Of a stretch of 64,000 nt of DNA, positions 1 through 64,000 are shown one piece after another (within the stretch, counting starts at the first letter, position 1; every line of letters starts with the position of its first letter). Where the stretch lies: assembly GCA_964559675.1 (NCBI GenBank), contig CAZLHJ010000001.1, forward strand, positions 56,285-120,284. Reading direction: 5' to 3'. Position numbers and translations under genes: made by a program. Source of the stretch: Candidatus Woesearchaeota archaeon. GTDB lineage: Archaea; Nanobdellota; Nanobdellia; Pacearchaeales; GW2011-AR1. Under the pieces are notes generated by a model that worked only from the letters and a program-made list of their open reading frames with translations, had not been told where the DNA came from and made no database searches.

Positions 1-160
1 TAATATAATCTTCAAATTCAACCCCTAATTTTTGCTTAAAGTTTTCTTTAACATCTATCTCAGTAATTACTCCAAATCCTTCCTTTTTCAGAGCTTCTTT
101 AACTAAACTAATTACCTCATTAAATTCTATTTCAAGCTCGATTTTATCTCCAATTCTCAT
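1..160 (-). CDS. DUF302-family protein, 5' portion only (gene runs off window start)
   Basis: Reverse-strand translation from ATG at 160-158 gives MRIGDKIELEIEFNEVISLVKEALKKEGFGVITEIDVKENFKQKLGVEFEDYI, matching the DUF302 pattern GFGV..EID....F...LG.....Y.ILG. Start overlaps the stop of the upstream cupredoxin gene (ATGA). Confidence 0.5.
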   Translation of the reverse strand, partial: MRIGDKIELEIEFNEVISLVKEALKKEGFGVITEIDVKENFKQKLGVEFEDYI

Positions 161-588
161 TCTACGATTATCTTCCCTGTACCCATTCCCATTGAGCATG
201 CAAAAGTGTAAGTCCCTTTCTTTGTAGGTGTGAACTCAACTGTATCTTGAGGAGTTCTCAAATATTCTCTAACTCCAAATTCTCTAATTGTGAAATCTCT
301 AAAGCATCCATATACACTAGAGTCTAAAGATATACTAACTGGCTGATTAACTTTAACTTTAACTGTATTAGGGTAATAATTATAATTTTTCATTCCGATA
401 ACCACTTCTTGAATTTCACCACTCCCAGAATTTCCAGAGCCAATTAAATCTTCTCCTCTAGATTCTCCAGAACCTAACATAATGTATCCTGCTATGATTA
501 TCACGACAAATATTCCTATCAAATACAAAGTATTCTTTTTAATTTTCATTGGAATAACACACTCCTCGGACCAAACACAATCATCCAT
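157..588 (-). CDS. cupredoxin-like domain protein, N-terminal membrane anchor
   Basis: N-terminal TM helix. C-terminal domain YYPNTVKVKVNQPVSI...TFACSMGMG resembles the cupredoxin_1 fold (PF13473-like: PGtYeyyCs...). Confidence 0.55.
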   Translation of the reverse strand: MDDCVWSEECVIPMKIKKNTLYLIGIFVVIIIAGYIMLGSGESRGEDLIGSGNSGSGEIQEVVIGMKNYNYYPNTVKVKVNQPVSISLDSSVYGCFRDFTIREFGVREYLRTPQDTVEFTPTKKGTYTFACSMGMGTGKIIVE

Positions 589-1229
589 GTAGTAATAATA
601 GTAAGAACAAAACTCAATATAATTGTTATCATATTATCTTCAGTATGCTCTCTTTCTCTTCCACGTGTTTCAGTATAAATCATATAATTAAGCCCAATCA
701 CAATAATTGCAGATATAAACCAAACAACTATTCCTGCTAATTTCAAATTATCATTAATCATCATCACTGCAGTCATAGCACCCATTAATCCGCCCATGAA
801 TCCTGCCATTGTTCCCTCCATGAAACCCATAACTCCACAACATTTCCCATTCCAAATACCAAATAAAATTCCGCTTGACATTCCTATAATGCTTCCCCAG
901 AACATTCCATTAGTAGAAGCAACAAAAAATCCTGGAAGAAATCCTGCAATCATTCCAATTGTCATTCCAATCATCATTCCAGACATACACGCGAAATGTT
1001 TGTAAGCTCTAACCTGCCTTACAGAAGGAAGTATAATAGCATAACTCAAGATTGCAAAAAAGATGAAAAAGCCATACTTAGGAATAAAGCTATCTATTTC
1101 TCTAAGCTTCATAAAATATAAAATGCTTAAAACTATAAACGAAGTAAGTAGTGAAATGAATACGGTTTTTACCAATTCGCCCTCAACCCCATCATTATTC
1201 AGAGATTTTACAAATTCTTTAAACGACAT
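546..1229 (-). CDS. Met/Gly-rich polytopic membrane protein (possible Cu(I)-handling)
   Basis: Multiple TM helices carrying repeated M-x-G-M motifs (MSGMMIGMTIGMIAG, GMFWGSIIGMSSG, GVMGFMEGTMAGFMGGLMGAM). The 5' end overlaps the next gene; the true start may be an internal Met. Confidence 0.5.
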   Translation of the reverse strand: MSFKEFVKSLNNDGVEGELVKTVFISLLTSFIVLSILYFMKLREIDSFIPKYGFFIFFAILSYAIILPSVRQVRAYKHFACMSGMMIGMTIGMIAGFLPGFFVASTNGMFWGSIIGMSSGILFGIWNGKCCGVMGFMEGTMAGFMGGLMGAMTAVMMINDNLKLAGIVVWFISAIIVIGLNYMIYTETRGREREHTEDNMITIILSFVLTIITTWMIVFGPRSVLFQ

Positions 1230-1260
1230 AAATTTAATAAAAAAATCAATTATTTAAGTG

Positions 1261-1290
1261 CTTGGGTGAAACTAGTTTCGGATATAAAAT
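1261..1290. promoter_or_regulatory. conserved operator-like element containing palindrome GAAACTAGTTTC (copy 1)
   Basis: GCTTGGGTGAAACTAGTTTCGGATATAAAAT lies about 40 bp upstream of the start of 546..1229. A near-identical element is at 5114..5145. Confidence 0.5.
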
Positions 1291-1482
1291 TTATTTTCCG
1301 TATCCTCCTTCCTTCATCCAATCTTTTTTCATCTGTTCTTTAGAAGTTTTATCTTTTTCAATATGCATATTAGTGCTAGGAGCTTTCCCCCTTTGTCTTG
1401 AACTTCCTTTATTGTCTTTCTCTTTCCTTTTTTTCACATTTCTTCTCGCCCCAGAAGTAAGATGTTTTCCTTTATGCCTCAT
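1291..1482 (-). CDS. small highly basic protein (hypothetical)
   Basis: 63-aa Lys/Arg-rich ORF inside the cluster; no recognisable domain. Confidence 0.3.
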   Translation of the reverse strand: MRHKGKHLTSGARRNVKKRKEKDNKGSSRQRGKAPSTNMHIEKDKTSKEQMKKDWMKEGGYGK

Positions 1483-1526
1483 TAATATTGATGGGATAAC
1501 GACAATAAATCATTTCGTATTATTTT

Positions 1527-2033
1527 TTATACATCAATCTTACAAATTCCGACAATAGATTTACTAGTGAGATAAATCGAAAGTAATAAAATTAAAATTC
1601 CAACTAATTGTAATTCAATCCCTTTAAACGGAAAATAAGTAAGTGCGAGAGGCATCCCAATCAAACCAAATAAAAATGCTCCACATGTAGGGCATCCGAC
1701 ACCGAAAGCACTAACTCCAGATATAATAAATCCAAAAAAACCTTTCTTCTCTACTTTCTTATAATTATTAAATTTAAATAAAATCATAGAAAATAAAATC
1801 CCAGATAATCCAGATATAAACAATATGCTCATTATGCTCGCGCTCACAAATAATTCTCCAGACATCATGGCAGATATCCAAATGCTATAATTGGCTACTT
1901 TTGATACAAGTAAATAATAAAGAAAAGAAAAAGAAATTAATCCAAAAATTAAACCTATTACTTTATATTTCCAATTACTAAAAACTAAATTCATAGATTT
2001 TTGAACACATTCAAATCGTTTCATTCTAAACAC
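1527..2033 (-). CDS. membrane protein with intramembrane CPTCG (CxxC) motif
   Basis: Four to five TM helices; GVGCPTCGAFLFGLIGMP sits inside a helix. Overlaps the neighbouring genes. Confidence 0.5.
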   Translation of the reverse strand: MFRMKRFECVQKSMNLVFSNWKYKVIGLIFGLISFSFLYYLLVSKVANYSIWISAMMSGELFVSASIMSILFISGLSGILFSMILFKFNNYKKVEKKGFFGFIISGVSAFGVGCPTCGAFLFGLIGMPLALTYFPFKGIELQLVGILILLLSIYLTSKSIVGICKIDV

Positions 2034-2233
2034 TCCTTGTAGATATTAGGATGGTGGCCCATATGTTCTCTCCATTCTTCGTCAGTATATCCTGGTGGAG
2101 TTTGACATCTCTCATCAACAGATTTTCCAGAATCTCTCCAAGCCTGTATTATTCCTGGGAAAAAGGTTAAGATTAACAATGATAAAATTAATACACCCAT
2201 AACTACATAGATAATTATTTCTTTTTTATTCAT
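2021..2233 (-). CDS. small single-TM protein with C-terminal Cys/His-rich tail
   Basis: TM helix followed by ...ERCQTPPGYTDEEWREHMGHHPNIYKECLE. ATGA overlap with the downstream gene. Confidence 0.4.
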   Translation of the reverse strand: MNKKEIIIYVVMGVLILSLLILTFFPGIIQAWRDSGKSVDERCQTPPGYTDEEWREHMGHHPNIYKECLE

Positions 2234-2694
2234 TTTTTGCCCCCTTTCATTTTCATTAAATGATTTCTCATAATAAATATTCCAAATAGATTAGAGACAA
2301 TTCCCAAAACTAAAAACCAGTCTTGATATTTAGTTACGAATATAGCTAACCCTGAAAATCCTACAAATGGAATCACATTAAATAAGAAATGACTACAACA
2401 AGCTAACATGCTTCCAGCTGATACTCCTCCCGTTCCAATTGCTGTTCCGGTTACTTGGGCAGAATGCCTTATTGCACTAAAAATTCCAATCTGAGCTCCA
2501 AATCCAATAGCAAGGGGAAAAAATAAGAACCATTTGCTTCTTAAACTCAAGAGAGCAAACTCAAAACCTTGAAAGATAGAAACGATAGAAACATAAAAAA
2601 TTAATAATCCAAGCCCAGCTAACAACCCAATTAAAACAGGTTTATTCATTTCTCCTTTTTCACTCTTTTCAACATTACAACAATCCATTACCAA
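2230..2694 (-). CDS. membrane protein, N-terminal MDCC and intramembrane ACCSH motif
   Basis: Begins MVMDCCNVEKSE; polytopic; carries GSMLACCSHFLF. Confidence 0.5.
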   Translation of the reverse strand: MVMDCCNVEKSEKGEMNKPVLIGLLAGLGLLIFYVSIVSIFQGFEFALLSLRSKWFLFFPLAIGFGAQIGIFSAIRHSAQVTGTAIGTGGVSAGSMLACCSHFLFNVIPFVGFSGLAIFVTKYQDWFLVLGIVSNLFGIFIMRNHLMKMKGGKK

Positions 2695-3131
2695 TTTTTA
2701 CAACACTCCACTATTTTTTTCATAACTTTTCCAACTTTCCCATTAGATCTATAAAAATAAATTAATCCAAATAAAATCCAAACTACTAACGCAATAACTC
2801 CTTCCTGAATTAAATTTTCAAGAGTGAGTATATAATATCCTATTAATAACAATGTTAAAATGAAAGGTAACCTAAATACCAATAATTCTTTCCGTGCCTT
2901 TTTCTCAAAAGTATAAAATATACCTAATAAAGTCATACCTATCATTATCCCAATCAATAATAAATTATTAAACAGTCCTTGATAAAATAAAACTAATAAA
3001 ATTATCCAAGTTAATGAAAAAGCTAAACAAATTGAACAAATACCTTCTTTTGTTTTTTTAGGAAGAAATTCCCTAAATATTAATATTAAAAAAAATAAGC
3101 CGATTATTAAAAATAATATCTTCTCAATCAT
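2688..3131 (-). CDS. membrane protein, C-terminal ECC motif
   Basis: Polytopic; ends KKIVECCKNW. Overlaps the flanking genes by 4 to 7 bp. Confidence 0.45.
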   Translation of the reverse strand: MIEKILFLIIGLFFLILIFREFLPKKTKEGICSICLAFSLTWIILLVLFYQGLFNNLLLIGIMIGMTLLGIFYTFEKKARKELLVFRLPFILTLLLIGYYILTLENLIQEGVIALVVWILFGLIYFYRSNGKVGKVMKKIVECCKNW

Positions 3132-3646
3132 GTTAAATTTAATTGAATTAAACCTCCAATTATTATTAACATAATTAATGTAAGAAGAGTTCCTTGAAAT
3201 GGAATTATCTTTCCGTTCCTTGCCTTAGTTATCTTTCTACTTAATGTAGGCGAGATAAATACAATCAATGCCCCGAGTAAGCTAGCTCCCAATGAATAAT
3301 CTACTGCATAGGTAGTTCCATATTCTCCCATGAAAGACAAATATAATGGTCCAATCGCCTTGAAAATTGGAAGCAAAGGTAACAAGGTAGCTAAGAAAAC
3401 TACTATAATGATTACACTCTTTTGATATGGGATATATTTCTTATTAACTAATCTAGAGAACCACATTCCCATAGACATCGAAAATGCTCCAATAAATAAA
3501 GCAACTACTACTTTACTCACTCCAAGCCAAACTGCCCCTGCAGCAGCCGCTCCCGCTCCAATTGTGCATAATGGACAATGAGCCATTACACTACTAGCTA
3601 AGAAAATAGGAATTAAAAAAATAAAAAATAATTTTTTAAATGCCAT
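3128..3646 (-). CDS. membrane protein with HCPLC (CxxC) motif in first TM helix
   Basis: MAFKK...SSVMAHCPLCTIGAGAAAAG; polytopic. Confidence 0.5.
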   Translation of the reverse strand: MAFKKLFFIFLIPIFLASSVMAHCPLCTIGAGAAAAGAVWLGVSKVVVALFIGAFSMSMGMWFSRLVNKKYIPYQKSVIIIVVFLATLLPLLPIFKAIGPLYLSFMGEYGTTYAVDYSLGASLLGALIVFISPTLSRKITKARNGKIIPFQGTLLTLIMLIIIGGLIQLNLT

Positions 3647-3647
3647 C

Positions 3648-4121
3648 TTAAATTCTCATGAACTCCTGATAGCTTCCATCATTATTTACTGAATAAATGA
3701 CAAAGTCTCCTCTTTTATTTCCAGGCATTCCCGGAGATCCTTCAGGCATTCCAGGCATAGCAATTCCCTTTATATTAGGTTTTTCTGAGAGCAATTTCTC
3801 AACTGCCTCTAAAGGTATATGTCCTTCAACAAAATAATCTCCTATAATTGTCGTGTGACAACTTCTAAGTTCATTAGGAACCCCATACTTATCTTTAATA
3901 GGGTCTACACTTTGCCCATTAATCTCTTCCGCTTTAAGTGTCCCCTTCCTCTGGAAATAATTGACATATACGTCACAACATCCGCATGTAATTGATTTGT
4001 ATATTTTTACATCCACTTGTGCATCAATATTTTCAAAAGAACCTGAACTCTTTCCATTTAAGGCAAAAAATCCTAAAATAAGGATGACTACAACTCCAAT
4101 AAGTAAATAAGTTTTTTTCAT
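3648..4121 (-). CDS. DUF411/CopG-family copper-binding protein (secreted or membrane-anchored)
   Basis: Signal anchor followed by YKSITCGCCDVYV, GVPNELRSCHTTIIGDYFVEGHIPLEAVEKLLSEKPNIKGIAMPGMPEGSPGMP. This is the CxCC, SCHT and GH(I/V)P signature of DUF411/CopG proteins from copper-resistance operons. Confidence 0.85.
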   Translation of the reverse strand: MKKTYLLIGVVVILILGFFALNGKSSGSFENIDAQVDVKIYKSITCGCCDVYVNYFQRKGTLKAEEINGQSVDPIKDKYGVPNELRSCHTTIIGDYFVEGHIPLEAVEKLLSEKPNIKGIAMPGMPEGSPGMPGNKRGDFVIYSVNNDGSYQEFMRI

Positions 4122-4130
4122 TTTATAATT

Positions 4131-4367
4131 TTAGCAACCTCCTACCATTCCGCCGTACGATGATGCTGCACTTTTTGCAACACTTGTTGCACTCTGAACT
4201 CCAGAGCTTCCAACTGCACCTGCCTTGAATGTAAGGAATAATGCCAAAAAGAATAATGCAGCTATAACTATCCACATTATAATTCTTCTATCCATTCTAA
4301 AATTTCCTCCTTTCACTTTAATTTCTTTACAACAATTATCTTCTTCTTTAGTCTTACAACAATCCAT
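4131..4367 (-). CDS. small Cys-rich single-TM protein with C-terminal GGMVGGC
   Basis: MDCCKTKEEDNCCKEIK, one TM helix, a Gly/Ser/Ala linker, and the C-terminal ...SSYGGMVGGC*. Shares this terminus with 4413..5084. Confidence 0.5.
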   Translation of the reverse strand: MDCCKTKEEDNCCKEIKVKGGNFRMDRRIIMWIVIAALFFLALFLTFKAGAVGSSGVQSATSVAKSAASSYGGMVGGC

Positions 4368-4412
4368 GTTACATTAAATGGGAAACGGATGCTACCCAAT
4401 AAAAAAACAAAT

Positions 4413-5084
4413 TTAGCATCCTCCGACCATACCTCCTCCAGATGATTTACCTTGTTCAATCCCTCTGTATAAATTAGAAGCTAAATTGACATAATCTTTT
4501 GAATCTATTCCGTTTGCTTCTAAGACTTGAGCTTTCTGTTCATGAATCCCTGGGAAGAATAACACTTTCCACTTTCCAAGTTCAGATAAGATCTCTAAGT
4601 CGCTCATTTCAGGATTATTAATAAGCAAATATTTAGCTAGTCCTCTCATAGCATAACTATGTGCGCAACCGCATGCTCTTTGCCCATTACTAAATATAAT
4701 TGAATCAGCTCCACAGCAGTATTCACAACTAATTGAACCTGCAATTCTAATATACCTCTCCATCTGTTCAGAATTTAATTCTAAGTCTTCATGTTGAGAT
4801 AATTTCTTTATAGTTGAGTCCGCTAATCTAGGATTTGAAGCAGAAACATCATCATATTTGACCCCAAGTTTCTCACCATATACTGCAGGAACTCCGGTTG
4901 GAATTATGTCTGAAGCAGAAACGGTTCCTACTCCAGTGGCTACTGATCCTCCAGAACCTCCAGTATAAATTCTTCCAGCATTAAATACTAAGACTAAAGC
5001 TAGTATCGCAATAATGCCGAGTTGAATATAAAATTCAGTATTGGTCTTTTCCCCTCCTTTCATTTCACTTTTATGTGTTTTCAT
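4413..5084 (-). CDS. membrane-anchored Cys-rich protein with C-terminal GGMVGGC
   Basis: N-terminal TM helix, a GS-rich linker, the Cys cluster SCEYCCGADSIIFSNGQRACGCAH, and the C-terminus ...KSSGGGMVGGC*. Confidence 0.55.
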   Translation of the reverse strand: MKTHKSEMKGGEKTNTEFYIQLGIIAILALVLVFNAGRIYTGGSGGSVATGVGTVSASDIIPTGVPAVYGEKLGVKYDDVSASNPRLADSTIKKLSQHEDLELNSEQMERYIRIAGSISCEYCCGADSIIFSNGQRACGCAHSYAMRGLAKYLLINNPEMSDLEILSELGKWKVLFFPGIHEQKAQVLEANGIDSKDYVNLASNLYRGIEQGKSSGGGMVGGC

Positions 5085-5113
5085 GCTTTCTCAAAGAAAT
5101 AAAAATTATATAA

Positions 5114-5145
5114 GCGCTTTTGTGAAACTAGTTTCAATATCAAAA
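5114..5145. promoter_or_regulatory. conserved operator-like element containing palindrome TGAAACTAGTTTCA (copy 2)
   Basis: GCTTTTGTGAAACTAGTTTCAATATCAAAAG sits in the divergent spacer between 4413..5084 (-) and the regulator 5190..5678 (+). Confidence 0.5.
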
Positions 5146-5189
5146 GCTAAAAACGAAAAGTTCTTAAACCCTAAATTCTCCTCGATAAT

Positions 5190-5678
5190 ATGGAAAACAA
5201 GTTTGTAGGTTATCTTTTATTAGGGATCTCAATATTATTTATAATCATAATTCTAATGTTTAATTCAACTTTAAAGGAAATAATTTCCTCATCTTGTGGA
5301 GCAGAACATTCAATTGTTTGTCCTATGAATCAAACAGTAAATCAACAAACTTATCTTGCATTAAGTATTGTAGGATTACTATTAATTGTAGGCACAGTAT
5401 TAATATTTTCAAAACCTCAAAAAGAAATAATCTTTAAAACAAAAACCATAGAGAAAAAAGCTCAAAAGAAGAAGATAGATACTTCAGAATTAAAATCAGA
5501 AGAAAAATCAGTCTTTGAGTTAATTCAGAATAATAAGGCAGTGTTCCAAGCAGATTTGATTGAAAAGACTGGATTCGGAAAAGCAAAAATGACTCGAATT
5601 ATAGACCGATTAGAAGGCCGTGGTTTAGTCGAAAGAAAAAGACGTGGAATGACGAATGTTGTTGTCTTGAAGGAATAA
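5190..5678 (+). CDS. membrane-anchored winged-helix (MarR/TrmB-like) transcriptional regulator
   Basis: N-terminal TM helix, an extracytoplasmic segment with two Cys (SSSCGAEHSIVCP), a second TM helix, then a C-terminal wHTH: SVFELIQNNKAVFQADLIEKTGFGKAKMTRIIDRLEGRGLVERKRRG. Confidence 0.7.
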   Translation: MENKFVGYLLLGISILFIIIILMFNSTLKEIISSSCGAEHSIVCPMNQTVNQQTYLALSIVGLLLIVGTVLIFSKPQKEIIFKTKTIEKKAQKKKIDTSELKSEEKSVFELIQNNKAVFQADLIEKTGFGKAKMTRIIDRLEGRGLVERKRRGMTNVVVLKE

Positions 5679-5680
5679 AT

Positions 5681-6295
5681 TTACCTAGACACAAAAACAA
5701 TATCTTCATCAGTGCCGTTTGATCTTCTAGCTTTTTCAAAAACTTTCTTTTTAATCTTAAGATCTTTCTCAGGCAAATATGGTCCAGAATTATTCACATA
5801 AATATATTCATCGTCATATCCAGTTATCGGAACAAAATGCCCATTATATTTATCTTCACTTCCACCAAGAATAATATTCCAATTCAATAAAACAAACGAG
5901 ACGCAATTCTCAGAAATCTTTTCTTCTATTTCTTTTAACTCCAATTGCTTCTCAAATAATTGAACTCCTGCAGATTTACTCTCCTCAATCAATCTATTTA
6001 CTTTTTCTTTTAATTCTTCTAATCCCTCAGTCTTTTGCTTATAATAATCTAGATTGAAGTGTTCTGGATTAAATTCTAAAACCTTTGAGAAAAATTCAAC
6101 TCTAAATCCAGATAATGAAAGTGCCTTTGCTAATCCTAAAGTGGTAGTTGCCCCTCCCCTTTCAGGATAGATAATCTCTTTATTTTTTCTTCATTGAATT
6201 CCTTGCCAAAATAAGAAAAAATCATCTTTAATGTAATCGGGCCACAATCATTAGAATTTTCTGGCTGAATATAAAGGGGAATATCTAATTTCATA
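5681..6295 (-). pseudogene. C39-like (BtrH/papain-fold) cysteine peptidase interrupted by a 1-nt frameshift in a T7/A7 run
   Basis: Upstream frame: MKLDIPLYIQPENSNDCGPITLKMIFSYFGKEFNEE (the C39_2 catalytic-Cys motif QxxNDCGP). Downstream frame, which is the listed ORF 5681..5992: ...GHFVPITGYDDEYIYVNN (the His motif). The two frames meet at tattttttct, 6181..6190. Confidence 0.7.
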
Positions 6296-6388
6296 ACTCT
6301 TTCAATTTAATTTCATATATAAGAATTTCCATATTCGTCATAAAAAAACATCTAGATTTTAAGAAAGATTTTTGTTCTATTTTTACTA

Positions 6389-7354
6389 ATGAATTTTAAA
6401 AAATATTTTGATAGGGTGCAAAATTCCGGAACTGCCTTAGTTATCTTATTCATAGCATCACTCTTATTTTTTTATTTCATCTCAGATATAGTATTCACAA
6501 TTCTAGGTGGAATCATAATCGCCATAATTCTTTCTACACTAATATCTTTCACTTCCAGAAAAACTAATCTCTCGTGGATGTTTAGTTTTATAATCGTATT
6601 GTTTATAGTCCTCATAGTTTTAGGTTCCATTTCATATTATTTATCTTCAACAATAATTTCACAATCCACTCAGCTTTTCAGCGAAATCTCTTCCCAAGCA
6701 ACAAATCTATTATCAGAAATAGAAACTAGGTTCGGAATATCTATCTCTAATTTAGATTTCTTCAATCTTATTAGGGACGTATTATCCAACAATCTTATCT
6801 TTTCAGTTCTTACTTATCTTTCATTATTTCTTATTGCAATTTTCTTAGGGATTTATTTCTCATACTCTCCCAATGATTACTTCAACGATTTCAATAAGAA
6901 TGGAAAAATGAAATCTGCGCTTCTAAGGTCCAGAAAGGAATTAAAGAATTGGGTTATCGGCACATTATACTCTATGATTATAATTGGAACAGTTACAACT
7001 ATCGCATTATTAATCTTAGATGTAAGATACGCTATAGTTTTAGGATTATTAGCGGGCCTCCTCGAATTTATCCCATATGTAGGTCCAATCATCTCATGGG
7101 TTCCAGCTTTTATTATAACTGTAGTTCAAGACCCAATTTTAGGAGCTTACATAACTATCTTATATATTGGAATTCAACAACTTGAAAGTCATCTAGTGGT
7201 TCCAATTGTTCAAAAAAGAATGGTTTATCTCGAACCAGGCTACATCTTAATTGCAGAATTGTTCTTCGGACTCATATTCGGATTCTTTGGATTATTATTC
7301 GCAGTTCCGACAGTAGTTGTCTTAAGGGCAATATATCAAGAGCTCAGAAAATAA
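6389..7354 (+). CDS. AI-2E family transporter (PerM/UPF0118)
   Basis: Eight-TM topology and the characteristic C-terminal IPYVGPIISWVPAFIITVVQDP motif. Confidence 0.7.
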   Translation: MNFKKYFDRVQNSGTALVILFIASLLFFYFISDIVFTILGGIIIAIILSTLISFTSRKTNLSWMFSFIIVLFIVLIVLGSISYYLSSTIISQSTQLFSEISSQATNLLSEIETRFGISISNLDFFNLIRDVLSNNLIFSVLTYLSLFLIAIFLGIYFSYSPNDYFNDFNKNGKMKSALLRSRKELKNWVIGTLYSMIIIGTVTTIALLILDVRYAIVLGLLAGLLEFIPYVGPIISWVPAFIITVVQDPILGAYITILYIGIQQLESHLVVPIVQKRMVYLEPGYILIAELFFGLIFGFFGLLFAVPTVVVLRAIYQELRK

Positions 7355-7402
7355 CTTGTTTAGAAAAATTAATTTTAAATACCATTAAATCTTAGATATT
7401 AA

Positions 7403-7798
7403 ATGCAAAAAGAGGAACCAGAGCCCAGAAACTATGACTCGACCCAAAATTTTGCAGACGCTTTTAGATCTATTTGGACAGGAATAAAAACAACTACTAT
7501 TTATGCAACAATTAGTTTAGGATTATTAGCTGGAGGAGGTTATATCGGTAATAAAATAATTAATCATTATTCTGATAAAATTACACAAGAAATAAAAGCA
7601 GAAACTGAATCTTTAGACTCGTCTCGTCAAAATATCTACAGATTACAAGATTCTTTGGAATCTCAAGAAAATAAAAACAAGAAGCTATTAGAACAATCTT
7701 CTTCAAACCTCCAAGGTTTAGAATTATTAGTAAAAGATCTCAACAATAAATTGGGACATACAAATGATTTAATTGCAAATAATTCAGAGAAAAATTAA
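7403..7798 (+). CDS. hypothetical membrane-anchored coiled-coil protein
   Basis: One TM helix followed by Gln/Ser/Leu-rich heptad-like sequence. Confidence 0.4.
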   Translation: MQKEEPEPRNYDSTQNFADAFRSIWTGIKTTTIYATISLGLLAGGGYIGNKIINHYSDKITQEIKAETESLDSSRQNIYRLQDSLESQENKNKKLLEQSSSNLQGLELLVKDLNNKLGHTNDLIANNSEKN

Positions 7799-9372
7799 TA
7801 TCTTTTAACTCTACCGTATCTATCTCTTCCGCTTGATCGTCCTCTATCTCCTCTGTCTCGACTTCCAGATCCTTCTCCATCTCTAGATCTTGAACCAAAA
7901 CTTCTTCCGGATGGTCTTCCTCCACCAAATGATCTTCCACCACTAGGTCTTCCACCGAATGATCTGCCTCCAGATCTATTTCCAAAACTTCTTCCAGGCG
8001 GCCTTCCACCAGATGATCCACTACTTCCTTCTCCATCTCTAGATCTTGAACCAAAACTTCTTCCTGATGGTCTTCCTCCACCAAATGATCTTCCACTTCC
8101 TTCTCTTCTATCTGAGAAACTCCTCTCTCTTCCACCGAAACTTCTTCCAGCACCTCTGTCACCTCTTCTTCCGTCTCTTTGCCCATCACGACCTCCTCCA
8201 AATCGTCTATTTCCTCCTCTAGAACCTCTATCATTATTGAACATCTTAAAATTGACATCTAATGTCTCTAATTCTGGAAGTTCAACATTCTGTATATTTA
8301 ATGAAGAATCTTGTTTAACACTTCTGAAATTTTCATAATCTCTTGGAGAAACTAAATTAACTGCAATACCTTCTTTTCCAGCTCTTGCTGTTCTTCCAAT
8401 TCTATGTACGTATTCAGTACTATTTTTCGGAATATCATAATTATAAACGTGTGAAATTCCTTTAATATCTAATCCTCTGGCGGCAACATCTGTACATACT
8501 AATGTTAGAACTTCTTGTGAATGGAATGATTTGATTATATCATTTCTTTTATTCTGCGTTAATCCTCCATGAATTGCCATAGAATGAATTTCATATCTCA
8601 TTAAGTTTCTAACTACCATATCAGTATTTCTTCTTGTGTTACAAAATACCATTACTAATCCCTTTCTTTCCTGCTTTAATAAATGAACAAGTAATGAGAA
8701 TTTCTTATCTTGAGGAACATCATAATAGACTTGTTTCAATTTTGAAGGATCTACATATGATTCAACTTCAACTAAAACTGGGGCCTTCATATATTTTCTA
8801 GAAATTCTTTGGATATCTTGAGACATTGTTGCTGAAAACAATAAGGTCTGTCTTTCTTCAGGACACATCTTAATTATATTTTCAACATCTTTAATGAATC
8901 CCATTTCAAGCATTCTGTCTGCCTCATCTAAAACTAGGTATTTCACTTTCTCTAAATTTAATGTTCTTCTATCTAAATGATCTAAAATTCTTCCAGGAGT
9001 TCCGACAACAATCTCTGCTCTTGCTAAAGCATCAATCTGCGGACCAATAGCAACTCCACCATAAACTTCCTTAACTCTTAATGAATGGTGCCTTGAAAAG
9101 TTTCTAAGACTCTGAGCAACCTGCTCTGCTAATTCTCTTGTAGGTGTTAAGATTAAAGCTTGAATTCCAGCTCCTCTTTTAACGTTATCAATTATTCCAG
9201 CTCCGAATGCTAATGTCTTTCCAGATCCGGTTGAAGAACTACCTAAAACGTCTTTCCCTTGTAATACTAAAGGAATTGTTTTTTCTTGAATCTCACTAGG
9301 CGTTTCGAATTTTGCTTCTTCAATGGCCTTTAAGAGATTTTCACTTAATTTTAATTCTCTAAATTTTTCCAT
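7795..9372 (-). CDS. DEAD-box ATP-dependent RNA helicase with about 170-aa C-terminal RGG/GRSFGG repeat tail
   Basis: Motifs GSGKT, PTRELA, DEAD (VLDEADRMLEMGF), SAT, HRIGRTARAG. The C-terminus is made of repeated GRSFGG/RDGEGS units. Confidence 0.9.
   Translation of the reverse strand: MEKFRELKLSENLLKAIEEAKFETPSEIQEKTIPLVLQGKDVLGSSSTGSGKTLAFGAGIIDNVKRGAGIQALILTPTRELAEQVAQSLRNFSRHHSLRVKEVYGGVAIGPQIDALARAEIVVGTPGRILDHLDRRTLNLEKVKYLVLDEADRMLEMGFIKDVENIIKMCPEERQTLLFSATMSQDIQRISRKYMKAPVLVEVESYVDPSKLKQVYYDVPQDKKFSLLVHLLKQERKGLVMVFCNTRRNTDMVVRNLMRYEIHSMAIHGGLTQNKRNDIIKSFHSQEVLTLVCTDVAARGLDIKGISHVYNYDIPKNSTEYVHRIGRTARAGKEGIAVNLVSPRDYENFRSVKQDSSLNIQNVELPELETLDVNFKMFNNDRGSRGGNRRFGGGRDGQRDGRRGDRGAGRSFGGRERSFSDRREGSGRSFGGGRPSGRSFGSRSRDGEGSSGSSGGRPPGRSFGNRSGGRSFGGRPSGGRSFGGGRPSGRSFGSRSRDGEGSGSRDRGDRGRSSGRDRYGRVKRY
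7873..8096. repeat. about 68-bp near-perfect direct repeat (two copies 156 bp apart) inside the helicase RGG-tail coding region
   Basis: cttctccatctctagatcttgaaccaaaacttcttcc(g/t)gatggtcttcctccaccaaatgatcttccac at 7873..7940 and 8029..8096. Confidence 0.8.
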
Positions 9373-9503
9373 TTTGTCTCGGACTAATCATGTTAGTCAA
9401 CAGTTATTCAGTTTATCGAAGAAATAGATCACTTAAGTCTATTTCGTACACGTTATACTTATACTGATATAATAAGTTATTCTGGAGGGTATTTAAAACT
9501 ATG

Positions 9504-9899
9504 CTAATCAGCTTTGAAGAATTCTATCGGGACAGACTCTCTTTGTAATTTATAGCCTTCAATAATTCTATTCAGTCTAGATATTCTCTCACTTTCTGTT
9601 TCCGCGTCTTCAAAAATTAATTTATTCAGCGCGCCTTCTCCTGCAAATTGGTGAGAATAATCTCTAGCCGTCCAAATTCTTCCAATTTCAATCATTCCAT
9701 TTCTACAATCATAAATTGGAATGACTCCATTAAAAACAATTTTTCTCTCTCCATCCATATCAACTAGAGATTTAATCGCCTCTGCATGAAATATATGTCC
9801 TCCAACCCATTCCTCCAAAATCTCTCTTTTTCCAATTACTCCTCTAATTGGTAAATCTCTTGGTAATTCCAAATCTCTTAAATAAATAGATCCACTCAT
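9504..9899 (-). CDS. hypothetical protein
   Basis: 131-aa ORF immediately downstream of the ADP-ribosylglycohydrolase gene; no recognisable motif. Confidence 0.4.
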   Translation of the reverse strand: MSGSIYLRDLELPRDLPIRGVIGKREILEEWVGGHIFHAEAIKSLVDMDGERKIVFNGVIPIYDCRNGMIEIGRIWTARDYSHQFAGEGALNKLIFEDAETESERISRLNRIIEGYKLQRESVPIEFFKAD

Positions 9900-9939
9900 A
9901 GTTTTACCTCAAAAAGAGTCTTTTTAAAACTATCCCGAA

Positions 9940-11001
9940 TTAATTTAAATCGTAAATTCTATCTGCTAAATTAACTATCTTCATCTTATCTTTTAAATCA
10001 TCTAACCAACTTTCTCTGAAGAACATCCCATGTCTTGCTCCAGCCAACGCTCCAAATATTGCTCCAGTAGTATCGCAATCTCCTCCATAATTAACTGTTT
10101 CAAGCAATCCTTTCTGAGGCTCATCCCAAAACTTCTGAAACATAAATAAAGCAAAAGGATAAGATTTGTAAACAAGACTAGAATTCCCTAATTCATTAAA
10201 TGCCTCTTCACAGCTTTTATCTTTATTATCTGAAATCCATCTAATTCTTTGAGCCATATCTATTTGAGGATCTTTTCCAGCTTTTGGTTTCCAATTTTCT
10301 TCCCAAATTTTTGAAACACAGAAAATATCTTCCAAAAATTCTTCCTTATTTGCTCCGTTAAGTAATCTATAAATTGCGCTAGCTTGTATCACTCCACTTA
10401 CAACTGATCTAGGATCCAAATGAGTTATCTTTCCAACTAATCCTGCTTGCTCTAATCCTCCCATATAGTTTTGAGTTGCGTGCATGAACATTCCAAGCGG
10501 ATGCATTTTCATAGCAGGACCATTTCCAGCTCCAAATAAAACTCCAGAAGTATAAGGGATCCCCTCTTTTCTAAAATTTTCAAATGCTTTAATAGTTGAA
10601 CCTCCAAACCCTCCAAAAACGCTCCCATCCGGTCTTAATCTCTCTTCATATTCAGCAACTTGTCTTCTTGCAATATCCCATAAATCAAATTCTTTCTTAT
10701 CAGCTAAAGATTCTGCAAGCGCAAGAGTAAGGATAGTGTCATCTGTAAATTCCCCTTTCTTAAAATCTTTAGTCCAATATTTTAATTTTCCATATTCGTC
10801 TTCAGTTATTAAATTACCTTCAGAATCTCTTAAAACTACTGGATCAATTGGAGTTTCAATTCTCCCAGCGTATTTCAGAATTTGTTCTCTCTTCCAACCC
10901 TCAACAGGCATTCCAAGAGTATCTCCAACCGCACACCCTAAAAGAACTGCCCTATATTTATCTCTAGTCATATTAGAAAACAGGCCAAACCCATCTATCA
11001 A
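9940..11001 (-). CDS. ADP-ribosylglycohydrolase (DraG/ARH family)
   Basis: LGCAVGDTLGMPVEG near the N-terminus and GGDCDTTGAIFGALAGARHG near the C-terminus, the two metal-binding signature blocks of the family. Confidence 0.85.
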   Translation of the reverse strand: MIDGFGLFSNMTRDKYRAVLLGCAVGDTLGMPVEGWKREQILKYAGRIETPIDPVVLRDSEGNLITEDEYGKLKYWTKDFKKGEFTDDTILTLALAESLADKKEFDLWDIARRQVAEYEERLRPDGSVFGGFGGSTIKAFENFRKEGIPYTSGVLFGAGNGPAMKMHPLGMFMHATQNYMGGLEQAGLVGKITHLDPRSVVSGVIQASAIYRLLNGANKEEFLEDIFCVSKIWEENWKPKAGKDPQIDMAQRIRWISDNKDKSCEEAFNELGNSSLVYKSYPFALFMFQKFWDEPQKGLLETVNYGGDCDTTGAIFGALAGARHGMFFRESWLDDLKDKMKIVNLADRIYDLN

Positions 11002-11467
11002 AAAATCCAGAATTATCTTCTAAACAATCCCAAAGGTTTTTTGTCGGCACTCTCTCAAAATCTAAACTTCCGTCTGTTTTTTTATAACCTAATTGATCTG
11101 TAATTACAGCGTCAATTTGTACATGGTCAAAATCTGGATTTCTTTCCCTTACGTCTTGCCTTATATGATTTAGTAAATCGTTTCTCAAATCATCTCCCTG
11201 CCAGGTAACTTTATTATATGCAGTTCTAAGAAAATCTACCGGACCATAATTATAATTTGATACTGCCAAGGTGATTCCAATGGCTCCCATTATCAAACAC
11301 CCCTTATTACCCACACATCCTGAAGAATCATTTCCTCTTGAAGGTCTACCAGTTTCGCCTTGTATAGTGTAACGACCACCATCGCCATCTCTTTCTAAAA
11401 CTGCTTGAGTTCCACTAGAATAATCTCTCGGCCCCTTTACTCTTTTTACATCTACTCTCTCAACCAT
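10973..11467 (-). CDS. hypothetical protein translationally overlapped with the ARH gene
   Basis: 164-aa ORF overlapping the ARH start by 29 bp; no recognisable domain. Confidence 0.45.
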   Translation of the reverse strand: MVERVDVKRVKGPRDYSSGTQAVLERDGDGGRYTIQGETGRPSRGNDSSGCVGNKGCLIMGAIGITLAVSNYNYGPVDFLRTAYNKVTWQGDDLRNDLLNHIRQDVRERNPDFDHVQIDAVITDQLGYKKTDGSLDFERVPTKNLWDCLEDNSGFFDRWVWPVF

Positions 11468-11501
11468 AAAAAATCAATTAAAACTCTGTTTTTAAATTTT
11501 G

Positions 11502-12161
11502 TTATAAAATTTCAACTATCTCATTAACCTTTGTTTTCAATGAATATAATTTAGGGGGCCTATATGAAACTCCTTCTAAAACGTCTTCTTCTTTTAAGAT
11601 ATTTAGCGAATGAATCTTCTTTGCAAAATTTCTCTTATCAAACTTTTTTTTAAAGACGATTTCATAAATTTTTTGAAGTTGAGCAATTGTAAATTTCTTA
11701 GGTAATAATGAAAATGCAACTGTAGTGTATTCAAATTTCCACCTTAGTCTCTTTATTGCATACTCTAAAATTTCTTTATGATCGAAAGAAAGTTTTGGGA
11801 GTTTAGAAACACTAAACCATTCTGCCTCTGAAACGTCAGTTGAAGCACTAAGCTTTATTTTTTCAGAATTTATAAGTGCAATATAAGAAACAGTTATAAC
11901 TCTCCCTCTTGGATCTCTTTTAGGATTTCCAAATGTATAAAGTTGCTCAAGATAAACGTCCTTTACCCCCGTCTCTTCCTCTAATTCTCTTTTTGCAGAC
12001 TCTTCCAAGGATTCGTCCATCTTGATGAATCCCCCAGGTATTGCCCACATTCCCTTAAACGGTTCGACGTCTCTTTTAACCAGAAGAGCTTTCAATTCTT
12101 CTTGATGAATGGTAAAGATGACTGTGTCAACAGTTACAGAAGGTTTAACATATTCTGCCAT
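11502..12161 (-). CDS. NUDIX hydrolase (ADP-ribose pyrophosphatase-like) with C-terminal extension
   Basis: Nudix box GGFIKMDESLEESAKRELEEETGV. Confidence 0.85.
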   Translation of the reverse strand: MAEYVKPSVTVDTVIFTIHQEELKALLVKRDVEPFKGMWAIPGGFIKMDESLEESAKRELEEETGVKDVYLEQLYTFGNPKRDPRGRVITVSYIALINSEKIKLSASTDVSEAEWFSVSKLPKLSFDHKEILEYAIKRLRWKFEYTTVAFSLLPKKFTIAQLQKIYEIVFKKKFDKRNFAKKIHSLNILKEEDVLEGVSYRPPKLYSLKTKVNEIVEIL

Positions 12162-12162
12162 A

Positions 12163-12177
12163 GTGTATAAAATACAA
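12163..12177. promoter_or_regulatory. start-adjacent motif AGTGTATAAAATACA (shared with 13789..13805)
   Basis: Lies 1 nt upstream of the NUDIX start codon. Same 15-mer as the palindrome before the radical-SAM gene. Confidence 0.4.
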
Positions 12178-12184
12178 GAATCTA

Positions 12185-12673
12185 TTAAAACTTTTCTTTT
12201 ATAACATTAAAGACTTCTTCAGGTACGAGGAGTTTTACCTCTTCAAATTTTCTTTCACGAATTAATTTTTTTATATCTGTACCAGAAATCTGATTGTATC
12301 TTTTAAACTTTCTAATTTTTACATTTACTTTTCTCCAAGGAACATTATAATCTACCCCAGAGTAGATATTTGTTGGAAGTTCACCAACTAATGATAAAAC
12401 ACAGCTGGATAAAACCACATCCCACTGAGCTTCTTTAGAATGAGGGGAATCTAAATCAATATTTGCACCGATAAAAAGTTTCTTATTAGAACAAAAAATT
12501 TTCTTAATCATTTCTTTTCTCTCAAGTAAAGAAAATGGGTTTTTTTCATCTTTTTTATCGATTGAACCAATGAGGACTACTCCGACATCGCATTCCTCAA
12601 GCATTTTATCAACTAGGAATTTATGTCCATTATGAAATGGTTGAAATCTTCCATGAACTAATCCAATTTTCAT
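12185..12673 (-). CDS. nicotinamide-nucleotide adenylyltransferase (archaeal NMNAT-like cytidylyltransferase fold)
   Basis: MKIGLVHGRFQPFHNGHKFLV (the HxGH motif) in a small 162-aa protein, typical of archaeal NMNAT. Confidence 0.75.
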   Translation of the reverse strand: MKIGLVHGRFQPFHNGHKFLVDKMLEECDVGVVLIGSIDKKDEKNPFSLLERKEMIKKIFCSNKKLFIGANIDLDSPHSKEAQWDVVLSSCVLSLVGELPTNIYSGVDYNVPWRKVNVKIRKFKRYNQISGTDIKKLIRERKFEEVKLLVPEEVFNVIKEKF

Positions 12674-12721
12674 TTTAAATAAAAATAAAAGAACTTTAAA
12701 TACTTATACAGTTTAACAAAA

Positions 12722-13783
12722 TTACCTATTTATTCCTTCAATTTTGATTATGCTCTCCATCGTTTTTAAGGTACTTCCTCCCAAAACTGCATTCCCGCAA
12801 GTTACCAAACCGTCTTCTTCATCAATTGATGGAACGAAGACTAAGACATCAAATCCTTCTCTCTTTAAATCTTCTTCAGGTTTTTGGTAGGGTTTCCAAG
12901 AATTATATCCTCCAAGAGTTACAATTCCATTTTCACGACAAGCATTATTATTGTGAATAGGGGTTATTTTAGCCATAAATTTATCTCTGTCGAATAAAGC
13001 CGCAATTTTCTTAGCATCAATTTCAAAATTAGTAGAGTATGCAAAATTTAAGCAATATTTCCGACTAACAGGAGGAGGTAATTTTCTAGCAATCCTTGCA
13101 AAATCTTCAAGATGTAATTGTTGATTTCCAAACATCTCTGTCCTTTGATCTTCATCTGTCGAATTTATACTAAATTGCAGACCAGCTTGCCCATTATAAA
13201 CTTCGTTTTTAATTCTACACCATTCCAGGATTCTATCTTCCAATATTCTAAATTTTCTTGGTAATGAGGTGGTTAAAACAGGATGTAAAACTTCAATTCT
13301 CAATCCAGTATCTTCTTGAACTTTTCTTTTATTTAATTGAAGCCATTCCGAAAATGCAAATACATTTTCATTAAAAATTGGATCACCCATTCTTGCATAA
13401 TGTAAGTTTAGTCTTTCTGTATATTTAATTTCTGGAAATAATTCTAGCGCATTGTAAAGTTGATGTTGCAAATCCTCAAATGTTGCATTTCCTCTAAATT
13501 TTACATTAGGTACATCACAAAAGGAACACTTCATAGGACAGCCATATTGTGTACTTACAGTTACAACCCATTTCTCACTTAAGGGCATACAATTAGTATT
13601 TGGTACTCCTTCTATCTGTTTTGTGTACCCCAAAAAGTCTGCCTTCACATTCTTAGATTTCCCATAGTCTCCAATAGATAATGTTTCAAGTTCTCCTTTT
13701 GAATAATTACCTACAAAAAGGTATCCTGTAGGAATAGGATATCTTCTCGTTATTGTATTTGGGGTATAATGATTTATTTTCAT
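12722..13783 (-). CDS. radical SAM enzyme, RlmN/Cfr-like
   Basis: VSTQYGCPMKCSFCDV, a CxxxCxxC motif with the RlmN-like preceding STQ.GC; C-terminal conserved Cys in GLVTCGNAV. Confidence 0.55.
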   Translation of the reverse strand: MKINHYTPNTITRRYPIPTGYLFVGNYSKGELETLSIGDYGKSKNVKADFLGYTKQIEGVPNTNCMPLSEKWVVTVSTQYGCPMKCSFCDVPNVKFRGNATFEDLQHQLYNALELFPEIKYTERLNLHYARMGDPIFNENVFAFSEWLQLNKRKVQEDTGLRIEVLHPVLTTSLPRKFRILEDRILEWCRIKNEVYNGQAGLQFSINSTDEDQRTEMFGNQQLHLEDFARIARKLPPPVSRKYCLNFAYSTNFEIDAKKIAALFDRDKFMAKITPIHNNNACRENGIVTLGGYNSWKPYQKPEEDLKREGFDVLVFVPSIDEEDGLVTCGNAVLGGSTLKTMESIIKIEGINR

Positions 13784-13788
13784 ACCTT

Positions 13789-13805
13789 AGTGTATAAAAT
13801 ACACT
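13789..13805. promoter_or_regulatory. 17-bp perfect palindrome AGTGTAT-AAA-ATACACT, 5 nt upstream of the start codon
   Basis: Seen directly in the sequence. Its 15-mer recurs at 12163..12177. Confidence 0.45.
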
Positions 13806-13898
13806 ATATAAATCTTTCTATATCAAACAATACAAAAGAAAATCGCCAAATTTAAATAATCCTTAACCTTTCTAAAAACATCAAAAAGAGAGTGTGAG

Positions 13899-14190
13899 AT
13901 GAACGAAATTTTGTTAAATGAGGTTCTTATTCCTGCTGCAATCGGAGGAGTTGGAGGTCTAACAAGAGGAGTTGTTGGCTTATTGAAGGCGCTTTCTTTA
14001 AGGAGAAGAATTATTTGGGGCTATTATCTAATCACAGTTATTGTTGCAGCAATCATCGGAATTTTCATTGGAATAGTTTTCAATTTTGATTATCGTCTTG
14101 CTTTTACTTGCAGGTTACGCAGGCACAGATATTTTAGAAGGGATTTACAAATCTTTCAAAGTCGATAAAACATATGTTGTTAAAAAATGA
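13899..14190 (+). CDS. small membrane protein with apparent frameshift near 14079..14087
   Basis: Frame 1 gives MNEILLNEVLIPAAIGGVGG...IGIVFNF. The +1 frame continues as SILIIVLLLLAGYAGTDILEGIYKSFKVDKTYVVKK and ends in an ATGA overlap with the next gene. The listed ORF tail, DYRLAFTCRLRRHRYF, looks out of frame. Confidence 0.4.
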
Positions 14191-14411
14191 GCAAAAAGAA
14201 AATTTCAATCGAAGTAGATTCTGAAGAACTTTCTGTTTTAGAAAAACGTGCAAAGAAAAATTTCATGACAGTTCAAGAATTAATTGAGGATATAATAAGA
14301 AGAAGCTCAATTTCATATAAAAAAGGCACAACAACTCGAGAGATTAAAGTGGATGATCCAATAGTCGCAGTTTTCTCTCGCCAAAATTCCGGAAGAAAAA
14401 AGAAAAATTAG
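14187..14411 (+). CDS. ribbon-helix-helix (CopG/Arc-like) small DNA-binding protein
   Basis: KKISIEVDSEELSVLEKRAKKNFMTVQELIEDIIRR shows the beta-alpha-alpha RHH pattern. Basic C-terminal tail. Confidence 0.45.
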   Translation: MSKKKISIEVDSEELSVLEKRAKKNFMTVQELIEDIIRRSSISYKKGTTTREIKVDDPIVAVFSRQNSGRKKKN

Positions 14412-15814
14412 AATAATGTTCTAATCACATCAGAAGCCGTATTCTTTCCAGATCTGTGGTCACTAGGGGTTTTTGGAAATACGACAATATATTTTGGATC
14501 CGCTGTAATGGTCAATTTGTAATGGTTTCCATCTTCATCTATCTCAAATCCCATCTCATTCAACTCCTTTCTCATTCCAGCATTTAATCTATTATATCCA
14601 TTAAATAATCTTTTAACTCTCTCAACGATAGCATCTCTTTCATTTCCTAGAGGGTTAGCTTGAATCACTGCTTCTATAATATCGTGCCTTCTAGTTCTTA
14701 CAGGTACTCCATTTAAAGCATTCGCTAATTCTTGAATTACTACGGTTTTTGTTTCTTCATCATACGCTTGAGAGACTTGAGGGTCAACTAAAAAATTAGA
14801 CATATCTGAAACTATCGGTTTCTTTCTCAATTGCGATTGTAGTGCTATAACTGTATTTTCAAGACTTTGAATTTGAGAAGACTTATCTCCAAGTTCTTGG
14901 CTATAAAGCTCCAATAAGGTATTCGTATCTTGGCTATTCGATGTCCTAATTTGCTCAATTTGTTTTTGATTATTCAAGCTTTGAATGTTTTCCCAAGTAA
15001 GTGGTCTAGAAAGTCTTGTATATTGCAATGCTTTTACAATTATATCTAAAGTTTTCTGAATTATTTCCTTAGGTTCATGATTTGAATAATCTCTAGGTAA
15101 TAGGAAACTCCTTCCCAATCCTTCTGGCCAATATACACCTATAGCTCCTCCGAAAACATTAGCTCCTCTAGTCGCATCTCTTAGATTCAATGAGAATTTT
15201 TTATCAGGTTCAACGAATACATGAGATAATCCAGATAAAGCACTTGCTAGTCTATCGGGATTAACTAAATAAAATCCCCTAGGGTCTTTACTAACATAGA
15301 CTATTGGGAGTACATTTTCTCCATGTCCCAAAATTAAATCTGCAAATCTATTCTCTTGTCCAAAATCTAACAAATAAGGCCTATCTTTAACAAGAACTTC
15401 TCCATCCATCCCTCCTCCGAGTTCCTCAAGCAAAGTTTTAATTACATAAGGCTTTCTACTATGCGGAATAGAGGCTTTTCCAACTGCAGAATCATAATCT
15501 ACTGTAATCCCTACCCAAAATTTAGAATCATCTTTTGTTCCAACTACACGAGTATACCATGTATCTATCCCATGTTCTCCAGGATGAGTATATGCCAATC
15601 CCAATGTATTATAATCTTCCCCATTAACTCTTCCTAATTCTACTGTTTTGCCTTCAGATTTTATAATCTCTCCATGAAAGACAAGTTTGTCCAAATCTCC
15701 CCTTTTAAAAGAAGCGTGTGGGCTCCCAAGTATCCATTTCTTTCCCGCTTCAAGAAATTCATCCAATGTAGCAGATGAATCTACTGGAAATTGAGTTGAA
15801 AATAATCTCGCCAT
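14408..15814 (-). CDS. hypothetical 468-aa protein with central coiled coil
   Basis: No recognisable catalytic motif; central Q/S-rich coiled-coil segment. Convergent with, and overlapping, the RHH gene. Confidence 0.5.
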   Translation of the reverse strand: MARLFSTQFPVDSSATLDEFLEAGKKWILGSPHASFKRGDLDKLVFHGEIIKSEGKTVELGRVNGEDYNTLGLAYTHPGEHGIDTWYTRVVGTKDDSKFWVGITVDYDSAVGKASIPHSRKPYVIKTLLEELGGGMDGEVLVKDRPYLLDFGQENRFADLILGHGENVLPIVYVSKDPRGFYLVNPDRLASALSGLSHVFVEPDKKFSLNLRDATRGANVFGGAIGVYWPEGLGRSFLLPRDYSNHEPKEIIQKTLDIIVKALQYTRLSRPLTWENIQSLNNQKQIEQIRTSNSQDTNTLLELYSQELGDKSSQIQSLENTVIALQSQLRKKPIVSDMSNFLVDPQVSQAYDEETKTVVIQELANALNGVPVRTRRHDIIEAVIQANPLGNERDAIVERVKRLFNGYNRLNAGMRKELNEMGFEIDEDGNHYKLTITADPKYIVVFPKTPSDHRSGKNTASDVIRTLF

Positions 15815-15844
15815 TAAATTAATCTAAAATTCGGATTTAAAAAG

Positions 15845-16393
15845 CTATCTTTTCCAATCTTCTCTAAGTAATCCGTAAACATGAGTATCTGCAATTTCTC
15901 CAGTAGATTTGGCTCTATGATACTTTATTCTAGTTCCTTCAAAATTAAATCCGAACCTTTTAATCAATGAATTAGAGGCCTCATTTAAAGTAAATGCGCT
16001 TATATCTATCCTGCCAAGATTAAGCTCATCAAACGCGAACTTAATAATTGCTTCCAGTGCTTCAGACATAATTCCCTTTCTCCAATGTGATTCTCCAAGC
16101 CAATATCCTATCTCTCCTTTCGATTGAAATTGATCGACATGGGTTAAACCAATCATGCCTATTACTCGGTCATCTCCCTTTAAGGTAATTCCCAATTCAT
16201 AATTCTCTCTTGGACTTTTTCCATTTTGTTCTTTACAATATTTTACAAAACCTTCTGCGTCTTTAATTGTATAAGGGTAGGGCACAACAAGTAAATATCT
16301 AGATACGTTTAGATTATCTGCATTTTCTTGAATGGATTTTTCATCTCCCTCTTTCAAATCTCTCAAAATTAATCTTTCAGTTTGAATTTCCAT
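15845..16393 (-). CDS. GNAT N-acetyltransferase (RimJ/RimL-like)
   Basis: TERLILRDLKEGD... followed by a GNAT core (HWRKGIMSEALEAIIKFAF). Confidence 0.8.
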   Translation of the reverse strand: MEIQTERLILRDLKEGDEKSIQENADNLNVSRYLLVVPYPYTIKDAEGFVKYCKEQNGKSPRENYELGITLKGDDRVIGMIGLTHVDQFQSKGEIGYWLGESHWRKGIMSEALEAIIKFAFDELNLGRIDISAFTLNEASNSLIKRFGFNFEGTRIKYHRAKSTGEIADTHVYGLLREDWKR

Positions 16394-16423
16394 AATTTTT
16401 CATATGGATTTAATATATATAAA

Positions 16424-17041
16424 TTAAACACCTATTACAATTTCTCCCGCTCGAAGTCTATCTAAATAATTTTCCAAAATTTTAACGTTTTCAGTTTTTC
16501 CAGAATTTCTTCTAGATCGAGCTAATTCAGTATGATATTCATGAGACCTTAAGAAATTCAATTGAGTTTCATACCATTTAATATCATTTGGAACACCAAA
16601 TTCAATTCTTAAATTCTCTCCAAGTTCAAAGAAATCCTTTCTTCCCAGATTATCCAAGTCGGCATCACAAATTAATTTTTCAAGATCGCTCTCAGGTTTT
16701 TGAGGCATTTTAGTGGCCAAAATTAACTTCGCAACTTTTCCTCTAAAATCTGAAGAATAACTTAAATCTCCCAATCTTTCTACAGCTAAAGCAGCGCTTC
16801 TCTCTTCATTATCTTTCTTTCCAAGTTCAACAATTGCATCATGATATAGGCCTGCAAATTCCAATGCTAATTTATCTTGATAATTTGCTCCTGAAACTAA
16901 ACCATAGAATCTACAAGTATTCCAAACGTCTAAACCATGCAATCTTCCATGATAAGGCAATTTTGGATAATTATCTCTAACCCAAAATACGATCTCGATT
17001 ACATTTCTCTTATCATTCATTATCTGTTCTCTTGTTATCAT
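16424..17041 (-). CDS. HD-domain phosphohydrolase
   Basis: HGRLHGLDVW ... LYHDAIV, the H...HD motif. Confidence 0.6.
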   Translation of the reverse strand: MITREQIMNDKRNVIEIVFWVRDNYPKLPYHGRLHGLDVWNTCRFYGLVSGANYQDKLALEFAGLYHDAIVELGKKDNEERSAALAVERLGDLSYSSDFRGKVAKLILATKMPQKPESDLEKLICDADLDNLGRKDFFELGENLRIEFGVPNDIKWYETQLNFLRSHEYHTELARSRRNSGKTENVKILENYLDRLRAGEIVIGV

Positions 17042-17134
17042 AATATATATAATTCTAAGTTATATAAGAAAGATTTGATTAGATTTTTCTTATTTTCCGT
17101 AATATTTATATAATACTTCAGAGTTATAAGTAAA

Positions 17135-18139
17135 ATGAGATATTTACAAAAAAATTCCCAGATAAACTCTATTAAATTAGATTTGAAGGATAAAAAAATC
17201 CTTTCTCTTCTTTCTGAGAATGCAAGGGAATCTCTCACTCAGATTGCAAAGAAAGTTTCTCTTTCACGAGACGCAGTTTCATATAGAATAAAGGGATACG
17301 AGAAATCAGGAATTATACAAGGATACCGAACAATAGTAGACATGAATAAATTTGGATTCTCTAATTATCATTTATTTATCAAAATAACTAATCCTTCAAA
17401 AGAAAAAGAAGATTCGATTTTAAAGAAATTAAAAGAGCTGCCATTTATTAGAGCAATTCTTAAATTCAATGGAAGTTATGATTATGAGATCGCTTTAATC
17501 GCAAAAGACTCTAACTCATTAGATGAAAGTCTTCTAAAGATAAATAATTTATTCGAAGATTTATTCCAGAAATATGAGATTCTCACAATTATTAAATCAT
17601 ATGTTGCTGAAACATTCCCTCCAGATTTTATTTCAGAACATCCACATCATACGGATTCTCAAAAAATAGAAAAATATATTCCGGATGAAAAAGATATAAA
17701 AATTCTTAAATTATTAAGTGAAGACGCCACTCTTCCTGCTCATGAAATTGCCTCAAAATTAAAAACTTCCGCAGATACAATTTCTTATAGAATTAAAAAA
17801 ATGATCTCATCAAAAGTGATAATAAAATTCGTCCCAGTAATAAATTACACTTCAATAGATTACAATTTATACGCTATTTTACTTAATATTCCTTCACTTA
17901 CAAAGGAGAATGAAAAAAAATTAAAGGACCTTTTAATAAACAGCAAAAAAGTTTTATGGTCAGTAAAAACAATAGGAAGATATAATTGCATAGCTTATCT
18001 CTTAGTAAAAGACACGAGAGATTTCCAAGATACTCTTGTAGAATTAAGGTCTAAATTATCAAATTCACTTATGGATTATGAAGTCCTCTTAGGATATGAG
18101 GAATTCAAATATATTTATTTTCCTTCCGAGTTGTTCTAA
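17135..18139 (+). CDS. tandem-duplicated Lrp/AsnC-family transcriptional regulator
   Basis: Two successive HTH_AsnC plus RAM modules: LDLKDKKILSLLSENARESLTQIAKKVSLSRDAVSYRIK... and DEKDIKILKLLSEDATLPAHEIASKLKTSADTISYRIKK... Confidence 0.8.
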   Translation: MRYLQKNSQINSIKLDLKDKKILSLLSENARESLTQIAKKVSLSRDAVSYRIKGYEKSGIIQGYRTIVDMNKFGFSNYHLFIKITNPSKEKEDSILKKLKELPFIRAILKFNGSYDYEIALIAKDSNSLDESLLKINNLFEDLFQKYEILTIIKSYVAETFPPDFISEHPHHTDSQKIEKYIPDEKDIKILKLLSEDATLPAHEIASKLKTSADTISYRIKKMISSKVIIKFVPVINYTSIDYNLYAILLNIPSLTKENEKKLKDLLINSKKVLWSVKTIGRYNCIAYLLVKDTRDFQDTLVELRSKLSNSLMDYEVLLGYEEFKYIYFPSELF

Positions 18140-18148
18140 ATTAGAAAA

Positions 18149-18730
18149 TTAGTTTCTAACTTGCAAAACTTTATTTTGTTGATAAAATTGCTCAACACTA
18201 TCTTCAATTCCCATAGTTAACCACCAAGGAGGATTCTGGGAGAAATCTCTAACTTCTCCTTTATACTTTATCTCTCCTCTAAAAATCATCTCAGGTAAAT
18301 GGAAAGGTATTTTTTGTGGACCAAATCTATCTCCTTCCTTTTCAGGCCTTACATGAACCAAATGGTCTCCAGAAAACCAAACTCCATTTCTCAATACTGC
18401 TCTTCTAATAGCAACATCGTGTATATGATTATTAGGCGTTTCCTGAACATCATAGCTAAATCTTGCCAGAATATTTGATTCTGCAGTGTCATAAACATCA
18501 GATGCAGTATTCACAAGCCAAGTTAATTCTCTTTTATTATTTTTGAAAAATTCGTAATAAGCATCTTCATAGATTTGAATTGCTTCGGGCCTCTCAAGAA
18601 CTAATCCTCCAAATTGCCACGCAATTCTCCAATTCCCTTTACCATATCGATTATTCCATCCCGATTGAATTTCATCTCTACTAGTTCCCAAATATCCAGG
18701 TCTATCGATGGTCTGCCAAATCATATTCAA
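18149..18730 (-). CDS. hypothetical protein
   Basis: 193-aa Trp-rich ORF; no recognisable motif. Confidence 0.4.
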   Translation of the reverse strand: MNMIWQTIDRPGYLGTSRDEIQSGWNNRYGKGNWRIAWQFGGLVLERPEAIQIYEDAYYEFFKNNKRELTWLVNTASDVYDTAESNILARFSYDVQETPNNHIHDVAIRRAVLRNGVWFSGDHLVHVRPEKEGDRFGPQKIPFHLPEMIFRGEIKYKGEVRDFSQNPPWWLTMGIEDSVEQFYQQNKVLQVRN

Positions 18731-18772
18731 GAATCAGATCTACGGAATTTAAAGATTATTGATTTAAATTAA

Positions 18773-21025
18773 CTATTTCTTCCTAACGTCTTTTTCAGAA
18801 TTATCTCTTTTTTCAGAATCGGCCGTTTCTTTCATTTCCTTATTCTTGCCCTTATCTTCTGTATCTTCTTTCTTGGCTTTTTCTTCTTTCTTGGCTTTAT
18901 CCATTATAGGTTTATTTATAGATTTTGAAACTGTTTCCAAAGCTCTATCAAAATCATCCTTTGTAATTTTGAAATCTTCTTTACCTTCCTTACTCTTTCT
19001 CGAATAAACTCTTTTAATTGCATTCAATCCCGCGTTTCTTGTAATTGCTTCAATATCTGCTCCAGTCCAACCTTCCGTTTTATCCGAATAATCTTGAATT
19101 TTTACATCTTTATCCAGAGGCATTCCCCTAACTTTAACTTCAAATATTTTTTCTCTTGTCTTCTTCTCAGGAACTTTCAATTCAACAATTGAATCTATTC
19201 TTCCAGCCCTTAATAATGCAGGATCGATTAAGTCTTGTCTATTTGTAGCTGCAACAATCATTACTTTCTCAAGCTCTTCAACACCATCTAATTCAGTAAG
19301 TAATTGATTTACAATCTTATCCGTTGAATCACTAAAGCTCATTCCCCTCTGCTTAGATATCGAATCAAATTCGTCAAAGAAAATTATACAAGGTGCAACT
19401 TGTCTAGCTTTTTTGAAAATTTCCCTTACATGTTTTTCAGATTCTCCAACCCATTTACTCACCAACTCTGGACCTTTAACAGAAATGAAATTTGCATTAG
19501 CTTCTGTCGCAACCGCCTTAGCCAATAATGTCTTACCAGTTCCAGGAGGCCCAGTCAATAAAACTCCTTTACTAGGTTTAATCCCAGCTTTAACAAATAA
19601 ATCTGGCCTCATCAATGGAAGCTCAATTAATTCTCTTAATTTCTCTTTTGCCTCTTCCAATCCACCAATATCTTCCCACGAGACATGTGGTTTATTAATC
19701 AAAACTTCCCTCATTGCACTAGGTTCAACAACTTTCAATGCATCGCTAAAGTTTTGTCTTGAAACTTTTATCTTATCTAAAATTTGAGTTGGAACTTTTT
19801 CTTCTATATTTTTCAATTCTGCAAAATATGGCTTGATCGCTTTCAATGCTGCTTCCTTACATAAAACTTGAATATCTGCTCCAGTATACCCCATTGTTTT
19901 TTGAGCAATCTCATCAAAATTAACATCTTTATCCAGAGGCATTCCTCTTGTGTGAATTTGTAGGATCTCCCTTCTTCCGTCTTCATCAGGAGGATTAATT
20001 CTTAACTCTCTATCAAATCTTCCAGGTCTTCTTAATGCTTCATCAATATCGTCCGGCCTATTTGTTGCAGCCATAACTACTACTTGTCCTCTGCTCTTTA
20101 AACCATCCATTAAAGTTAATAGTTGAGCAACAATTCTTTTTTCAGTTTGATCTGTTCCTTCTCCCCTCTTAGGAGCAATAGAGTCTATTTCATCAATAAA
20201 AATAATTGACGGCGCATTCTTATCTGCTTGCTCAAAGATTTCTCTTATATGCTTTTCAGACTCTCCGTAATATTTACTCATAATTTCTGGCCCAGCAATA
20301 GAAAAGAAACTCGACTCTGTCTCTCCAGCAACCGCCTTAGCCAATAATGTCTTACCAGTTCCAGGAGGCCCAGTCAATAAAACTCCTTTAGGTGCTCCAA
20401 CTCCTAATTTCTGGAAAACTTCGGGATGTTTCATTGGAAGTTCTACCATCTCTCTAACTAATTCAACTTCATTTTTCAAACCACCAATATCTTCATAACT
20501 AATTCCAACTGCTTTCAAATCTCCTGCATATGGAGTATCAGAAACTTTAATTTTAGTTTTTGGAGTTACAATAACATATCCTTTAGGATCTACTTTAGAA
20601 ACTACATACGCCAATCTAGTACCAAATACATCAATTACTATTTTTTGTGCTTGAGACAATGGCCTATGTAGTAATTTTGTATGGAAATATTCTGTCGGAT
20701 CATCACTAAATCTAACTTGTTGCAATGGACTCAAAACTACGTTTTTAGCTTCTAAAATTTTAGCTTTGGAAACTTTAATATTATCTCCAATACTCGCTCC
20801 AATATTAGATCTTGTAGTTCCGTCTAATCTAATAATTGAATCTCCATTGTCTTCACTAACTGATCTCATCGCCTTAACTAATCCGGAACTCTTTCCACTG
20901 ACCTCAACTAAATCTCCCGAGCTAATTTGCATTTTAGCCATAATCTTAGAAGGAATTCTAGCAATACCTTTATCGATATCTTCTTGCAAAGATTCTTTTA
21001 CCTTAAGCTGAATTTCTTGACTCAT
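18773..21025 (-). CDS. cdc48: CDC48/VCP/p97-like AAA+ ATPase (N domain plus two AAA domains) with Lys/Glu-rich C-terminal tail
   Basis: Two Walker A motifs ([20 protein letters not shown], both copies), Walker [10 protein letters not shown] / IIFFDEFDS, second-region-of-homology Args, and an N-terminal double-psi barrel region. Confidence 0.95.
19510..19571. repeat. 62-bp perfect intragenic repeat (copy 1; copy 2 at 20329..20390) covering the Walker A regions of D1 and D2
   Basis: caaccgccttagccaataatgtcttaccagttccaggaggcccagtcaataaaactccttta is identical at both sites, while the flanking DNA diverges. Confidence 0.85.
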
Positions 21026-21411
21026 CTTTTATCAAAAGCAACCTCCAAAATGCCATTTTTCATTTCATGTGAGAATTTTTTTAAATTTACATTTTTAGGT
21101 AAAGTTTTCCTTATAGAGATGACTTGATTTAATTTTTCAAATAAATAATCTTGCATACCTTCTTCTTTCTTAACTTTCTGAGCTTTAATTTCAATCTCAT
21201 TTCCTTTCACCACAACCATAATATCTTTCTCATTATACCCTGGCAATTCAAATACAAGATATATTTTATCAGAATCTTCTATAAAATCAATATATCTTTC
21301 TTCTTCCTCTCCTTTTGTAAAATTCTGTTTTCTGCTTCTAGCTACTTTAGAGCCGAAAAACTCTTTGAATATTTCATCAAATGGATCCTCGTCATCATTA
21401 AAAAATCCCAT
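21022..21411 (-). CDS. Hsp20/alpha-crystallin small heat-shock protein
   Basis: Alpha-crystallin domain YIDFIEDSDKIYLVFELPGYNEKDIMVVVKGNEIEIKAQ...GILEVAFDK. Stop overlaps the CDC48 start (ATGA). Confidence 0.85.
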   Translation of the reverse strand: MGFFNDDEDPFDEIFKEFFGSKVARSRKQNFTKGEEEERYIDFIEDSDKIYLVFELPGYNEKDIMVVVKGNEIEIKAQKVKKEEGMQDYLFEKLNQVISIRKTLPKNVNLKKFSHEMKNGILEVAFDKR

Positions 21412-21527
21412 AATTTATTCAAAAAATTAATCTATTTAAATCTTTCGCTCAGTAAGTATCATATTTACTTAGCAAATAAAGAGATTATTAAAGAAACATT
21501 TTTATATATGAAAAGCATCTATTTTGC

Positions 21528-21923
21528 ATGAGAAGAATTATAATCCGAGAAATAGAAAAACCTCGAAACGGAAGAGTAAGGGAAGATGTAAAATGGATTT
21601 GTGAAAGTCTTGGTTTTGTTTCAGGTCGTGATGTAGATGATAATTCTTTCAGAATCATGTTTAAACTTCTTGAAGAATTAAAAAAAGAAGACATTGTTCC
21701 AACAGAATCTATTGCAAGAGGGTTAAAGATGGAATCTCCAGCAGTTAATCATCATTTAAGAAATCTAATGGACACTGGAGTTATTGTAAGAGAAAAAAGA
21801 AAAGTAACTTTGAGGGGAGGCTCTCTCACTGCAGCGATTGAAGAAATGAAAAGAGATTCAGATAAAATGTTTGAAAGAATCTTAGAAATCGCTAAGAAAA
21901 TCGACGAAGATCTAGGATTGTGA
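21528..21923 (+). CDS. winged-helix transcriptional regulator (Phr-like heat-shock regulator candidate)
   Basis: wHTH IARGLKMESPAVNHHLRNLMDTGVIVREKRK. Divergent from the hsp20–cdc48 operon, mirroring the Phr regulon layout of Thermococcales. Confidence 0.55.
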   Translation: MRRIIIREIEKPRNGRVREDVKWICESLGFVSGRDVDDNSFRIMFKLLEELKKEDIVPTESIARGLKMESPAVNHHLRNLMDTGVIVREKRKVTLRGGSLTAAIEEMKRDSDKMFERILEIAKKIDEDLGL

Positions 21924-22307
21924 TTTATCACAGCAATCTTCGTACTTTGGAATTACTTGTTTACAATTACTAAAAACATTATTATGGTATTTTCCACATA
22001 CTTCACAATGTAAATGATTTAATCTTATTACTTTCAAGATCCTCTGAATTTCTCTAACAGAATCGCTTTTTTTCTCAAGAATGTTTAATGCAGATTTTTC
22101 TACCTCATCATGAATTTTTACATGTAATTTAACCTTTGAAGCCCTCTTATTAGAAAGATATTGTGAAACTGCTGCCTTAGTTATTCCTAAAAGTCTCCCA
22201 ACCTTATCATATGATAGACCATGTTTCTTAATTAAAGCTTTTGATAATTCTCGTCTTAATGCTGGGATAATATACCAAGCTTCCACTTCTTGAGGTAAAA
22301 TATACAT
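21912..22307 (-). CDS. HTH (XRE-like) transcriptional regulator with C-terminal Cys cluster
   Basis: GLSYDKVGRLLGITKAAVSQYLSNKR plus C-terminal HCEVCGKY...CKQ...CC. Confidence 0.55.
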   Translation of the reverse strand: MYILPQEVEAWYIIPALRRELSKALIKKHGLSYDKVGRLLGITKAAVSQYLSNKRASKVKLHVKIHDEVEKSALNILEKKSDSVREIQRILKVIRLNHLHCEVCGKYHNNVFSNCKQVIPKYEDCCDKSQS

Positions 22308-22349
22308 AAGAGTTAACAGAAGTTAACATTTTTAAACCTTACTAGAAAA

Positions 22350-22712
22350 TTAAGCGCAATTAGAAATATCTTCTAACTCATTTAATGTTTTATATCCATA
22401 ATATACGCTTCCATTTATGTACCACGCAGGAATCTCCCTCAATCCTTCACATTTTATTTCAGTACAATCAACTATCTCTAAGAACTTTATTGCACTTCCA
22501 AATTCACCAATTTGTTTTGCACATTGAGCACAATTTTCTTCAACATATAATTCGCTCTCTTGAAAATCAAGGCATTGAGCTAATATTGTTTTCTCGTCTT
22601 CTCCAGAAACATATCCGGTAACTTTAGAAAACCAATCAGTAAAGAAATATAATCCAAATATCAATAATATTAAAAAGACAAAGCTCACCATCGTTTTGTA
22701 TTTTGTTTCCAT
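22350..22712 (-). CDS. membrane-anchored thioredoxin/glutaredoxin-like protein (CxxC)
   Basis: N-terminal TM helix; ENCAQCAKQ ... PAWYINGSVYYG follows a thioredoxin-fold pattern. Confidence 0.45.
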   Translation of the reverse strand: METKYKTMVSFVFLILLIFGLYFFTDWFSKVTGYVSGEDEKTILAQCLDFQESELYVEENCAQCAKQIGEFGSAIKFLEIVDCTEIKCEGLREIPAWYINGSVYYGYKTLNELEDISNCA

Positions 22713-22790
22713 CCGTATCTAAGAAATTTTTGCTATTAATATCTTTTGCTATTTGCTAAAATATAAAAAGACCCTTTAACTTAATCACGT

Positions 22791-23228
22791 ATGTTTGGAT
22801 GGTTCAAAAAAGGAGATGTAATGATAGAAATCCCCTCAAATACATATTCTTACGGAGATACAGTCGAGGGAAATGTTACTTTAAAATTAAAAAAACCTCT
22901 TGATGCTAGAGGATTTAAGGTAAGGATTTATGCAAAGAGAAGAACTAAGTCGATGAAACCAGGAAATAATAGAACAGAGTATACTAATGTATTCGACTCG
23001 GTTCAAATCCTAGATTCAAATAAAAATTTCGGAACAGAAGAAAAAACCTATTCTTTTAAGATAAAACTTCCTAAGAATTTTGTCCACAATCAAGTAACTT
23101 CTTCTATCATAAAATCAGTCCAGCTTCTTTCAGGAAATACAGAAAGAACTTATTGGTATCTTCAAGCATATCTAGATATCCCTATGGGAATTGATGTTTC
23201 AACCACAATTCCTTTAAATGTAAATTAA
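22791..23228 (+). CDS. hypothetical beta-rich protein
   Basis: 145-aa ORF; no recognisable motif. Confidence 0.4.
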   Translation: MFGWFKKGDVMIEIPSNTYSYGDTVEGNVTLKLKKPLDARGFKVRIYAKRRTKSMKPGNNRTEYTNVFDSVQILDSNKNFGTEEKTYSFKIKLPKNFVHNQVTSSIIKSVQLLSGNTERTYWYLQAYLDIPMGIDVSTTIPLNVN

Positions 23229-23229
23229 A

Positions 23230-23712
23230 ATGGAAAATCAAAAATATATCTGGGCAATCCTTAGAATAAGTATGGGGTGGATTTTCCTCTGGGCTTTCTT
23301 AGACAAACTTCTCGGTTTAGGATTTTCAACCTCTCCCCAGAACTCGTGGATTGCAGGAGGATCTCCAACTTATGGGTTTTTATCTAACACAAAAGGAGTA
23401 CTTAGCCCATTTTTCCAATCTCTTTCAAATTCAGTTTTAATTGAGTGGCTTTTCATGCTAGGGTTATTATTTGTCGGACTAACTTTAATCCTAGGTGTTT
23501 TAGTTAAATTAGGATCATATTCGGGAGCTTTAATGATGTTTTTAATCTGGTTATCTGTAATTCCACCAACTTCAAATCCATTTTTAGACAGCCATATTAT
23601 CTACATTCTTGTCTTAATCGGAATATCCTTAAGCGATGCAGGAAAAGTTTTCGGATTTGGAAAGTTTTGGGCTAGTTTAAGATTTATAAAAAAGCACCCT
23701 ATTCTAAAATAA
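23230..23712 (+). CDS. DoxX-family membrane protein
   Basis: IWAILRISMGWIFLWAFLDKL and a four-TM DoxX-like pattern. Confidence 0.55.
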   Translation: MENQKYIWAILRISMGWIFLWAFLDKLLGLGFSTSPQNSWIAGGSPTYGFLSNTKGVLSPFFQSLSNSVLIEWLFMLGLLFVGLTLILGVLVKLGSYSGALMMFLIWLSVIPPTSNPFLDSHIIYILVLIGISLSDAGKVFGFGKFWASLRFIKKHPILK

Positions 23713-23750
23713 TCCAAAGGATTTATAAATAAAATTATTCTTATTTAATC

Positions 23751-24305
23751 ATGCCAATCATATTATGGATTCTAATTGCAGTTTTCGCCTTAGTTGCAAT
23801 ATTATTCTTATATTATTATAACAAATTCGTTCTTCTTGATAATAGAATAGATAACTCGTTATCACAAATAGATGTTCAACTAAAAAGAAGAGCAGAACTA
23901 GTTCCTAATTTAATTAATACTGTAAAAGGATATGCAAAACACGAGAAAGGCATAATGAGCGAAGTTACAAATACAAGAAAAGCATTACTTTCAGCAAAAA
24001 CAATTGAGAAGAGAGCAAAAGCTGGAGCAGAATTACAAAACGCTTTAAGATCAATTTTCGCAATCGCAGAGAACTATCCACAATTAAGGGCAAACGAGAA
24101 TTTCTTACATTTACAACAAGAATTAGCTGCAATTGAAGATAGAATAGCTTATTCACGACAGTTCTATAATGATTCTATCTTATCATATAACAATTCAGTA
24201 GAAACATTCCCTGGAGTTATGTTTGCAAAGATATATGGAAAATCTGAGAGGAAATTCTTAGAAATCCCAGCAGAACAAAAATCAGTTCCTAATGTACAGT
24301 TCTAA
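23751..24305 (+). CDS. lemA: LemA-family protein
   Basis: N-terminal TM helix plus the conserved ENYPQLRANENFLHLQQELAAIEDRIAYSRQFYNDSILSYNNSVETFPGVMFAKIYG. Confidence 0.85.
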   Translation: MPIILWILIAVFALVAILFLYYYNKFVLLDNRIDNSLSQIDVQLKRRAELVPNLINTVKGYAKHEKGIMSEVTNTRKALLSAKTIEKRAKAGAELQNALRSIFAIAENYPQLRANENFLHLQQELAAIEDRIAYSRQFYNDSILSYNNSVETFPGVMFAKIYGKSERKFLEIPAEQKSVPNVQF

Positions 24306-24310
24306 AAAAA

Positions 24311-24913
24311 TTATCTCAATTTTACAAATTTTATTGAATAACTATATGCTCCAGTTCTTTCTAAAATTGCAAGATTCCTATCTCCCGAGATGACTTCCTG
24401 GTTTAATATTGGCCTTCCAAACTCCATTTCAGAAAGAGGCACTCCGTATATTTCTGATAACACATCTGAGAATTTATCACTATACCTCAATAAATATGCA
24501 CGTTTCATCTCAAACCTTCTATAAACTTGACCTCCTAAATCCTTAGACATAAGTGCAAAATCTTCACCATCTAAATTTAGTTCAAGAGTTTTATTTGGAA
24601 GCAAATTAAACCCTTTAGTTAATAATCTTCTAACTACTATATTCGCACTCTCATTTAGAATACTTTCAGTCGGAGATACTTCATTATCTCCAATACGCCC
24701 TATTCCCTCTTTTTCACACAGAGGAATAGATGAGGGTTTAGATCCAGGTTCATTTTTATTTGGATTATATTTCATATCATCTTTCCATGGTCCCTTCAAA
24801 CCCGTGTCAAATTCAGGTTCTTTAAATGGGTGAACATCTCCACCCCTCCAATCTGCATTTTTATCTTCTTCGTCTTCCCATCTGAATTCCTCATCTTCTC
24901 CAGTAGCCATCAA
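24311..24913 (-). CDS. hypothetical acidic, Trp-rich protein
   Basis: 200-aa ORF; no recognisable motif. Confidence 0.4.
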   Translation of the reverse strand: MMATGEDEEFRWEDEEDKNADWRGGDVHPFKEPEFDTGLKGPWKDDMKYNPNKNEPGSKPSSIPLCEKEGIGRIGDNEVSPTESILNESANIVVRRLLTKGFNLLPNKTLELNLDGEDFALMSKDLGGQVYRRFEMKRAYLLRYSDKFSDVLSEIYGVPLSEMEFGRPILNQEVISGDRNLAILERTGAYSYSIKFVKLR

Positions 24914-24947
24914 TTCCTTAAAAAAACCTTATTAATAAATTTTTATT

Positions 24948-25014
24948 TAAAAAATGGAATAGTGTAGACCCTAGGACATATGTCCCCAGGGAGCACATTA
25001 AAAAATGGAATAGT
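24948..25014. promoter_or_regulatory. intergenic element: 17-bp direct repeats TTAAAAAATGGAATAGT flanking a GC-rich palindrome (CCTAGG / GGACATATGTCC)
   Basis: Direct repeats at 24948..24964 and 24998..25014; palindrome GGACATATGTCC at 24974..24985. Lies between divergent gene 24311..24913 and pyruvate kinase. Confidence 0.45.
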
Positions 25015-25078
25015 TAGCTTTAAAAACCAAGAAAAATAATTATCATTTCTCTTTTTAAAAATTAAAAGAAAACTCAAA

Positions 25079-26497
25079 ATGATAACTGGAAAAAAAACTA
25101 AAATTGTCGCAACTATCGGACCCGCAAGCGAAGATAAGGAAACTCTCACAAAATTAGTAAATGCAGGATTAAATGTAATCAGATTAAATTTCTCACACGG
25201 AAGTCATGAAGAACATTCTAAAAGAATTAAAAATACAAGAGAAATTGCTCAAGAATTAAACACTCCTTTAGCAATTTTACAAGATTTAGCAGGTCCTAAA
25301 ATAAGAATCGGAGATTTTAGCACAGAAACAGTAACTCTAGAAAAAGGAGCTAATTTTATATTAACTGCAGAAGAATGTATAGGTACAAAAGAAAAAGTTT
25401 CATTAAATTATGAAAACCTTCATAATGATGTTAAAGTAAATTCTAAAATTTTCCTAAACGATGGAAAAATAAAATTAGTTGTAAAAGAAATATCTGGAAA
25501 TGAAGTTCATTGCACAGTTTTAGAAGGTGGAGAAATTAAAGGAAGGCGAGGAGTAAATCTCCCTGGAGCATATCTAAAAATAAGCTGTTTAACTAATAAA
25601 GATAAAAAAGACGTTCAATTTGGAATCAAACAAGAAGTAGATTTCATGGCTCTTTCATTTGTAAGAAAAGCATCCGACGTAGAAGAATTAAAAGCAATTC
25701 TAAAAAAATCTAAAGCAGATATCAAAATCATTGCTAAAATAGAAACTCAAGAAGCACTTGAAAATTTAGATGAAATAATTAAATCAGCAGATGGGATAAT
25801 GGTTGCAAGGGGAGATTTAGCAGTCGAAGTCCCCGCAGAAGAAGTTCCTATTTGGCAAAAGAAAATAATTAAGAAATGTAATGAAGCAGGTAAACCTGTA
25901 ATAACTGCAACTCAAATGTTAGTATCTATGATTAGTATTTCAACTCCAACTCGTGCAGAAATAAATGACGTTGCAAACGCAATTCTTGATGGAACAGATG
26001 CAGTTATGTTATCTGAAGAAACAACAATAGGTAAATTTCCTGAACTTGCAGTAAAAACAATGACTTCAGTCGCTCTTCATGTAGAAAAACATTTTCCATA
26101 CGAGGAAGTTCTTAAAGATCATCATTTAATGTCTAAAGATGTAACTGGGTCTGTAGGATATTCAGTAGTAAACACTGCTCACGATATAGACGCAGAAGCA
26201 ATTATCGCTTTAACTCTATCTGGATTTACAGCAAGAATGATTGCAAGATATAAACCTAAACGTCCAATTTTAGTTCTAACAACAGACAAAAAAACCTACA
26301 ATAGATTAGCATTGAGCTTCAATTGCTATCCTATTTTAACCGAGCAATTTGACGGAGTATCAAGAACAATAGAAATAACAAAAGAAAAAGTAATTCAACA
26401 TAGCCTAGCAAAACATGATGACACTGTAGTAATCGCAGCAGGAATTCCATTCTCCCAAGCAGGAAACACAAATTTCATGCTCGTTCAAAAGATTTAA
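25079..26497 (+). CDS. pyk: pyruvate kinase
   Basis: KTKIVATIGPAS, MVARGDLAVE, and overall PK barrel plus C-terminal domain. Confidence 0.95.
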   Translation: MITGKKTKIVATIGPASEDKETLTKLVNAGLNVIRLNFSHGSHEEHSKRIKNTREIAQELNTPLAILQDLAGPKIRIGDFSTETVTLEKGANFILTAEECIGTKEKVSLNYENLHNDVKVNSKIFLNDGKIKLVVKEISGNEVHCTVLEGGEIKGRRGVNLPGAYLKISCLTNKDKKDVQFGIKQEVDFMALSFVRKASDVEELKAILKKSKADIKIIAKIETQEALENLDEIIKSADGIMVARGDLAVEVPAEEVPIWQKKIIKKCNEAGKPVITATQMLVSMISISTPTRAEINDVANAILDGTDAVMLSEETTIGKFPELAVKTMTSVALHVEKHFPYEEVLKDHHLMSKDVTGSVGYSVVNTAHDIDAEAIIALTLSGFTARMIARYKPKRPILVLTTDKKTYNRLALSFNCYPILTEQFDGVSRTIEITKEKVIQHSLAKHDDTVVIAAGIPFSQAGNTNFMLVQKI

Positions 26498-26522
26498 TTA
26501 TTAAAATTAATTTATCTACTTA

Positions 26523-26750
26523 ATGCCGGAAGTAAAAAAAGGAAAATATCAACACTACAAAGGAAAATTCTACCAAGTTCTTGGAGTTGGGAGGCACAGC
26601 GAAACTCTCGAAGAATTTGTGATTTATCAAGCAATTTATGATTCTCCAGAATTCGGGAAAAACTCTATCTGGATTCGCCCAAAATTAATGTTCTTAGAAG
26701 AAGTTGAAATCGAAGGAAAGAAAATCCAGAGATTTAAATTCATTGAATAG
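26523..26750 (+). CDS. DUF1653-family small protein
   Basis: YQHYKGKFYQVLGVGRHSETLEEFVIYQAIY...WIRP matches the DUF1653 pattern. Confidence 0.6.
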   Translation: MPEVKKGKYQHYKGKFYQVLGVGRHSETLEEFVIYQAIYDSPEFGKNSIWIRPKLMFLEEVEIEGKKIQRFKFIE

Positions 26751-26780
26751 ATTTTTATATCTAAATATATTAAATCTCGT

Positions 26781-27686
26781 ATGAAAGAAGAAAGAATATC
26801 ATTTTATAATGAAATAAGAAATAATAAGATAAAATCCGTAATCTTAATGTTCTCAATTGTAATCGTCTTTATCGTTCTAGGGTACTTCATCTCATTCGCT
26901 TTTGATCCAAGCTTATTTTTTATTATAATGATTTTCTCAATTATCTTCTCGTTAGGATACACATTAATTAGTTATTATAATTCAGATAAAATCGCATTAG
27001 CCTCAGTTAAAGCAAAACCTGCCTCAAAAACAGAACACAGATTACTTTATCACGCAGTAGAAAATATGGCTCTAGCTTCTGGCTTACCAATGCCTAGGGT
27101 CTATGTTATGCACTCTCCACAAATAAATGCATTCGCCTCAGGAAGAGATCCAAAACACGCAGTTATCTGTGTCACAACTGGAGCTCTAGAGAAATTAAAC
27201 AAACAAGAACTTGAAGGAGTTATAGCTCACGAAATGGCACACATAGCAAACTTTGATATCAGATTCATAACTTTAACTGCTGTGATGGTTGGAATGATTT
27301 CAATTCTTGCTGAGATTTTCTTAAGAAGCCTATGGTTCTCAAATTCAGAAGATCGAGGCAAGGGCGGAGCAATATTAATTATCTTGGGAATAATTTTTGC
27401 AATTCTCGCTCCAATAGTCGCTCAATTAGTTTCATTAGCAATTTCAAGAAAGAGAGAATATGCCGCAGACGCAACAGGGGTCAAATTAACAAGATATCCA
27501 AGAGGACTGGCTTCAGCACTAAAAAAAATAAAAGGAGAACATATTTCCCAAGAAGATAAACACAGATATCCAAAAGCTTCAGCCCCCCTATTCATCGCAA
27601 ATCCATTCAAAAGAATTTCAGTTCAAGGATTATTTTCAACTCACCCACCAATAGACGAAAGAATAACACGATTGGAGAGAATGTAA
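26781..27686 (+). CDS. htpX: HtpX-like M48 zinc metalloprotease
   Basis: TM helices; HEMAHIANFD (HExxH); C-terminal conserved region. Confidence 0.9.
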   Translation: MKEERISFYNEIRNNKIKSVILMFSIVIVFIVLGYFISFAFDPSLFFIIMIFSIIFSLGYTLISYYNSDKIALASVKAKPASKTEHRLLYHAVENMALASGLPMPRVYVMHSPQINAFASGRDPKHAVICVTTGALEKLNKQELEGVIAHEMAHIANFDIRFITLTAVMVGMISILAEIFLRSLWFSNSEDRGKGGAILIILGIIFAILAPIVAQLVSLAISRKREYAADATGVKLTRYPRGLASALKKIKGEHISQEDKHRYPKASAPLFIANPFKRISVQGLFSTHPPIDERITRLERM

Positions 27687-27718
27687 TAATTTTTAAAGAT
27701 TCAATTCTCTTAATTATA

Positions 27719-27988
27719 ATGGATTCATATATTGCACTCGGTATTGCTACAGGTGCAATTTGTGCATCATGGTATGCATTATCTTCTGAATTTTTTGAAT
27801 CCATCGAAACAGGTTTTAAAGCAAAATATGCCTTAAGAGCAATAGCTGAAGGAGACGATCCTAGGGAATACAGAGATTTATTTCAAGATGTAAAATTAAC
27901 TTCTTCAAACACATTCGGATTATCGAGTCTAATTATGGGTGGTAAGAAGGCAATGTTAAAATCCTTAAGAGAAAATAGGAGAAGTTAA
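27719..27988 (+). CDS. hypothetical small protein
   Basis: 89-aa ORF. Confidence 0.35.
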   Translation: MDSYIALGIATGAICASWYALSSEFFESIETGFKAKYALRAIAEGDDPREYRDLFQDVKLTSSNTFGLSSLIMGGKKAMLKSLRENRRS

Positions 27989-27993
27989 AAAAA

Positions 27994-28278
27994 TTATCGT
28001 CTAAGGGATAATTCTCTACTAAGCGTCTTTACTTCTGGAATTTCTGTAACTTTTTGAATTAAAAAACTCTGTTGACCAAAACATAAATATCCAAACTTAT
28101 TTGCATCAGAATATGTATCCCAACAAGTAAATTGAGTTCCTGCTCTTCCAACAGCATACCTGCCTTTATTTCCTACTAAGAGTCTAGGTAACTGTTCTTC
28201 ATAAGCTCTAAAATTCTCTTGTAATTCGGTTGTTCCGGGATTAGAATCTTCCATTCTAGTAATTGGCTCGCTAGTCAT
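27994..28278 (-). CDS. hypothetical small protein
   Basis: 94-aa ORF. Confidence 0.35.
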   Translation of the reverse strand: MTSEPITRMEDSNPGTTELQENFRAYEEQLPRLLVGNKGRYAVGRAGTQFTCWDTYSDANKFGYLCFGQQSFLIQKVTEIPEVKTLSRELSLRR

Positions 28279-28316
28279 AAATAGCTCATTAATTTTAAGT
28301 TTAAAAACTTAACTTG

Positions 28317-28892
28317 TCAATTTTTTACACTTAATTTGGGATTTGTCAAAACATCAGGCCGATACTTAAGATCATACAATTTTCTTCCAAGTTCAACATC
28401 TTTCATAGCATCTTTTTTATCTAAAATCTCAAGAATTTTACATTCTTTTCCTTGAAGCTGTTTATATGTTTCAAAAAAGTGTTTAAGCTCAGCAATAATG
28501 TGTTTCGGAATATCCTTTATGCCATCATATTCTGCATATCTCGGATCACAATCATAAACTCCAATTATTTTATCATCTTTTTCATCATCATCCACCATTC
28601 TCAAGACTCCAATTACTCTAACTGAAACTAAAGTCATGGGATAAACTGGCCTATTAGTAAGAATAATAACATCTAACGGGTCTCCGTCTTCCCAAAGAGT
28701 TTGAGGAACAAAACCATAATCTCCAGGATAATGAACTGCGCTATATAAGAATCTATCAAGTTTCAACAGCCCAGAGTCCTTATCTAACTCATATTTCTGT
28801 TTGCAATCTTTAGGAATTTCAATTATAGCATTAATTACAGAAGGAGCTTTCTCCCCTACACAAACATCATGCCACGGATTTTCTATCGCCAT
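28317..28892 (-). CDS. ppa: inorganic pyrophosphatase (family I)
   Basis: DGDPLDVIILT ... Asp-rich active-site blocks. Confidence 0.9.
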   Translation of the reverse strand: MAIENPWHDVCVGEKAPSVINAIIEIPKDCKQKYELDKDSGLLKLDRFLYSAVHYPGDYGFVPQTLWEDGDPLDVIILTNRPVYPMTLVSVRVIGVLRMVDDDEKDDKIIGVYDCDPRYAEYDGIKDIPKHIIAELKHFFETYKQLQGKECKILEILDKKDAMKDVELGRKLYDLKYRPDVLTNPKLSVKN

Positions 28893-29010
28893 TTTATCTT
28901 AATTTAATTTAGAAGAGTGTTAAAAACAAAATTGGCTTTTTAAAACTAACGTTATTATAAAAAATACTACAAACCCATATTTTTATAAATGCCTTGAAAG
29001 GGCTAATAAT

Positions 29011-30234
29011 ATGGACTTAACTAGAGAATCAGCAAATAAATCCGAGGAAGCAATGCAAAGAAATATACCTAGGGGCAATTTTGTAGACCATGGCTTAGTC
29101 CTTACTAAATCTCTTTCTCCTTTAGTTTTAGCCCCTGCAAAAGGCATAGTCCATCCATTCTCAAATGAGAAGAGGGATCTATTAACTCTAAGGAGATGCA
29201 TGATGGATAATTCAAATACATTTAGTCTCGCTTTACTCATAATGGGAGATCTGCCAGAAGTAAGGGACGATCTAGTTATAACTCATCAAGGATACAAAAT
29301 TTTAGATTTAATAGACGAAAAAAAGAATTTAACACGAGGAGAAAAACAAGAGTTAATGAATTTTTATCTCAATACGGTAGAATATCCAGAAAATAATATC
29401 CCTGAACTTGAGCGCAGGATCCAATCATTAAATTTACATTCGGATAAAGATGCAGAACATGCTTCTTTAGTGGCCCATATAGGAACTTTAATTCATGCTT
29501 TTCAACATAGGCCTCAAAGAGTAAAGGACGCATTCTTAAGAGATGGAAGAAATATGGCAGAGGGATTTAAGCGACAAGAAAACGCACAAATTTTAGATAT
29601 GCATGGAGTGAGGTCAGATTTATTAGTAAATGCTGGCTATGTTGGCTACACAGTTGATTCAATTTTAACAGCAAGAGGACTTTTAACTGAAGAGGAAGAA
29701 AAGAATTTAAGACCTCACGCAAGAAAAACTGGAGAAGGAGTTCAAACTGCAAATAATCTAAGAGATTTATTCAAAGACCTTGATGACGAAATTTATCATT
29801 GGCCTCAACGTATAATCGATGCAGTAAAGTTAGTTATTCCGAAACATCTTCCTTCAAGAGATTTCTCCAAAATTGAAGAGCTATATAGAAATGAATTTGC
29901 AGAGATAAGGGAATATACTAAAAAAACAATGTTTCGTGCGTGCGATTACATTGATGAATTACAAAGGATTAGAGGAGATAGGCCCGAAATAGGGCACATA
30001 GCATTCACAACTCTAAGTTTAGCAGTTTCAGCAATGACAGTTAGAAACGTAGATGACATTTGCTTTTTACTGTCCAGAGGAACTTATCAAAAACCTAGCA
30101 AACATGAAAGAATAGATGCTTATGACGTTTCATTACATCTCGCAAAAGAAAAAGGAGACGTAAGGCCTTACTTAGAACACATATTAATAAAAAAGAAAGA
30201 TTCAAGAGTTTTTAGGGCGCTTAGGACAAGATGA
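29011..30234 (+). CDS. hypothetical 407-aa protein translationally coupled to ogt
   Basis: No recognisable motif; stop overlaps the ogt start (ATGA). Confidence 0.5.
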   Translation: MDLTRESANKSEEAMQRNIPRGNFVDHGLVLTKSLSPLVLAPAKGIVHPFSNEKRDLLTLRRCMMDNSNTFSLALLIMGDLPEVRDDLVITHQGYKILDLIDEKKNLTRGEKQELMNFYLNTVEYPENNIPELERRIQSLNLHSDKDAEHASLVAHIGTLIHAFQHRPQRVKDAFLRDGRNMAEGFKRQENAQILDMHGVRSDLLVNAGYVGYTVDSILTARGLLTEEEEKNLRPHARKTGEGVQTANNLRDLFKDLDDEIYHWPQRIIDAVKLVIPKHLPSRDFSKIEELYRNEFAEIREYTKKTMFRACDYIDELQRIRGDRPEIGHIAFTTLSLAVSAMTVRNVDDICFLLSRGTYQKPSKHERIDAYDVSLHLAKEKGDVRPYLEHILIKKKDSRVFRALRTR

Positions 30235-30539
30235 AAAATCAATTGCAGACTAAATCAGAAAAAATCTTTTCAATCCTAAATAAAATTCCAAAAGGAAAAG
30301 TTACGACTTATAAAATATTAGCTGAAAAAATAAACTCTCATCCAAGAGCAATTGGCAAGATCCTAAATTCAAACCCTTATCCAATTAAAGTTCCTTGTCA
30401 TAGGGTAATCATGTCCTCTGGCAAACTCGGAGGGTATGTCTCAGGTATAGAAAAGAAGACTTCTCTTTTAAGGCACGAGGGATTACACATAACTAACGGG
30501 AAAATAGATTTGAAAAGGTATTTATACACCCCAAATTAA
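30231..30539 (+). CDS. ogt: methylated-DNA–protein-cysteine methyltransferase (minimal Ogt, DNA-binding/active-site domain only)
   Basis: VTTYKILAEKI...PCHRVI, active-site PCHR. Confidence 0.85.
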   Translation: MKNQLQTKSEKIFSILNKIPKGKVTTYKILAEKINSHPRAIGKILNSNPYPIKVPCHRVIMSSGKLGGYVSGIEKKTSLLRHEGLHITNGKIDLKRYLYTPN

Positions 30540-30547
30540 CCTAAACC

Positions 30548-31027
30548 ATGGAAAAAGTCTCTTCTGGACTATTAATGTATAAGTTTGACTCTGAAAATAA
30601 TCTAAGGGTATTCTTAGTTCATCCAGGAGGCCCGTATTGGAAGGATAAAAATGAAGGGGCTTGGAGTATTCCAAAAGGAGAAATAGACGATTTTGATGGA
30701 GATGATTTATTAGAAACTGCTAAAAGAGAATTTAAAGAAGAAACTGGAATAATTCCTCCAGAAGAAAAAGAAGCCTATGCTTACCTTGGAGAAATACAAC
30801 AAAAATCCGGTAAAAAAGTCCATGCATTTGCTTTCAAAGGAGAATGGTCTGGATTAATAATGTGTAAATCTATGGTTAAAATAGAATATCCTTATAGGTC
30901 AAATAAATTCATCACATTCCCAGAAGTAGATAAGGCCGATTTTCTCAAAATAGAAAAAGCAAAAGAATTCATCAACCCTGCTCAAGTTCAATTAATTGAT
31001 AAACTGGTTGAAATTCTAGAACTTTAA
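30548..31027 (+). CDS. NUDIX hydrolase
   Basis: Nudix box GEIDDFDGDDLLETAKREFKEETGI. Confidence 0.85.
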   Translation: MEKVSSGLLMYKFDSENNLRVFLVHPGGPYWKDKNEGAWSIPKGEIDDFDGDDLLETAKREFKEETGIIPPEEKEAYAYLGEIQQKSGKKVHAFAFKGEWSGLIMCKSMVKIEYPYRSNKFITFPEVDKADFLKIEKAKEFINPAQVQLIDKLVEILEL

Positions 31028-31693
31028 TTTTTTACCATCCTCTTTAGGAGAATTCTTTTGTAAATACATTGATGCCCCAGTTAAATTTCCTTGCAAATAT
31101 CTTATTCCTTGCAAAAAATCCTCTCTTAATAACTTTCCTGAGAAAATTAATTTATTTACATGATTATCTACAACTCTCGCATGCCCCTCTAAAATTCCAG
31201 GACCATAAGTTAATGCTTGATAATGTAATTCAAGTAATGCAAGTCTAGAAATAGGATCTAATTGCTGAGGATTACTTATATTTTCAATAGACTTAAAATT
31301 TTTTTCTAATTCTTCAGATAATCTCTTCCTTCTCCCAGCAGGTAATTCTGTTAAGAATAAATGGAACTCTTCATCTCTCTGATCCATGTACCCAATTCCA
31401 AAACCTAATCGCTTAACTTTTTCTAAATCTTCTTCAGAGAAAACTTGAACTTCGCTAGAATATAATTTTCTAGATAAGTCTCTAAGGGTTTGATCTAAAA
31501 CTCTGTCTTGCCTTCTATTTCTCTCACAATCAAGTGATGAAGCATCAATTCTGGAGATTAGCCCTCCAGATTTTTCTCTATACTCTTCTAAAGTGCTTTG
31601 TGCAACATAAATTTTTCCATCAATTATAGGAAGAGTAACCCCAAAAATTTCCACCGGAAATTTCTGTTCTTCAGGCATCCCTAAGTTCTCCAT
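31016..31693 (-). CDS. hypothetical protein
   Basis: 225-aa ORF. Confidence 0.4.
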   Translation of the reverse strand: MENLGMPEEQKFPVEIFGVTLPIIDGKIYVAQSTLEEYREKSGGLISRIDASSLDCERNRRQDRVLDQTLRDLSRKLYSSEVQVFSEEDLEKVKRLGFGIGYMDQRDEEFHLFLTELPAGRRKRLSEELEKNFKSIENISNPQQLDPISRLALLELHYQALTYGPGILEGHARVVDNHVNKLIFSGKLLREDFLQGIRYLQGNLTGASMYLQKNSPKEDGKKLKF

Positions 31694-31743
31694 AATAAAA
31701 AATCCTCAACATTCTTTAAAAATATAATTATTCTTTAATTTGC

Positions 31744-32306
31744 ATGAAAAAACTGAATAAAACCTTTTTCAACAGATCAACTCTTGAAGTAGCACAATCT
31801 CTCTTAGGTTGCTACTTAGTTCACGAAACTCCCAAAGGCAAAATAATTGGAAAAATAGTTGAGACTGAGGCATATTTAAGCGATGACCCAGCATCACATT
31901 CATTTAAGGGAGAAACTAAAAGAAATGATGCGATGTTTATATCTATTTCACGTATGGGATGTATTTCTGTTTCAATGTTGTTACAAATAAAGAAAAGATT
32001 GGAGAAGCAGTTCTTATCAGAGCTCTCGAGCCAATTTCAGGTCTTGAACTCATGAAAATAAATAGGAAAAAAGAGAACCTAAAAGATTTATGCTCTGGCC
32101 CAGGCAAATTAGTTATTGCGCTAGAATTAAAGAAAGAACATAATAAAATAGATTTAACTGAAAGTAAGAATCTTTATCTCTGCCAATCAGATTCTCAATC
32201 ACAAAACTCTCAAATTGTGAAAACCAAAAGAATCGGCATCTCAAAAGGAATTAATCTCCCGCACAGATTTTACATAAAAGATAATAAATTTATTTCAAAA
32301 CCTTAG
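31744..32306 (+). pseudogene. mpg: DNA-3-methyladenine glycosylase (Mpg/AAG family) split by a frameshift near 31936..31945
   Basis: ORF 31744..32055 gives FFNRSTLEVAQSLLGCYLVHE...[28 protein letters not shown]. Frame 0 from about 31938 continues [16 protein letters not shown]...[16 protein letters not shown]. Together the two match the Mpg signature across a 1-nt shift. Confidence 0.75.
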
Positions 32307-32706
32307 CTTCTGCTTCCAATTCAAGTTTTCTCTTCATCTCTCTTTCTCTCGCCTTTTCTTTCCTTGCATAATTGTCTCTTGCCCAATTTAAAAGAGTCTG
32401 ATTTACATCAATAAATCTTTCATCCATTTCACGAGTATAAACATCATTACTTATTTTTCCGTCTTTTTTGATTACACTACACTTCAAAATATCTAGAATC
32501 CCCTCATTTCCCAAATCTATCAGATGATTTCCCCTATCAATATACTCAATTGCACATCCTTTTCCATCATAGTTTTTATGCTCAATTTTCTGAACGGTTC
32601 CATAAGGCACGATTTCTCTAGATTTAGATCTTCCAAATCCAAATGCTAAAATCACAGTCATTAGTCCGACTCCAAGTGAATATTCAAGCCCTCTTTTTTC
32701 TATCAT
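32290..32706 (-). CDS. hypothetical membrane-anchored protein
   Basis: N-terminal TM helix; Lys/Glu-rich C-terminus. Confidence 0.4.
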
Positions 32707-32779
32707 GCCCGTCCCACTAAAATGAAGTATTTAAATTTTTATTACAAAATTATATAAATTTCAATTTTCTATAAAATAT

Positions 32780-33193
32780 ATGAAATCTCATACAGCTTAT
32801 CTCAAAATAAAAACAGAAAAAGAAAAAGAAATTGTCAACATCACATCTCAAGTAGCTCAAGAAGTGCAAAATTCAGGAATTAAGGAAGGCCTCGTTTTAA
32901 TCAACTCTATGCATATAACTTCTAGTGTATTCATAAATGATGAAGAACAAGGTCTAAAGCGAGATTTTATGATATGGCTTGAAAAATTAGCCCCGGACAC
33001 TCCTTATTACCAACATCACAATACAGGAGAAGATAATGCAGACGCTCACCTAAAAAGAACAATTATGGGGAGAGAAGTCGTAGTTGCAATCACAAATGGA
33101 AAACTAGATTTCGGCCCATGGGAACAAATATTTTACGGAGAATTTGATGGGAAAAGAGAAAAAAGAGTTTTAATTAAAATCCTTGGAGAATAG
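32780..33193 (+). CDS. YjbQ/UPF0047 family protein
   Basis: HTAYLKIKT...[19 protein letters not shown]...[24 protein letters not shown] matches the UPF0047 pattern. Confidence 0.8.
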
Positions 33194-33242
33194 TTATAAA
33201 AAAACAACTAATTATTTTAAATTCAGAATATAATTCTTTGAA

Positions 33243-33698
33243 ATGAGTATAATTAAACCGGAACCAGCAACAATCAAAGACGCGATAAATCAAAGATTGA
33301 CCAATGGAGATCTTAGAATTGCTTTCGGTAGAGAGTTAAGGAGAGAAATAGATTCTCTTCAACTAGGGCCGACTCTTTCATATATAACCCAGTTTATTGG
33401 AAAGCATAAGGAATCGAGAGGATTTGAATATTCTATAGGGAGAGACACTCAAGTCTTAGCAACCTTAACTCGAGGAGGGACTCTAATGATTTACGGTGGA
33501 AAAGAAATGCACGATCTCATTGTTCCGCTTGCTAAAGAATTAAATCAAAGAGAGAGAACAAATTACCTTCTTCTTAAACAAAAAGACTCTCCAACACCCC
33601 CATTTAGAATAGTAAGTCCATTTTTAAGAGATTTTTACAGGCGAAGAATCGAAGGAGAATTACAAGAAGAATTTTTCATTAGAGAATCAGAATTTTAG
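33243..33698 (+). CDS. hypothetical protein
   Basis: 151-aa ORF. Confidence 0.4.
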   Translation: MSIIKPEPATIKDAINQRLTNGDLRIAFGRELRREIDSLQLGPTLSYITQFIGKHKESRGFEYSIGRDTQVLATLTRGGTLMIYGGKEMHDLIVPLAKELNQRERTNYLLLKQKDSPTPPFRIVSPFLRDFYRRRIEGELQEEFFIRESEF

Positions 33699-36352
33699 TT
33701 CAACTCATTCCAGAAATTCTTCTTATTATTCCAAAACTTTAACAAATCAAACACAAAGATAATACTAATTGCAGGTATCAAAGCAATCATCCAATAATAA
33801 GCACTCAATGGAACTGTCTGGAAAATTGAGTTCAAAGGAGAATGTATAATTAAAATTGTCAAAAGAATTGAGATTATTCCAGCAATAAACAAATATCTAT
33901 TTACAAAAGGAGATCTATTCAAAACTCCTTTTCTAAATGATCTGAAATTAAAAGCATTTGCAATTTCAAATATTATCAAAGAAACTAAGGCAGAAGTTCT
34001 AGCAATCTCTAAACTTTCTCCTAAAATAGAATAAACAAAATAGAATACTCCTAACGTTCCGAGGCCCATTACAAGCCCAGCGATTAAAAGTAGTGCAGTC
34101 AAGTCCTTATTTAATAAATTTGAATTTTTTCTCGGTTTCTTAGCCATAATATCTGTTGAGCTAGGATTCAACCCGAGAGTAATGGCGGTGATATCCGAAG
34201 TTACAAGATTCATAAACAAAATTTGAATTGCAACTAATGGCAAAGGTAAACCGATAGCAATCCCTAAAAATATAATAAATATCTCTGCATAACTACAAGA
34301 TAATTGATATGTGGTGAACTTTTTCATATTATTAAAAATTGTTCTTCCTTCTTTCACAGCTTCTAATATACTAGAAAAATGATCATCTTTCAAAATTAAA
34401 TCTGAAACTTCTCTTGAGACGTCTGTACCTTTTTTTCCCATTGCAACTCCAATATGTGCTGCTTTCAAAGCAGGAGCATCATTTACTCCATCTCCAGTCA
34501 TTGTTACAATCTCCCCATTTGTTTTGAGCGCATTAACAATTCTCAATTTGTGCTCAGGATTAACTCTTGCAAAGATAACTATATCATCTACCATTTTTTT
34601 CAATTTCTCATCACTAATTTTATCTAATTCATTTCCAGTTAAGCATAATCCTTTCAAACCTATTTGAGATGCAATAGAAATGGCAGTTTCTTTATTATCT
34701 CCAGTAATCATCTTAACTTTGATTCCCCCCTCTATGCATTCTTCAATGGCTTCTAAAACGCCCTTTCTTGGAGGATCTTCCATTGCAACAAATCCTAAGA
34801 AAATTAAATCTTCTTCAAATTCATCTCTATTTTTAGAATTAAATGGCTTATATGCAATCCCCACTGTCCTATATGCATTTAAATTAAATTCCTTATTTTT
34901 TTCTAAAATTCTCTCTTTTTCCTTTCTAGTTAATGTAAAGACTCCATTATTTCTCTGTACCCTAGAACACTTATCAATAACAATTTCTGGAGCTCCTTTT
35001 GTAAAAACAAATTTATCTTTTCCAAGTTTAGAAAGCACACTCATTAATTTCCTACTTGATGAAAAAGAAATCTCATCTAATCTTTGAGCATTCAAAGTTT
35101 CCTTAGTTATTCCGAGCTTTGACGCCATAACTAAAAGAGAAACTTCGGTCCCAGTTCCAATTGTATTAAATTCTTTTTCGTTCTCAACTTTTTGTATTTC
35201 AGAATCATTACATAAAACGGATGCTTTACCTAGTAAATCAAGAGCCCGGTTATCTCCAATTTCAATCTTCTTTTTATTATATAAGAGTTCTCCTTCCGAG
35301 TCATAACCATTTCCAGTTACATCTATAGTTTTATCATCCGCATAAATTGATTTTACTGTCATCTCTCCTCTTGTAATTGTGCCAGTTTTATCAGAACAAA
35401 TTACAGTAGTTTCTCCAAGAGTCTCAATTATAGACATTCTATTTACAATAGCGTTCTTTTTAGCCATTCTATATGCCCCAGAGGACAAAGTTGTAACTAA
35501 TGCAACTGGAAATCCTTCAGGGAAAGCTGAAACTGCTAATGCAATCGCAATAATCATTGCTTCAGTAAATAAATCATAATTGTATACTTCTGCTCTAAAA
35601 AAGAAAATAATCCCTGTTAAAATTGCAAAGAATATCGCAACAGTAGCCATCGTCTTGGTAATTTTATTTATTTTCTTTTGTAATGGCATCTCTTTTTCTT
35701 GTCTGGAAATTAAATTTGCAATTTTTCCAAATTTTGTTCTCATTCCAGTATAAGAAACCTTGGCTAAGCATCTACCATTTACAATGAATGTACCCATATA
35801 AATCATATTTTCTTCTTGAGGATCATCCAAATTCTTACACTCTTTCTTTGCGATTTCAACTGACTCACCAGTCAAAACAGATTCATCCACCCTAAGTTCT
35901 TTAGAATCAATTATAATACAATCTGCAGGAATCTTCTCTCCATTTCCTAGAACAAGTATATCTCCAGGAACTAACTCATTAGATGGAATTTTTTGTTGTA
36001 TTCCATCCCTTATAACAACTGAGATTGGAGTAATTAATTTCCTGAGGGAATCCACGGCTTTTTCAGCTTTATATTCTTGGAAAAAACCGACAGAAACTAC
36101 CATTAAAATAACTCCTAAAATCGCGTAAGCAGTGATATTCTTCCCAACAATAAAAGAAAGAGTCATAGCAACAAGCAATAAATAAATCACAAAATTATTC
36201 TTAATCTGCCTTGTTAAAATTTTAAACAAACTCGCCTTACCAATCTCACTTATCTCATTTCTTCCAAATTTAGCCAGTCTCTTTTCAGCTTCCTTACTCT
36301 CAAGACCCATTTCACCCTTCTCAACTCTTTTTACCATATCCTTAATTAACAA
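33695..36352 (-). CDS. P-type cation-transporting ATPase (P2-type, Ca2+/Mg2+-like)
   Basis: DKTGTIT phosphorylation site, PEGFP, TGDGVNDAPAL, ten TM helices. Confidence 0.95.
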   Translation of the reverse strand: MLIKDMVKRVEKGEMGLESKEAEKRLAKFGRNEISEIGKASLFKILTRQIKNNFVIYLLLVAMTLSFIVGKNITAYAILGVILMVVSVGFFQEYKAEKAVDSLRKLITPISVVIRDGIQQKIPSNELVPGDILVLGNGEKIPADCIIIDSKELRVDESVLTGESVEIAKKECKNLDDPQEENMIYMGTFIVNGRCLAKVSYTGMRTKFGKIANLISRQEKEMPLQKKINKITKTMATVAIFFAILTGIIFFFRAEVYNYDLFTEAMIIAIALAVSAFPEGFPVALVTTLSSGAYRMAKKNAIVNRMSIIETLGETTVICSDKTGTITRGEMTVKSIYADDKTIDVTGNGYDSEGELLYNKKKIEIGDNRALDLLGKASVLCNDSEIQKVENEKEFNTIGTGTEVSLLVMASKLGITKETLNAQRLDEISFSSSRKLMSVLSKLGKDKFVFTKGAPEIVIDKCSRVQRNNGVFTLTRKEKERILEKNKEFNLNAYRTVGIAYKPFNSKNRDEFEEDLIFLGFVAMEDPPRKGVLEAIEECIEGGIKVKMITGDNKETAISIASQIGLKGLCLTGNELDKISDEKLKKMVDDIVIFARVNPEHKLRIVNALKTNGEIVTMTGDGVNDAPALKAAHIGVAMGKKGTDVSREVSDLILKDDHFSSILEAVKEGRTIFNNMKKFTTYQLSCSYAEIFIIFLGIAIGLPLPLVAIQILFMNLVTSDITAITLGLNPSSTDIMAKKPRKNSNLLNKDLTALLLIAGLVMGLGTLGVFYFVYSILGESLEIARTSALVSLIIFEIANAFNFRSFRKGVLNRSPFVNRYLFIAGIISILLTILIIHSPLNSIFQTVPLSAYYWMIALIPAISIIFVFDLLKFWNNKKNFWNELN

Positions 36353-36408
36353 ATCTTCTTTATTAATTTAATCAAAACCCTTATAAAACTTAAATCTTAA
36401 ACAATAAC

Positions 36409-37089
36409 ATGGGTGAACAAAAAGAGTTTAAGGTAAAAGTCCTAGAGGCAGGATATGTCACTCACGACACAAGATATTTTATTATGGAGAAACCTAAGGA
36501 TTATTCTTATCTTCCCGGTCAAGCAACCGAGCTTTCTATTAACACTCCTGAATTAAAAGATAAAAAAAGACCATTTACATTTACAACTCATCCTGAAAAT
36601 CCTTTCTTAGAATTTACAATTAAAATGTATCCAGAACATGAAGACGGAGTAACTAAACATCTTAAAGACATAAAGGAAGGAGACGAATTCTTAATAGGAG
36701 AAAGCTGGGGAGCTATAAATTACAATGGGAAGGGAGTTTTCATTGCTGGAGGGGCTGGAATCACCCCATTCATAGCAATTCTAAGGCATCTAAGGAAAAA
36801 TAACCAATTACCGGGACACAAACTCTTATTCTCAAATAAAACTTCAAAAGATATTATACTAGAGCATGAATTCAAAGCAATGCTTGAAGAAAATTGCATC
36901 TTCACACTTACTCGAGAAGAAAATCCAAATTATCTAAATGAAAGAATAACTGAAGATTTTCTCAAATCTCATATAAAAGATTTCTCTCAACATTTTTATG
37001 TTTGCGGTCCAGCTCGTTTCGTCGGAGAAATCACATCAATTTTGCAAAAGCTCGGAGCTAACTCAGATTCAATTGTTGTAGAGACTTAA
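36409..37089 (+). CDS. FNR-like FAD/NAD(P)-binding oxidoreductase
   Basis: RPFTFTT (the RxYS-like FAD motif) and GGAGITPFIAIL (NAD-binding). Confidence 0.7.
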   Translation: MGEQKEFKVKVLEAGYVTHDTRYFIMEKPKDYSYLPGQATELSINTPELKDKKRPFTFTTHPENPFLEFTIKMYPEHEDGVTKHLKDIKEGDEFLIGESWGAINYNGKGVFIAGGAGITPFIAILRHLRKNNQLPGHKLLFSNKTSKDIILEHEFKAMLEENCIFTLTREENPNYLNERITEDFLKSHIKDFSQHFYVCGPARFVGEITSILQKLGANSDSIVVET

Positions 37090-37568
37090 TCTCTTCTTAA
37101 AACCCCTTTCTGAGCAAGAGAATCAAGAGCACTCTCACGTTTAGCTATGGCCTGATCCATTCTAGATATATGCGGAGCCCAATCAAATTTAGATGCTGCT
37201 TCAATAATTCTTTCAGGAATGAAAAATATATTCTTTGGATTTGGTTGAAATCCATAAAGTTCCCCAAATCTAGTTGAATAATCCTTTATTTTTCTTGCAT
37301 AATCAAATGCACTCGGGTTAATAGAAAAAATAAATCCTGGAACAATTTCAACATCTAAATATTCATTTGTGGAGCAAGGCAAACAAAACGGAATTTCCAC
37401 ACCTTGAACTTCCCTAATTTCATCTAAAGGTATTCTAACTAGATCGTAAGGGCGATTTTTATTCAATTCAACTAATCCTTCTGTAATTTGCTCAATATTA
37501 TCTCCTATGAAGAACCATCCCGGAATCTGAGGAGAATCATGCCTATAAAATAAATTCGATTCAGTCAT
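37086..37568 (-). CDS. hypothetical protein
   Basis: 160-aa ORF. Confidence 0.4.
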   Translation of the reverse strand: MTESNLFYRHDSPQIPGWFFIGDNIEQITEGLVELNKNRPYDLVRIPLDEIREVQGVEIPFCLPCSTNEYLDVEIVPGFIFSINPSAFDYARKIKDYSTRFGELYGFQPNPKNIFFIPERIIEAASKFDWAPHISRMDQAIAKRESALDSLAQKGVLRRD

Positions 37569-37807
37569 AAAGAAACCTTTTTAACTTCATATTTAAACTT
37601 TTCATAAGAGTTTAATGTATAAAACCCATAACTTCCAAAACATATATAAACTAAATTCACTTTCAAATATCATGCAAAGAGGAAATAGTCAAATGACTTG
37701 GAATAATTCTAAATTTACATTTGTAGCTATTGCCCTGATTGCAGTTTGTTTTAAGCCGATCGATGTCAGGGCCTAAACAAATAAACTAAATTTTTTCTAC
37801 TGAACAA

Positions 37808-38137
37808 ATGGCCCGAAATAAAACTAATACTACTGGTAGCATTGAATTTCCTAGAGTTCTTCCTCAATTAAAGGACTTGGATAAACTTAATTTAGATAAT
37901 GCAATAAAACGGCTTCTTAGAGAAGAAGCAAAATTATTCATTTATAGAAACAAGGTAATAGAAGTTAAAGATGAAACAATATGCTGTCATAAATGTTTAA
38001 ACGCGCACTTAGTCAAGACTTGGAACGATATGGGTCTAGATGGAGAAGGTGCAATAAAGCACTTAAAATTATGTGAAAAAGATATAGGTCACGAAGGATA
38101 TTACCTAGATGAAGAAAAACTTATCTCTTTATCTTAA
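37808..38137 (+). CDS. hypothetical Cys-containing protein
   Basis: 109-aa ORF with CCHKC...C. Confidence 0.35.
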   Translation: MARNKTNTTGSIEFPRVLPQLKDLDKLNLDNAIKRLLREEAKLFIYRNKVIEVKDETICCHKCLNAHLVKTWNDMGLDGEGAIKHLKLCEKDIGHEGYYLDEEKLISLS

Positions 38138-40081
38138 TTTTTTCATTTGAGAACCGATAAATTGTTGATGTTCAGATCTATCCACAACTCTTCTTACTTT
38201 GTAGAAATCTTCTCTCTTAGATCTTTCTACTTTTACGCTTCCCATTACTCTGGATTGTAATTCTCTAGAAATTAAGAATTCGTTATTAGAATAATCTGAG
38301 ATTTTCTTTGTTTTTATAACGGTATTTCCAATACTTGCGAATTTGAATTTTCCACCAGTTAAATCTACAACTAATTCTCCAATATGTGCTCCAATTCCAT
38401 AATCTATTTTCAATTTAGCTCCAGAATTGAACATATTTATTGAATCTTCAATTTGTTTAGCAACTTTAACAGCAACAAAACTATTATCTTCTTGTCCGGT
38501 CATTTTCTTTGTAAACATAATCAATCTATGATTTCCGTCGATAAATATTCTTGCTCCAGAGCTCTTTGCACTCATCAAAGCTTCTTCAACTACTTTAAGC
38601 CCTTGTGCTCCCTCTAAAGAATTATTTAATTCTCTATGGTTTCTTAAATATAATGAAACTATTCCTACTTGCTCTTTATTGCCTTGGTCCATGACTTCAG
38701 TTTTTCCCTCAGGCTTGGTCTTTTCTCTCCCAAATAATCTCTTTGTTTCAATACTTGTTACAGGAATAGAATCTTTCCTTCTCTTTCTATAATAAATAGC
38801 CAAGGTTGCTGCTAATATAATTAAAACCAAGACAAACCATGTAATAAATGCATATTTTCCAACAAACACTTCTCCAACGCTATCTACTCCAATTATTCTA
38901 GGTGTTAAGAAAGTTCTTCCAAGAGGAATTTCTCCAACTCCATCATTAACAAATACATCATATTCTCCCTTTGGAGCTTCTAATCTAATCCTTAACATCC
39001 CATTCACTGGAACATTTACTTCTCTAATTTCAGAAATCTCTCCAATTTTTACTTCAACAGGTTTTTTATATGGCACATTACCTTCATTAATTACAAATAA
39101 TGTTGAATTCTCGACGAAGAAGTTAACTTTTTCAAATTCTTCAACAAAGAATAATCTTTCATATTTCAAATCACTAAAGGTAGTTATTATTTTAGAATAT
39201 CCGCTAGAATAATTTCTAACTATCTCTAATTTTCTACTCTCGCCCGATTTAACTAATTCTTCCTTTATTAAATTTCCATTTGAATCATAAATTTGAGCAG
39301 CAATATTTTCATTTATTTTCTCTCCAGTTTGATCTTTTAATGTAATTTGATAAGATATTGAGTTTTCAGGAATTATATTTTGAACATCAGTCGCAATATC
39401 TATCTTACTAGGAACTTGTTTTATTCTTATTAAAAGACTTGAACTTCCCTTATTTAATGTGTTTCCATTATCATCTTTTTCTGAAGCATCGATTTTTAAT
39501 TTAAACTCTCCCGCTTTTGCATTTCCAGGAAGAGTTAAATTAGCGTCAAAGTTTCCATCTATTATTCTCGCATTTGTTTTAGCCTCAATGCCTTCAATCG
39601 AGATATCAACAAAACCATTAATTAAATCTCCATTTTTCTTAGCTACTTTTCCACCAACATAAACTACATCAGATGGATTAAAGATGGACTTAGAAATATC
39701 TACGTTTAAATCTAAATCTCTAGAAATTTCAAATTTCTGACTACTTGAAGTTTCAGAATCAAATTCTGCCTGAATAAAACATTCTCCTTGAAGATTTTCA
39801 ACAAAAACTCCTAACAAATTAATAGAAATTCCAACTTGCTTATCAATACCTTGTTTTACGCTATAAGGGCTCTTCAATAATTCTATGCTACTATTTCCAC
39901 AAACTAAATCTGCAATTAAAAAATCATTAATATTTTTCCCGTAACTTAATGTGATATCGACATCAAAATTATCTCCTATATTATAATAACTAGAAGGTTG
40001 AGAAAAGAAAATTTCAGCACTTACAGATGTTATTAAAAGAGCAGAAACTAGCACTCCCAATAGTAATCCTCTTTTTATCAT
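38129..40081 (-). CDS. receptor-like membrane protein: signal peptide, about 380-aa extracellular region, one TM helix, cytoplasmic degenerate class-III nucleotidyl-cyclase homology domain
   Basis: Signal peptide MIKRGLLLGVLVSALLITSVSA; TM ITWFVLVLIILAATLAIYY. The C-terminal GIGAHIGELVVDLTGGKFKFASIGNTVIKTKKIS and GARIFIDGNHRLIMF align with the CHD blocks (GIHtGpvvaGviG.kr..Y.v.GdtVN.AsR and kfIGDavMavF), but the canonical metal-binding Asp residues are not conserved. Confidence 0.5.
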   Translation of the reverse strand: MIKRGLLLGVLVSALLITSVSAEIFFSQPSSYYNIGDNFDVDITLSYGKNINDFLIADLVCGNSSIELLKSPYSVKQGIDKQVGISINLLGVFVENLQGECFIQAEFDSETSSSQKFEISRDLDLNVDISKSIFNPSDVVYVGGKVAKKNGDLINGFVDISIEGIEAKTNARIIDGNFDANLTLPGNAKAGEFKLKIDASEKDDNGNTLNKGSSSLLIRIKQVPSKIDIATDVQNIIPENSISYQITLKDQTGEKINENIAAQIYDSNGNLIKEELVKSGESRKLEIVRNYSSGYSKIITTFSDLKYERLFFVEEFEKVNFFVENSTLFVINEGNVPYKKPVEVKIGEISEIREVNVPVNGMLRIRLEAPKGEYDVFVNDGVGEIPLGRTFLTPRIIGVDSVGEVFVGKYAFITWFVLVLIILAATLAIYYRKRRKDSIPVTSIETKRLFGREKTKPEGKTEVMDQGNKEQVGIVSLYLRNHRELNNSLEGAQGLKVVEEALMSAKSSGARIFIDGNHRLIMFTKKMTGQEDNSFVAVKVAKQIEDSINMFNSGAKLKIDYGIGAHIGELVVDLTGGKFKFASIGNTVIKTKKISDYSNNEFLISRELQSRVMGSVKVERSKREDFYKVRRVVDRSEHQQFIGSQMKKLR

Positions 40082-40164
40082 GGGTTTTTAAAAGAACTTT
40101 TATATTTAAAGCTTATTGCTCTTCTTTCACGAATCTTTATAAATAAATAAAACTAATTCTTTTC

Positions 40165-41271
40165 ATGTCAAATAAAGAATCAGTGGTAAATCCATGGGAA
40201 GTTTCTGGAGATATTGATTATAATAAATTAGTAAAAGAATTTGGAGTAAGCATAATTCCAGATAATTTAAAAAAAGAATTCAAAAATCTTCATCCATTAT
40301 TAAGAAGAAGCATCTATTTTGCCCATAGAGATTTTGACAAATGGATAGAGAACCATAAAAAAGGTAAAAAAGTCTCAATTATTACAGGAAGAGGCCCATC
40401 TGAAAAAATGCACCTTGGCCACTTAGTTCCATTTTTAGTTGCAAAATCTCTCCAAGATCAATTTGATTGCGAAGTATTCATTCCAATTTCAGATGACGAA
40501 AAATTCTTCGTTAAAGAAGACTTGAATTTCAAAAATGCTTTAGAGTATTCTAAAGATAATATCTTAGATTTAATCGCACTTGGATTTAAACCAGGAAAAA
40601 CATTCATATTTCAAGACTTTGTCTACACAAATATCTACAAATACGCCGCCCAAGTTGCAAAAAGAATTAATTATTCTACTGCAAAAGCAGCTTTCGGATT
40701 AAAACCAGAAAATAATATCGGATGGAGCTTTTATCCAGCAGTTCAAGCAGCGCATATTTTATTCCCTCAATTTCAAAGGGGCAAACACCTTTCTTTAGTT
40801 CCAGTGGGGATAGATCAAGATCCATTTATCAGATTAACAAGGGATATAGCAAATCATAAAGATTTCAATTTTGAGAAACCTGCAGCAATCCACGCCCAAT
40901 TTATTCCTTCCTTACACGGAGGGGCAAAGATGAGTTCTTCTGGAGAAGGAGTAATCTTCTTATCAGATACTCCAAAGGAAGTTGAGAAGAAAATAAAGAG
41001 GTATGCCTTTTCAGGAGGAAGAGATACATTAGAAGAACATAGAAAATTAGGTGGAAATCCAGATGTAGATGTCTCATTCCAATACCTTAGAATTTTCTTT
41101 GAACCAGACGACATAGAATTAAAGAAAATAGAAAATGATTATCGAACTGGAAAATTACTTTCAGGTGAATTGAAACAAATTACAATTGATAAAATAAATG
41201 CATTTCTCAAAGAACATCAAGAGAACAAAAAGAAAGCCGAGAATCTCGTTGATAAATTTATATTAAAATAA
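40165..41271 (+). CDS. trpS: tryptophanyl-tRNA synthetase (archaeal/eukaryotic type)
   Basis: Class I HIGH-type motif MHLGHLVPF and KMSSS; archaeal-type N-terminal region. Confidence 0.9.
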   Translation: MSNKESVVNPWEVSGDIDYNKLVKEFGVSIIPDNLKKEFKNLHPLLRRSIYFAHRDFDKWIENHKKGKKVSIITGRGPSEKMHLGHLVPFLVAKSLQDQFDCEVFIPISDDEKFFVKEDLNFKNALEYSKDNILDLIALGFKPGKTFIFQDFVYTNIYKYAAQVAKRINYSTAKAAFGLKPENNIGWSFYPAVQAAHILFPQFQRGKHLSLVPVGIDQDPFIRLTRDIANHKDFNFEKPAAIHAQFIPSLHGGAKMSSSGEGVIFLSDTPKEVEKKIKRYAFSGGRDTLEEHRKLGGNPDVDVSFQYLRIFFEPDDIELKKIENDYRTGKLLSGELKQITIDKINAFLKEHQENKKKAENLVDKFILK

Positions 41272-41329
41272 ATTGAGACTTTTTATTAAAATTCTTAATT
41301 ACAATAATAATCTAAATAAGAAAAACTAA

Positions 41330-41758
41330 TTATCTCTCTTCTTCTTCTTCAGATTCTTCGTCAGAATCATCAGACTCTTCATCAGATAAATCTTCTTCAG
41401 AATCATCATAGTCAATTTCTAATTCACTTAGAACTTGTAAAATCTTATCTAACTTAGCATTAATTTGGTCAAATTGCTCAGAAGATACTCCTCCAGCAGA
41501 TGATCCGTGTTTCTTAGCATCAAAGCAGTTATCACATAATACTGGTTTACTTCCAGTTGGTCTAAATGGAACTTGACATCTCTTTCCACATTTATCACAT
41601 GTAGCATCAAACATTTCAGTAGTACCATCTCTTCCAAATGATCTTCCTCTTCCTCTATCTCCACCGAAGCTTCTTCCTCCGCCAGATCTACCTCTATCTC
41701 CACCGAATGATCTTCCACCACCGGATCTTCCTCGACTATCTCTTCCAAAGTTTCCCAT
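41330..41758 (-). CDS. small protein with RGG/GRSFGG N-terminus, C4 zinc ribbon and acidic Ser/Asp/Glu tail
   Basis: GGGRSFGGDRGRSGGGRSFGGDRGRGRSFG ... CDKCGKRC...CDNC ... DDSEEDLSDEESDDSDEESEEEEER. Confidence 0.6.
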   Translation of the reverse strand: MGNFGRDSRGRSGGGRSFGGDRGRSGGGRSFGGDRGRGRSFGRDGTTEMFDATCDKCGKRCQVPFRPTGSKPVLCDNCFDAKKHGSSAGGVSSEQFDQINAKLDKILQVLSELEIDYDDSEEDLSDEESDDSDEESEEEEER

Positions 41759-41853
41759 AGAGATTTACTAAATCGTGGGTATTTAAAGGTATGTTATTTT
41801 GAAGTATCCTCCTTACACCTTAAATTAAAACTCCTTCAAGGCTTTCCAGAATA

Positions 41854-43164
41854 ATGGCTAAAGTAATAATTATAGGAGGAGGGCTTTCAGGGCTATCGTG
41901 TGCAGCAAAACTCATTGAAGAAGGCTTCGAAGTAGAAATATACGAAAAAGAATCCGAATTAGGGGGAAGGGCTTCAAATTGGATTGAGAAGGGAAAACCC
42001 ATTGAAAGTGGAGTTCACACATATTTCGGAATTTATTCTCATCTCTCTAAACTATTAAGAAAAGCAAATATCGATCTAAATAGTTTTTTGAAATGGCAAT
42101 ACTCAATTACATTCATAGGAAAAGATAAGAAAAAATATGTTTATGCACTAAATCCAATCCTCGCCCCAATAACTTTCTTAAAAGGAGTGTTTGGAAATAA
42201 TTCATTCCTATCTTTTTATGATAAATTCACTTTACTAAAATCAGTAATTTATGGCTTAACCTTTTTCAATTATTACAAGAAGCATACCTTAAGGGAATGG
42301 AAGAAAGATTCAAATTTATCAGAAAACGCATACGAAAACTTTATTAGGCCTCTTGTGAGAGGTTTAACCTTTGCAGAACCTGAGGAATTAAGTGCAAGGG
42401 TCTTCTTTAATTTACTTTTACACATGATAAAAAACCCCCTGAATGTCAAAGCAGGTAGTTTCAAAGGAGGAATGACAGATGTAATGATAAATCCGTTAGC
42501 AAAATGGTTAAAAAATAAAGGAGTTAAGATACACACAGATTCAGAAATATCTTCTTTAATCTACTCTAATCAAGATAACTCAATTAATGGAATAAAATTA
42601 AAAAATGGAAAAATAAAAAGTGCAGATATTTATGTTTCTGCAATACAATTAGAATTTATCCAGAAACTACTTCCAAATAAACTCTTCACAGAACTAAAAT
42701 CTATTGAAACTGTTCCTGCCACCTCAGTTCAAATCTTATTTGATAAAAAATTAATCTTTAATGATGATTTTCATTTCTTAGCAAGAAGTCCGTTCATAAT
42801 ATTTCAAGATGAATCTAATACTTTCTACCCCTCAATATCAAGTTATTTATCTGGACAAATTACAGATAGGAAAACAGACAAATTCTCAGATAAGGCACTC
42901 TTATATCTAGCCCTTAAACAGATTAATTTGTATCTCCCACAATCTAAGGATTCACAAGTAATTAAATCACATATTGTTAGGCACAATGCCATATTGCTTA
43001 CCCCTAAAAATTACAAGCTAAGGCCGGAGGCAAAAACAAAAATCTCCAATTTATTTCTAGCAGGAGATTACGTTAAACAAGAATGGTATACAACAATGGA
43101 AGGCGCAGTTAGGGGTGGAGAATTAGCCGCGAAAGAAATTATCTCTAAATTTTCCCCCATCTAG
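41854..43164 (+). CDS. FAD-dependent oxidoreductase (amine-oxidase/phytoene-desaturase-like)
   Basis: N-terminal dinucleotide-binding fingerprint KVIIIGGGLSGLSCAAKL...EKESELGGRA. Confidence 0.8.
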   Translation: MAKVIIIGGGLSGLSCAAKLIEEGFEVEIYEKESELGGRASNWIEKGKPIESGVHTYFGIYSHLSKLLRKANIDLNSFLKWQYSITFIGKDKKKYVYALNPILAPITFLKGVFGNNSFLSFYDKFTLLKSVIYGLTFFNYYKKHTLREWKKDSNLSENAYENFIRPLVRGLTFAEPEELSARVFFNLLLHMIKNPLNVKAGSFKGGMTDVMINPLAKWLKNKGVKIHTDSEISSLIYSNQDNSINGIKLKNGKIKSADIYVSAIQLEFIQKLLPNKLFTELKSIETVPATSVQILFDKKLIFNDDFHFLARSPFIIFQDESNTFYPSISSYLSGQITDRKTDKFSDKALLYLALKQINLYLPQSKDSQVIKSHIVRHNAILLTPKNYKLRPEAKTKISNLFLAGDYVKQEWYTTMEGAVRGGELAAKEIISKFSPI

Positions 43165-43660
43165 ACCCATGTCCTCTAGAATCTATATGTGTAAAATTAT
43201 GATATTTACCAAGTCCTCCTCTGTTACCCCAATGAGGATTTAAACGGTCATAAACTTCAATCGGATTAACTCCTCTAACAACAAAATCTACTGCAATCCC
43301 TTCTAAATGCTTACTATTCTCTTCACCACCAACTTTCTTATTTGAAACAGGATCTCTATACCAAGAGTTAACTGTGATGGGTTTATTTCCAAAATAGTCT
43401 CTCACTTCTTCCATAAAATTGGCAGCTTCTAAAATTCCTTTCACAATCTTTTCATTATTGGGAATTCTTGTTCCGTTCTTTGTCGCTTCTGCCCAATTAA
43501 AATGTCCTCCATTTAGAATTTTATCTCTTAATGAGACTTCTCCAACGTAAGGCAAAACTAATTTTCCAGTATTCGCTTCAGCAATATTTTGGGAAAAACC
43601 ATACGTGCTCATTCCTGCGACAATAAGCCCTTTAAGAAAATCTCTTCTACTTCCTTCCAT
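43145..43660 (-). CDS. Tat-signal peptidase M15 (D-Ala-D-Ala carboxypeptidase/VanY/DUF882-like) zinc hydrolase
   Basis: Twin-arginine signal MEGSRRDFLKGLIVAGMS; SWYRDPVSNKKVGGEENSKHLEGIAVDF...GGLGKYHNFTHIDSR matches the M15 pattern (SxHxxGxAxD...H). Confidence 0.75.
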   Translation of the reverse strand: MEGSRRDFLKGLIVAGMSTYGFSQNIAEANTGKLVLPYVGEVSLRDKILNGGHFNWAEATKNGTRIPNNEKIVKGILEAANFMEEVRDYFGNKPITVNSWYRDPVSNKKVGGEENSKHLEGIAVDFVVRGVNPIEVYDRLNPHWGNRGGLGKYHNFTHIDSRGHGSRWGKI

Positions 43661-43904
43661 ACTCCCTTTCCTCTTTTTTATCTAACTCTCCAAATAATTT
43701 TCTCTCAAATTCACCATCACTCTCTCCGTATTTGATTGAAGTCGGATTTCTGTTATATTCTTCTTCTGTTTGAACTCTTGTTAAATTATAATCTTTAGAA
43801 TCCTCAACGCATCTAACTACATTTCCAATTAAAACAGTACCTACTAATCCTCCAACAATCGCGGTTTCAATAGCTCTTCTTTTTATAAAATCTTTAAGTG
43901 ACAT
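43647..43904 (-). CDS. small membrane protein
   Basis: 85-aa ORF with one TM helix; overlaps the M15 gene start. Confidence 0.35.
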   Translation of the reverse strand: MSLKDFIKRRAIETAIVGGLVGTVLIGNVVRCVEDSKDYNLTRVQTEEEYNRNPTSIKYGESDGEFERKLFGELDKKEEREYGRK

Positions 43905-44037
43905 TTCACCAACCTCCTTCTTTAAAGCGCTGGTAAAATCAATTCACATTTTCCCTTTTTAAATCTTTCTATTTGTAGTTACTAGATAATAATAACACTT
44001 TAGAAAAGCTTAAATACTCAAATTTCATTATTTTTTT

Positions 44038-44613
44038 ATGAATTTAAATCCATTCACAGTAGTAGACAACGCCTTAGTCTACGGAGCATCCAAATTAACT
44101 CACGCGAATTGGGCAACCGGAGAAACTCGAGCTCAATTAGCAAATAAAATGCTAACAATAGGTTCAATAAGCCAATCTGTCGGCCTACCTCCCACTGCCC
44201 CTCTTTGGTTAGGTATAGCTCATCTTCATCAAAAACGAAATAATAAAGCTGACGAATTGGACTCACAAGCAAATGAAAATTCAGCAATTGATTTAAATCG
44301 TCAAGAATACCATATTTTCATGAGTTATATATTTGGTGCACTAGCAAATTATCATTTTCTTAATCAAGATGAAGGCCCTATTGTTGAATTCGCACATACT
44401 CTTTTAGGTGCAGGCCATTCATTAGTCTCAGCATCGCACTTCGTCATGAGAACACCATACTTACCTCCAAAGAAAAACTGCGTAAGAAGAGGAGTTGACA
44501 AATTATCTGAGATGGTTGAAAAATACAAACCACAACCAAAAACAGAAAGAGAGGCTTTACCTATTCCAGCTTTAGTCAACAATAAAAACTATTTATTAGA
44601 GAATTTAATCTAA
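44038..44613 (+). CDS. hypothetical protein
   Basis: 191-aa ORF between the two hydrolase-like genes. Confidence 0.35.
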   Translation: MNLNPFTVVDNALVYGASKLTHANWATGETRAQLANKMLTIGSISQSVGLPPTAPLWLGIAHLHQKRNNKADELDSQANENSAIDLNRQEYHIFMSYIFGALANYHFLNQDEGPIVEFAHTLLGAGHSLVSASHFVMRTPYLPPKKNCVRRGVDKLSEMVEKYKPQPKTEREALPIPALVNNKNYLLENLI

Positions 44614-45197
44614 GAAGCTCTTCGCAATAAAGTATCTCGAATAATTTCAACAGGTCGATTATTTATCTCTATTAATTGTCTAAGTGAAACCACTCTTCTC
44701 TCTGAAATTCTTTGCTCTCCTAAAATTAGAGTTCCGCTTGGAAGCTCGCCTAAAAATACTCCTACATGAGTATATCTCACAGGTTTTCCTTCCCTATCTA
44801 AATTTTTATTGAATCTACTTCCAGGATGATAAATACCAATAAGATCTCCCTTTCCAATTTCACCATTTCTAAATTGCTCTTGAAAATCATGAACTTGAAT
44901 TGTCTCATAAACTAAATGTAAATCCCATGCTGAAGCTAAACAATCTTGTGAAGGAGCATATCTTTTACCAAAAACCTCATTTGCAACTATTCTAGCATAT
45001 TTTACACAATGAAGTGGTGGAATAAAATCTAAATTATATATTGGAAATTCACAAACACTTCCATCATTTAATTTAATCAAATCCACTCCAGATTTTAGAT
45101 CGTCTTCTTCTACTCGTAATTTAGTTATATATGAGCTATCAACCATTCCATGATTTTTGACATCAACATCTTTAAATATATCTTTTTTCTCCCACAA
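44610..45197 (-). CDS. NlpC/P60-like (papain-fold) hydrolase
   Basis: Cys motif APSQDCLASAWDLHLVY (DCSG-like) followed by the His motif RYTHVGVFLG. No signal peptide. Confidence 0.55.
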   Translation of the reverse strand: MWEKKDIFKDVDVKNHGMVDSSYITKLRVEEDDLKSGVDLIKLNDGSVCEFPIYNLDFIPPLHCVKYARIVANEVFGKRYAPSQDCLASAWDLHLVYETIQVHDFQEQFRNGEIGKGDLIGIYHPGSRFNKNLDREGKPVRYTHVGVFLGELPSGTLILGEQRISERRVVSLRQLIEINNRPVEIIRDTLLRRAS

Positions 45198-45199
45198 TT

Positions 45200-46927
45200 A
45201 TGAAGATATTGACATTACATTGCGATTATATCAAATATAAACCCTTGAAGAAAGCTTTCAAGGATGCAGAGGAACTTAAAAACAAAGAACAAGTAGAAGT
45301 TAGTGAGCCGCTTGTAGTTTTAGCAGCAGTTGAAAAAGGAGATTCAGACTCAGAGGTAAAAAAAGTTGTTGAATCAATCGATAAAACTGCTAAAGAAGTA
45401 AAAGCAGAAAATATTGTAGTTTATCCTTATGCTCATCTCTCATCTAATTTATCCAACCCAAACACCGCTTTAGGATACTTAACAGAAATAACAAAATCTC
45501 TCCAGAAATTAAAATATAATGTAGAGAGGGCACCATTCGGACATTACAAAGAATTCGAATTAAAAGTAAAGGGGCATCCATTATCTGAATTATCCAAAAC
45601 TTTCATTTCAGAAATTCAATCTAGTAAGGCAGAATCTAAAGAAGAGGAAAAAGAAGAAGATATTTCTAAGCTTCTTAAAGAGATTTCACGTTCAAAACTA
45701 GATACAAGTAAACTAAAAGAAAACGACCACAGAATTCTCGGACAAAAATTAGATTTATTTTCATTTAACGAATCAGCTCCTGGAAGTGTATTCTGGCACC
45801 CTAATGGGCAAATATTATATGCAGAACTTGTAAGATTTTCAAAAGAAATTCAAAAAGATTTAGGATATCACGAAGTATCCACCCCTCAGATTTACGATAA
45901 TAAATTATGGAAAGTTTCAGGACATTGGGGAAAATACAAAGAAAATATGTTTTTAACAAATTATGAAGGAAAAGATGCTGCAGTAAAACCGATGAATTGT
46001 CCAGGACATCATCTTTTATTTAGAACCAAAACGCGAAGTTATAAAGACCTTCCATTAAGATTTTCAGAATACTCTCCATTACACAGAATGGAATTATCGG
46101 GAGTATTAAATGGATTATTCAGAGTAATTAGATTACATCAAGACGACGCACATATATTTATCGCACCAGAGCAATTAGAGAGCGAAGCAACAAATGTACT
46201 AAATCTTTTCAAGCAGTTTTTAGATAAATTCGGATTTACTTATACTTTTACCTTAAGTGTAAGAAGTAAAGAAAAGAAAGACAAATATCTTGGAGACGAT
46301 AAATTATGGAAAGAAGCAGAAGATTCGCTTGAAAAAGTTCTAAATAAAAATAAACTTAAATTCGAAAGAATGGAAGGGGAAGCAAAATTCTATGGTCCAA
46401 GTCTAGATGTTCAGATAAGAGACTCCCTTGGAAGAGAATGGCAATGCTCCACTCTTCAAGTAGACTTTAACCTTCCTAGAAGATTTGAATTACAATACAC
46501 TGGAGAAGATAATAAACCACACATGCCAATAGTTTTACACAGGGCAGTTTTCGGTTCTTTAGAAAGATTCATTGGAATACTATTGGAGCATTTAAATGGA
46601 AATCTTCCAGTCTGGCTTTCACCAATTCAAGTAAGAGTAATTAATTTCACAGACAGAAATACAAAAACAGCTGAGAAAATAATAGAAAAGTTACAAAAAG
46701 AAATTCCTTCTTTAAGAATTGACTCAGACTTAAGAAATACCACCGTAAATGATAAAGTTAGAGACGCCGAATTAATGAAAATACCTAATATTGTAGTAAT
46801 CGGAGATAAAGAGGAGGAAAAAGGAACTTTAGCAGTAAGAAGACGTGGCGAAAAGAAACCTGAATTCGGAGTAAAATTAGAAGATTTTGTTAAAGAATTA
46901 AAAGATAAAATTGAGAAGAGAAATTAA
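45200..46927 (+). CDS. thrS: threonyl-tRNA synthetase (archaeal type with N-terminal editing domain)
   Basis: Archaeal N-terminal editing domain and class II core (FWHPNGQ..., MNCPGH, motif 3 region). Confidence 0.9.
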   Translation: MKILTLHCDYIKYKPLKKAFKDAEELKNKEQVEVSEPLVVLAAVEKGDSDSEVKKVVESIDKTAKEVKAENIVVYPYAHLSSNLSNPNTALGYLTEITKSLQKLKYNVERAPFGHYKEFELKVKGHPLSELSKTFISEIQSSKAESKEEEKEEDISKLLKEISRSKLDTSKLKENDHRILGQKLDLFSFNESAPGSVFWHPNGQILYAELVRFSKEIQKDLGYHEVSTPQIYDNKLWKVSGHWGKYKENMFLTNYEGKDAAVKPMNCPGHHLLFRTKTRSYKDLPLRFSEYSPLHRMELSGVLNGLFRVIRLHQDDAHIFIAPEQLESEATNVLNLFKQFLDKFGFTYTFTLSVRSKEKKDKYLGDDKLWKEAEDSLEKVLNKNKLKFERMEGEAKFYGPSLDVQIRDSLGREWQCSTLQVDFNLPRRFELQYTGEDNKPHMPIVLHRAVFGSLERFIGILLEHLNGNLPVWLSPIQVRVINFTDRNTKTAEKIIEKLQKEIPSLRIDSDLRNTTVNDKVRDAELMKIPNIVVIGDKEEEKGTLAVRRRGEKKPEFGVKLEDFVKELKDKIEKRN

Positions 46928-47268
46928 GTGCTTCTTGAATTTACTCTGTTCCTAGGAGTATAACTTCCATTTGAGCTTCTACCTCTTCTTGAACCAGATT
47001 CATCCCCGCCCCTTCCAGAGGCATTCGAAAATCTAGTCTCTCCTAACCCTATTTTTTTCATTCTTGGATCTGTGGGTTTTAATGCAATATGTCCTAACAT
47101 ACTCTCAAGGGCCCTCTGAAGAGTAATTTTCCTTAAACTAACTTCAGAAGATCTAGGAATAATGTACGGATCATCTCTCCCAACTATTGAAATGGCCATA
47201 TATCTCTCTCCAAGCTCGTTTTCATCAAGTTTTTCTTGATATTTTTGGTTTATTTCATAAACTCTCAT
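46924..47268 (-). CDS. hypothetical protein with Arg/Ser/Gly-rich tail
   Basis: 114-aa ORF. Confidence 0.35.
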   Translation of the reverse strand: MRVYEINQKYQEKLDENELGERYMAISIVGRDDPYIIPRSSEVSLRKITLQRALESMLGHIALKPTDPRMKKIGLGETRFSNASGRGGDESGSRRGRSSNGSYTPRNRVNSRST

Positions 47269-47355
47269 GTTGTTAAATCAAAACAACCATTTTTAAAACT
47301 ATCTCCTAAAAACTTATAAACTCCTTCAATCACATTTACATCATAAAAGAGCAAA

Positions 47356-48003
47356 ATGAAAGTCGATCCATATGTTGAAAAATTAAATTCTTCACAAGAA
47401 TTTAAAGAATTTAAGGAAAAAAACCCTGATTCTTATTTAGCCGCAGGTTTCTTCATTATAGATTTAGAAAATGAGAACAACATTCATCAAATAGATTATT
47501 ACATTCCATCTAGCAAGAAAATTGCAGCTTTCACATTAGATGAAGAAATTAAAGTTCAAGTTTTAGATACTTTAAATGAAAAAGTTCCAGAGAAACTTGA
47601 TCTTAAAATTAATACTGATTTAGAAGCTCTAAAGGGAATTTTAGAAGATGAAATGAAAAATAGGAATATGTCTCAAAGTATTAAGAAATTAATTGCAGTG
47701 ATCCAAACTATTGAAGGAAAAGACACTTGGACAATAAATTGTGTTCTTTCAGGAATGGAAATTCTAAGAGCAAGTATTGAAGATGAGTCCAAAACTGTCT
47801 TAAAAATGGAAAAATCCTCAATAATGGAGTTTGTCAAGAAAGTCCCAGTTCAACAACTAAAACCAAAACCTAGCCCAGAATCTAAGGAGCAAATAAAACA
47901 AGAGCTCTCAAAATTGAACGAATTAGCAGATGAAATCAAAAAAGAAAAATCTGAATTGGAAAGCGAGTTAAAAGATTTAGAAGAAAATAAAGATAAAAAG
48001 TAA
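47356..48003 (+). CDS. hypothetical coiled-coil protein
   Basis: 215-aa ORF. Confidence 0.4.
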   Translation: MKVDPYVEKLNSSQEFKEFKEKNPDSYLAAGFFIIDLENENNIHQIDYYIPSSKKIAAFTLDEEIKVQVLDTLNEKVPEKLDLKINTDLEALKGILEDEMKNRNMSQSIKKLIAVIQTIEGKDTWTINCVLSGMEILRASIEDESKTVLKMEKSSIMEFVKKVPVQQLKPKPSPESKEQIKQELSKLNELADEIKKEKSELESELKDLEENKDKK

Positions 48004-48540
48004 TTATTTCTTATTCCACAACATCTTCGTATACCCTTCACTTATAATTTCCTTCTTACTTACTCCCAACTTCTCAATAACGTCATAAACTTCCTTCCTA
48101 GCTCTTTCCACATTTTTTTCTAAACATAAATATTCAACTTCAATGAAATGACCGAGACCCTTTACTTTATTTAATTCGATATGAAAATTCTTCTTTATTT
48201 CATATAATTCAGTGACTTTCTCTTTAGTAAGCCATTTCTTAAAACCAAAATCTTCCAATAATAATAAATATCCTTCAATTTCTTTCGTTTTAAACTCAAT
48301 TTCATTTTTTGCATAAACTCCTTTAATATAAGATAATTTTTTTTTAAAATTAACTTCATAAAATCCTCCTCTCTTTCTTACTCTCAAACTCTTTCTAGGA
48401 TATTTTTCACAATTCTCAAGAGTGTAATAATCATCAATCTTTCTCTCTTTTTTTGTAAATTTAGCTAATTTTTTAATATCTAATCTAAATTTATCGACTT
48501 CATTCTCAGAAATTTTTATTTTTGCTTCTACCTCTATCAT
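48004..48540 (-). CDS. CYTH-domain protein (CyaB/thiamine-triphosphatase-like)
   Basis: MIEVEAKIKI (the ExExK motif) and the rest of a CYTH barrel pattern. Confidence 0.8.
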   Translation of the reverse strand: MIEVEAKIKISENEVDKFRLDIKKLAKFTKKERKIDDYYTLENCEKYPRKSLRVRKRGGFYEVNFKKKLSYIKGVYAKNEIEFKTKEIEGYLLLLEDFGFKKWLTKEKVTELYEIKKNFHIELNKVKGLGHFIEVEYLCLEKNVERARKEVYDVIEKLGVSKKEIISEGYTKMLWNKK

Positions 48541-48590
48541 ATCAAAATAAATTAAATTTAATAAAATAATAAAAAAATAAATTTTTGTTT

Positions 48591-49043
48591 TTAGTTACAA
48601 ACAACTGTCTTTGGAGAAAAGTCACATGTGTTTGTCTCTCCATTTTCTTTCAAGACAACTCCTGCTACTCTAACTTCACTTGGTGTTCCAGCAACTCCAG
48701 TCAAATTCGCGCTAGCTGTAGCTCCCTCAAGAATTCCTCCAGGAATCGTACTAGTAGACCTGACAATCGTTTCATCACCATACTTAAATCCAAGTTTAAC
48801 TTCAGTTAAATCAACATCTCCGCCCTTCCATCTATATTTGACAGTAGCATTTTTTGAAGTCGAATCATAGTCACAACTTGTTGGTTCAAGCTCAAGTTCA
48901 ATACAACTTGTAGTTAAACTCTCTCCTGCTTTCTGAATAGCGGGTTTTACAAAACTCCAAACTATTAATACAGCAGCAATTGCAAGTAAGATAATTAAGA
49001 CAGTAGTAACAACATCACTCAATCCTCTTTTATTTTTATACAT
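48591..49043 (-). CDS. archaeal type IV pilin-like protein (class III signal peptide, DUF361-like)
   Basis: MYKNKRGLSDVVTTVLIILLAIAAVLIVWSFV, the signature of a prepilin-peptidase-processed archaeal signal. Confidence 0.75.
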   Translation of the reverse strand: MYKNKRGLSDVVTTVLIILLAIAAVLIVWSFVKPAIQKAGESLTTSCIELELEPTSCDYDSTSKNATVKYRWKGGDVDLTEVKLGFKYGDETIVRSTSTIPGGILEGATASANLTGVAGTPSEVRVAGVVLKENGETNTCDFSPKTVVCN

Positions 49044-49113
49044 TTTTACCCTCCTTTCACCATTAAATTGGATAATTAATAAAGCAAAAAGTTGTTTATA
49101 TACGTTTCTATAA

Positions 49114-49326
49114 CTAAATTATTTCAACAGGATGGATCTTAACAATTCTAGGGTCTAGAGGAGGTAATCTTTGTAAATCTCTAATATTCCCATCATAAGT
49201 AATCCTACACTCTCCGTTTTGAGTGGTCCTAACCTCAACACCTTCAAGACTTGCAAGCACACCTCGTGCATCATCCATCATTCCAGTTCCCTTGTATTTT
49301 CTATCAATTGTTAATGTGTATTCCAT
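49114..49326 (-). CDS. small protein, paralogue of 49363..49623
   Basis: LEGVEVRTTQNGECRITYDG in this ORF versus VEGVRDISPTVGTRGLGQFTYTG in the neighbour. Confidence 0.35.
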   Translation of the reverse strand: MEYTLTIDRKYKGTGMMDDARGVLASLEGVEVRTTQNGECRITYDGNIRDLQRLPPLDPRIVKIHPVEII

Positions 49327-49362
49327 AAGCGAATCTTTAAAATTAAGCTTTTAAATACATTT

Positions 49363-49623
49363 CTATCTTCTTGGACCAGAGGTTTGCAACTCAAGATAAA
49401 TAACTGGTTCGATAAAAACTCTTTCCTCACTAAGTCCAGAGCTTCCATAAATATTTTCTATTCCGCCTCTTCCAGTATATGTGAATTGTCCTAGCCCTCT
49501 AGTTCCAACAGTGGGGCTTATGTCTCTTACTCCCTCAACCCTACTTAATTTTTGAACAACTTCTTCTAAAACCGCAGGATCTTCTCTAAATTCTCTTCTT
49601 ACTGCTATTACAAAATCTGTCAT
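49363..49623 (-). CDS. small protein, paralogue of 49114..49326
   Basis: See above. Confidence 0.35.
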   Translation of the reverse strand: MTDFVIAVRREFREDPAVLEEVVQKLSRVEGVRDISPTVGTRGLGQFTYTGRGGIENIYGSSGLSEERVFIEPVIYLELQTSGPRR

Positions 49624-49657
49624 AAAAAAATAGCTAATTCTTAGTTTATAAATCTAA

Positions 49658-51322
49658 TTATTTATGCCCAAACCAGAACTCATATACAAACTTATCATCG
49701 ATTTTCTTCTTGCCTTGGAACTTTGCAAAACCATATCTCTCAAATTGAACTATTTCCTCTTTTTCTAATTTCTTTATTCCCGCATCCGCAATTCCATTAT
49801 CCCATTCACCATTAGGCATTAATATTCTAGTAACTACAAAATCAGAAACCCAATTTACTTTCGGAATATCTTTATTATCAATACTTGTAACTTTAGATTT
49901 CTTATCTAAATCTATATTAAACAAGTGCAATAATCTAATCTCTTTACCTTTAAACTTCTCAAAATCTCCACTACTTAGATAAATATCTTCTAATTTTATT
50001 TCTCTCTTCTCTTCCTTATCTGGATGAATTGGAATCTCTATACTTTTCCAATCCGGATTATTAGTTATCTCTAATTTAACAGGATCTTTAACAAAACTAT
50101 ATCTATTTGATTCTTTGTCTAGTAACTTTCTATTTATTGAATATAATGAATCAATTGGAACAGAAATGTCTTGCTTATTTATCCCAATTTCAAGTATAAA
50201 CTCTCTAAATGCCTCTGGTAAAATGCCTCTCTTCTCTACACTCTGAATGCTCCATGTTCTTGGATCATCCCAACCGAAGAACTTTCCAGATTTTACTTCC
50301 TCTCTATTCTTTGACTTAGAAAACTTCCCTTCTGCACCTTCAAGTTTAACAACTCCTCTATGGATTACAACTTTATCTTTCCATTTGAAAATATCCCATA
50401 TAAATCTCTCGACATCTGTTTCAATCATTAATTCATTTCCTCTTATAATGTGTGTAATTCCAAGTAAATGATCGTCGATAGACCATGTCATTTCAAGTGT
50501 TGGCCAAACCCTATACTTATTTCCAACTCTAGGATGGGCTCTATCACTTATCTTAAACAAAACCCTATCTCTAAATGCAGGATTTGGATGTTGCATACTA
50601 GTCTTCAATCTTAAAACAGCATTTCCTTCTTTTTCTTTAAACATCTCTTTCCATCTTTCCAACTGAATCTTAGGAGGGAATTGTCTACATCCGCACTCTT
50701 TCATACTATCTTTTAATTTTTTAAAATCTGCTTGAGAGCAAAAACAAACGTAAGCCTTATCTTTCTCAATTAATTTTTCAGCATATTCATAATATATCTT
50801 CAATCTATCAGACTTATACACAATTTCTTTTTCATAATTTATTTTCAAATATCTAAGTGCATCTTTAATTAAATCATAAGAATCCTTTTCAACTTGTTTT
50901 ATCTCACTTCCAATTGTATCGTCTATAACAAGAAGTAATTTACCATTATATTTTTCAGCATACATAGCATTAGTTAAGAAAGTAATTGCATTTCCTATAT
51001 GTAATGCTCCAGAAGGGAATGGTGCAATTCTCAATACAGGTTTACCTTTAACATCAGGAAGCTCAGGCAATCCTCTTTCTTCTTCAACTTTCTCTTTAAC
51101 AAACTCACTATATTTCTCAAATTCTTTTTCTCTTTCCTTTTCAGACATAGAATTAACTTTTTTTACAATCTCTTGAATTAAAGGCATAACTTCTTTTATC
51201 TTATCTTTTCCAAGTCCAAACTGAAATAATTTCGGAAGAATTTTCCCAACATCCGCTTTCCCAAATTCAATTGCATTTTTCAAAGAATATGCCCATATGT
51301 AATTATCAAACTTTTTAACCAT
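49658..51322 (-). CDS. gltX: glutamyl-tRNA synthetase (archaeal GluRS)
   Basis: HIGNAITFLTNAMYA (HIGH) and KFSKS; about 550 aa, typical of archaeal GluRS. Confidence 0.85.
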   Translation of the reverse strand: MVKKFDNYIWAYSLKNAIEFGKADVGKILPKLFQFGLGKDKIKEVMPLIQEIVKKVNSMSEKEREKEFEKYSEFVKEKVEEERGLPELPDVKGKPVLRIAPFPSGALHIGNAITFLTNAMYAEKYNGKLLLVIDDTIGSEIKQVEKDSYDLIKDALRYLKINYEKEIVYKSDRLKIYYEYAEKLIEKDKAYVCFCSQADFKKLKDSMKECGCRQFPPKIQLERWKEMFKEKEGNAVLRLKTSMQHPNPAFRDRVLFKISDRAHPRVGNKYRVWPTLEMTWSIDDHLLGITHIIRGNELMIETDVERFIWDIFKWKDKVVIHRGVVKLEGAEGKFSKSKNREEVKSGKFFGWDDPRTWSIQSVEKRGILPEAFREFILEIGINKQDISVPIDSLYSINRKLLDKESNRYSFVKDPVKLEITNNPDWKSIEIPIHPDKEEKREIKLEDIYLSSGDFEKFKGKEIRLLHLFNIDLDKKSKVTSIDNKDIPKVNWVSDFVVTRILMPNGEWDNGIADAGIKKLEKEEIVQFERYGFAKFQGKKKIDDKFVYEFWFGHK

Positions 51323-51367
51323 AAAATAAATAATTAAAATCCTTATTTAAAAGTTCTCAAAATAGTT

Positions 51368-51904
51368 TTAATCGGACTTTCCAATCAAATTTTCTATCTT
51401 CTCAAGCCTTTCCAAGAATCTATCTATCTTATATTCTAAATCTTCTATCTTAACTTTCAAATGATCTACGCTCGCTAACGAACTCGTAGAGCCATAACTC
51501 GAAGAAGAACTAATTGAACTAGAATCAGAAGAAGCTCCAAAATTAGAGAAATCCATAAAAGAACCTGAGTCACCAGGTGAGCTAAATGAACTTGTTGAAC
51601 TAGAATTTACACCCGAGTTACTTGAGTTTCCAGAAGAAGAAAAATCGTTCCCAAAAAATCCGGCAAATGTACTACTCTCATTCCCAGAAGTTCCAGAACT
51701 AGATGAATTCTGAGGTTGAGTTGGCTGACTAAAACTTTGATTTGTAGAGAATGAACTTAAATCAACAACATCTGCACTTGAAGCAACGTTAGCTCTTTTT
51801 GTAATGTTCTCAAGTCTCTTCGCTTTTTCAAGTAATCTCTTGCTTTGCTCACTAGTTAAATCAAGAGTTTCAATAGAAGAATCCTCAAACCACCCCATCT
51901 TCAA
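51368..51904 (-). CDS. hypothetical protein with long Ser-rich low-complexity segment
   Basis: N-terminal and C-terminal coiled segments flank an S/G/N/F-rich region. Confidence 0.4.
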   Translation of the reverse strand: MKMGWFEDSSIETLDLTSEQSKRLLEKAKRLENITKRANVASSADVVDLSSFSTNQSFSQPTQPQNSSSSGTSGNESSTFAGFFGNDFSSSGNSSNSGVNSSSTSSFSSPGDSGSFMDFSNFGASSDSSSISSSSSYGSTSSLASVDHLKVKIEDLEYKIDRFLERLEKIENLIGKSD

Positions 51905-51944
51905 GTATAGAAATACTTTTATTTAAATCTTTATAGGAATTTCC

Positions 51945-52343
51945 ATGAGTTTACCATTATATTTGCCTTCAGAAGAACAAACGAATCCTAGAGAGGTCTA
52001 CATTTTAGTTTCTAAAAAACCATTAGAAAATAGCCAAAATGAATTCAGAGATAAAATTGGAGAATTAATTGCAGAACTTGAACCCCAAGGAAAAAGACTT
52101 TCTGCGGTATGTATATGCGGTAGACCTAATCTTCCAGACATCAGAGAACTATGCTCGAAAAGGGGAATTCCATGTTTCCAAAATTTTCCTATAAGAAAAG
52201 TGGCCTCAGAGATATTAGACGGAAGATATGTAAGACACTCAACTTTCGCTATTCTAATTTATAAAAGAAATTATTTCCCAAGCGATGTGCGAGGAGATTT
52301 AAAATTCACATATGGCATTGAAACTACTCAAAGAGATTTTTAA
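51945..52343 (+). CDS. hypothetical protein
   Basis: 132-aa ORF. Confidence 0.35.
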   Translation: MSLPLYLPSEEQTNPREVYILVSKKPLENSQNEFRDKIGELIAELEPQGKRLSAVCICGRPNLPDIRELCSKRGIPCFQNFPIRKVASEILDGRYVRHSTFAILIYKRNYFPSDVRGDLKFTYGIETTQRDF

Positions 52344-53134
52344 TTATCAAAACCTAAGAACATTGCACACACTATTAATCCAACCCCTACAACAGAACTG
52401 AACGCTAAACCTTCACTACTTCCAATCACCGCCCCTGTAACTCTCATTCCATTAGATATCAATAAACCTACTCCAAACAATCCTAAAACTGATGCTACAA
52501 TTCTCTTCCCTTTCCAATTTATTTTTCTTATACTCTGATCTAAATTCCCTTCTATAGTTTCACTAACAAAAGCTCTAATTTTTCCAACATCTTCTTCATC
52601 AATTAACTGATCTCCCTTTAACAAATAAAGACTAGAATCTAAAAATCCGAGATGGTAAATATTTAATAATTTCTGATTTATTTTAGAGCTTCCTAAATAA
52701 CCTTTCTTTTTTATTGATTTATACACCTCCTTGAATTCAAGTGAAACTAAATCAATTTTATCTAAATCAGATTTACTTCTTCCAAATATCTTAGTGAAAA
52801 ACCCAGGTTCTTTTTCTTCTAGCTTTTTTCTCAGAATCATTTGCTGTGCATTTTCATCAAATAATTTTCCTTCAGAAACATAATCAGCAATAAAATCAAA
52901 TGTAAATTGTTTTTTATTCTCCTCTTTATCTTTTTCTAGATTATTTTCAACATAATCTTTAGCTAAGCCCACACATTTATTTAATTCCTGCATGTCGATA
53001 TGTCTAAATAAAAAATCCGAACTAGAAGATAAAGCTTCATGCCGATTACTCAATCTCAAAATTCCTTCTCTAACAGCACCTTGAACAAATCCCTCATCAA
53101 TCTTTAATTCAACATTCTTCCTCTTCTTCATCAT
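52340..53134 (-). CDS. hypothetical protein with C-terminal TM helices
   Basis: 264-aa ORF. Confidence 0.4.
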   Translation of the reverse strand: MMKKRKNVELKIDEGFVQGAVREGILRLSNRHEALSSSSDFLFRHIDMQELNKCVGLAKDYVENNLEKDKEENKKQFTFDFIADYVSEGKLFDENAQQMILRKKLEEKEPGFFTKIFGRSKSDLDKIDLVSLEFKEVYKSIKKKGYLGSSKINQKLLNIYHLGFLDSSLYLLKGDQLIDEEDVGKIRAFVSETIEGNLDQSIRKINWKGKRIVASVLGLFGVGLLISNGMRVTGAVIGSSEGLAFSSVVGVGLIVCAMFLGFDN

Positions 53135-53244
53135 ACTCTCTTTTATTTATCCAGATTAATAAATCTAACTCCTTCTTTTACTAAAAGTAACTTATAAGTA
53201 ACAACAGCCAAAAGCTTTAAAAATGCCCCAAAGTAGGATAAAGT

Positions 53245-53385
53245 ATGGCAAAAGCAAAAATCTCAATAACTATTGATGAAAAATTGATAAAAACGATAGA
53301 CAAAGTTTTAAAAAATAAACAATTTAGAAACCGATCACATGTATTAGAATATTCATTATCAAAATTTATGGAAGATAAAAAATGA
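53245..53385 (+). CDS. ribbon-helix-helix (CopG-like) small protein (not in the supplied ORF track)
   Basis: MAKAKISITIDEKLIKTIDKVLKNKQFRNRSHVLEYSLSKFMEDKK. Stop overlaps the next start (ATGA). Confidence 0.5.
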   Translation: MAKAKISITIDEKLIKTIDKVLKNKQFRNRSHVLEYSLSKFMEDKK

Positions 53386-54428
53386 ATGGGCTAGAAAAGA
53401 AGTTTTACAAAATTAGAACCGTTACACAAAAGAGAAAACTCAATTTAACTCAAGTATTTAGTCCAGAAGGTCTCGTTCAAAGAATCCTTGACCTATGCCC
53501 CTCAGAGTCTTTAGAATTAAGATTTCCACTTCTCCCAGGAAACTTCTATGCAAGAGATAAAACAAGGGCAGAAGCCTCAAAAAAAGCATGGAATCACTTA
53601 TCGCTATTAAAACTAGACCAGCCTAAAACTCAAAATGAAGCTCATCATTCAGAAGAAACTCCTCAAAAAATCCTAAAGCGTTCTCTTACGGATATGAAAG
53701 GAGATTTCGATGGATATTCTTTTGTTCCCCTTATGGGAGGAGATAAAAGAAGAAGAGTGGTCCCCTTTATTTGGACTTTAGAAGCAGCAAGAGATTTTGC
53801 ATTTTACTCAGAATTAGGAGAATTTAGAGTTAAACCTTATGTGGATGCAAGAGCAGTTCCATTCCAAGGAGGAGATGTTTTAGTTACATTCCCTCAACTT
53901 AATGGTAAGGACTCAAGATACGTTATAAACCTAAGATCTCTCCCAACAAGTGATTCTACATTCAAGGGTTTAGATTTAAAGAACGCAATTATCTGGGGAA
54001 TTAATTCAGAACATGTAGAAAGACCGAATGCCCATAAAGCAGTAAGTGCAACAAGATACAATTCTGGAGAGATAGCAACTCACAGAGATAGAGAAATTAT
54101 TTATCCGGAAGAAATAGTAGCATATCTCGCAACGTGCAATCATTTTCAAGCAGAGAACAATCCAATCCTAACCAGGATGAATCCATTTTTCCTTCCTTCA
54201 AGAGAGTTAGCAGAATTCTATAAAAAACTAGAAAATAATGTAATTATTTTCGATAAAACTCTATCTAAAAAGAATAATAAATTTCAAAACGGACACCTTC
54301 ATGCAATAGAGAAATCCAGACTATTGGGAAGAGCAATTTCCCTTCTTGGTCCAGATAGGGCAATTTATTCAAATAAAAGAGATGGAAAATTAAGAGATTA
54401 TGATTGGTCCACTCTAGAGGTCGCGTAA
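53382..54428 (+). CDS. hypothetical 348-aa protein (operon with RHH gene)
   Basis: No recognisable motif; TAAATG junction with the next gene. Confidence 0.5.
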   Translation: MNGLEKKFYKIRTVTQKRKLNLTQVFSPEGLVQRILDLCPSESLELRFPLLPGNFYARDKTRAEASKKAWNHLSLLKLDQPKTQNEAHHSEETPQKILKRSLTDMKGDFDGYSFVPLMGGDKRRRVVPFIWTLEAARDFAFYSELGEFRVKPYVDARAVPFQGGDVLVTFPQLNGKDSRYVINLRSLPTSDSTFKGLDLKNAIIWGINSEHVERPNAHKAVSATRYNSGEIATHRDREIIYPEEIVAYLATCNHFQAENNPILTRMNPFFLPSRELAEFYKKLENNVIIFDKTLSKKNNKFQNGHLHAIEKSRLLGRAISLLGPDRAIYSNKRDGKLRDYDWSTLEVA

Positions 54429-54878
54429 ATGACAACTCTAGCAGAATTAACAAGAAAAGTAAGGGAAAAAATCACACAACCTAATTTAATTAGAACTATT
54501 CTTACAGACCAAGATTTAGAAATATGGTTTGATGAAGGAAAAGGAGACATTCAAAATATGGAGTCGCTTAAAATTGAACCAAATTCAGATTCAAAATTCG
54601 TAGCAGATTATTTCGGTATATGCCCGTATGGGCCCTTCCAGACTTTTCTTTCTCCCAGGAATTCTCAATTAATCCAAGGATCTAAAATTTTAAACCAAAT
54701 TAGAGAAAGAATTCAAGGAATAAAAGATTCAAAAAAATTTGAACAATATTCTCCCAGAACAAATAATTTTTACACTCAAATCGCTTCAGAAAGAACAGAT
54801 CCTCAAAATTATGAAGAAGCAGAAAGAGCAGCTTTAACCATAATTGATATATTCAATATAAGGGGAACTAACCCTTAA
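54429..54878 (+). CDS. hypothetical 149-aa protein
   Basis: No recognisable motif. Confidence 0.45.
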   Translation: MTTLAELTRKVREKITQPNLIRTILTDQDLEIWFDEGKGDIQNMESLKIEPNSDSKFVADYFGICPYGPFQTFLSPRNSQLIQGSKILNQIRERIQGIKDSKKFEQYSPRTNNFYTQIASERTDPQNYEEAERAALTIIDIFNIRGTNP

Positions 54879-55413
54879 ACGCACTATATCCTTCTCTACT
54901 ATAATCCTCTCTAGTAATTGTTCCCTTTCTTGCTTTTTTATTCCACCTATCATTATAATCTTCTTGACTTACATGATACAATAAATCGTCTATAAACAAA
55001 GTATTTGTACTTCCGTCAAAATGCCACGCTACTCTTCTATCTGTATGTCTTTGATGCGGAGAGATATTAAAATCTCCAATTTTCTCTTTGTCCGGAGTTG
55101 CAATAGGATTCGCAGCAATTGTCCTAATCCTATTAACGTATGCAGGCATATTATTCCGTACTCTTGGATCATCTCTAGCTCTTTCCAATGCCTTATTAGA
55201 AATTAAAATTGTTAATGGACTTGCAGTATGTCGGGCCATTAAGATTAAAACTCCGCCCGCAACTAAAAACCAAATAGCATAAATTGTTCCAGCCTTAAAA
55301 TCTGCTCCCTCAAATACAACATATCCTGTAATCCCTTGAAGTGAATTAAGCACAAGAACAAAACCAATAAGTAAGAAAGATACTCCTAAAATTCTAAACA
55401 CTCTCTTTTTCAT
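54868..55413 (-). CDS. hypothetical membrane-anchored protein
   Basis: Two N-terminal TM helices plus a soluble domain. Confidence 0.4.
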   Translation of the reverse strand: MKKRVFRILGVSFLLIGFVLVLNSLQGITGYVVFEGADFKAGTIYAIWFLVAGGVLILMARHTASPLTILISNKALERARDDPRVRNNMPAYVNRIRTIAANPIATPDKEKIGDFNISPHQRHTDRRVAWHFDGSTNTLFIDDLLYHVSQEDYNDRWNKKARKGTITREDYSREGYSAFKG

Positions 55414-55419
55414 TTTTAT

Positions 55420-55953
55420 TTATCTTCTTTTATCTTTAAATAAATTTTCTTTTATCTCCAAAGACATCTCTTTAACTACTTCCTTAAAACCATATTTTTC
55501 GTAAAACTTTATTGCAGGAATATTTTCGGAATTTACGGATAAGGCAATTCTCTCAACTTTTTTCTCTTTAAACCATTTTATTAATGCATCAGTTAATTCT
55601 CTTCCAACACCTTCTTTCCTATATTTTTTATCAACAAAAAAATCTCTAATACTCGCTTCTTTAGAGTATCTCATATATTTAGTCCCTCTTCTGACAACTC
55701 CTTCAATATATCCAATTAATTCACCTTCAGAATCTGCAACATAAACTCTTTTATTTACATTTCTCAAAACTTCAAGAAAATATTTTTTATAATTTTCTTT
55801 AACTTCAGAATTAGTTCTTAACTTAAGGGATCTAATGATTTTAGCATGATAATCCATATTTTTCCCAGCAAGTTCCGACAATTTCTTTATATCTCCAGAG
55901 GTCGCTTTTCGTATTTTCATTCCTTCAAATATCCGCCTTTCTGTAAATTCCAC
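55420..55953 (-). CDS. GNAT N-acetyltransferase
   Basis: YRKEGVGRELTDALIKWFKEKKVERIALSVNSENIPAIKFYEKYGF. Confidence 0.85.
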   Translation of the reverse strand: MEFTERRIFEGMKIRKATSGDIKKLSELAGKNMDYHAKIIRSLKLRTNSEVKENYKKYFLEVLRNVNKRVYVADSEGELIGYIEGVVRRGTKYMRYSKEASIRDFFVDKKYRKEGVGRELTDALIKWFKEKKVERIALSVNSENIPAIKFYEKYGFKEVVKEMSLEIKENLFKDKRR

Positions 55954-57722
55954 AATTTCCTATATTGACCTTGCTGATTAATAAGATCATTATGTTTACC
56001 AATCTGAACTATCTTTCCTTTTTCCAGAACAACAATTTTATCTGCTTTCATAATTGTACTTAATCTATGTGCAATAATTATGCTTGTTCTCCCTTGCATT
56101 AATTTTTCTAAATCTTTTTGTATCTCATATTCTGTTTCTGAATCAAGAGCAGAGGTAGCTTCATCTAAAACTAAAATTTTCTTATTAGCTAAAATTGCCC
56201 TTGCAATTGAAACTCTCTGTCTTTCTCCTCCAGACAATTTTACTCCTCTTTCTCCCACAATTGTATTTTCTTTCTGAGGCAAATCCTTTATCAATCTGTC
56301 AAGTTGAGCGAATTTAATAGCTTTAAAGACTTCTTCTTTACTCGCAGAAGGATTAGAAAATTTGATATTATTAAAAATACTATCATCAAATAAAATTGCT
56401 TCTTGAGGAACAATGCTTAATTCTCCTCTTAAAGATTCTTGTTTAACATTTCTTATGTCTACTCCATCAATTTTTATACTCCCTCTCTTTACATCATATA
56501 ATCTGTACAATAGTTTAACTAAAGTTGTTTTTCCACACCCAGAATGTCCAACTAAAGCAATTTTCTCTCCAGAATTAACATCTAATGTAATTCCATGCAA
56601 CGCCCTATTTTTCTTCCCATCATATGTAAACTCAACATTATCAAACTTAATTTCTCCTCTCTTAATATTCAATTTAGGTGCATTTGGCTTATCTTCAATT
56701 TCATTATTTACTTCAGCATATTTGAATAGGTCGTCTACATCTCCAAGAGAAGTATAAAACCTTCTTATCCCGTGTACAAATCCAAATAATGGATTCACAA
56801 GATTAAGATAAACTGTATAAATGAAAGTTAGAGTTCCAATTGTAATCTCTCCATTTAACAATTTTATTAACGGGAAATAAATAAGGAAAAATGTTCCAAT
56901 TCCTAGAATTAAACTCTCTCCTGCTCCAAACCACATTCCATAATTCCAAAATTTAACTAATTTAATTTTAGTTTCTTCAGCTAATTTTCCAAATTTTCTC
57001 TTAATCCAATTCTCTTTTCCAAAATACTTAACAGAATCAATATTAGTAAACGTATCTGCAATATTTGCTTTCTCTATATCTTCTGCAGCGTTAGCCTCGT
57101 ACTGGGCTTTCTGCTGTTTCTTTGAGATATATATTCCAAATGCAAGGAAAGTTACAGAGGTTAAAAGTAAAACTAAAGCAGAGATCTTATCGAAATAATA
57201 AATTGATCCTCCAACAATAAGAATTTGTAAAATCAATGGGGCGAAATTAAATATAAAAAAGTCAGTTAAGCCTTCAACTGCTCTTCCTCCTCTATTCATT
57301 CTAGCAATTAAACTTCCAGTCTTATGCGTTACGTGGAATCCATGGTGTAAATTGACTATATGGTTGAAGAATTTTGTTTTTATATCAAACATCATTTGAG
57401 ATTCGACTCTATTCAATAAACTAATTTGAACAATACTTATAACGAATTTAGAAATAATTACTAAAATAAACGCAATTCCTACTCCAATTAATGCTTGAAC
57501 AAAGAAATTTCTCGCAAGCTCTCCAGCAACATATTCAGTTCCATTATCAATTACAATTTTAAATAAAAATTTATCGACAACAGACAAACCTTCTCTCAAT
57601 GTAGTAAATATGATAATGAAAACAAAAAGCCACCTATATACTCCAGCTACCCTGAAGTAAGTTTTTATGTTTTTCATAAAATCTATTTTCTCATCTGGTT
57701 TTTTTCTGCCTTGAACTCCCAT
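55917..57722 (-). CDS. ABC transporter, fused permease/ATP-binding exporter (MsbA-like)
   Basis: Six-TM N-terminal domain; GHSGCGKTT, LSGGERQRVSIARA, LVLDEATSALD. Confidence 0.95.
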   Translation of the reverse strand: MGVQGRKKPDEKIDFMKNIKTYFRVAGVYRWLFVFIIIFTTLREGLSVVDKFLFKIVIDNGTEYVAGELARNFFVQALIGVGIAFILVIISKFVISIVQISLLNRVESQMMFDIKTKFFNHIVNLHHGFHVTHKTGSLIARMNRGGRAVEGLTDFFIFNFAPLILQILIVGGSIYYFDKISALVLLLTSVTFLAFGIYISKKQQKAQYEANAAEDIEKANIADTFTNIDSVKYFGKENWIKRKFGKLAEETKIKLVKFWNYGMWFGAGESLILGIGTFFLIYFPLIKLLNGEITIGTLTFIYTVYLNLVNPLFGFVHGIRRFYTSLGDVDDLFKYAEVNNEIEDKPNAPKLNIKRGEIKFDNVEFTYDGKKNRALHGITLDVNSGEKIALVGHSGCGKTTLVKLLYRLYDVKRGSIKIDGVDIRNVKQESLRGELSIVPQEAILFDDSIFNNIKFSNPSASKEEVFKAIKFAQLDRLIKDLPQKENTIVGERGVKLSGGERQRVSIARAILANKKILVLDEATSALDSETEYEIQKDLEKLMQGRTSIIIAHRLSTIMKADKIVVLEKGKIVQIGKHNDLINQQGQYRKLWNLQKGGYLKE

Positions 57723-57993
57723 GCTTAAATATATAAATCTCCTTTATCTTGTATTTCTATGCGAGATGACAATCTATATGATGCGTTTAAACCCGCAAAC
57801 CTTATTTCTAAATCTTTTAACCTCTCTGAAGATTCAGATGATTCTGATGATCCAGATTCAAACGATGATGACGATTTCCTCATAGATTAACCTCTCTTTT
57901 ATAAGCCAATAAGCAAATCTCAATATAAAAAACTATTTATATCCTTAAATCTCAAAATTATTATGAACCTTCAAGATTTAAATTCACGGAGTT

Positions 57994-58545
57994 ATGGGTG
58001 TTGCTCCATCTGAACGAATTAAATTAATTTTAGATAATTTTGAAAAACCTATAATTACCTCAAGCTTCGGATCATTTTCAGCAGTTACTCTAGATCTAGT
58101 TTATTCTTTATCAAAAGTCCCAGTTATATTTATAGACAGAGGAGATTTAACTCAAGAAACTCACGAGCATAAAGCAAAATTAATTAAAAAATTAAGTTTA
58201 AATTTACTCACGTACTCTCCTAGAGCTGAAGAATCAAAAGTTCAAGTTTTAGAGAGGGCAATTTCAGAACTCTCTCCAGATGTTTGGATCTCTGGAGTCA
58301 TGGCCCATGAAACTAGGGAAAGAGCAAATTTTAATTTCTTTATGAAAAGAGAGGATGGAGTTATAAAAGCACATCCCATTTTAGATTGGTCTCAAAGAGA
58401 AGCTTATCAATATTTAAAATCTAAATCTCTCCCATTTAATCAAAATTATAACGATCCAGATAAACCTAAAAACGGAGAATGCGGAATTCATTTATCTCAA
58501 CTAACTTCTGAACAATTAAGAAGTTTAAATTCAAGTAAATTATAA
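57994..58545 (+). CDS. phosphoadenosine-phosphosulfate (PAPS/APS) reductase family protein, CysH-like
   Basis: ITSSFGSFSAVTLDLV, PVIFIDRGDLTQET, WISGVMAHETRERANF, KAHPILDWSQREAYQYL, ECGIH all align with E. coli CysH blocks. Confidence 0.8.
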   Translation: MGVAPSERIKLILDNFEKPIITSSFGSFSAVTLDLVYSLSKVPVIFIDRGDLTQETHEHKAKLIKKLSLNLLTYSPRAEESKVQVLERAISELSPDVWISGVMAHETRERANFNFFMKREDGVIKAHPILDWSQREAYQYLKSKSLPFNQNYNDPDKPKNGECGIHLSQLTSEQLRSLNSSKL

Positions 58546-58597
58546 TCGCTTAATTTAAATAACTAAAACCCTTAAGAATTAATATCAAAAGAGGAAA

Positions 58598-60142
58598 ATG
58601 GCGAAAGATATTCATAAATTAATTGGGGCAGTATGTCCAACATATGCAAAATCTAGTTGTAAGGATAAAGTTAAGGAAATTGTATCAAAGGGACTTCCAG
58701 AAGGAGGATATCTTAATGCAGTAAGTCATGTTGAGCTAGTTGAGCCTCAATTCATGGACTTTGAGAAAGAAAAATTAAAAAATGCAATCGAAGCTGGAGG
58801 TCTAAAAAACCCTATCGAAAAACATGTTGTCGAATACGATTTATCTGGAAATCCAACAGAATTACTAGAACAATTATATTTCTGGCTATTAGATAAAATT
58901 AGGGGAGATTACGGAAAGGTAGATAAATTAATGGATAACTTTATAGCATCCCCTGGATCAGGATTATTCACAGATTTCTTATCTAAAACAACTAGGGTTC
59001 AAGAAGAAGCTTCAAGAATAATGGGAAATGTAAATACTGTAATAAGGTCTATTCTAAACTTATTATATGACTTAAAAGAATTAAAAATGGTCTTACAAGA
59101 ATATGATAATTATAAAACTAAAAAAGGGGCAGAAAAAGAAGCTTCTTTATTAACTCTTAAACAAAGATGGCTTGACCAAGTTGATATAAAGAAAGGAGGA
59201 ACTGCTCTTAAACAGTTAGTAATGACTGGTGCAAATCAACCTAACTTCGTTCTAGTTATTGATGCATTTATGCATTCAAAAACTCTAGAAGAAGCAAAAG
59301 AATTAGATGTAAATGAAAGAGTAAAAAGATTAGTCTTACAAAGACTTTCTGAATTTTTCATATGGATAGATCAATCGCACGCTGAATTAAAGAAAAGATT
59401 CGATTTAGAAAAATTATATCTCCAATCTCAAGTTAATTCTGTAAAGCTATATGCAAGATGGGCTAAACCATACTTAATTGCTGCTAAGAAATTAGAACAG
59501 AATGCAACAGACGCAGAAGACTTAGTTACTGGATTTAATACAGCGCTATTCGAATTTGTTTTATTTGGTCAAGGAGATTACAAAATTGATGGAGATATAG
59601 AAAATGGAGTTCTCCCATCATTATTTAAGAATGTTCCACTAAGAAAGTTCCACCATTGCGTTATAGTCGAATTAAAATTACGTTCAACTCCTGAAACTGT
59701 CGGACAACATCATAGATTTAGAGGAAAATTAAATGCAGTCTTCACAGGTTACGCCCTAAATGAAGATGAAGTGAAAGTATTCAAGGAGCAAGTTGCTAAG
59801 GACGATTTCGGAGATATCTTTGGGGCAATAGAAGGCGCAACAGATAATAGCATAGCACAATTACAAGCAGATCTAGATGAAGTTTTAGAAACTAAAAAAG
59901 AGAATAAAGATGAGGAAGAAGATAAAGATGTTAATCCTTTCTCTGCATTATTAGATATTTTCAGCATATTCAAATCAAAGAAAAAGGATGAAAAAAAAGA
60001 TAAGGGTGATCTTAGCAAGGGAATTCCCAAAGATAACGACTATGAAAAAGTAGTTAGGTCCTTAGCAATTATAAAAGCTAGAGAAGAATGCAACAAATTA
60101 TTTACTGAATTTAAGAAGAGAAATAGCATGCCTGCATTCTAA
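58598..60142 (+). CDS. hypothetical 514-aa helical protein with K/E/D-rich C-terminal region
   Basis: No recognisable motif. Confidence 0.5.
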   Translation: MAKDIHKLIGAVCPTYAKSSCKDKVKEIVSKGLPEGGYLNAVSHVELVEPQFMDFEKEKLKNAIEAGGLKNPIEKHVVEYDLSGNPTELLEQLYFWLLDKIRGDYGKVDKLMDNFIASPGSGLFTDFLSKTTRVQEEASRIMGNVNTVIRSILNLLYDLKELKMVLQEYDNYKTKKGAEKEASLLTLKQRWLDQVDIKKGGTALKQLVMTGANQPNFVLVIDAFMHSKTLEEAKELDVNERVKRLVLQRLSEFFIWIDQSHAELKKRFDLEKLYLQSQVNSVKLYARWAKPYLIAAKKLEQNATDAEDLVTGFNTALFEFVLFGQGDYKIDGDIENGVLPSLFKNVPLRKFHHCVIVELKLRSTPETVGQHHRFRGKLNAVFTGYALNEDEVKVFKEQVAKDDFGDIFGAIEGATDNSIAQLQADLDEVLETKKENKDEEEDKDVNPFSALLDIFSIFKSKKKDEKKDKGDLSKGIPKDNDYEKVVRSLAIIKAREECNKLFTEFKKRNSMPAF

Positions 60143-60174
60143 CTATTTATAAATCTCTTCGTCTTATATATCTT

Positions 60175-60798
60175 ATGCTCAAAAAGAAAAAATCTGAAAA
60201 ATCAAACTCAAAAAAAGTAGCTAAAACTCCAAAAATAAAAATTAATAAATCTAAAAAAGAAATAAGTATCAAGGAAATCTCTATTCCAAAAGAAATAGAT
60301 GAAAAAGAGCTAGATAGACAAATATTAGAAAAAGAAAAAGAAATATCGAGATTGGAATCTATCTCTCCAGTTCCAGAAATTCAAGAACATTCTCTTCCTC
60401 CTCCGGTAAGAGAATTCCCAAGAGCAAATCAAATTCAACAGCCTCCAAGAGTCGCAACTACACCCACTCCAGATACAGAAATAGTTTACAACGTAGAAAG
60501 AAATTATACTACTCTCAGACCAGCAAACAATCCAAATAATCAAAATGAGGTGGTCTACCAATCAAGAAATTATATCTCTCCACTAGACACTCAAAGAAGA
60601 GTAGCTCAATCGACTTTCACTCCCATTCAAGTTCCCCTTTTAGAAAGGCCTAGGAGAGATATTTTCCAAAATCCCACAATTGACGATATAAATAAATTAA
60701 ATATTCCTCAAATGAACCTCCCCACAGGAAATGATCAAGAAAGAGCCTATAAAGCTTCGGATTTCATGAATGATAATAGAAGAAGGAGAAGATGGTAA
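60175..60798 (+). CDS. hypothetical low-complexity (Lys-rich N-terminus, Pro/Gln-rich) protein
   Basis: 207-aa ORF. Confidence 0.4.
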   Translation: MLKKKKSEKSNSKKVAKTPKIKINKSKKEISIKEISIPKEIDEKELDRQILEKEKEISRLESISPVPEIQEHSLPPPVREFPRANQIQQPPRVATTPTPDTEIVYNVERNYTTLRPANNPNNQNEVVYQSRNYISPLDTQRRVAQSTFTPIQVPLLERPRRDIFQNPTIDDINKLNIPQMNLPTGNDQERAYKASDFMNDNRRRRRW

Positions 60799-60855
60799 TT
60801 ATCGAGAGATTTAAATAACTTAAATCATTATATTCATTAATTTAAAGAGGTAAAA

Positions 60856-62739
60856 ATGGCAGATTATAAACATACTTTGTATCAAGGTGGAAATTATATG
60901 CAATCTGGGATGTCTGAATACGGCCCAACTATCGCCCCGTATGTTCCTCCAACTGCAATGGCATTAACTACAAATGCTCAAATGGCTAATCAACTTAAAG
61001 CAACTTCCGATTCTATAAATACTGGAGCAAAAACAGTTGAAGTACAATTAACATTCGCTAATATTGAAAAAGCCATTCCAAATCAACACCTTGATGAAAT
61101 AAATAGATTAAGAAAACTTACAGGAGTTGATTTAACTGTTCACGGACCAATGCTTGAACCAACTGGAGTTACAGACAGGGGAGAGTGGGATCCAATGATG
61201 CGTCAACAAACAGAAGACCAAATGTGGAACGCATTAAAAAGAGCAGCAAAAGTTGATGAAAGGGGAAACGTAGTAGTTACCTTCCATTCGTCTTTCACAC
61301 TTCCAGAACCAGAAACAAAACAAAAAATCAACGGAAAGGAAGTCACAACCGGAATAGGAGTAGTACAATTCAACCCAGATAGAAATACTGCTTCGGTAGG
61401 GAACATACCAGTCCCAGGATATGATAATCTCTTGAATAAGAAACAAGCACCAGAAGATTTCTTAAAAGAAATTAATCAAAGATCTTGGAATGAAAATATT
61501 ACAAACATAAACCAAGTTCTTCTAAAAGCCCGAGAATTAATTGATCATGCAACTTCATCAAAAGGAGAATCAGAGAGCGGAACAAGAAAAGATGCCCTTT
61601 CAGAGATAGAGAAATATAAGAAATTTACTCCTGAAGAAAAAGAGGCTTTTTCAAATTTAAAATCAGAAGGTCTCGGATTACCTTACGGTCAAATCATTGA
61701 CGATAAGTTAGAATATCTTAGCAGAGGAGGAGATTACCTTAATGATGCAGTCTCTGCTTTCAAACAAGCTTTCAATACTGCATGGGCAACTGCAAATAAT
61801 TCTGAGAAAAAAGGAGATGTTCAGAAATTGGAATCTTTCAGAGAAGAATGGATAAATACAATTGAAAAGGCAAGGGATAAAGAAGGGCATTTAGAACTTT
61901 CAAAATTGGACGATGTAAAAAAAACATTATCTCACGGATTAAATATACTTAGAGATATTACTCCTGAAAGAATTGTCCCAATAAAGAAATTCGCATTAAC
62001 TCAAGCATCAGAAACCTTCTCAAATTTAGCTCTGAAGGGGTATGGACAATTTGGTGATAAAGCTCCAATTATAAGTCTAGAAAATCATCCTGCAAGTCCA
62101 ATGTCAGGATTTAATAGAGCAGACCAAATGAAAGAACTAATAGATAATACAAGAAAAGTTTTATCTAAAAAACTAGTGGAAAAAGAAGGATTATCAGAAT
62201 CTCAAGCAAAGAAAGAAGCAGAAAAATTAATAGGAGTTACATGGGACGTCGGACATATCAATTTAATTAAGAAATATGGTTATGATGATGATGATCTGAA
62301 AAAAGAATTTAAAACAATTGCACCGTACGTTAAACATCTCCACTTATCAGATAACTTTGGATTTGAACACGCTGAACTACCAATGGGCATGGGAAATGTT
62401 CCTATGGCAGATTATGAAAAAATACTTAAGAAACAATATGGGGATAAAGTTAAGGACATAAAAAGAGTTATTGAAACAGGAGATTGGTATCAACATTTTC
62501 AATCTTCCCCATTACCAGCAACTCTTGCTTCATACGGTTCTCCAATTTATTCAATGGAAATGGCCCCTGCATGGAATCAAGCACAAGCAGTTAGTGCAGG
62601 GTATATGGGCGGTTACGGAAACTTCCTTCCAGACGTACATTTCTCTCAAATTTATGGTGGAGGATTTTCATCACTTCCAGTTGAATTAGGCGGAAGTGTA
62701 TCTGGAAGAAGTAGATTTTCAGGAAATCCTAATGCATAA
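60856..62739 (+). CDS. large protein with split xylose-isomerase-like TIM-barrel (sugar-phosphate isomerase/epimerase) signature and Gly/Ser-rich tail
   Basis: GVDLTVHGP near the N-terminus; GVTWDVGHINL ... KHLHLSDNFGFEHAELPMGMGNVP near the C-terminus, with a long helical insertion between them. Confidence 0.5.
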   Translation: MADYKHTLYQGGNYMQSGMSEYGPTIAPYVPPTAMALTTNAQMANQLKATSDSINTGAKTVEVQLTFANIEKAIPNQHLDEINRLRKLTGVDLTVHGPMLEPTGVTDRGEWDPMMRQQTEDQMWNALKRAAKVDERGNVVVTFHSSFTLPEPETKQKINGKEVTTGIGVVQFNPDRNTASVGNIPVPGYDNLLNKKQAPEDFLKEINQRSWNENITNINQVLLKARELIDHATSSKGESESGTRKDALSEIEKYKKFTPEEKEAFSNLKSEGLGLPYGQIIDDKLEYLSRGGDYLNDAVSAFKQAFNTAWATANNSEKKGDVQKLESFREEWINTIEKARDKEGHLELSKLDDVKKTLSHGLNILRDITPERIVPIKKFALTQASETFSNLALKGYGQFGDKAPIISLENHPASPMSGFNRADQMKELIDNTRKVLSKKLVEKEGLSESQAKKEAEKLIGVTWDVGHINLIKKYGYDDDDLKKEFKTIAPYVKHLHLSDNFGFEHAELPMGMGNVPMADYEKILKKQYGDKVKDIKRVIETGDWYQHFQSSPLPATLASYGSPIYSMEMAPAWNQAQAVSAGYMGGYGNFLPDVHFSQIYGGGFSSLPVELGGSVSGRSRFSGNPNA

Positions 62740-62782
62740 TGTTTAAATATATATTCCAGTATATAATTCAATAGAGGTGAAA

Positions 62783-63649
62783 ATGGTAAAAGCAAAAGCA
62801 AAAAAGAAGTCAACAACTAAGAAATCATCTGTCAAAACTCTTCCTTTAGAAAGAAAAACTGATTTCAAATCTGAAAAAGAAATAGCAATGGATTTTGCAA
62901 TTAAAGCAAACGAAAAATTTGATAGGATGATTAAGGCATCCGTCTTATTCGGAAGCCAAGCAAAAAATACTGCTTCAGCAGATTCAGATATAGACATTAT
63001 CCTTATAATTGACGACGCAGCAATAAACTGGGACTTGGAATTAATTGCGTGGTATAGAGAAGAACTTGGCAAATTAATTTCTGCACAAGGTTATTCTAGA
63101 GAATTACATATTAACACAATCAAATTAACTACTTGGTGGCAAGATTTGATGTACGGAGATCCAGTTGTAATAAATATTGTAAGATATGGAGAAGTTTTAA
63201 TCGACTCAGGTGGATTCTTCAATCCAATAAAATCTCTTTTAGTGCAAGGTAAAATACATTCTACTCCTGAAGCGGTTTATGCTGCTTTGCAAAGAGCTCC
63301 TCAACATTTAGCAAGATCCAAAATGTATGAAATGTCTGCAATAGAAGGCGTTTATTGGACTTTAGTTGATTCTTCACAAGCAGCGTTAATGTCTGCAGGA
63401 AAGTTACCTCCAAGTCCGGAACATATTCCTCAAATGTTAAAAGAAACTTTTGTTGATGCTGGAGTTTTAAAAATTAATCATGTAAAAGCAATGAGGGAAT
63501 TATATATGCTTCACAAAGAAATCTCACACGGAAAAATAAGAGAAATTAAAGGCGCAGAAATTGATAGATGGCAAGCTATCGCAGAAGATTTCTTAAAAGA
63601 CATGACTACAATAATCCAACAAATTATAGATAATAAAAAGAAATTTTAG
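62783..63649 (+). CDS. minimal nucleotidyltransferase (MNT)–helical (HEPN-like) fusion protein
   Basis: RBS-like GAGGTGA 6 nt upstream of the ATG at 62783. LFGSQAKNTASADSDIDIILIIDD (GS...D.D NTase motif) plus a C-terminal all-helical domain. Confidence 0.65.
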   Translation: MVKAKAKKKSTTKKSSVKTLPLERKTDFKSEKEIAMDFAIKANEKFDRMIKASVLFGSQAKNTASADSDIDIILIIDDAAINWDLELIAWYREELGKLISAQGYSRELHINTIKLTTWWQDLMYGDPVVINIVRYGEVLIDSGGFFNPIKSLLVQGKIHSTPEAVYAALQRAPQHLARSKMYEMSAIEGVYWTLVDSSQAALMSAGKLPPSPEHIPQMLKETFVDAGVLKINHVKAMRELYMLHKEISHGKIREIKGAEIDRWQAIAEDFLKDMTTIIQQIIDNKKKF

Positions 63650-63740
63650 ATTGGAATATTATAGATGTAAATCTAATTTATAACTAAATTAAAGAATCTT
63701 ATCTAAAAAATTTAAGATAAAATAATAAAAAATAAAATTA

Positions 63741-64000
63741 ATTATTTCTTCTTTTTATCTTTCTTTTCTTCACCAGCTTTACCAAGTAATGCTATTGCCA
63801 TTCCAATTGCCCTTTCATCACCTGATTCAGCTAGTTGTCTGATTGATTCTCTTGCATATGCCGCTTTTGCTTTATCATCTCCAAATTGAGCGTCAAAATC
63901 TTTTCTATAATTCTTTGCAAGTGCTTGAGTTTCTGCTATAGCTAATTTTCTAGAGCTTAATAATAATCCTTGATTAAGGCTGGCTGCAATTTGATAGGCT
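63741..64000 (-). CDS. hypothetical protein, C-terminal fragment (gene extends beyond window end)
   Basis: Reverse-strand translation: ...AYQIAASLNQGLLLSSRKLAIAETQALAKNYRKDFDAQFGDDKAKAAYARESIRQLAESGDERAIGMAIALLGKAGEEKKDKKKK*. Confidence 0.4.

Follow-up and report, generated by a model that had tools for sequence, protein, structure and literature searches.

A conserved copper-handling gene island of ultra-small archaea that links copper-export genes to undescribed cysteine-tagged membrane proteins

One end of a 64,000-nucleotide stretch of DNA from a DPANN archaeon (the window) carries a compact block of genes for small cysteine-rich proteins, which raises the question of whether the block is an undescribed copper and thiol-redox island. 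The sequence-only reading that proposed this listed eleven minus-strand genes overlapping by 4–43 nt, and the open reading frames and cysteine motifs that it named are all present where it placed them (Table 1). Ten of the minus-strand genes, from 5084 down to 157, are conserved; together with a membrane-anchored wHTH regulator, which is encoded divergently, they make up the block. The count of eleven appears to include a spurious Lys/Arg-rich open reading frame of 63 aa, called by gene finders. This frame was rejected and is probably not a gene: tblastn found no homologue in any of 20 related loci, Pfam gave no match, and it lies within a 297-nt promoter spacer, the length of which differs among loci (56 to ~300 nt). 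The actual overlaps are 1-4 nt (ATGA type); the value of 43 nt is an artefact of the longest frame of the cupredoxin gene, the conserved start of which is M14. In the full contig, the block runs on beyond the window edge into genes for DUF302, CopZ and a Cu-type P1B ATPase. The full island contains 13 genes, and the window carries part of them.

Table 1. Genes, operators and promoter elements of the island (coordinates in the window)
Feature	Position	Strand	Motif or remark
DUF302 gene, 5' part	1..160	-	cut by window edge; 132 aa in full contig
CupA-type cupredoxin-fold Cu(I) chaperone	157..549 (longest ORF 157-588)	-	Pfam and PDB matches
g227	546..1229	-	MxGM repeats and CC
TTAAATAA box	1250-1257		follows operator 2
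Operator 2, CGAAACTAGTTTCA (coding strand)	1267..1280	.	palindrome with one mismatch; 51 nt upstream of g227 ATG
63-aa ORF	1291..1482	-	probably not a gene
g165, polytopic	1527..2024	-	GCPTCG
g70, single-pass	2021..2233	-	extracytoplasmic motif
g152, four-TM	2230..2688	-	MDCC; ACCSH
g147, five-TM	2688..3131	-	CSIC; C-terminal ECC
g172	3128..3646	-	AHCPLC
CopG (DUF411)	3648..4121	-	CGCC, SCHT, GHIP, PGMP; Pfam and PDB matches
g78, single-pass	4131..4367	-	MDCC...MVGGC
g223	4413..5084	-	CEYCC...CGCAH
BRE/TATA-like element of unit 1, AAAGCGC TTATATAA	5106..5120	-	read from sequence
Operator 1, TGAAACTAGTTTCA	5123..5136	.	perfect 14-bp palindrome between the g223 promoter and that of the divergent regulator
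Membrane-tethered wHTH regulator, 162 aa	5190..5678	+	Pfam DUF7343/MarR
HMA/CopZ, 70 aa	outside window, after DUF302	-	full contig
Cu-type P1B ATPase, 646 aa	outside window, after HMA/CopZ	-	full contig

The gene order is kept in ~18 of 21 species-level DPANN loci at 40-78 % amino-acid identity, and also in an unrelated archaeal contig of 54 % GC (L032). This conservation far exceeds chance, and the synteny that the proposal called for was thus found. The island is partly accessory, because g227 and the CupA-like gene are present in only 7 of the 21 loci. Related islands additionally hold genes for ArsR regulators, Met-rich proteins, TRASH-like proteins, HMA-membrane-cupredoxin fusions, rhodanese partners, and DsbA-like (Thioredoxin_4, 1.8e-37), Trx-like and DsbB-like proteins. 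Seven families gave no sequence match in Pfam, NCBIfam or PDB (g172, g147 and g227 matched neither Pfam nor PDB, and no model of the three collections covers the g152 domain), and literature searches found no description of the island. The view that the small cysteine membrane proteins stand outside described systems is therefore upheld, and no membrane ORF matched a well-characterised family of unrelated function.

The copper core is readily assigned. The DUF411 protein is by sequence a clear CopG (Pfam DUF411, 86.7 bits against a cut-off of 27, 8.4e-25), as had been proposed; it is found in 18 loci, is predicted to be membrane-anchored and extracytoplasmic, and aligns in all its motifs (CxCC, SCHT, EGH, PGMPxGSPGM) with the solved CopG structure PDB 6WIS (E 9.8e-20). 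The cupredoxin-like protein was also recognised correctly (Cupredoxin_1, 46.3 bits against a cut-off of 27, 4.7e-12) and can be resolved further as a CupA-type chaperone with an N-terminal TM anchor. Its best PDB matches are Streptococcus pneumoniae CupA (2mry/4f2e, E 1.1e-06), with which it shares the Cu(I)-chaperone ligands C...CxMxM, here Cys (GC) ... Cys-Ser-Met-Gly-Met; the CopA N-terminal domain 4f2f (7e-05) also aligns at the ligands. A role as blue copper protein or electron carrier was rejected on account of these ligands and the lack of His ligands. The DUF302 gene was confirmed (1.4e-24), and the P1B ATPase exceeds the cut-offs of the copper-ATPase model TIGR01511 (593 bits against 397) and of TIGR01525 (643 against 346), with CPC, N-x6-YN-x4-P and M-x2-SS-x5-N legible in its sequence.

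CopG has been proposed to hand Cu to multicopper oxidases (PMC7558416), and the island could on that ground be a maturation pathway that loads copper into an extracellular cuproenzyme instead of a detoxification system. A small Cu-oxidase_2 gene lies nearby in L032, and membrane-anchored chaperones are typical of assembly lines. However, the island in the window encodes no cuproenzyme, the 64-kb window encodes no CxxCH protein, the His-less cupredoxin matches a chaperone, and joint regulation with copA and copZ is in keeping with efflux. We regard this maturation role as highly improbable.

The regulator agrees with the membrane-anchored wHTH protein described earlier. Its predicted layout combines two TM helices at the N-terminus and an extracytoplasmic loop with a winged helix of DUF7343/MarR type in the cytoplasm (DUF7343, 36.9 bits against a cut-off of 27.6, 3.3e-09; also MarR_2). 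The loop carries a conserved Cys-x7-Cys-Pro-Met, both cysteines of which are kept in 15 orthologues; a Cys pair is also present in four of the five paralogues. The regulator gene adjoins g223, divergently in most loci and co-directionally in a few. In the window, operators 1 and 2 lie 51-52 nt ahead of their transcription units, and each is followed by a BRE/TATA element. Operator 1 recurs with at most one mismatch upstream of the g223 start in all 17 other g223-bearing loci, 12 of which have the perfect form; most keep the spacing of 51-52 nt, and five have 70-89 nt. In L032 it is perfect at a spacing of 61 nt. The BRE/TATA-like element, a putative promoter, keeps its offset from the palindrome in related loci. 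The ATG of g223 is ~26 nt from its centre, a distance that suggests a leaderless mRNA, and both transcription units are probably leaderless. The arrangement at operator 2 is also seen upstream of g227 in L005 and L008 and of HMA-membrane-cupredoxin fusion genes in L018 and L019, and in L011 and L017 g172 is preceded by a separate operator and promoter. In most related loci, operator and BRE/TATA recur, mostly at 51-52 nt, before g223, g227, g172 and genes for cupredoxin fusions. The two transcription units of the island make up a single regulon.

The topologies of the remaining proteins are those expected from the positive-inside rule. The gene g223 encodes a protein with a putative N-terminal TM anchor, an extracytoplasmic domain with invariant C-E-Y/F-C-C-G ... 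C-G-C-A-H, and a flexible Gly/Ser tail ending in an invariant MVGGC; its helical CxxC fold is CcmH-like, with the CxxC in the equivalent loop. At least one g78-type gene follows each of the 18 g223 genes with an intact upstream end. The g78 protein has an optional cytoplasmic MDCC..CC, one TM helix, an Ala/Ser-rich extracytoplasmic linker and again an invariant C-terminal MVGGC, an ending found on 23 small proteins. Of the small proteins that had been called polytopic, g172, g147, g152 and g165 are so, whereas g78 and g70 are single-pass. The N-terminal MDCC noted earlier is present in g78 and g152, but it is an optional tag of a minority of orthologues and not defining. The Met-rich g227, reported as a polytopic protein of M-x-G-M repeats and found as such, carries CMSGMMIGMTxGM ... 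NGKCCG ... MEGxMAGFMGGxMGAM; the CupA-like gene always follows it directly with an ATGA overlap, and L032 encodes both as one fused protein of 297 aa.

The g172 protein has a signal or anchor segment up to the cysteine motif (...A|HCPLC, invariant AHCPLCT). Four TM helices that include an SMSMGM stretch follow, and the C-terminus is predicted to be extracellular. The protein is fused at this end to rhodanese (Pfam 6.6e-09) in L011 and L017. This fusion, together with DUF302, the DsbA-like genes and the many exposed cysteines, would suit an island whose targets are reactive sulfur species (persulfide or polysulfide) instead of metals. Genes for persulfide dioxygenase, SQR and TusA are nevertheless absent, the conserved core is made of copper-specific components, and rhodanese is carried by only two of 15 g172 genes; such a function seems extremely improbable.

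The g147 protein has a conserved CxxC at the cytoplasmic end of TM2, overlooked in the first description, and a cytoplasmic C-terminal tail (E)CC(K/R)x(W/F). In L006, L008, L012 and L015, a soluble 160-aa protein ending in LLECCxE stands in its position. Terminal Cys tags (MVGGC, ECC, GGxC, MDCC) are shared by unrelated families, and their recurrence together with this exchange fits a flexible-arm metal hand-off.

The g152 protein carries an invariant GSMxACCSHFL..IP in TM3 and cytoplasmic terminal cysteines, N-terminal (MDCC) here and C-terminal (KMKGGxC) in most orthologues. A profile search retrieved 847 representative clusters; many are long forms that add a TM helix and a beta domain, and several have an N-terminal HMA fusion. 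The ACCSH protein is a member of a large unmodelled family that is HMA-fused in other organisms. The gene g70, present in 14 loci, always follows g152 and encodes the motif C-x3-5-G-x-T-x-E-x-W-x-E-H-M-x-H-H-P-x2-Y-x2-C, predicted to be extracytoplasmic. A paralogous pair of g152 and a g70-like gene occurs again in L015, L020 and L021; L032 has, in place of g152 and g70, a long g152 to which a TM helix and an extracellular domain are fused. Bacterial relatives of g152 adjoin CsoR and YHS genes and also MerF, which adjoins an HMA-g152 protein. MerT, MerC, MerF and MerE are likewise small membrane proteins and need a Cys pair in the first TM helix for function (PMC5715351). The small Cys-pair proteins might accordingly be Mer-like importers that take in mercury or a different soft metal (Hg, Cd, Au) and bring it to cytoplasmic thiols, where it would be detoxified or sensed, and the operon does encode an HMA protein. 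However, the match of g152 to merT_RC607 is weak (E 0.19; 12 bits against a cut-off of 130), no MerA or MerB homologue is found among the annotated or clustered genes of related loci, the ATPase shows the P1B-1 copper signature in full and scores above the cut-off of the copper model, and CopG and CupA-like proteins are copper-specific families. Import of this kind is very unlikely.

In the g165 protein, an invariant G-x-G-C-P-T-C-G-A sits at a putative intramembrane helix break; the protein also has a PLAL..LPF.G.E loop and a C-terminal Cys on the cytoplasmic side. Its structure model, of moderate confidence, gave no fold match. Paralogues have DsbA-like neighbours in L032, six DPANN loci and two Saccharibacteria loci; in one of the Saccharibacteria loci, the same operon holds a glutaredoxin-like gene. 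These neighbours raise a more serious alternative, in which g223 to g165, a cassette of eight genes, would chiefly encode an extracytoplasmic thiol-disulfide oxidoreductase pathway comparable in function to DsbD/CcdA-CcmG-CcmH or ScsABCD. Electrons would cross the membrane through a CxxC membrane protein (g165, perhaps g147) and reach the CcmH-like g223, CopG and g172, the cysteines would be redox centres and not copper ligands, and the sole reason for co-regulation with copper efflux would be that copper catalyses the formation of harmful disulfides. The CcmH-like fold of g223, the DsbA-like, Trx-like and DsbB-like genes among the islands, the two rhodanese fusions and the outward-facing Cys pair of the regulator are consistent with it. 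In contrast, HMA metal-binding domains are fused to g152 relatives, vicinal CC pairs and Met- or His-rich motifs typically bind metal and make poor redox pairs, and a soluble protein with the same CC tail can replace g147. Neither sequence nor fold similarity to DsbB, VKOR, CcdA or DsbD is seen, only one Cys pair of g165 is universally conserved, and short g165 paralogues head ArsR-CopZ-CopA units. A pathway mainly for thiol redox is thus rather unlikely.

It is fairly probable that the region is a regulon that exports and buffers copper(I) and includes a thiol relay and thiol-redox maintenance. The suggested Cu(I) handling is supported by CopZ and the P1B ATPase (TIGR01511), the 6WIS match, the CupA ligands and the HMA-fused ACCSH family, and the suggested thiol-redox component by the CcmH-like g223 and the DsbA-like, Trx-like and rhodanese partners. 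Fusions join partners (HMA::g152, g152::TM and extracellular domain, g227::CupA-like, g172::rhodanese). Since no relative of known function was detectable for the novel families, we infer their metal binding solely from motifs and context. The CxxC motifs could act in redox chemistry, in metal binding or in both. Besides copper, the regulon probably handles silver, and any soft cation (Ag, Hg, Cd, Au) could be the metal.

At the level of single proteins, CopZ would bind cytoplasmic Cu(I) and the CopA-type P1B ATPase would pump it out. The outward Cys-x7-Cys-Pro-Met loop of the regulator may sense extracytoplasmic copper or copper-driven thiol oxidation, and the regulator would act via TGAAACTAGTTTCA, just upstream of the BRE/TATA of both units (g223 to g165; g227 to copA). 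On the outer side of the membrane, thiolate, thioether and imidazole sites would capture and buffer copper. They would be provided by CopG (tetranuclear Cu cluster), by the CupA-like Cys2Met2 chaperone, which would be coupled to the permease-like, Met-rich g227, by the His/Cys peptide g70, by HCPLC at the N-terminus of g172, and by the flexible MVGGC tails on g223 and g78. Cys pairs of g152 (CC-S-H), g165 (CPTC) and g147 (CxxC and CC tail), in the membrane or at its cytoplasmic face, would join both sides. They may hand Cu(I) across by ligand exchange, as Mer transporters do with Hg(II), or they may carry reducing equivalents, with g165 as the best candidate, and so keep outer cysteines reduced, including the CcmH-like CxxC domain of g223.

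The cellular role is well supported. The island is a real, widely conserved copper-handling set of ultra-small (DPANN) archaea, in which ordinary copper-export genes and about seven undescribed protein families, mostly membrane-bound and Cys-tagged, share one DNA switch.

In this archaeon, a copper-type efflux and chaperone core is co-regulated with a conserved cassette of small proteins whose Cys, Met and His motifs lie within the membrane and to either side of it. The genes g223, g78, g172, g147, g152, g70 and g165 (named by the amino-acid length of their products) and a DUF411 gene form the cassette, and g227, a Cupredoxin_1 gene and a DUF302 gene belong to a second unit that extends to copA. 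The ORFs and motifs named in the sequence-only reading were all present in the ORF listing. Its count of eleven genes was lowered, because a 63-aa ORF (1291-1482) was rejected as spurious, tblastn having found no homologue of it in any related locus. Its 43-nt overlap gave way to an ATGA overlap with the g227 stop codon once the conserved cupredoxin start was placed at Met14. Gene junctions are 1-4-nt overlaps or 1-45-nt gaps, plus a single 297-nt spacer. Genes past the window edge were read on contig DYHJ01000002.1 (GCA_020724245.1), an exact-sequence match to the window. On this contig, genes for a 70-aa HMA protein (GMHCASCA) and for a P1B ATPase of 646 aa come after the DUF302 gene; the junctions are 4-nt overlaps or 1-nt gaps. 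Transmembrane (TM) topologies were worked out by hand from the positive-inside rule. No Rfam RNA family was detected in positions 1-8000.

Features of the island and of other parts of the window (motifs of the minus-strand island genes from the ORF listing)
Feature	Position	Strand	Motifs and remarks
wHTH regulator	5190-5678	divergent from the minus-strand genes	
Operator 1	5123-5136		perfect palindrome, 52 nt ahead of the g223 ATG
g223	4413-5084	-	SCEYCCG...ACGCAHS; end GGMVGGC
g78	4131-4367	-	MDCC..NCC; single TM helix; end GGMVGGC
DUF411 protein	3648-4121	-	CGCC, SCHT, EGHIP, PGMPEGSPGMPG
g172	3128-3646	-	VMAHCPLC
g147	2688-3131	-	CSIC; C-terminal VECCKNW
g152	2230-2688	-	MDCC; MLACCSH
g70	2021-2233	-	C..PPGYTDEEWREHMGHHP..C
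g165	1527-2024	-	GVGCPTCGA
Operator 2	1267-1280		one mismatch, 51 nt ahead of the g227 ATG
g227	546-1229	-	Met-rich; KCCG
Cupredoxin_1 protein	157-588	-	longest ORF; conserved start Met14 at 549
DUF302 gene	start 160	-	runs past the window edge; first 53 codons within the window
103-aa ORF	5681-5992	-	matches Guanylate_cyc_2 and the C-terminus of C39-like models
52-aa ORF	6136-6294	-	matches the Peptidase_C39 N-terminus
Acidic-repeat ORF	7740-8258		helicase-tail repeat DNA in another reading frame
DEAD-box helicase	7795-9372	-	C-terminal tail of about 150 aa of RGG/SFGG repeats
142-aa ORF	41330-41758	-	same GRSFGG repeats as the helicase tail

Several genes of the island encode recognisable copper proteins. 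The DUF411 protein matched PF04214 with 86.7 bits (cut-off 27) and aligned to the solved CopG structure 6WIS (E 9.8e-20), in which every cluster motif (CGCC, SCHT, EGH and PGMPxGSPGM) was matched. Across 18 orthologues CGCC, SCHT and EGH do not vary, and the PGMP..PGM segment hardly does. The family model and the structural alignment thus both confirm the earlier assignment, and the protein is a member of the CopG family that retains the predicted CxCC and Met ligands of the Cu cluster. CopG contributes to resistance against copper and binds a tetranuclear Cu cluster, for which CxCC and Met residues serve as ligands (PMC7558416). The Cupredoxin_1 protein (PF13473, 46.3 bits, cut-off 27) is closest among solved proteins to Streptococcus pneumoniae CupA (2mry/4f2e, E 1.1e-06) and to the CopA N-terminal domain (4f2f, 7e-05). 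Its GC...CSMGM segment is in register with the PC and CGMNM of CupA (Cys...Cys-x-Met-x-Met), and this set is conserved in g227-linked orthologues. The domain contains no His residues. The His-Cys-His-Met set of type-1 blue copper proteins such as plastocyanin and azurin is absent, and the plastocyanin and nitrosocyanin models, whose cut-offs are 88 to 143 bits, gave about 17 bits. Since His ligands are missing and the GC...CSMGM segment aligns on the CupA ligands, the protein is predicted to be a Cu(I) chaperone of the CupA type, and a role in electron transfer as a blue copper protein was rejected; the earlier description as cupredoxin-like stands for the fold family and is refined by the ligand alignment. 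The full-length DUF302 gene, read at the reference locus L001, matched PF03625 with 86.1 bits (cut-off 23). The P1B ATPase outside the window matched TIGR01511 (copper-translocating P-type ATPase) with 593 bits (cut-off 397) and contains the motifs CPC, N-x6-YN-x4-P and M-x2-SS-x5-N, which are established marks of the Cu(I)/Ag(I) P1B subgroup.

Domain searches confirmed DUF411, Cupredoxin_1, DUF302 and DUF7343/MarR, and Pfam and NCBIfam gave no match for the other eight ORFs. When Pfam was run on 49 orthologues and paralogues and on 43 g223 relatives, only DUF411 and Cupredoxin_1 were matched in the minus-strand cassette. PDB sequence-profile searches with alignments of g223, g172, g147, g227, g152 and g165, and also with g70, returned no meaningful match. 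At least seven conserved families have no Pfam or NCBIfam model, and their genomic context gives them a testable function. The MVGGC end is found on every g223 (18) and on every small single-pass protein after it (23), and on no other protein encoded in the window. The g223 family comprises 1820 sequence clusters in public data, and the g152 family 847 clusters in a profile search of 1.84 billion representatives. The conserved core of g152 is SM-x-ACC(A/S)H. Many of its relatives, at 280-370 aa, possess one more TM helix and have W-x-G-x-PPGGHHR in a C-terminal domain, and several carry one or two N-terminal HMA domains. One bacterial relative adjoins YHS and CsoR genes, and another adjoins MerF and a small thioredoxin. 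The gene g70 invariably comes after g152, and paralogous pairs of g152 and g70-like genes also occur.

In the hand-inferred topology of g147, TM2 bears a CxxC where it reaches the cytoplasm, and the ECC tail also lies on that side. In four loci (L006, L008, L012 and L015) the exact slot of g147 between g172 and g152 is taken by a soluble protein of roughly 160 aa, which ends in LLECCxE and has no informative Pfam match. The g172 proteins contain an invariant A|HCPLCT behind a signal-like segment, and in two loci a C-terminal rhodanese. The N-terminal MDCC noted earlier is present, as a portable tag that characterises no single family: it occurs on 11 of 1279 locus ORFs, only on g152, g78, DUF411 and one unassigned ORF, and the tag MDCC-x(8-25)-K-G-G sits ahead of the usual start Met in the three unrelated families. 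Close to their cytoplasmic ends, g223, g152 and g165 paralogues share a recurring (M/L)KGG motif.

The g165 family includes 77 database clusters, none with a Pfam domain, and the source names that give an organism are all Pacearchaeota, Nanoarchaeota or unclassified archaeon. Three forms were distinguished: the cassette copy, a paralogue of about 190 aa and a paralogue of about 148 aa. The longer paralogue adjoins a DsbA-like gene (Thioredoxin_4, 1.8e-37) in six DPANN loci, in both Saccharibacteria loci and in the distant locus L032; a glutaredoxin-like gene is present as well in one of the Saccharibacteria loci. The shorter one heads ArsR-MetGly-rich-CopZ-CopA units. Families g165 and g152 are unrelated by hhalign.

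In Saccharibacteria, a DsbA-like gene, a g165-like CxxC membrane protein gene and a glutaredoxin/NrdH-like gene form one tight operon (L022, 2397-3946), and a pair of g165-like and DsbA-like genes is located at L023 (8494-9793). These genes may represent an unrecognised envelope thiol system in CPR bacteria. A metagenome scan for CPR relatives of g165 found only near-identical copies of L022. Beyond the window edge, about 2 kb past copA, L001 encodes a thioredoxin-like protein with a TM anchor and FGAYWCSHCQNQK (18643-19020, minus strand); it resembles the Trx domain fused to bacterial VKOR. Members of this family directly follow the P1B ATPase in L004, L018 and L019, and a DsbB/BdbC-like gene adjoins a member in L006.

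Alignment of the intergenic regions between the regulator gene and g223 from ten loci revealed a perfect palindrome, TGAAACTAGTTTCA, followed about 7 nt later by a BRE/TATA-like element, AAAGCGCTTATATAA. In a shuffle control, at least two palindrome matches occurred in 16 of 100 shuffles, and the two sites of the window alone are not statistically compelling; the case for an operator comes from position and from conservation across loci. The palindrome lies 51-52 nt ahead of g223 in most loci and 70-89 nt in five. It lies 51 nt ahead of g227, of g172 where a gene is inserted before g172, and of genes encoding HMA-membrane-cupredoxin fusions. The shared operator defines a single regulon of two transcription units. 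With roughly 26 nt between the TATA centre and each ATG, transcripts of both units are probably leaderless. Fusion genes of about 480-502 aa were seen in L014, L018 and L020. The L018 gene, read through, encodes an HMA domain, a polytopic domain with HCxxMCGG, a C-terminal Cupredoxin_1 domain and a Gly/Cys-rich tail, GGGTCGMGGGCGCGG, and has the same TGAAACTAGTTTCA operator upstream.

The likely binder of TGAAACTAGTTTCA is the adjacent regulator, a protein matching PF24034 (DUF7343, 36.9 bits, cut-off 27.6) and MarR_2 (31.3 bits, cut-off 27). It is predicted to span the membrane with two TM helices, to expose a conserved C-x7-C-P-M in an outward loop and to keep its wHTH in the cytoplasm, a topology deduced from its Lys-rich linker. 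Tethered in this way, the regulator would sense the outer compartment. The membrane-tethered wHTH and TGAAACTAGTTTCA represent a compact regulator-operator pair that is conserved across very distant archaea.

A scan at one genome per species yielded 21 loci. By tblastn and ORF clustering, the gene order regulator / g223 / g78 / DUF411 / g172 / g147 / g152 / g70 / g165 / ... / g227 / cupredoxin / DUF302 / HMA / P1B is kept in about 18 of them, at 40-78% identity. Synteny in other DPANN and archaeal genomes is thus borne out, and the 54% GC contig L032 extends it; the organisation of the island is more than chance. Retention of 13 genes despite the tiny genomes of DPANN argues for strong selection. 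L032 (3008-9865 of a Logan SRR22387949 contig) contains the whole cassette, with a TATA box and the identical perfect operator TGAAACTAGTTTCA. MVGGC ends are present on its g223-like protein and on an 83-aa protein, AHCPLC occurs in its g172-like protein, its g147-like protein ends in RCCGQW, and its g165-like gene (GCPAC) adjoins a DsbA-like gene. A long g152 of 301 aa stands in place of g152 and g70, which argues that g152 partners an extracellular metal-binding module, and g227 and the CupA-like domain form one fused protein of 297 aa, which argues that g227 partners the chaperone. These fusions argue that the cassette is an old, transferable unit. The natural fusions HMA::g152, g227::CupA and g152::extracellular domain predict interaction partners. 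Also located near the L032 cassette are a Cu-oxidase_2 gene of small size and a gene for a PadR protein that has a Cys-rich tail.

The island shares components or logic with several known systems. Sulfolobales cop clusters contain CopA with a TRASH-type CopM/CopT regulator pair. The island resembles them in having an archaeal copA, a small metallochaperone and a dedicated regulator, and TRASH-like small proteins occur in related islands; it differs in regulator type (a membrane-tethered wHTH), in operator and in a Cys-motif cassette without known counterpart. In the pneumococcal copY-cupA-copA operon, CupA and CopA are under a single copper-responsive repressor (PMC7558416), and a membrane-anchored cupredoxin-fold Cu(I) chaperone (Cys...Cys-x-Met-x-Met) likewise stands next to a P1B-1 CopA. 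The island has a membrane-tethered DUF7343 wHTH where the pneumococcus has CopY, and adds a separate CopZ, a coupled Met-rich g227 (chaperone-fused in L032) and eight further cassette genes; by the positive-inside rule its chaperone domain would face outward, whereas CupA is cytoplasmic. Gram-negative CopG (6WIS) belongs to the same family, with all cluster ligands kept and linkage to copA as here (PMC7558416). The island protein differs in its N-terminal TM anchor, its occurrence in an archaeon without an outer membrane and its fixed slot between MVGGC-tailed proteins and g172.

The island proteins have no significant sequence similarity to CcmH, the DsbD-CcdA branch or Scs, and when tested against family models and solved structures its membrane proteins proved unrelated to DsbB, VKOR and CcdA-DsbD. 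None of the 43 g223 family members matched CcmH/NrfF (PF03918) at E<=10, and hhalign against CcmH gave a probability of 2.4%. Compared with CcmH, g223 has extra cysteines (CxxCC, CGCAH) and the MVGGC tail. Annotated and clustered genes of the related loci include neither Ccm homologues nor heme genes. An assembly pathway for cuproenzymes is an unlikely reading, since the island in the window contains no cuproenzyme and the window no CxxCH ORF.

Transport of mercury would fit the likeness to MerT, MerC, MerF and MerE. Each of these is small and polytopic, a TM helix contains a vicinal or CxxC pair, and additional cysteines are cytoplasmic. The Mer transport proteins work with the HMA-fold partner MerP (PMC5715351), and relatives of g152 are fused to HMA domains. 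However, g152 scored only 12.1 bits against merT_RC607 (cut-off 130), no Pfam MerT, MerC or MerF and no PDB MerF match was obtained, the context is one of copper, and no MerA or MerB homologue was seen among annotated and clustered genes of related loci; the mercury reading is unlikely. A response to sulfur stress is also unlikely, because persulfide enzymes are absent. The whole island matches none of the pneumococcal cop, CopG-linked cop/cus, CcmH/DsbD, Scs or Mer systems, in agreement with the earlier statement that no described Cop, Cus or Dsb system corresponds to its set of small CxxC and CC membrane proteins. No description of the island was found in the literature on DUF411/CopG, DPANN copper, DsbA/VKOR in CPR or MVGGC.

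In the proposed copper pathway, CopZ and CopA would export Cu(I), and CopG, the CupA-like protein with g227, g70, the HCPLC end of g172 and the MVGGC arms would bind Cu(I) on the outer face and hand it on. Because of its HMA fusions, g152 is probably a soft-metal translocator. The DsbA and Grx neighbours make g165 the best candidate to carry reducing or oxidising equivalents to outer CxxC proteins, for example the putatively CcmH-like g223. For the CPTC, CxxC and HCPLC motifs, metal relay and electron relay cannot be separated on present data, and a purely thiol-redox function of the cassette has a low but appreciable probability. A bolder reading, advanced tentatively, is that the cassette represents an unrecognised membrane thiol machine of ultra-small archaea and bacteria. 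In this machine g165, with a single CxxC at an intramembrane helix break, would be a new class of transmembrane thiol-disulfide carrier partnering DsbA-like and CcmH-like proteins, the invariant MVGGC-COOH tails would be flexible-arm thiols that shuttle Cu(I) or electrons from one outer protein to another, and g152, with its HMA-linked CC(S/A)H, would represent a new family that translocates soft metals.

Outside the island, two adjacent ORFs (103 aa and 52 aa) together resemble one C39-like peptidase that looks split or decayed. A link of this peptidase to the GG-containing tails was rejected, as it is conserved in no related locus. Repeats of the DEAD-box helicase tail recur in a 142-aa ORF and, in another reading frame, in an acidic-repeat ORF. 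GC skew is strongly negative across nearly all of the window (-0.1 to -0.4) and switches sign near 58-60 kb, which could mark a shift in gene orientation or a replication landmark.

In sulfide chimney interiors dominated by Pacearchaeota, ultra-small cells bear a coat of the Cu(I) mineral Cu2O (PMC9209642). Speculatively, a Cu(I)-thiolate system that faces outward is a candidate for its molecular basis. Among islands for copper homeostasis this one is set apart by its distinctive terminal motifs, by an operator-regulator pair that is new and by seven or more families that are undescribed, and copper handling in DPANN archaea has not been described before. To our knowledge, the hosts of g165-type carriers are generally without quinones and canonical DsbB, VKOR or DsbD, and we know of no explanation of how envelope thiols are managed without them, which is a recognised gap. 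Transfer of electrons or Cu(I) from one side of the membrane to the other, if carried out by the CxxC membrane proteins, would fill this gap in envelope thiol management.

Follow-up and report, generated by a model that had tools for sequence, protein, structure and literature searches.

A strictly C-terminal MVGGC tag and a previously undescribed Cys-rich domain in copper-homeostasis operons of DPANN archaea and CPR bacteria

Two adjacent open reading frames (ORFs) on the minus strand of the window, as the whole 64-kb stretch of DNA analysed here is called, end in the identical heptapeptide GGMVGGC (Table 1). A 78-aa ORF that starts MDCCKTKEEDNCC closes with ...SSYGGMVGGC and a 223-aa ORF with ...KSSGGGMVGGC, and no other ORF in the 64 kb has such an ending. 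The shared ending had been pointed out in an earlier note on this DNA and is confirmed by both translations, but the note's further description of the pair as paralogues of the same architecture does not hold. BLASTP confines the alignment of the two proteins to the tail and the TM/linker region (E 0.002–0.005), and the ~150-aa Cys-rich globular domain of the 223-aa protein, hereafter the core protein, is wholly missing from the 78-aa protein, S1, which consists of anchor, linker and tail only. The tail codons of the two ORFs differ synonymously at 4 of 7 positions and their last 60 coding nucleotides match at 32, hence a recent DNA duplication is excluded.

Table 1 Features at the locus of the two tailed ORFs, in window coordinates; occurrence is given among 80 related loci
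Feature	Coordinates	Strand	Remarks
Core protein, 223 aa	4413..5084	-	Predicted cytoplasmic N-terminus, TM anchor, Gly/Ser linker, ~150-aa globular Cys-rich domain, Gly/Ser linker, MVGGC
Invariant Cys/His cluster C120-E-Y-C123-C124 ... C138-G-C140-A-H142	4659..4727	-	From alignments and model
MVGGC of core protein, aa 219-223	4416..4430	-	G221 and C223 invariant
Tail-only mini-protein S1, 78 aa	4131..4367	-	Predicted cytoplasmic MDCC...CC N-terminus, one TM helix, Ala/Ser linker, SSYGGMVGGC
MVGGC of S1, aa 74-78	4134..4148	-	Invariant in 13/13 family members
DUF411/CopG-type copper protein	3648..4121	-	N-terminal anchor, CGCC and MPGMPxGSPGM; Pfam PF04214 E 8e-25; PDB 6WIS E 1e-19
Membrane protein m172	3128..3646	-	Invariant A-H-C-P-L-C-T right after signal/anchor; 59/80 loci
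Membrane protein m147	2688..3131	-	Invariant CxxC, C-terminal E-C-C; 30/80 loci
Membrane protein m154	2230..2694	-	N-terminal MDCC, invariant A-C-C-S-H; 53/80 loci
Small anchored protein s70	2021..2233	-	C...YTDEEWREHMGHHP...C; no tail; 46/80 loci
Four-TM protein m168	1527..2033	-	Invariant G-C-P-x-C-G in TM helix, C-terminal Cys
Met-rich polytopic membrane protein m227	546..1229	-	…CMSGMMIGMTIGM…, GKCCGVMG; 24/80 loci
Anchored CupA-like cupredoxin	157..588	-	C...C-x-M-x-M ligands; Pfam Cupredoxin_1 E 5e-12
Membrane-anchored MarR-type winged-helix regulator, divergent	5190..5678	+	Pfam DUF7343/MarR; Cys pair in predicted outer loop

Several neighbours of the two genes recur with them. Of 80 loci, 68 have the MarR-type regulator gene upstream of the core, and 45 contain a DUF411/CopG-type gene. 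The CupA-like protein has its best PDB matches in CupA (2MRY/4F2E, E 1.3e-6) and in the N-terminal domain of CopA (4F2F), with the C...CxMxM residues aligned. Pfam scans of 12–15 orthologues each assign no family to m172 or m154, and across the operon membrane proteins, which had been considered as possible peptidases or transferases and rejected, the same scans find no consistent family. Their one signal is a faint VKOR/DsbB-like match for m147 (3 of 15 members, best E 0.004, below the cut-off). An m168-related ORF is also present in CPR locus L087, and in a paralogous system, described below, core domains carry the m168-type domain as an N-terminal fusion. The motif of s70 bears a loose likeness to the Met/His motif of a second type of mini-protein, S2.

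The core family comprises 1,820 protein clusters (90% identity) from 507 species-level genomes and spans DPANN archaea and CPR bacteria, down to ~35% identity. Its five Cys and one His, with the consensus CE[YF]CC-x13-CGCxH, are invariant both in 64 diverse sequences and in a CPR-only alignment. Neither the core protein nor S1 has a match in Pfam at E up to 0.1 or in NCBIfam, none of the 240 homologues listed carries a Pfam annotation, a profile search of PDB sequences with the core gives no match and the core model has no fold match in the PDB. The CE[YF]CC...CGCxH domain is previously undescribed. The PCYCGC-motif domain (PF13798) was considered as a possible relative of the CxxCC...CGC pattern, but no Pfam match at E up to 0.1 places the core in that family. 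In the AF2 model the globular domain (mean pLDDT 90.3) is mostly helical with small beta-knuckles, the Cys/His cluster lies on beta-knuckles running into a helix, and a single helix (aa 16–43) forms the TM anchor.

The tail is conserved together with the domain. The earlier note had suggested a tag, or else a chance local duplication should orthologues lack the motif; orthologues do not lack it, and 114 of 120 close core orthologues end in MVGGC. Among 150 cluster representatives reaching down to ~35% identity, 120 have a terminal Cys and 94 end in [MQ]VGGC (68 MVGGC and 26 QVGGC), and overall Gln replaces Met in about a quarter of tails. C223 and G221 are as invariant as C120, C123, C124, C138, C140 and H142, while the linker varies. 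Across 9,647 mechanically called ORFs from 160 loci, [MQ]VGGC occurs 260 times at the terminus and never internally. By its conservation and position, the MVGGC ending is a real, strictly C-terminal tag. Nothing in Pfam, NCBIfam or the full-text literature contradicts the earlier statement that no archaeal C-terminal tag of this sequence is known; none of the papers that contain 'MVGGC' concerns a protein motif.

That the ending has no specific function and merely reflects local duplication or the chance composition of Gly-rich linkers is conceivable insofar as the Gly/Ser-rich low-complexity linkers of both proteins can align spuriously. The motif is, however, kept over ~1,800 clusters and two domains of life, the composition-based probability of the given heptapeptide is ~6e-10, and the synonymous codon differences and the 260:0 ratio of terminal to internal occurrences are against it, which leaves this reading with a negligible probability. 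Orthologue conservation, the terminal-only count and the codon differences together rule out chance or a recent duplication.

At least four architectures end in the tail, namely the core and the mini-proteins S1, S2 and S3. S1, the type found in the window, is encoded directly after the core at 59 of 80 DPANN loci, while S2 proteins, which carry a Met/His motif with GWTENEIMNYEMHG, and S3 proteins occur elsewhere; the window contains neither a second core nor an S2-type protein. At least one tail-only gene is found within 1.5 kb downstream of 74 of 79 tailed cores, and 28 of the 79 have two or more. In a paralogous system, in which the core motif begins CDYCC, 43 of the 45 tail-less cores that have at least 900 nt of downstream sequence are followed by a tail-only S3 gene, a pattern of gene fission. 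Ahead of the pentapeptide, a trans tail has the same residues as the tail that its cognate core carries in cis, S/G-G-G in the CEYCC system and L-x-x-L-P-x in the CDYCC system. CPR loci have no tagged protein besides the core, and as a partner of the tail the core domain alone recurs in both DPANN and CPR operons. The main point, absent from the earlier note, is that in functional terms the tail goes with the CE[YF]CC...CGCxH domain, to which it can also be provided in trans. By the positive-inside rule, an N-in/C-out orientation is obtained for 120 of 120 core proteins and at ratios of 71:0 for S1, 26:0 for S2 and 48:10 for S3, which predicts that the core domain and the tails face outwards.

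Judged by its genes, the context is a copper-homeostasis operon, as linked genes predict an exporter specific for Cu(I), copper chaperones and a regulator that senses copper. The operon runs on into DUF302, HMA and P-type ATPase genes. A same-strand ATPase is found at 21 of 45 loci and all 27 ATPases carry the P1B-1 signature CPC/YN/MxxSS, HMA/CopZ-like proteins are linked to the operons, and proteins with 11–22% Met are located between core2 and S3. CsoR-family and CPC-type proteins can have other cargoes, and the metal specificity of the operon proteins is here predicted from sequence signatures. The CPR operon context comprises five loci, in four of which a CsoR-family repressor with a C...HxxxC pattern is encoded immediately upstream. 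In CsoR, the Cu(I) ligands are two Cys and one His (PMC7558416). Among the options that the earlier note had raised for the terminal Cys, a terminal metal ligand agrees best with the evidence, given this copper-handling operon context.

We propose that the MVGGC ending is the working tip of a tethered Met/Cys arm, which faces outwards, docks into the core Cys/His cluster and relays Cu(I), and give this proposal about an even chance of being correct. One N-terminal TM helix would anchor the core protein with its domain outside the cell, and a flexible Gly/Ser/Ala linker of variable length would terminate in Met(or Gln)-Val-Gly-Gly-Cys-COOH. The arm would dock end-on into the Cys/His cluster of the core, where its terminal thiolate would be an exchangeable ligand of a thiophilic cargo, most likely Cu(I), with the Met/Gln side chain and the free carboxylate as probable co-ligands. 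Separate mini-protein arms (S1 here; S2 and S3 elsewhere) would dock in trans into the same domain, resulting in thiol-to-thiol ligand exchange at the cell surface. Such a relay would feed, or be fed by, CopG/DUF411, the Cys-motif membrane proteins, the CupA-like cupredoxin, CopZ and the Cu(I) P1B-ATPase. We infer docking from AF2 confidence alone, with a tail pLDDT of 81–86 in the core protein versus ~52 (disordered) in the core-less S1, which suggests that the tail is ordered only with a core in cis. The Gln of about a quarter of tails speaks against the proposal, as it is a poorer Cu(I) ligand than Met.

Against the arm, five core Cys and one tail Cys make six, and three extracellular disulfides would also fit; the presence of thiol-redox genes in the same operons counts against it as well. 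The terminal Cys might thus work without metal, in a disulfide to one of the five core Cys. It could do so as a shuttle, a mobile redox carrier of electrons between the core CxxC/CxC pairs and partners, comparable to the shuttle cysteines of Erv2, Ero1 and DsbD, or as a staple, a permanent covalent bond that would be intermolecular for the tail-only proteins. An even number of invariant Cys in a predicted extracytoplasmic protein is in keeping with this, as are the CxxC and CGC type of the core motifs, the DsbD_TM/CcdA, thioredoxin/redoxin and DsbA genes of the CPR operons, the DsbA-like and glutaredoxin-like genes of the DPANN second operon and the weak VKOR/DsbB signal of m147. The m168-type domain on CDYCC cores likewise combines an intramembrane CPxC with a cytoplasmic CxxC in a DsbD-like layout. 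A disulfide, however, needs neither the invariant His beside the CxC nor the conserved Met/Gln four residues before the Cys, and a fixed staple is hard to reconcile with surplus tail-only proteins next to cores already tailed in cis (the 28 of 79 with two or more). The Met/His motif of S2 and the cytoplasmic CC...CC motif of S1 point to metal, and the strongest context is copper-specific (CopG, CupA, CopZ, P1B-1 ATPase, Met-rich proteins, CsoR), while redox genes would be expected in a copper operon too, keeping ligand thiols reduced. On balance we regard a disulfide function as rather unlikely. It would be compatible with the docking part of the arm model.

The tail could also be a processing or modification tag, such that an enzyme, possibly the core domain itself, cleaves MVGGC-COOH or modifies the terminal Cys by S-lipidation, carboxyl methylation, decarboxylation, cyclisation or envelope attachment. 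If the core were the enzyme, its own tail and the mini-proteins would be its substrates, and catalysis by its invariant Cys and His would be conceivable. A motif that is strictly terminal (260:0) and that ends several proteins with little else in them resembles a recognition tag for multiple substrates. PGF-CTERM/archaeosortase, PEP-CTERM/exosortase, GlyGly-CTERM/rhombosortase and LPXTG/sortase systems similarly place a short C-terminal signature on several otherwise unrelated proteins per genome. The distant tail form L-P-x-M-V-G-G-C is superficially like LPXTG. Sortase and archaeosortase signals are tripartite, with a signature motif, a hydrophobic TM helix and a basic C-terminal cluster, whereas here the stop codon directly follows the Cys and nothing lies past the motif in 260 of 260 terminal occurrences. 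Neither the core nor S1 matches an NCBIfam CTERM model and no sortase-like family is found among the DPANN and CPR operon proteins, hence the sorting signal suggested in the earlier note is unlikely.

The lipidation or cyclisation that the earlier note had also suggested finds no supporting enzyme kept in both DPANN and CPR operons, and the co-occurring processing enzyme that it proposed to look for did not emerge: the two sets of operons have no conserved peptidase, transferase or sortase family in common. ICMT/PEMT-family methyltransferases, which have eukaryotic relatives that methylate the carboxylate of a C-terminal cysteine, are encoded in three of the five CPR operons; none was detected in the window or among the DPANN operon proteins, and the SAM on which ICMT-type enzymes depend is cytoplasmic, while the predicted place of the tails is outside. 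The ending also differs from CaaX and Rab-type signals, having a single Cys at -1 after Gly-Gly versus a Cys at -4 or CC/CXC. It does not fit the Gly-Gly ubiquitin-like and sulfur carriers (ThiS, MoaD, SAMP) either, as the model is helical with knuckles, the tail is predicted outside and no ThiF/MoeB-type gene is present in the operons. Double-glycine leaders processed by C39 peptidases were also compared: here the GG is C-terminal, with only the Cys after it. The C39-like fragments that adjoin the operon in the window (5681-5992 and 6136-6294) were considered as a processing enzyme and rejected, having a counterpart in 0 of 80 related loci. Taken with these points, we consider a processing or modification tag improbable.

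Here, we define a large, uncatalogued domain family, which like its terminal signature and the mini-proteins is linked to a Cu(I) operon. Much of microbial diversity belongs to DPANN archaea and CPR bacteria, two radiations whose cells are ultra-small, and the function of most of their conserved surface proteins is unassigned. We tentatively suggest, at somewhat less than even chances, that the domain and its [MQ]VGGC-COOH tail form an unrecognised two-part surface system of both groups, a receptor served by separate membrane-tethered, arm-only mini-proteins whose only functional element is the five-residue terminal peptide. Should the arms prove to be exchangeable carriers, they would represent a novel design for an extracytoplasmic metal (or thiol) relay; in a more radical version, the core domain would act as an enzyme on the terminal cysteine, by covalent modification or ligation. 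The five-residue terminal signature is directly searchable, mini-proteins of 50–100 aa are ignored or miscalled by routine annotation, and the natural two-gene split of domain and tail offers a ready system for studying the docking of a terminal peptide arm. No earlier description was found in the literature on copper resistance in DPANN and CPR or on swinging arms with a C-terminal cysteine.

Among the nearest comparisons is CopG. Both CopG and the core are extracytoplasmic, the latter by prediction, with a dense Cys motif (CxxCC in the core, CxCC in CopG) and a Met ligand, which in the core is putative, and both are encoded in copper operons. The core nevertheless matches neither the DUF411 model nor the 6WIS sequence and has a mostly helical predicted fold, and CopG has no conserved terminal Cys tail. 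Both the core and S1 fail PF04214, and the true DUF411 member is the ORF two genes downstream of the core. The Mer relay (MerP to MerT to MerA) passes its cargo between thiols along a chain of paired Cys across the membrane, from outer through intramembrane to cytoplasmic positions, and the m168-type/CDYCC fusion together with the MDCC...CC of S1 has a similar layout. The window shows no significant MerT, MerP or MerC homology, and MerT gives one weak match in one CPR locus. Cu(I) is handed over from CupA to CopA (PMC7558416). The operon in the window likewise encodes a CupA-like protein.

MerA (C-terminal Cys pair), DsrC (penultimate Cys on a flexible arm), HypE (terminal ...PRIC) and high-Mr thioredoxin reductase (GCUG) also have an invariant Cys at or next to the extreme C-terminus, on a flexible segment. 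These arms swing into a Cys-containing site, and exchange of ligands or thiols lets them carry Hg, sulfur, cyanide or electrons. PDB sequence and fold searches reveal no relation of the core to these known arm proteins. The arms of MerA, DsrC, HypE and thioredoxin reductase are cytoplasmic and are known only in cis, whereas the putative MVGGC arm is predicted to face outwards and has a long tether of low complexity; it also comes as a separate anchor-plus-tail protein, which would act in trans on a domain that lacks a tail. The mechanism, if confirmed, would be an extracytoplasmic, trans-acting addition to the 'swinging cysteine arm' mechanisms and would help to explain how copper is handled at the exposed surface of organisms with minimal genomes.

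The earlier note reported two adjacent ORFs with an identical GGMVGGC ending, and we confirm both, the 223-aa core protein and the 78-aa mini-protein S1. No third ORF in the 64-kb window (32% G+C) has such an ending, and the probability of a given heptapeptide by composition is about 6e-10. The shared architecture that was also claimed does not hold, given that the BLASTP alignment between them is confined to the tail and the transmembrane (TM)/linker region, and a globular domain of about 150 aa is present in the core and absent from S1. Codons of the shared heptapeptide differ at 4 of 7 positions and 32 of the last 60 coding nucleotides are identical, which rules out recent duplication as the source of the ending and points to conservation at the protein level.

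Coordinates of features in the window and, where a locus is named, in related loci
Feature	Position	Strand	Description
Core protein	4413-5084	minus	223 aa, end ...KSSGGGMVGGC
S1	4131-4367	minus	78 aa, MDCCKTKEEDNCC...SSYGGMVGGC
S1 N-terminus	4329-4367	minus	MDCCKTKEEDNCC, cytoplasmic Cys pair
m172			motif AHCPLCT
m147	2688-3131	minus	motif CxxC...ECC
m154			motif MDCC...ACCSH
m154 N-terminus	2677-2688	minus	(MV)MDCC, cytoplasmic Cys pair
s70	2021-2233	minus	70 aa, tail-less, ..PPGYTDEEWREHMGHHP..
m168	1527-2033		motif GCPxCG
m227			Met-rich
Cupredoxin N-terminus	559-588	minus	MDDCVWSEEC, cytoplasmic Cys pair
Window operon	5084 to 157	minus	
Divergent regulator	5190-5678	plus	membrane-anchored MarR-type winged helix
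C39-like ORF	5681-5992	minus	103 aa
C39-like ORF	6136-6294	minus	52 aa
CDYCC fusion, L026	15816-17024		
CPR methyltransferase, L083	14101-14772		
CPR methyltransferase, L083	11416-12795		
CPR methyltransferase, L085	13468-14082		
CPR methyltransferase, L086	16437-16732		
NifU_N gene, CPR contig L085	5250-6908		intein with LAGLIDADG endonuclease domain

The core has 1,820 relatives at E ≤ 1e-3 (90%-identity clusters), none with a Pfam domain. Far from being absent from orthologues, MVGGC ends 114 of the best 120 (QVG[NS]C ends five) and all 13 relatives of S1, and the conserved tag proposed earlier clearly stands. An exhaustive phmmer search found 283 relatives among 50%-identity representatives; 120 of the 150 listed have a terminal Cys (68 MVGGC, 26 QVGGC, the others close variants such as MVGAC, MVGSC, MVGDC, W[VA]G[DE]C and MIGGC), and those without are mostly visibly truncated fragments. 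A few representatives carry one or more residues beyond the Cys (for example P0133, P0239, P0121 and the longer P0233), and distant family members have an extended tail, L-P-x-[MQ]-V-G-G-C. Across an alignment of 64 diverse members C120, C123, C124, G134, C138, C140, H142, G148, P178, G221 and C223 are invariant and the linker preceding the tail is of variable length and composition; a CPR-only alignment gives the same result. In the 9,647 ORFs called mechanically across 160 DPANN loci, [MQ]VGGC occurs 260 times, always at the very end and never inside. This strict terminal position suggests either a role for the free carboxylate in recognition or ligation, or insertion of the end into a pocket. 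The sorting tag raised in the earlier note fails as a sortase-type signal, whose defining features are absent: no residue follows the motif. A CaaX signal is rejected by the Cys at position -1, a Ubl/GG carrier by fold and location, and a double-glycine leader by defining features that the tail does not have. A small subgroup (P0137, P0141 and P0145) carries W[VA]G[DE]C after acidic linkers (..SSDSGGWAGDC, ..SSEDGDWVGDC) and may be a halophile-adapted lineage; its Trp-for-Met swap recalls CusF, in which Trp is a cation-pi ligand of Cu(I).

The tail is modular. The 80 DPANN loci hold 190 motif-ending ORFs, 79 of them cores and 111 small single-pass proteins immediately downstream. These are of three types: S1 (optional cytoplasmic MDCC...CC, TM helix, Ala/Ser linker, tail), S2 (TM helix, GK[IL]DTTGWTENE[IK]MNYEMHGT[IV]PAR, linker, tail) and S3 (TM helix, linker, NLxxLPSMVGGC). 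At least one tail-only gene lies within 1.5 kb of 74 of the 79 tailed cores, and at least two for 28. S3 adjoins a second, divergent core paralogue (CDYCC...CGCAHS) that keeps all invariant Cys and the His, its own tail often missing. Scanning metagenomes with a CDYCC query gave 77 cores, 67 of them tail-less. For 45 of the tail-less ones the sequence extends at least 900 nt downstream, and 43 of these have a tail-only S3 gene within 1.5 kb downstream. S3 is also present for nine of the 10 more divergent tailed CDYCC cores; the contig of the tenth stops 166 nt downstream. The CDYCC core and S3 are a natural two-gene split of domain and tail, and such pairs provide the strongest evidence that the tail acts on or with the core and is able to act in trans. 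The residues before the pentapeptide agree between cis and trans tails within each system, being S/G-G-G in the core, S1 and S2 of the CEYCC system, and L-x-x-L-P-x in the tailed cores and S3 of the CDYCC system. In five CPR loci the core alone bears the tail, and the core domain is the sole partner of the tail common to DPANN and CPR.

Most CDYCC cores are 400-490 aa long and have a four-TM domain like that of m168 fused N-terminally, with an intramembrane CP[VT]C and a cytoplasmic CxxC (L026, most cores of L088-L152, P0237 and P0193), a Rosetta-stone link between the core domain and the separate m168 gene of the window. An M[DE]CC near the N-terminus occurs in 32 tailed mini-proteins and 20 other ORFs of the 80 loci, some of the latter resembling separately called N-terminal pieces. 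Such cytoplasmic Cys pairs, found in the window on S1, m154 and the cupredoxin, may be metal sites and partners of the outer tail. The window holds s70 and no S2; s70 loosely resembles the S2 motif GWTENEIMNYEMHGTIP (L002-L073), both being tiny anchored Met/His modules.

An AlphaFold2 model of the core, built with the 64-sequence alignment, is confident (mean pLDDT 90.3, pTM 0.76) and shows a TM helix at aa 16-43 and a mostly helical domain, in which small beta-knuckles carry C120/C123 and C138/C140 and run into a helix beginning at H142. Foldseek found nothing in the PDB (best E 0.88, TM < 0.2). The tail has a pLDDT of 81-86, higher than expected of a disordered tail, whereas in the core-less S1, modelled as a control, the same pentapeptide reaches about 52; we infer from this difference that the tail lies packed on the core domain. 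By the positive-inside rule the N-terminal side is richer in K+R in 120 DPANN cores, 71 S1, 26 S2 and 48 S3, against 0, 0, 0 and 10 for the C-terminal side, so the core domain and tails are predicted to face outwards.

The window operon runs core, S1, DUF411, m172, m147, m154, s70, m168, m227, cupredoxin, an order conserved across related loci. Among the 80 loci, many shortened by contig ends, the regulator is present in 68, S1 in 59, m172 in 59, m154 in 53, s70 in 46, DUF411 in 45 and the cupredoxin in 35. The DUF411 ORF matches the CopG structure 6WIS (E 1e-19) with CGCC and MPGMPxGSPGM conserved; CopG holds a tetranuclear Cu cluster by CxCC and two Met (PMC7558416). The closest solved match of the cupredoxin is CupA, a pneumococcal Cu(I) chaperone (PMC7558416), with the C...CxMxM ligands aligned. 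Past the left edge of the window the contig goes on to encode DUF302, an HMA protein and a P-type ATPase. A P-type ATPase on the same strand occurs in 21 of 45 sufficiently flanked loci, usually with an MxCxxC protein ahead of it. CPC, YN and MxxSS are present in every one of the 27 ATPases, a combination that we take to be the Cu(I)/Ag(I) P1B-1 signature of Argüello's classification. Secreted proteins with 11-22% Met are often encoded between CDYCC cores and S3. This gene content is evidence that the operon handles copper.

The MarR-type regulator, upstream of the core gene and again beside the second (CDYCC) operon, has a cytoplasmic DNA-binding domain, and the loop between its two TM segments contains two Cys (SSSCGAEHSIVCPMNQ); as a one-component system it could sense metal or redox state outside the cell. 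Orthologues of m147 keep CxxC and a C-terminal ECC invariant and give weak VKOR matches in 3 of 15 (best E 0.004) and one weak DsbB match, none of them reaching the Pfam cut-offs; m147 is a possible membrane thiol oxidoreductase. The two adjacent short C39-like peptidase/Guanylate_cyc_2 ORFs resemble a pseudogene or a single gene interrupted by a stop or frameshift; they have no counterpart in the 80 related loci and are hence unrelated to the tail.

A core relative occurs in 507 species-representative genomes; DPANN genomes (Pacearchaeota, Woesearchaeota, Nanoarchaeota) make up all of the best 80, and a distant branch bears names of CPR bacteria such as Candidatus Parcubacteria and Paceibacterales. 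The window itself matches contig DYHJ01000002.1 (GCA_020724245.1). Among named matches the family appears confined to DPANN and CPR, unrelated radiations of ultra-small organisms frequently found together in groundwater, which suggests possible inter-domain gene transfer or common ecological selection. In four of the five CPR loci sampled the core gene lies immediately 3' of a CsoR/RcnR-family repressor (pattern YC...HxxxC); CsoR ligates Cu(I) via two Cys and one His (PMC7558416). These operons also hold DUF1573, SfLAP, DsbD_TM, thioredoxins, DsbA, DUF411 and cupredoxin genes, with a weak MerT match and an HMA P-type ATPase in one locus each. One CPR contig has an intein in its NifU_N gene (Pfam Intein_splicing, LAGLIDADG_3).

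ICMT/PEMT-family membrane methyltransferases are encoded in three of the five CPR loci, a TPMT/TehB-type methyltransferase in one and TrmO_N in three. Eukaryotic ICMT relatives methylate the carboxylate of a C-terminal cysteine, and ICMT genes beside a terminal-Cys tag are a striking coincidence that deserves a look. They would favour a processing tag, a reading we regard as improbable because the search for a co-occurring enzyme, suggested in the earlier note, gave no candidate common to DPANN and CPR operons, and no ICMT/PEMT-family gene was detected in the DPANN operons.

The best-supported reading, which we would give an even chance, is that a tethered Met/Cys arm docks in the core, entering its Cys/His cluster end-on, and at the cell surface exchanges a thiophilic cargo, for which Cu(I) is the likeliest candidate, with the tail-only mini-proteins as extra or substitute arms. 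The data show the conservation of the tail, its terminal position, its modularity, the split gene pairs, the copper context and the predicted topology; from these we infer docking, metal binding, the identity of the metal and the direction of transfer. Its main rival, rather unlikely in our judgement, makes the tail Cys a thiol-disulfide shuttle or staple and is supported by the six Cys in total and by the redox genes within the same operons. A purely structural disulfide, however, fits poorly with the invariant His, the conserved Met/Gln in the tail, the Met/His and CC motifs that the mini-proteins bear and the excess of arms.

Sequence-family and PDB comparison gave no known counterpart to the core in sequence or fold. 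In function, MerA, DsrC, HypE and thioredoxin reductase, each with a mobile C-terminal Cys arm, come closest to the proposed docking arm, as do Mer- or CupA-type thiol relays. C-terminal Cys arms and thiol relays are of a known kind; here a component of a copper operon combines an uncatalogued domain with an arm supplied in trans, for which no precedent is known.

Follow-up and report, generated by a model that had tools for sequence, protein, structure and literature searches.

A probable NrtR regulon for self-regulated NAD/ADP-ribose recycling in a DPANN-type archaeon

A block of six genes in a 64,000-nt stretch of archaeal DNA (the whole stretch that was analysed, hereafter the window) raises the question of whether these genes form one system of NAD and ADP-ribose metabolism, and whether an ADP-ribosyltransferase is hidden among them. 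The original prediction had described a co-directional, tightly spaced block in which a radical SAM gene preceded genes for NAD synthesis, ADP-ribose hydrolysis and the removal of ADP-ribosylation, with two ORFs of no assigned function. Domain architectures, operator sites with their conservation, and gene neighbourhoods were computed for the block. All six ORFs were confirmed on the minus strand at the predicted coordinates, with intergenic gaps of 48, 23, 34, 1 and 40 nt in the order from the radical SAM gene (rSAM) to ORF131. The archaeal markers of the host were CDC48, an archaeal-type GluRS and an archaeal-type ThrRS. The block was most plausibly the NrtR regulon of a DPANN-type (Nanoarchaeota/Woesearchaeota-like) archaeon for self-regulated NAD/ADP-ribose recycling, and a probability of about 0.7 was assigned to this reading.

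The regulator was encoded at 11502..12161 (minus strand, 219 aa) by the gene that had been labelled only as NUDIX. The label was right as far as it went, because the N-terminal Nudix domain was present (PF00293, E=3.8e-22; Pfam) and its box GX5EX7REUXEEXGU was intact (GFIKMDESLEESAKRELEEETGV, residues 44-66). However, the protein also carried a C-terminal NrtR winged-helix DNA-binding domain (PF21906, E=2.9e-20; Pfam), and it could be aligned over its full length with BtAraR (E=3.5e-44) and with Shewanella NrtR (E=1.9e-39); the PDB entries aligned were 5bs6 and 3gz5. Hence, it was assigned as a regulator, not just a hydrolase. The score against the NCBIfam equivalog NF050029 was 182.8 bits against a cut-off of 400, and the protein is a divergent NrtR member, not a curated equivalog. 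The Nudix box was intact in the archaeal NrtR orthologs (L004 and L010) and degenerate in those of CPR bacteria, and an intact box such as that of the window protein is the minority case within the NrtR family. According to published work, an intact box correlates with ADPR pyrophosphatase activity. In the literature, NrtR is treated as a family of bacteria, and no report of it in archaea was found; judging from these sequences, a regulator family known from bacteria appears to work in DPANN archaea.

Two sites that could be bound by this regulator were located in the block. Operator 1 (13788..13806, no strand assigned) was a perfect 19-bp palindrome, TAGTGTAT-TTT-ATACACTA, which ended 4 nt before the rSAM ATG. 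Operator 2 (12161..12179, no strand assigned), TCTTGTAT-TTT-ATACACTA, had two mismatches to operator 1 and a degenerate left half-site, and it ended on the A of the nrtR ATG. The consensus was T-AGTGT-N7-ACACT-A. This palindrome was found only twice in 64 kb, against 0.06 occurrences expected, and both copies were located directly before start codons inside the block. The published NrtR sites are 21-bp palindromes with the core GT-N7-AC (PMC2330246), and the operators of the window fitted that core. Each operator came after a putative TATA box, one set being located before rSAM-NMNAT and the other before nrtR-ORF164-ARH-ORF131. The candidate box of promoter 1 (TTTATATA, 13805..13812, minus strand) was preceded by a purine-rich BRE-like stretch, and the TATA-like box of promoter 2 (TTTTAATA, 12183..12190, minus strand) overlapped the NMNAT stop codon; both were read from the sequence, and their promoter role is a presumed one. 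From the position of operator 2 before nrtR, we infer that the gene is autoregulated and that its transcript is leaderless.

The arrangement was conserved in related loci. The TATA box and operator formed a conserved island upstream of both rSAM and nrtR in the archaeal L004 and L010, where the TATA box of promoter 1 occupied the same position and the sequence farther upstream diverged. The adjacency of NMNAT and NrtR also recurred in these two loci, as did the whole order rSAM-NMNAT-NrtR. The operator before rSAM orthologs was conserved in L004, L010, L009 and L014; in the last two, which are CPR bacteria, it overlapped a TATAAT -10 box instead of following a TATA box. The pair of regulator and operator would offer a clean natural case of transplantation between two transcription systems, with TATA in DPANN archaea and the -10 box in CPR. 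Furthermore, the same motif was located directly upstream of ARH orthologs in L042 (perfect) and L045 (one mismatch), before NMNAT-like and NadK-like genes in L027 and L038, and twice, both times perfect, before the NAPRTase gene in L026.

These targets bear on the ligand of the regulator. [quoted passage not shown] Such a match, together with the score below the equivalog cut-off, would fit a protein that senses a ligand other than ADP-ribose, in which case the block would not be ADP-ribose-regulated. This possibility was judged very unlikely, because all the operator-marked targets that were found were NAD-related (NMNAT, NAPRTase, PncA, NadK and ARH), with no sugar-utilisation gene among them, and because the intact Nudix box is typical of ADPR pyrophosphatases.

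The proposed NrtR regulon, with ADP-ribose as effector, agreed in several respects with the bacterial NrtR regulons, including those of the nadM/pncAB type (PMC2330246). Both have a regulator that combines Nudix and winged-helix domains, a palindromic operator with the GT-N7-AC core, an nrtR operon that appears autoregulated, and NMNAT and NAD salvage genes as targets. In Streptomyces, moreover, the nrtR-draG operon has been assigned to ADPR metabolism (#nrtR1-draG-SCO1765; Rodionov et al. 2008, PMC2330246), and the nrtR operon of the window likewise contains an ARH (draG-like) gene. The differences were the archaeal host, the operators placed just downstream of TATA with putatively leaderless or near-leaderless starts, whereas the bacterial operators overlap sigma-70 -10/-35 elements, and the presence of a radical SAM gene of an uncharacterised family together with two genes that are specific to the lineage and lack an assigned function.

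In the proposed mechanism, the block would be transcribed as two tandem units, one of rSAM-NMNAT and the other of nrtR-ORF164-ARH-ORF131. In both, the palindromic NrtR operator comes immediately after a putative TATA box, and next is the start codon, which would be leaderless or near-leaderless. Transcription would be blocked by an NrtR dimer bound at these operators, each of which separates its TATA box from the start site. When NAD is consumed, free ADP-ribose would build up, and ARH may supply part of it by acting on ADP-ribosylated proteins or on small molecules, for instance O-acetyl-ADP-ribose. Binding of ADP-ribose to the Nudix domain would release the repressor, and the cell would gain more NMNAT for renewed NAD synthesis, along with more rSAM enzyme, ARH and NrtR itself. 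Because its Nudix catalytic box is intact, NrtR is probably also a hydrolase that splits ADP-ribose into AMP and ribose-5-phosphate, and this cleavage would return the switch to its initial state. In this scheme, the nrtR-ARH unit would have acquired ORF164 and ORF131 as additions specific to the lineage.

The enzyme of NAD synthesis that the original prediction had named was recognised at 12185..12673 (minus strand, 162 aa) as an archaeal-type NMN adenylyltransferase-like protein. Its Pfam family was cytidylyltransferase-like, and archaeal NMNAT models were top-ranked in NCBIfam. Residues 4-160 aligned with residues 3-153 of the solved archaeal NMNAT of M. jannaschii, MJ0541 (E=1.5e-9), which amounts to a full-length match, and a motif of the HxGH type was present at residue 14 (HNGH) and one of the ISxT type at residue 129 (ISGT). 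The label NMNAT-like was retained because the scores were below the equivalog cut-offs (TIGR01527, 55.9 against 181 bits; PRK01153, 58.2 against 127 bits). The functional coupling of NMNAT and Nudix resembled that in the bifunctional NMNAT/ADPR pyrophosphatase NadM-Nudix, and in the L012 homolog the two were actually fused. Unlike NadM-Nudix, the block encodes them in separate genes, with a DNA-binding domain added to the Nudix protein.

The predicted ADP-ribosylglycohydrolase (ARH) was confirmed at 9940..10971 on the minus strand. It belonged to PF03747 (E=5e-60; 203.9 bits against a gathering cut-off of 26.2; Pfam), and its di-metal-binding Asp/Thr motifs GDTLG, TDDT and GGDCDTTG aligned with their counterparts in 2cwc and 1t5j. 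It was neither a DraG equivalog (80.8 bits against a cut-off of 337) nor Tri1 (73.9 bits against 490). In most ARH loci with usable flanks, the relatives of ARH were located near Nudix/NrtR/NMNAT/NadK-type genes, and operons of the order NadE-Nudix-NMNAT-...-ARH-NadK were observed, with NadB-like genes also among the members. The presence of ARH relatives within NAD operons, some of them directly behind an NrtR-type operator, supported the NAD/ADP-ribose theme that had been proposed for the block, and this theme was strengthened further by the block's own ADP-ribose-type regulator and its two matching operators. As a conserved member of NAD operons in reduced genomes, ARH would make the release of ADP-ribose a routine part of the NAD economy of salvage-dependent organisms.

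An operon of ARH could alternatively serve in conflict with viruses. A role in undoing viral ADP-ribosylation has been predicted for ARG-centric systems regulated by Nudix or WYL transcription factors (Iyer et al. 2022, PMC9503650, section 3.8); here, an ARH operon repressed by a Nudix-HTH protein and lacking a cognate ART would strip virus-placed ADP-ribose off host proteins, with ORF164 and ORF131 as fast-evolving accessory or chaperone-like components. The block matched this template in having ARH with a Nudix-HTH repressor, variable and poorly conserved accessory genes, and no linked ART or sirtuin, since no such domain was recorded within ~10 kb on either side. A HicA-like/RHH element was located just upstream of the block, and the low-confidence model of ORF131, a beta-meander with helices, was loosely chaperone-like. 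Nevertheless, a conflict system is rather unlikely. The orthologs of ARH were located in conserved housekeeping NAD operons (NadE, NMNAT, NadK, NadB-like) and not in variable defence islands, and the same operator preceded NMNAT and NAPRTase genes. The typical phosphatase, REase, Macro and NADAR partners were all absent; no recognisable phosphatase, chaperone or nuclease/REase partner was detected in the block by Pfam, recorded neighbour domains or PADLOC. ARH itself had no PADLOC match, and the published systems have been described in bacteria, unlike the archaeal host of this block.

The remaining role that had been suggested for ARH was that of an eraser paired with a writer, ORF164 being the candidate ADP-ribosyltransferase or dedicated substrate. 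ORF164 (10973..11467, minus strand) and ORF131 (9504..9899, minus strand, preceded at 6 nt by a Shine-Dalgarno-like GAGGT) looked like real genes. Host-like codon usage was present in frame 0 only, at 0.34 and 0.52 bits per codon for the two ORFs against 0.26-0.53 in bona fide neighbours, and the chance expectation was ~0.3 ORFs of at least 131 codons in the window. Neither ORF matched any Pfam, NCBIfam, PHROG or PADLOC family. ORF164, for which the original prediction had stated no known fold, had no Pfam match, and its family profile matched no solved-structure (PDB) sequence, but it was not without relatives, as an exhaustive HMMER scan gave 52 distant homologs. Behind a variable N-terminus and a hydrophobic anchor at residues ~56-72, the family shared a conserved domain of ~100 residues with the motif pattern GPxDxxRTxYN...LWDxxE...RWxWP, for which the single-sequence AlphaFold model of ORF164 predicted, at low confidence (pLDDT 36), an all-helical fold.

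If these genes were a toxin-immunity or writer/eraser pair, the modification reversed by ARH would be made by a novel ADP-ribosyltransferase, and ORF164 (or ORF131) would be either this enzyme or its dedicated target. The block resembles DraT/DraG and other ART-ARH writer/eraser or toxin-antitoxin pairs in having an ARH-family hydrolase with intact metal-binding motifs; unlike them, it has no ART gene that could be found, and the DraG score was far below its cut-off. The lack of a family assignment for both ORFs leaves room for a very divergent enzyme, and their structure models were too poor for the fold to be judged. The predicted 29-nt overlap of ORF164 with ARH was an artefact of a mechanical TTG start at 11001. 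The ARH ATG at 10971, from which the public gene call gives 343 aa, lies 1 nt past the ORF164 stop (TAA, 10975-10973). This spacing suggests co-translation or translational coupling, and a functional tie between ORF164 and ARH may therefore exist in this organism. Beyond it, the original prediction had named an ART fold and co-conservation with ARH as the marks of the writer role. The 47 members of the ORF164 family that were scanned matched no Pfam family, ART families included, and no R-S-E or H-Y-E pattern was present in the conserved domain. ARH was not located beside ORF164-family members in any of eight genomic contexts, nor was an ORF164-family gene (profile search) or an ORF131-like gene recorded at any of 22 loci of ARH relatives. 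The ~100-residue domain lies behind an anchor, no PADLOC defence-system match was obtained for the three proteins ORF164, ARH and ORF131, and ORF131 is shorter than typical ART domains. A writer/eraser pair is thus extremely unlikely. By its sequence, ORF164 would be a membrane-anchored protein of a small uncharacterised family, and it was not supported as a writer; ORF131 is an orphan, and neither of the two is co-conserved with ARH. The outcome was deflationary, with no hidden ADP-ribosyltransferase recognised and a self-regulated operon that is probably of a known bacterial type.

The most unusual part of the block, and its best lead, is the radical SAM protein (12722..13783, minus strand, 353 aa), which belongs to the uncharacterised, hyper-conserved family phrog_24834. 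Its description as RlmN/Cfr-like was borne out for the cluster motif CX3CX2C (CPMKCSFC, residues 82-89) and its flanks, the resemblance being limited to residues ~65-141 (~80 residues) around the Fe-S motif (PDB E~5e-4), and the overall size was similar to that of these class A methyltransferases. It failed at the family level: the scores were 27.5 against 290 bits for TIGR00048 and 21 against 530-550 bits for Cfr, and the resolving Cys of RlmN (C118) had no equivalent, since the aligned position was occupied by Thr75, which is invariant in the family. Five additional conserved Cys also set the family apart, and so did its genomic neighbours, which belonged to NAD salvage or to phages instead of to translation. 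The motif TCGN, with an invariant C-terminal Cys, may be reminiscent of RlmN ACGQ. The family was 70-85% identical across Archaea, CPR bacteria, Bacteroidota, Proteobacteria and Planctomycetota; it was common in phages and was also carried by prophages. In ultra-small-genome organisms, rSAM was under predicted NrtR control beside NMNAT, PncA/PncB and NadE. Tentatively, rSAM could act by itself as a new enzyme in the metabolism of NAD or ADP-ribose, although the odds are against it. Were it to make, modify or repair a nucleotide of the pyridine or adenine type, with radical C-methylation or an auxiliary Fe-S cluster as examples of the means, NAD salvage would gain a further step; phages could also use the enzyme against NAD-depleting defences. 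Hyper-conserved, phage-borne and NAD-linked, the family is a well-defined target that bears on work on NAD-centred conflicts between phages and hosts.

The six open reading frames of the block followed one another in tandem on the minus strand (9504–13783), in the 5'-to-3' order radical SAM protein (rSAM), NMNAT, nrtR, ORF164, ADP-ribosylglycohydrolase (ARH) and ORF131, where ORF164 and ORF131 denote the unknown proteins of 164 and 131 aa. A co-directional NAD/ADP-ribose gene block had been proposed in the original prediction, and it was confirmed by the presence of all six minus-strand frames and by the location of ARH orthologs in NAD operons. The observation is largely real and its NAD/ADP-ribose theme is right; three details were corrected, and the idea of a candidate writer gained no support. 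The block is most probably an NrtR regulon, a known kind of system, here in an archaeal host and with promoters laid out in the archaeal manner. Besides its conserved ARH, the regulon contains two unknown genes specific to the lineage and an rSAM that is uncharacterised, hyper-conserved and associated with phages. According to the codon statistics, ORF164 and ORF131 both behaved as genuine genes.

The regulator was encoded by the gene previously read as a NUDIX enzyme. The Nudix assignment of this 219-aa protein was retained, but it was not a plain hydrolase, because an NrtR-type winged-helix domain was also present (PF21906, E = 3e-20). The protein aligned over its whole length with solved NrtR-family regulators, and its Nudix box was intact, as in the archaeal orthologs but not in those of CPR bacteria. 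Operator 1 (13788–13806), directly upstream of the rSAM start, was a perfect 19-bp palindrome, TAGTGTAT-TTT-ATACACTA. Operator 2 (12161–12179) was a copy with two mismatches whose last position was the A of the nrtR ATG. The palindrome occurred twice in the 64 kb, both times before genes of the block, against an expectation of 0.06. NrtR sites are mostly 21-bp palindromes with the core GT-N7-AC (Rodionov et al., PMC2330246), and the sites in the window read AGTGT-N7-ACACT. The TATA-like octamers TTTATATA and TTTTAATA, together with a purine-rich stretch, preceded the two operators. From the sequence, we infer that the spacing between octamer and ATG roughly fits an archaeal promoter whose transcript is leaderless or nearly so.

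The TATA element and operator were conserved together, as an island, ahead of rSAM and nrtR orthologs in two MAGs, one from Nanoarchaeota (L004) and one from Woesearchaeota (L010). In CPR loci from WWE3 (L009; 4953–4969 and 6910–6926) and Harrisonbacteria (L014; 6197–6213 and approximately 6918–6934), the same palindrome overlapped a TATAAT −10 box, and a −35-like hexamer (TTGCAT/TTGCTT) was located 16–17 nt upstream of the −10 box/palindrome. A single regulator–operator pair seems to serve archaeal as well as bacterial transcription systems. The gene neighbourhood was explored by tblastn of the six block proteins against 13 loci carrying rSAM relatives. The order rSAM–NMNAT–NrtR was found in L004 and L010, rSAM–NMNAT in L006, NrtR–rSAM–NMNAT in L014 and NrtR–PncA–PncB–rSAM in L009. 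Moreover, the rSAM gene was followed at a distance by PncB–PncA and, further on, NadE–Nudix–NMNAT in L005, by a NadM–Nudix fusion in L012 and by an NMNAT-like gene in L011. ORF164, ARH and ORF131 were absent from all these loci in the tblastn comparison.

The G+C content stayed at 30–35% across the whole window and did not shift at the block; no tRNA or Rfam element was found in the window. A CDC48 ATPase, an archaeal-type glutamyl-tRNA synthetase and a threonyl-tRNA synthetase with archaeal matches were encoded elsewhere in the window; therefore, the host is an archaeon. The nearest relatives of the block genes were in Nanoarchaeota and Woesearchaeota MAGs. The identical region was present in contig DYHJ01000002.1 (MAG GCA_020724245.1) and in two sequencing runs, and the window and the MAG contig shared 99.95% identity and differed in a run of Ns alone. 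In the MAG contig (locus L001), the Ns formed a short run near position 9820 (window 11641–11644), at a poly-A tract within nrtR, and represent an assembly gap rather than a biological variant.

The 162-aa protein was a HIGH-type nucleotidyltransferase with HNGH and ISGT motifs, whose top matches were archaeal NMNATs and which aligned over its full length with MJ0541. It scored under the curated equivalog cut-offs and was therefore named NMNAT-like. The ARH annotation is secure (PF03747, E = 5e-60), and the metal-site motifs aligned with those of T. thermophilus ARH and M. jannaschii MJ1187. The enzyme was rejected as a DraG or Tri1 equivalog on its equivalog scores. The 29-nt overlap between ORF164 and ARH claimed earlier arose from a mechanical TTG start of ARH; the ATG at 10971 lies one base past the ORF164 stop codon, and the same start was used in the public gene call.

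Relatives of ARH were found in 22 metagenomic loci (47–62% identity). The loci with flanking genes shared a recurrent operon, NadE–Nudix–NMNAT-like–Ser/Thr kinase–two unknowns–pyruvate-kinase-barrel-like–ARH–NAD kinase, with an occasional DAO-type or NadB-like flavoprotein. An NrtR-type palindrome was located immediately 5' of ARH in two of the metagenomic loci (perfect in L042, one mismatch in L045) and 5' of NMNAT-like and NadK-like genes in two others (L027 and L038), and two perfect palindromes preceded the NAPRTase gene in L026. Since ARH occurred in NAD operons and with NrtR palindromes, it is part of the NAD/NrtR gene network of this lineage. In these operons (L026–L047; e.g., L033 40–8186 and L038 478–6920), a Ser/Thr protein kinase and two unknown families of about 300 aa accompany the NAD genes.

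ORF164 had been proposed as a candidate ADP-ribosyltransferase (ART) writer or as a substrate alongside ARH. A word-indexed homolog search with ORF164 or ORF131 returned the query alone. An exhaustive HMMER scan with ORF164 recovered 52 proteins of 74–192 aa and one 888-aa protein with multiple hits, matching residues of about 55–162. The family had a variable N-terminus, one hydrophobic segment (17 residues, mean Kyte-Doolittle 1.97) and a domain of about 100 residues, in which Asp78 and Glu150 were invariant and Gly75, Pro76, Arg81, Tyr84, Arg103, Asp147 and Trp161 nearly so. Neither individual members nor the family profile had a Pfam or PDB-sequence relative. The family was too divergent for pattern-based retrieval, and its contexts were obtained by exact-sequence look-up; eight were retrieved, of which the three largest (6–9 kb) were informative. 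The neighbours included translin, AbiEii, methionine aminopeptidase, Sec61-beta and an unrelated radical SAM gene. ARH was beside a family member in none of the eight contexts, and the family profile had no match in the 22 ARH loci. The single-sequence AlphaFold model of ORF164 consisted of helices alone and was unreliable (pLDDT 36), and no ART or sirtuin domain was recorded within about 10 kb on either side of the block. Hence, the proposed pairing failed the co-conservation test, and sequence and structure added no support. The 1-nt spacing suggests that ORF164 and ARH are co-translated, which leaves a writer or substrate tie a small probability in this one organism. ORF131 had no relative by word-indexed search of the 5.8-billion-protein index or in any of the retrieved loci, and its single-sequence model was likewise unreliable (pLDDT 34). 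Of the three informative ORF164-family contexts, two had a stand-alone Nudix gene no more than about 2.5 kb away (L019 2655–3095 and L023 2537–2938); in so small a sample, this may be due to chance. In L023, the family member was directly 3' of a different radical SAM gene.

In the proposed mechanism, NrtR would repress the two promoters by sitting on operators that separate the TATA box from the start site. This repression would be lifted by free ADP-ribose, known to act as the anti-repressor of characterised NrtRs (PMC2330246), induced NMNAT would rebuild NAD, and ARH would supply or clear ADP-ribose conjugates. The intact Nudix box, together with a correlation reported in PMC2330246, suggests that NrtR also degrades its own effector. 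The Streptomyces nrtR–draG operon is a published precedent for an ARH under NrtR control (PMC2330246). The leading alternative is the ARG-centric anti-viral system that Iyer et al. predicted (PMC9503650); it shares the core of ARH and Nudix-HTH with the block and likewise has no ART. However, none of its phosphatase, nuclease and chaperone partners was recognisable in the block, and the placement of ARH orthologs in conserved NAD operons also argues against it. A known PADLOC defence system was rejected as the identity of the block.

The rSAM is the most unexpected element of the block and the part most worth pursuing. It contained CX3CX2C at residues 82–89, and eight cysteines were conserved (the cluster triad, C65, C189, C244, C282 and C329). 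The earlier description as RlmN/Cfr-like held for the radical SAM assignment, but the likeness to RlmN/Cfr was limited to about 80 residues even by family profile. With this limited likeness and an invariant Thr at the position of RlmN Cys118, orthology with RlmN/Cfr was rejected. More than 3000 relatives shared 72–85% identity with the window protein (12722–13783, minus strand), and the family (loci L004–L016, L025 and L048–L050), 70–85% identical across Archaea, CPR and several bacterial phyla, spanned Nanoarchaeota, CPR phyla, Bacteroidia, Gammaproteobacteria, Pseudobdellovibrionaceae and Planctomycetota. It corresponded to phrog_24834, which has no assigned function; Bacteroides phage Versailles encoded a member (50% identity), and others were located in prophage-like regions of Capnocytophaga, a Kaiserbacteria MAG and one further genome. 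NAD salvage genes adjoined rSAM in 8 of roughly 13 informative contexts, and an NrtR operator preceded it in five genomes (the window, L004, L010, L009 and L014). No link of the family to NrtR or NAD was found in the literature, and the literature searched on NrtR together with radical SAM, on nrtX/nrtY, on NARP3 and on ARH in DPANN archaea gave nothing bearing on rSAM or an archaeal NrtR. We speculate that the enzyme could make, modify or repair a pyridine or adenine nucleotide.

On one side of the block, a DEAD-box helicase (7795–9372, minus strand) ended in a C-terminal tail of about 150 residues with many RGG/SFGG repeats, an uncommon feature in archaeal helicases. A 172-aa antisense shadow ORF (7740–8258) covered the repeat region; it is probably non-coding because the codon score was highest in another frame. 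On the other side, a 468-aa protein (14408–15814, minus strand) had a C-terminal HicA-like domain and weak PADLOC HEC-07 matches, and a 74-aa gene with a weak ribbon-helix-helix match (14187–14411, plus strand) converged on it with a 4-nt overlap. This pair (14187–15814) may be a toxin–antitoxin or defence element just upstream of the NrtR regulon.
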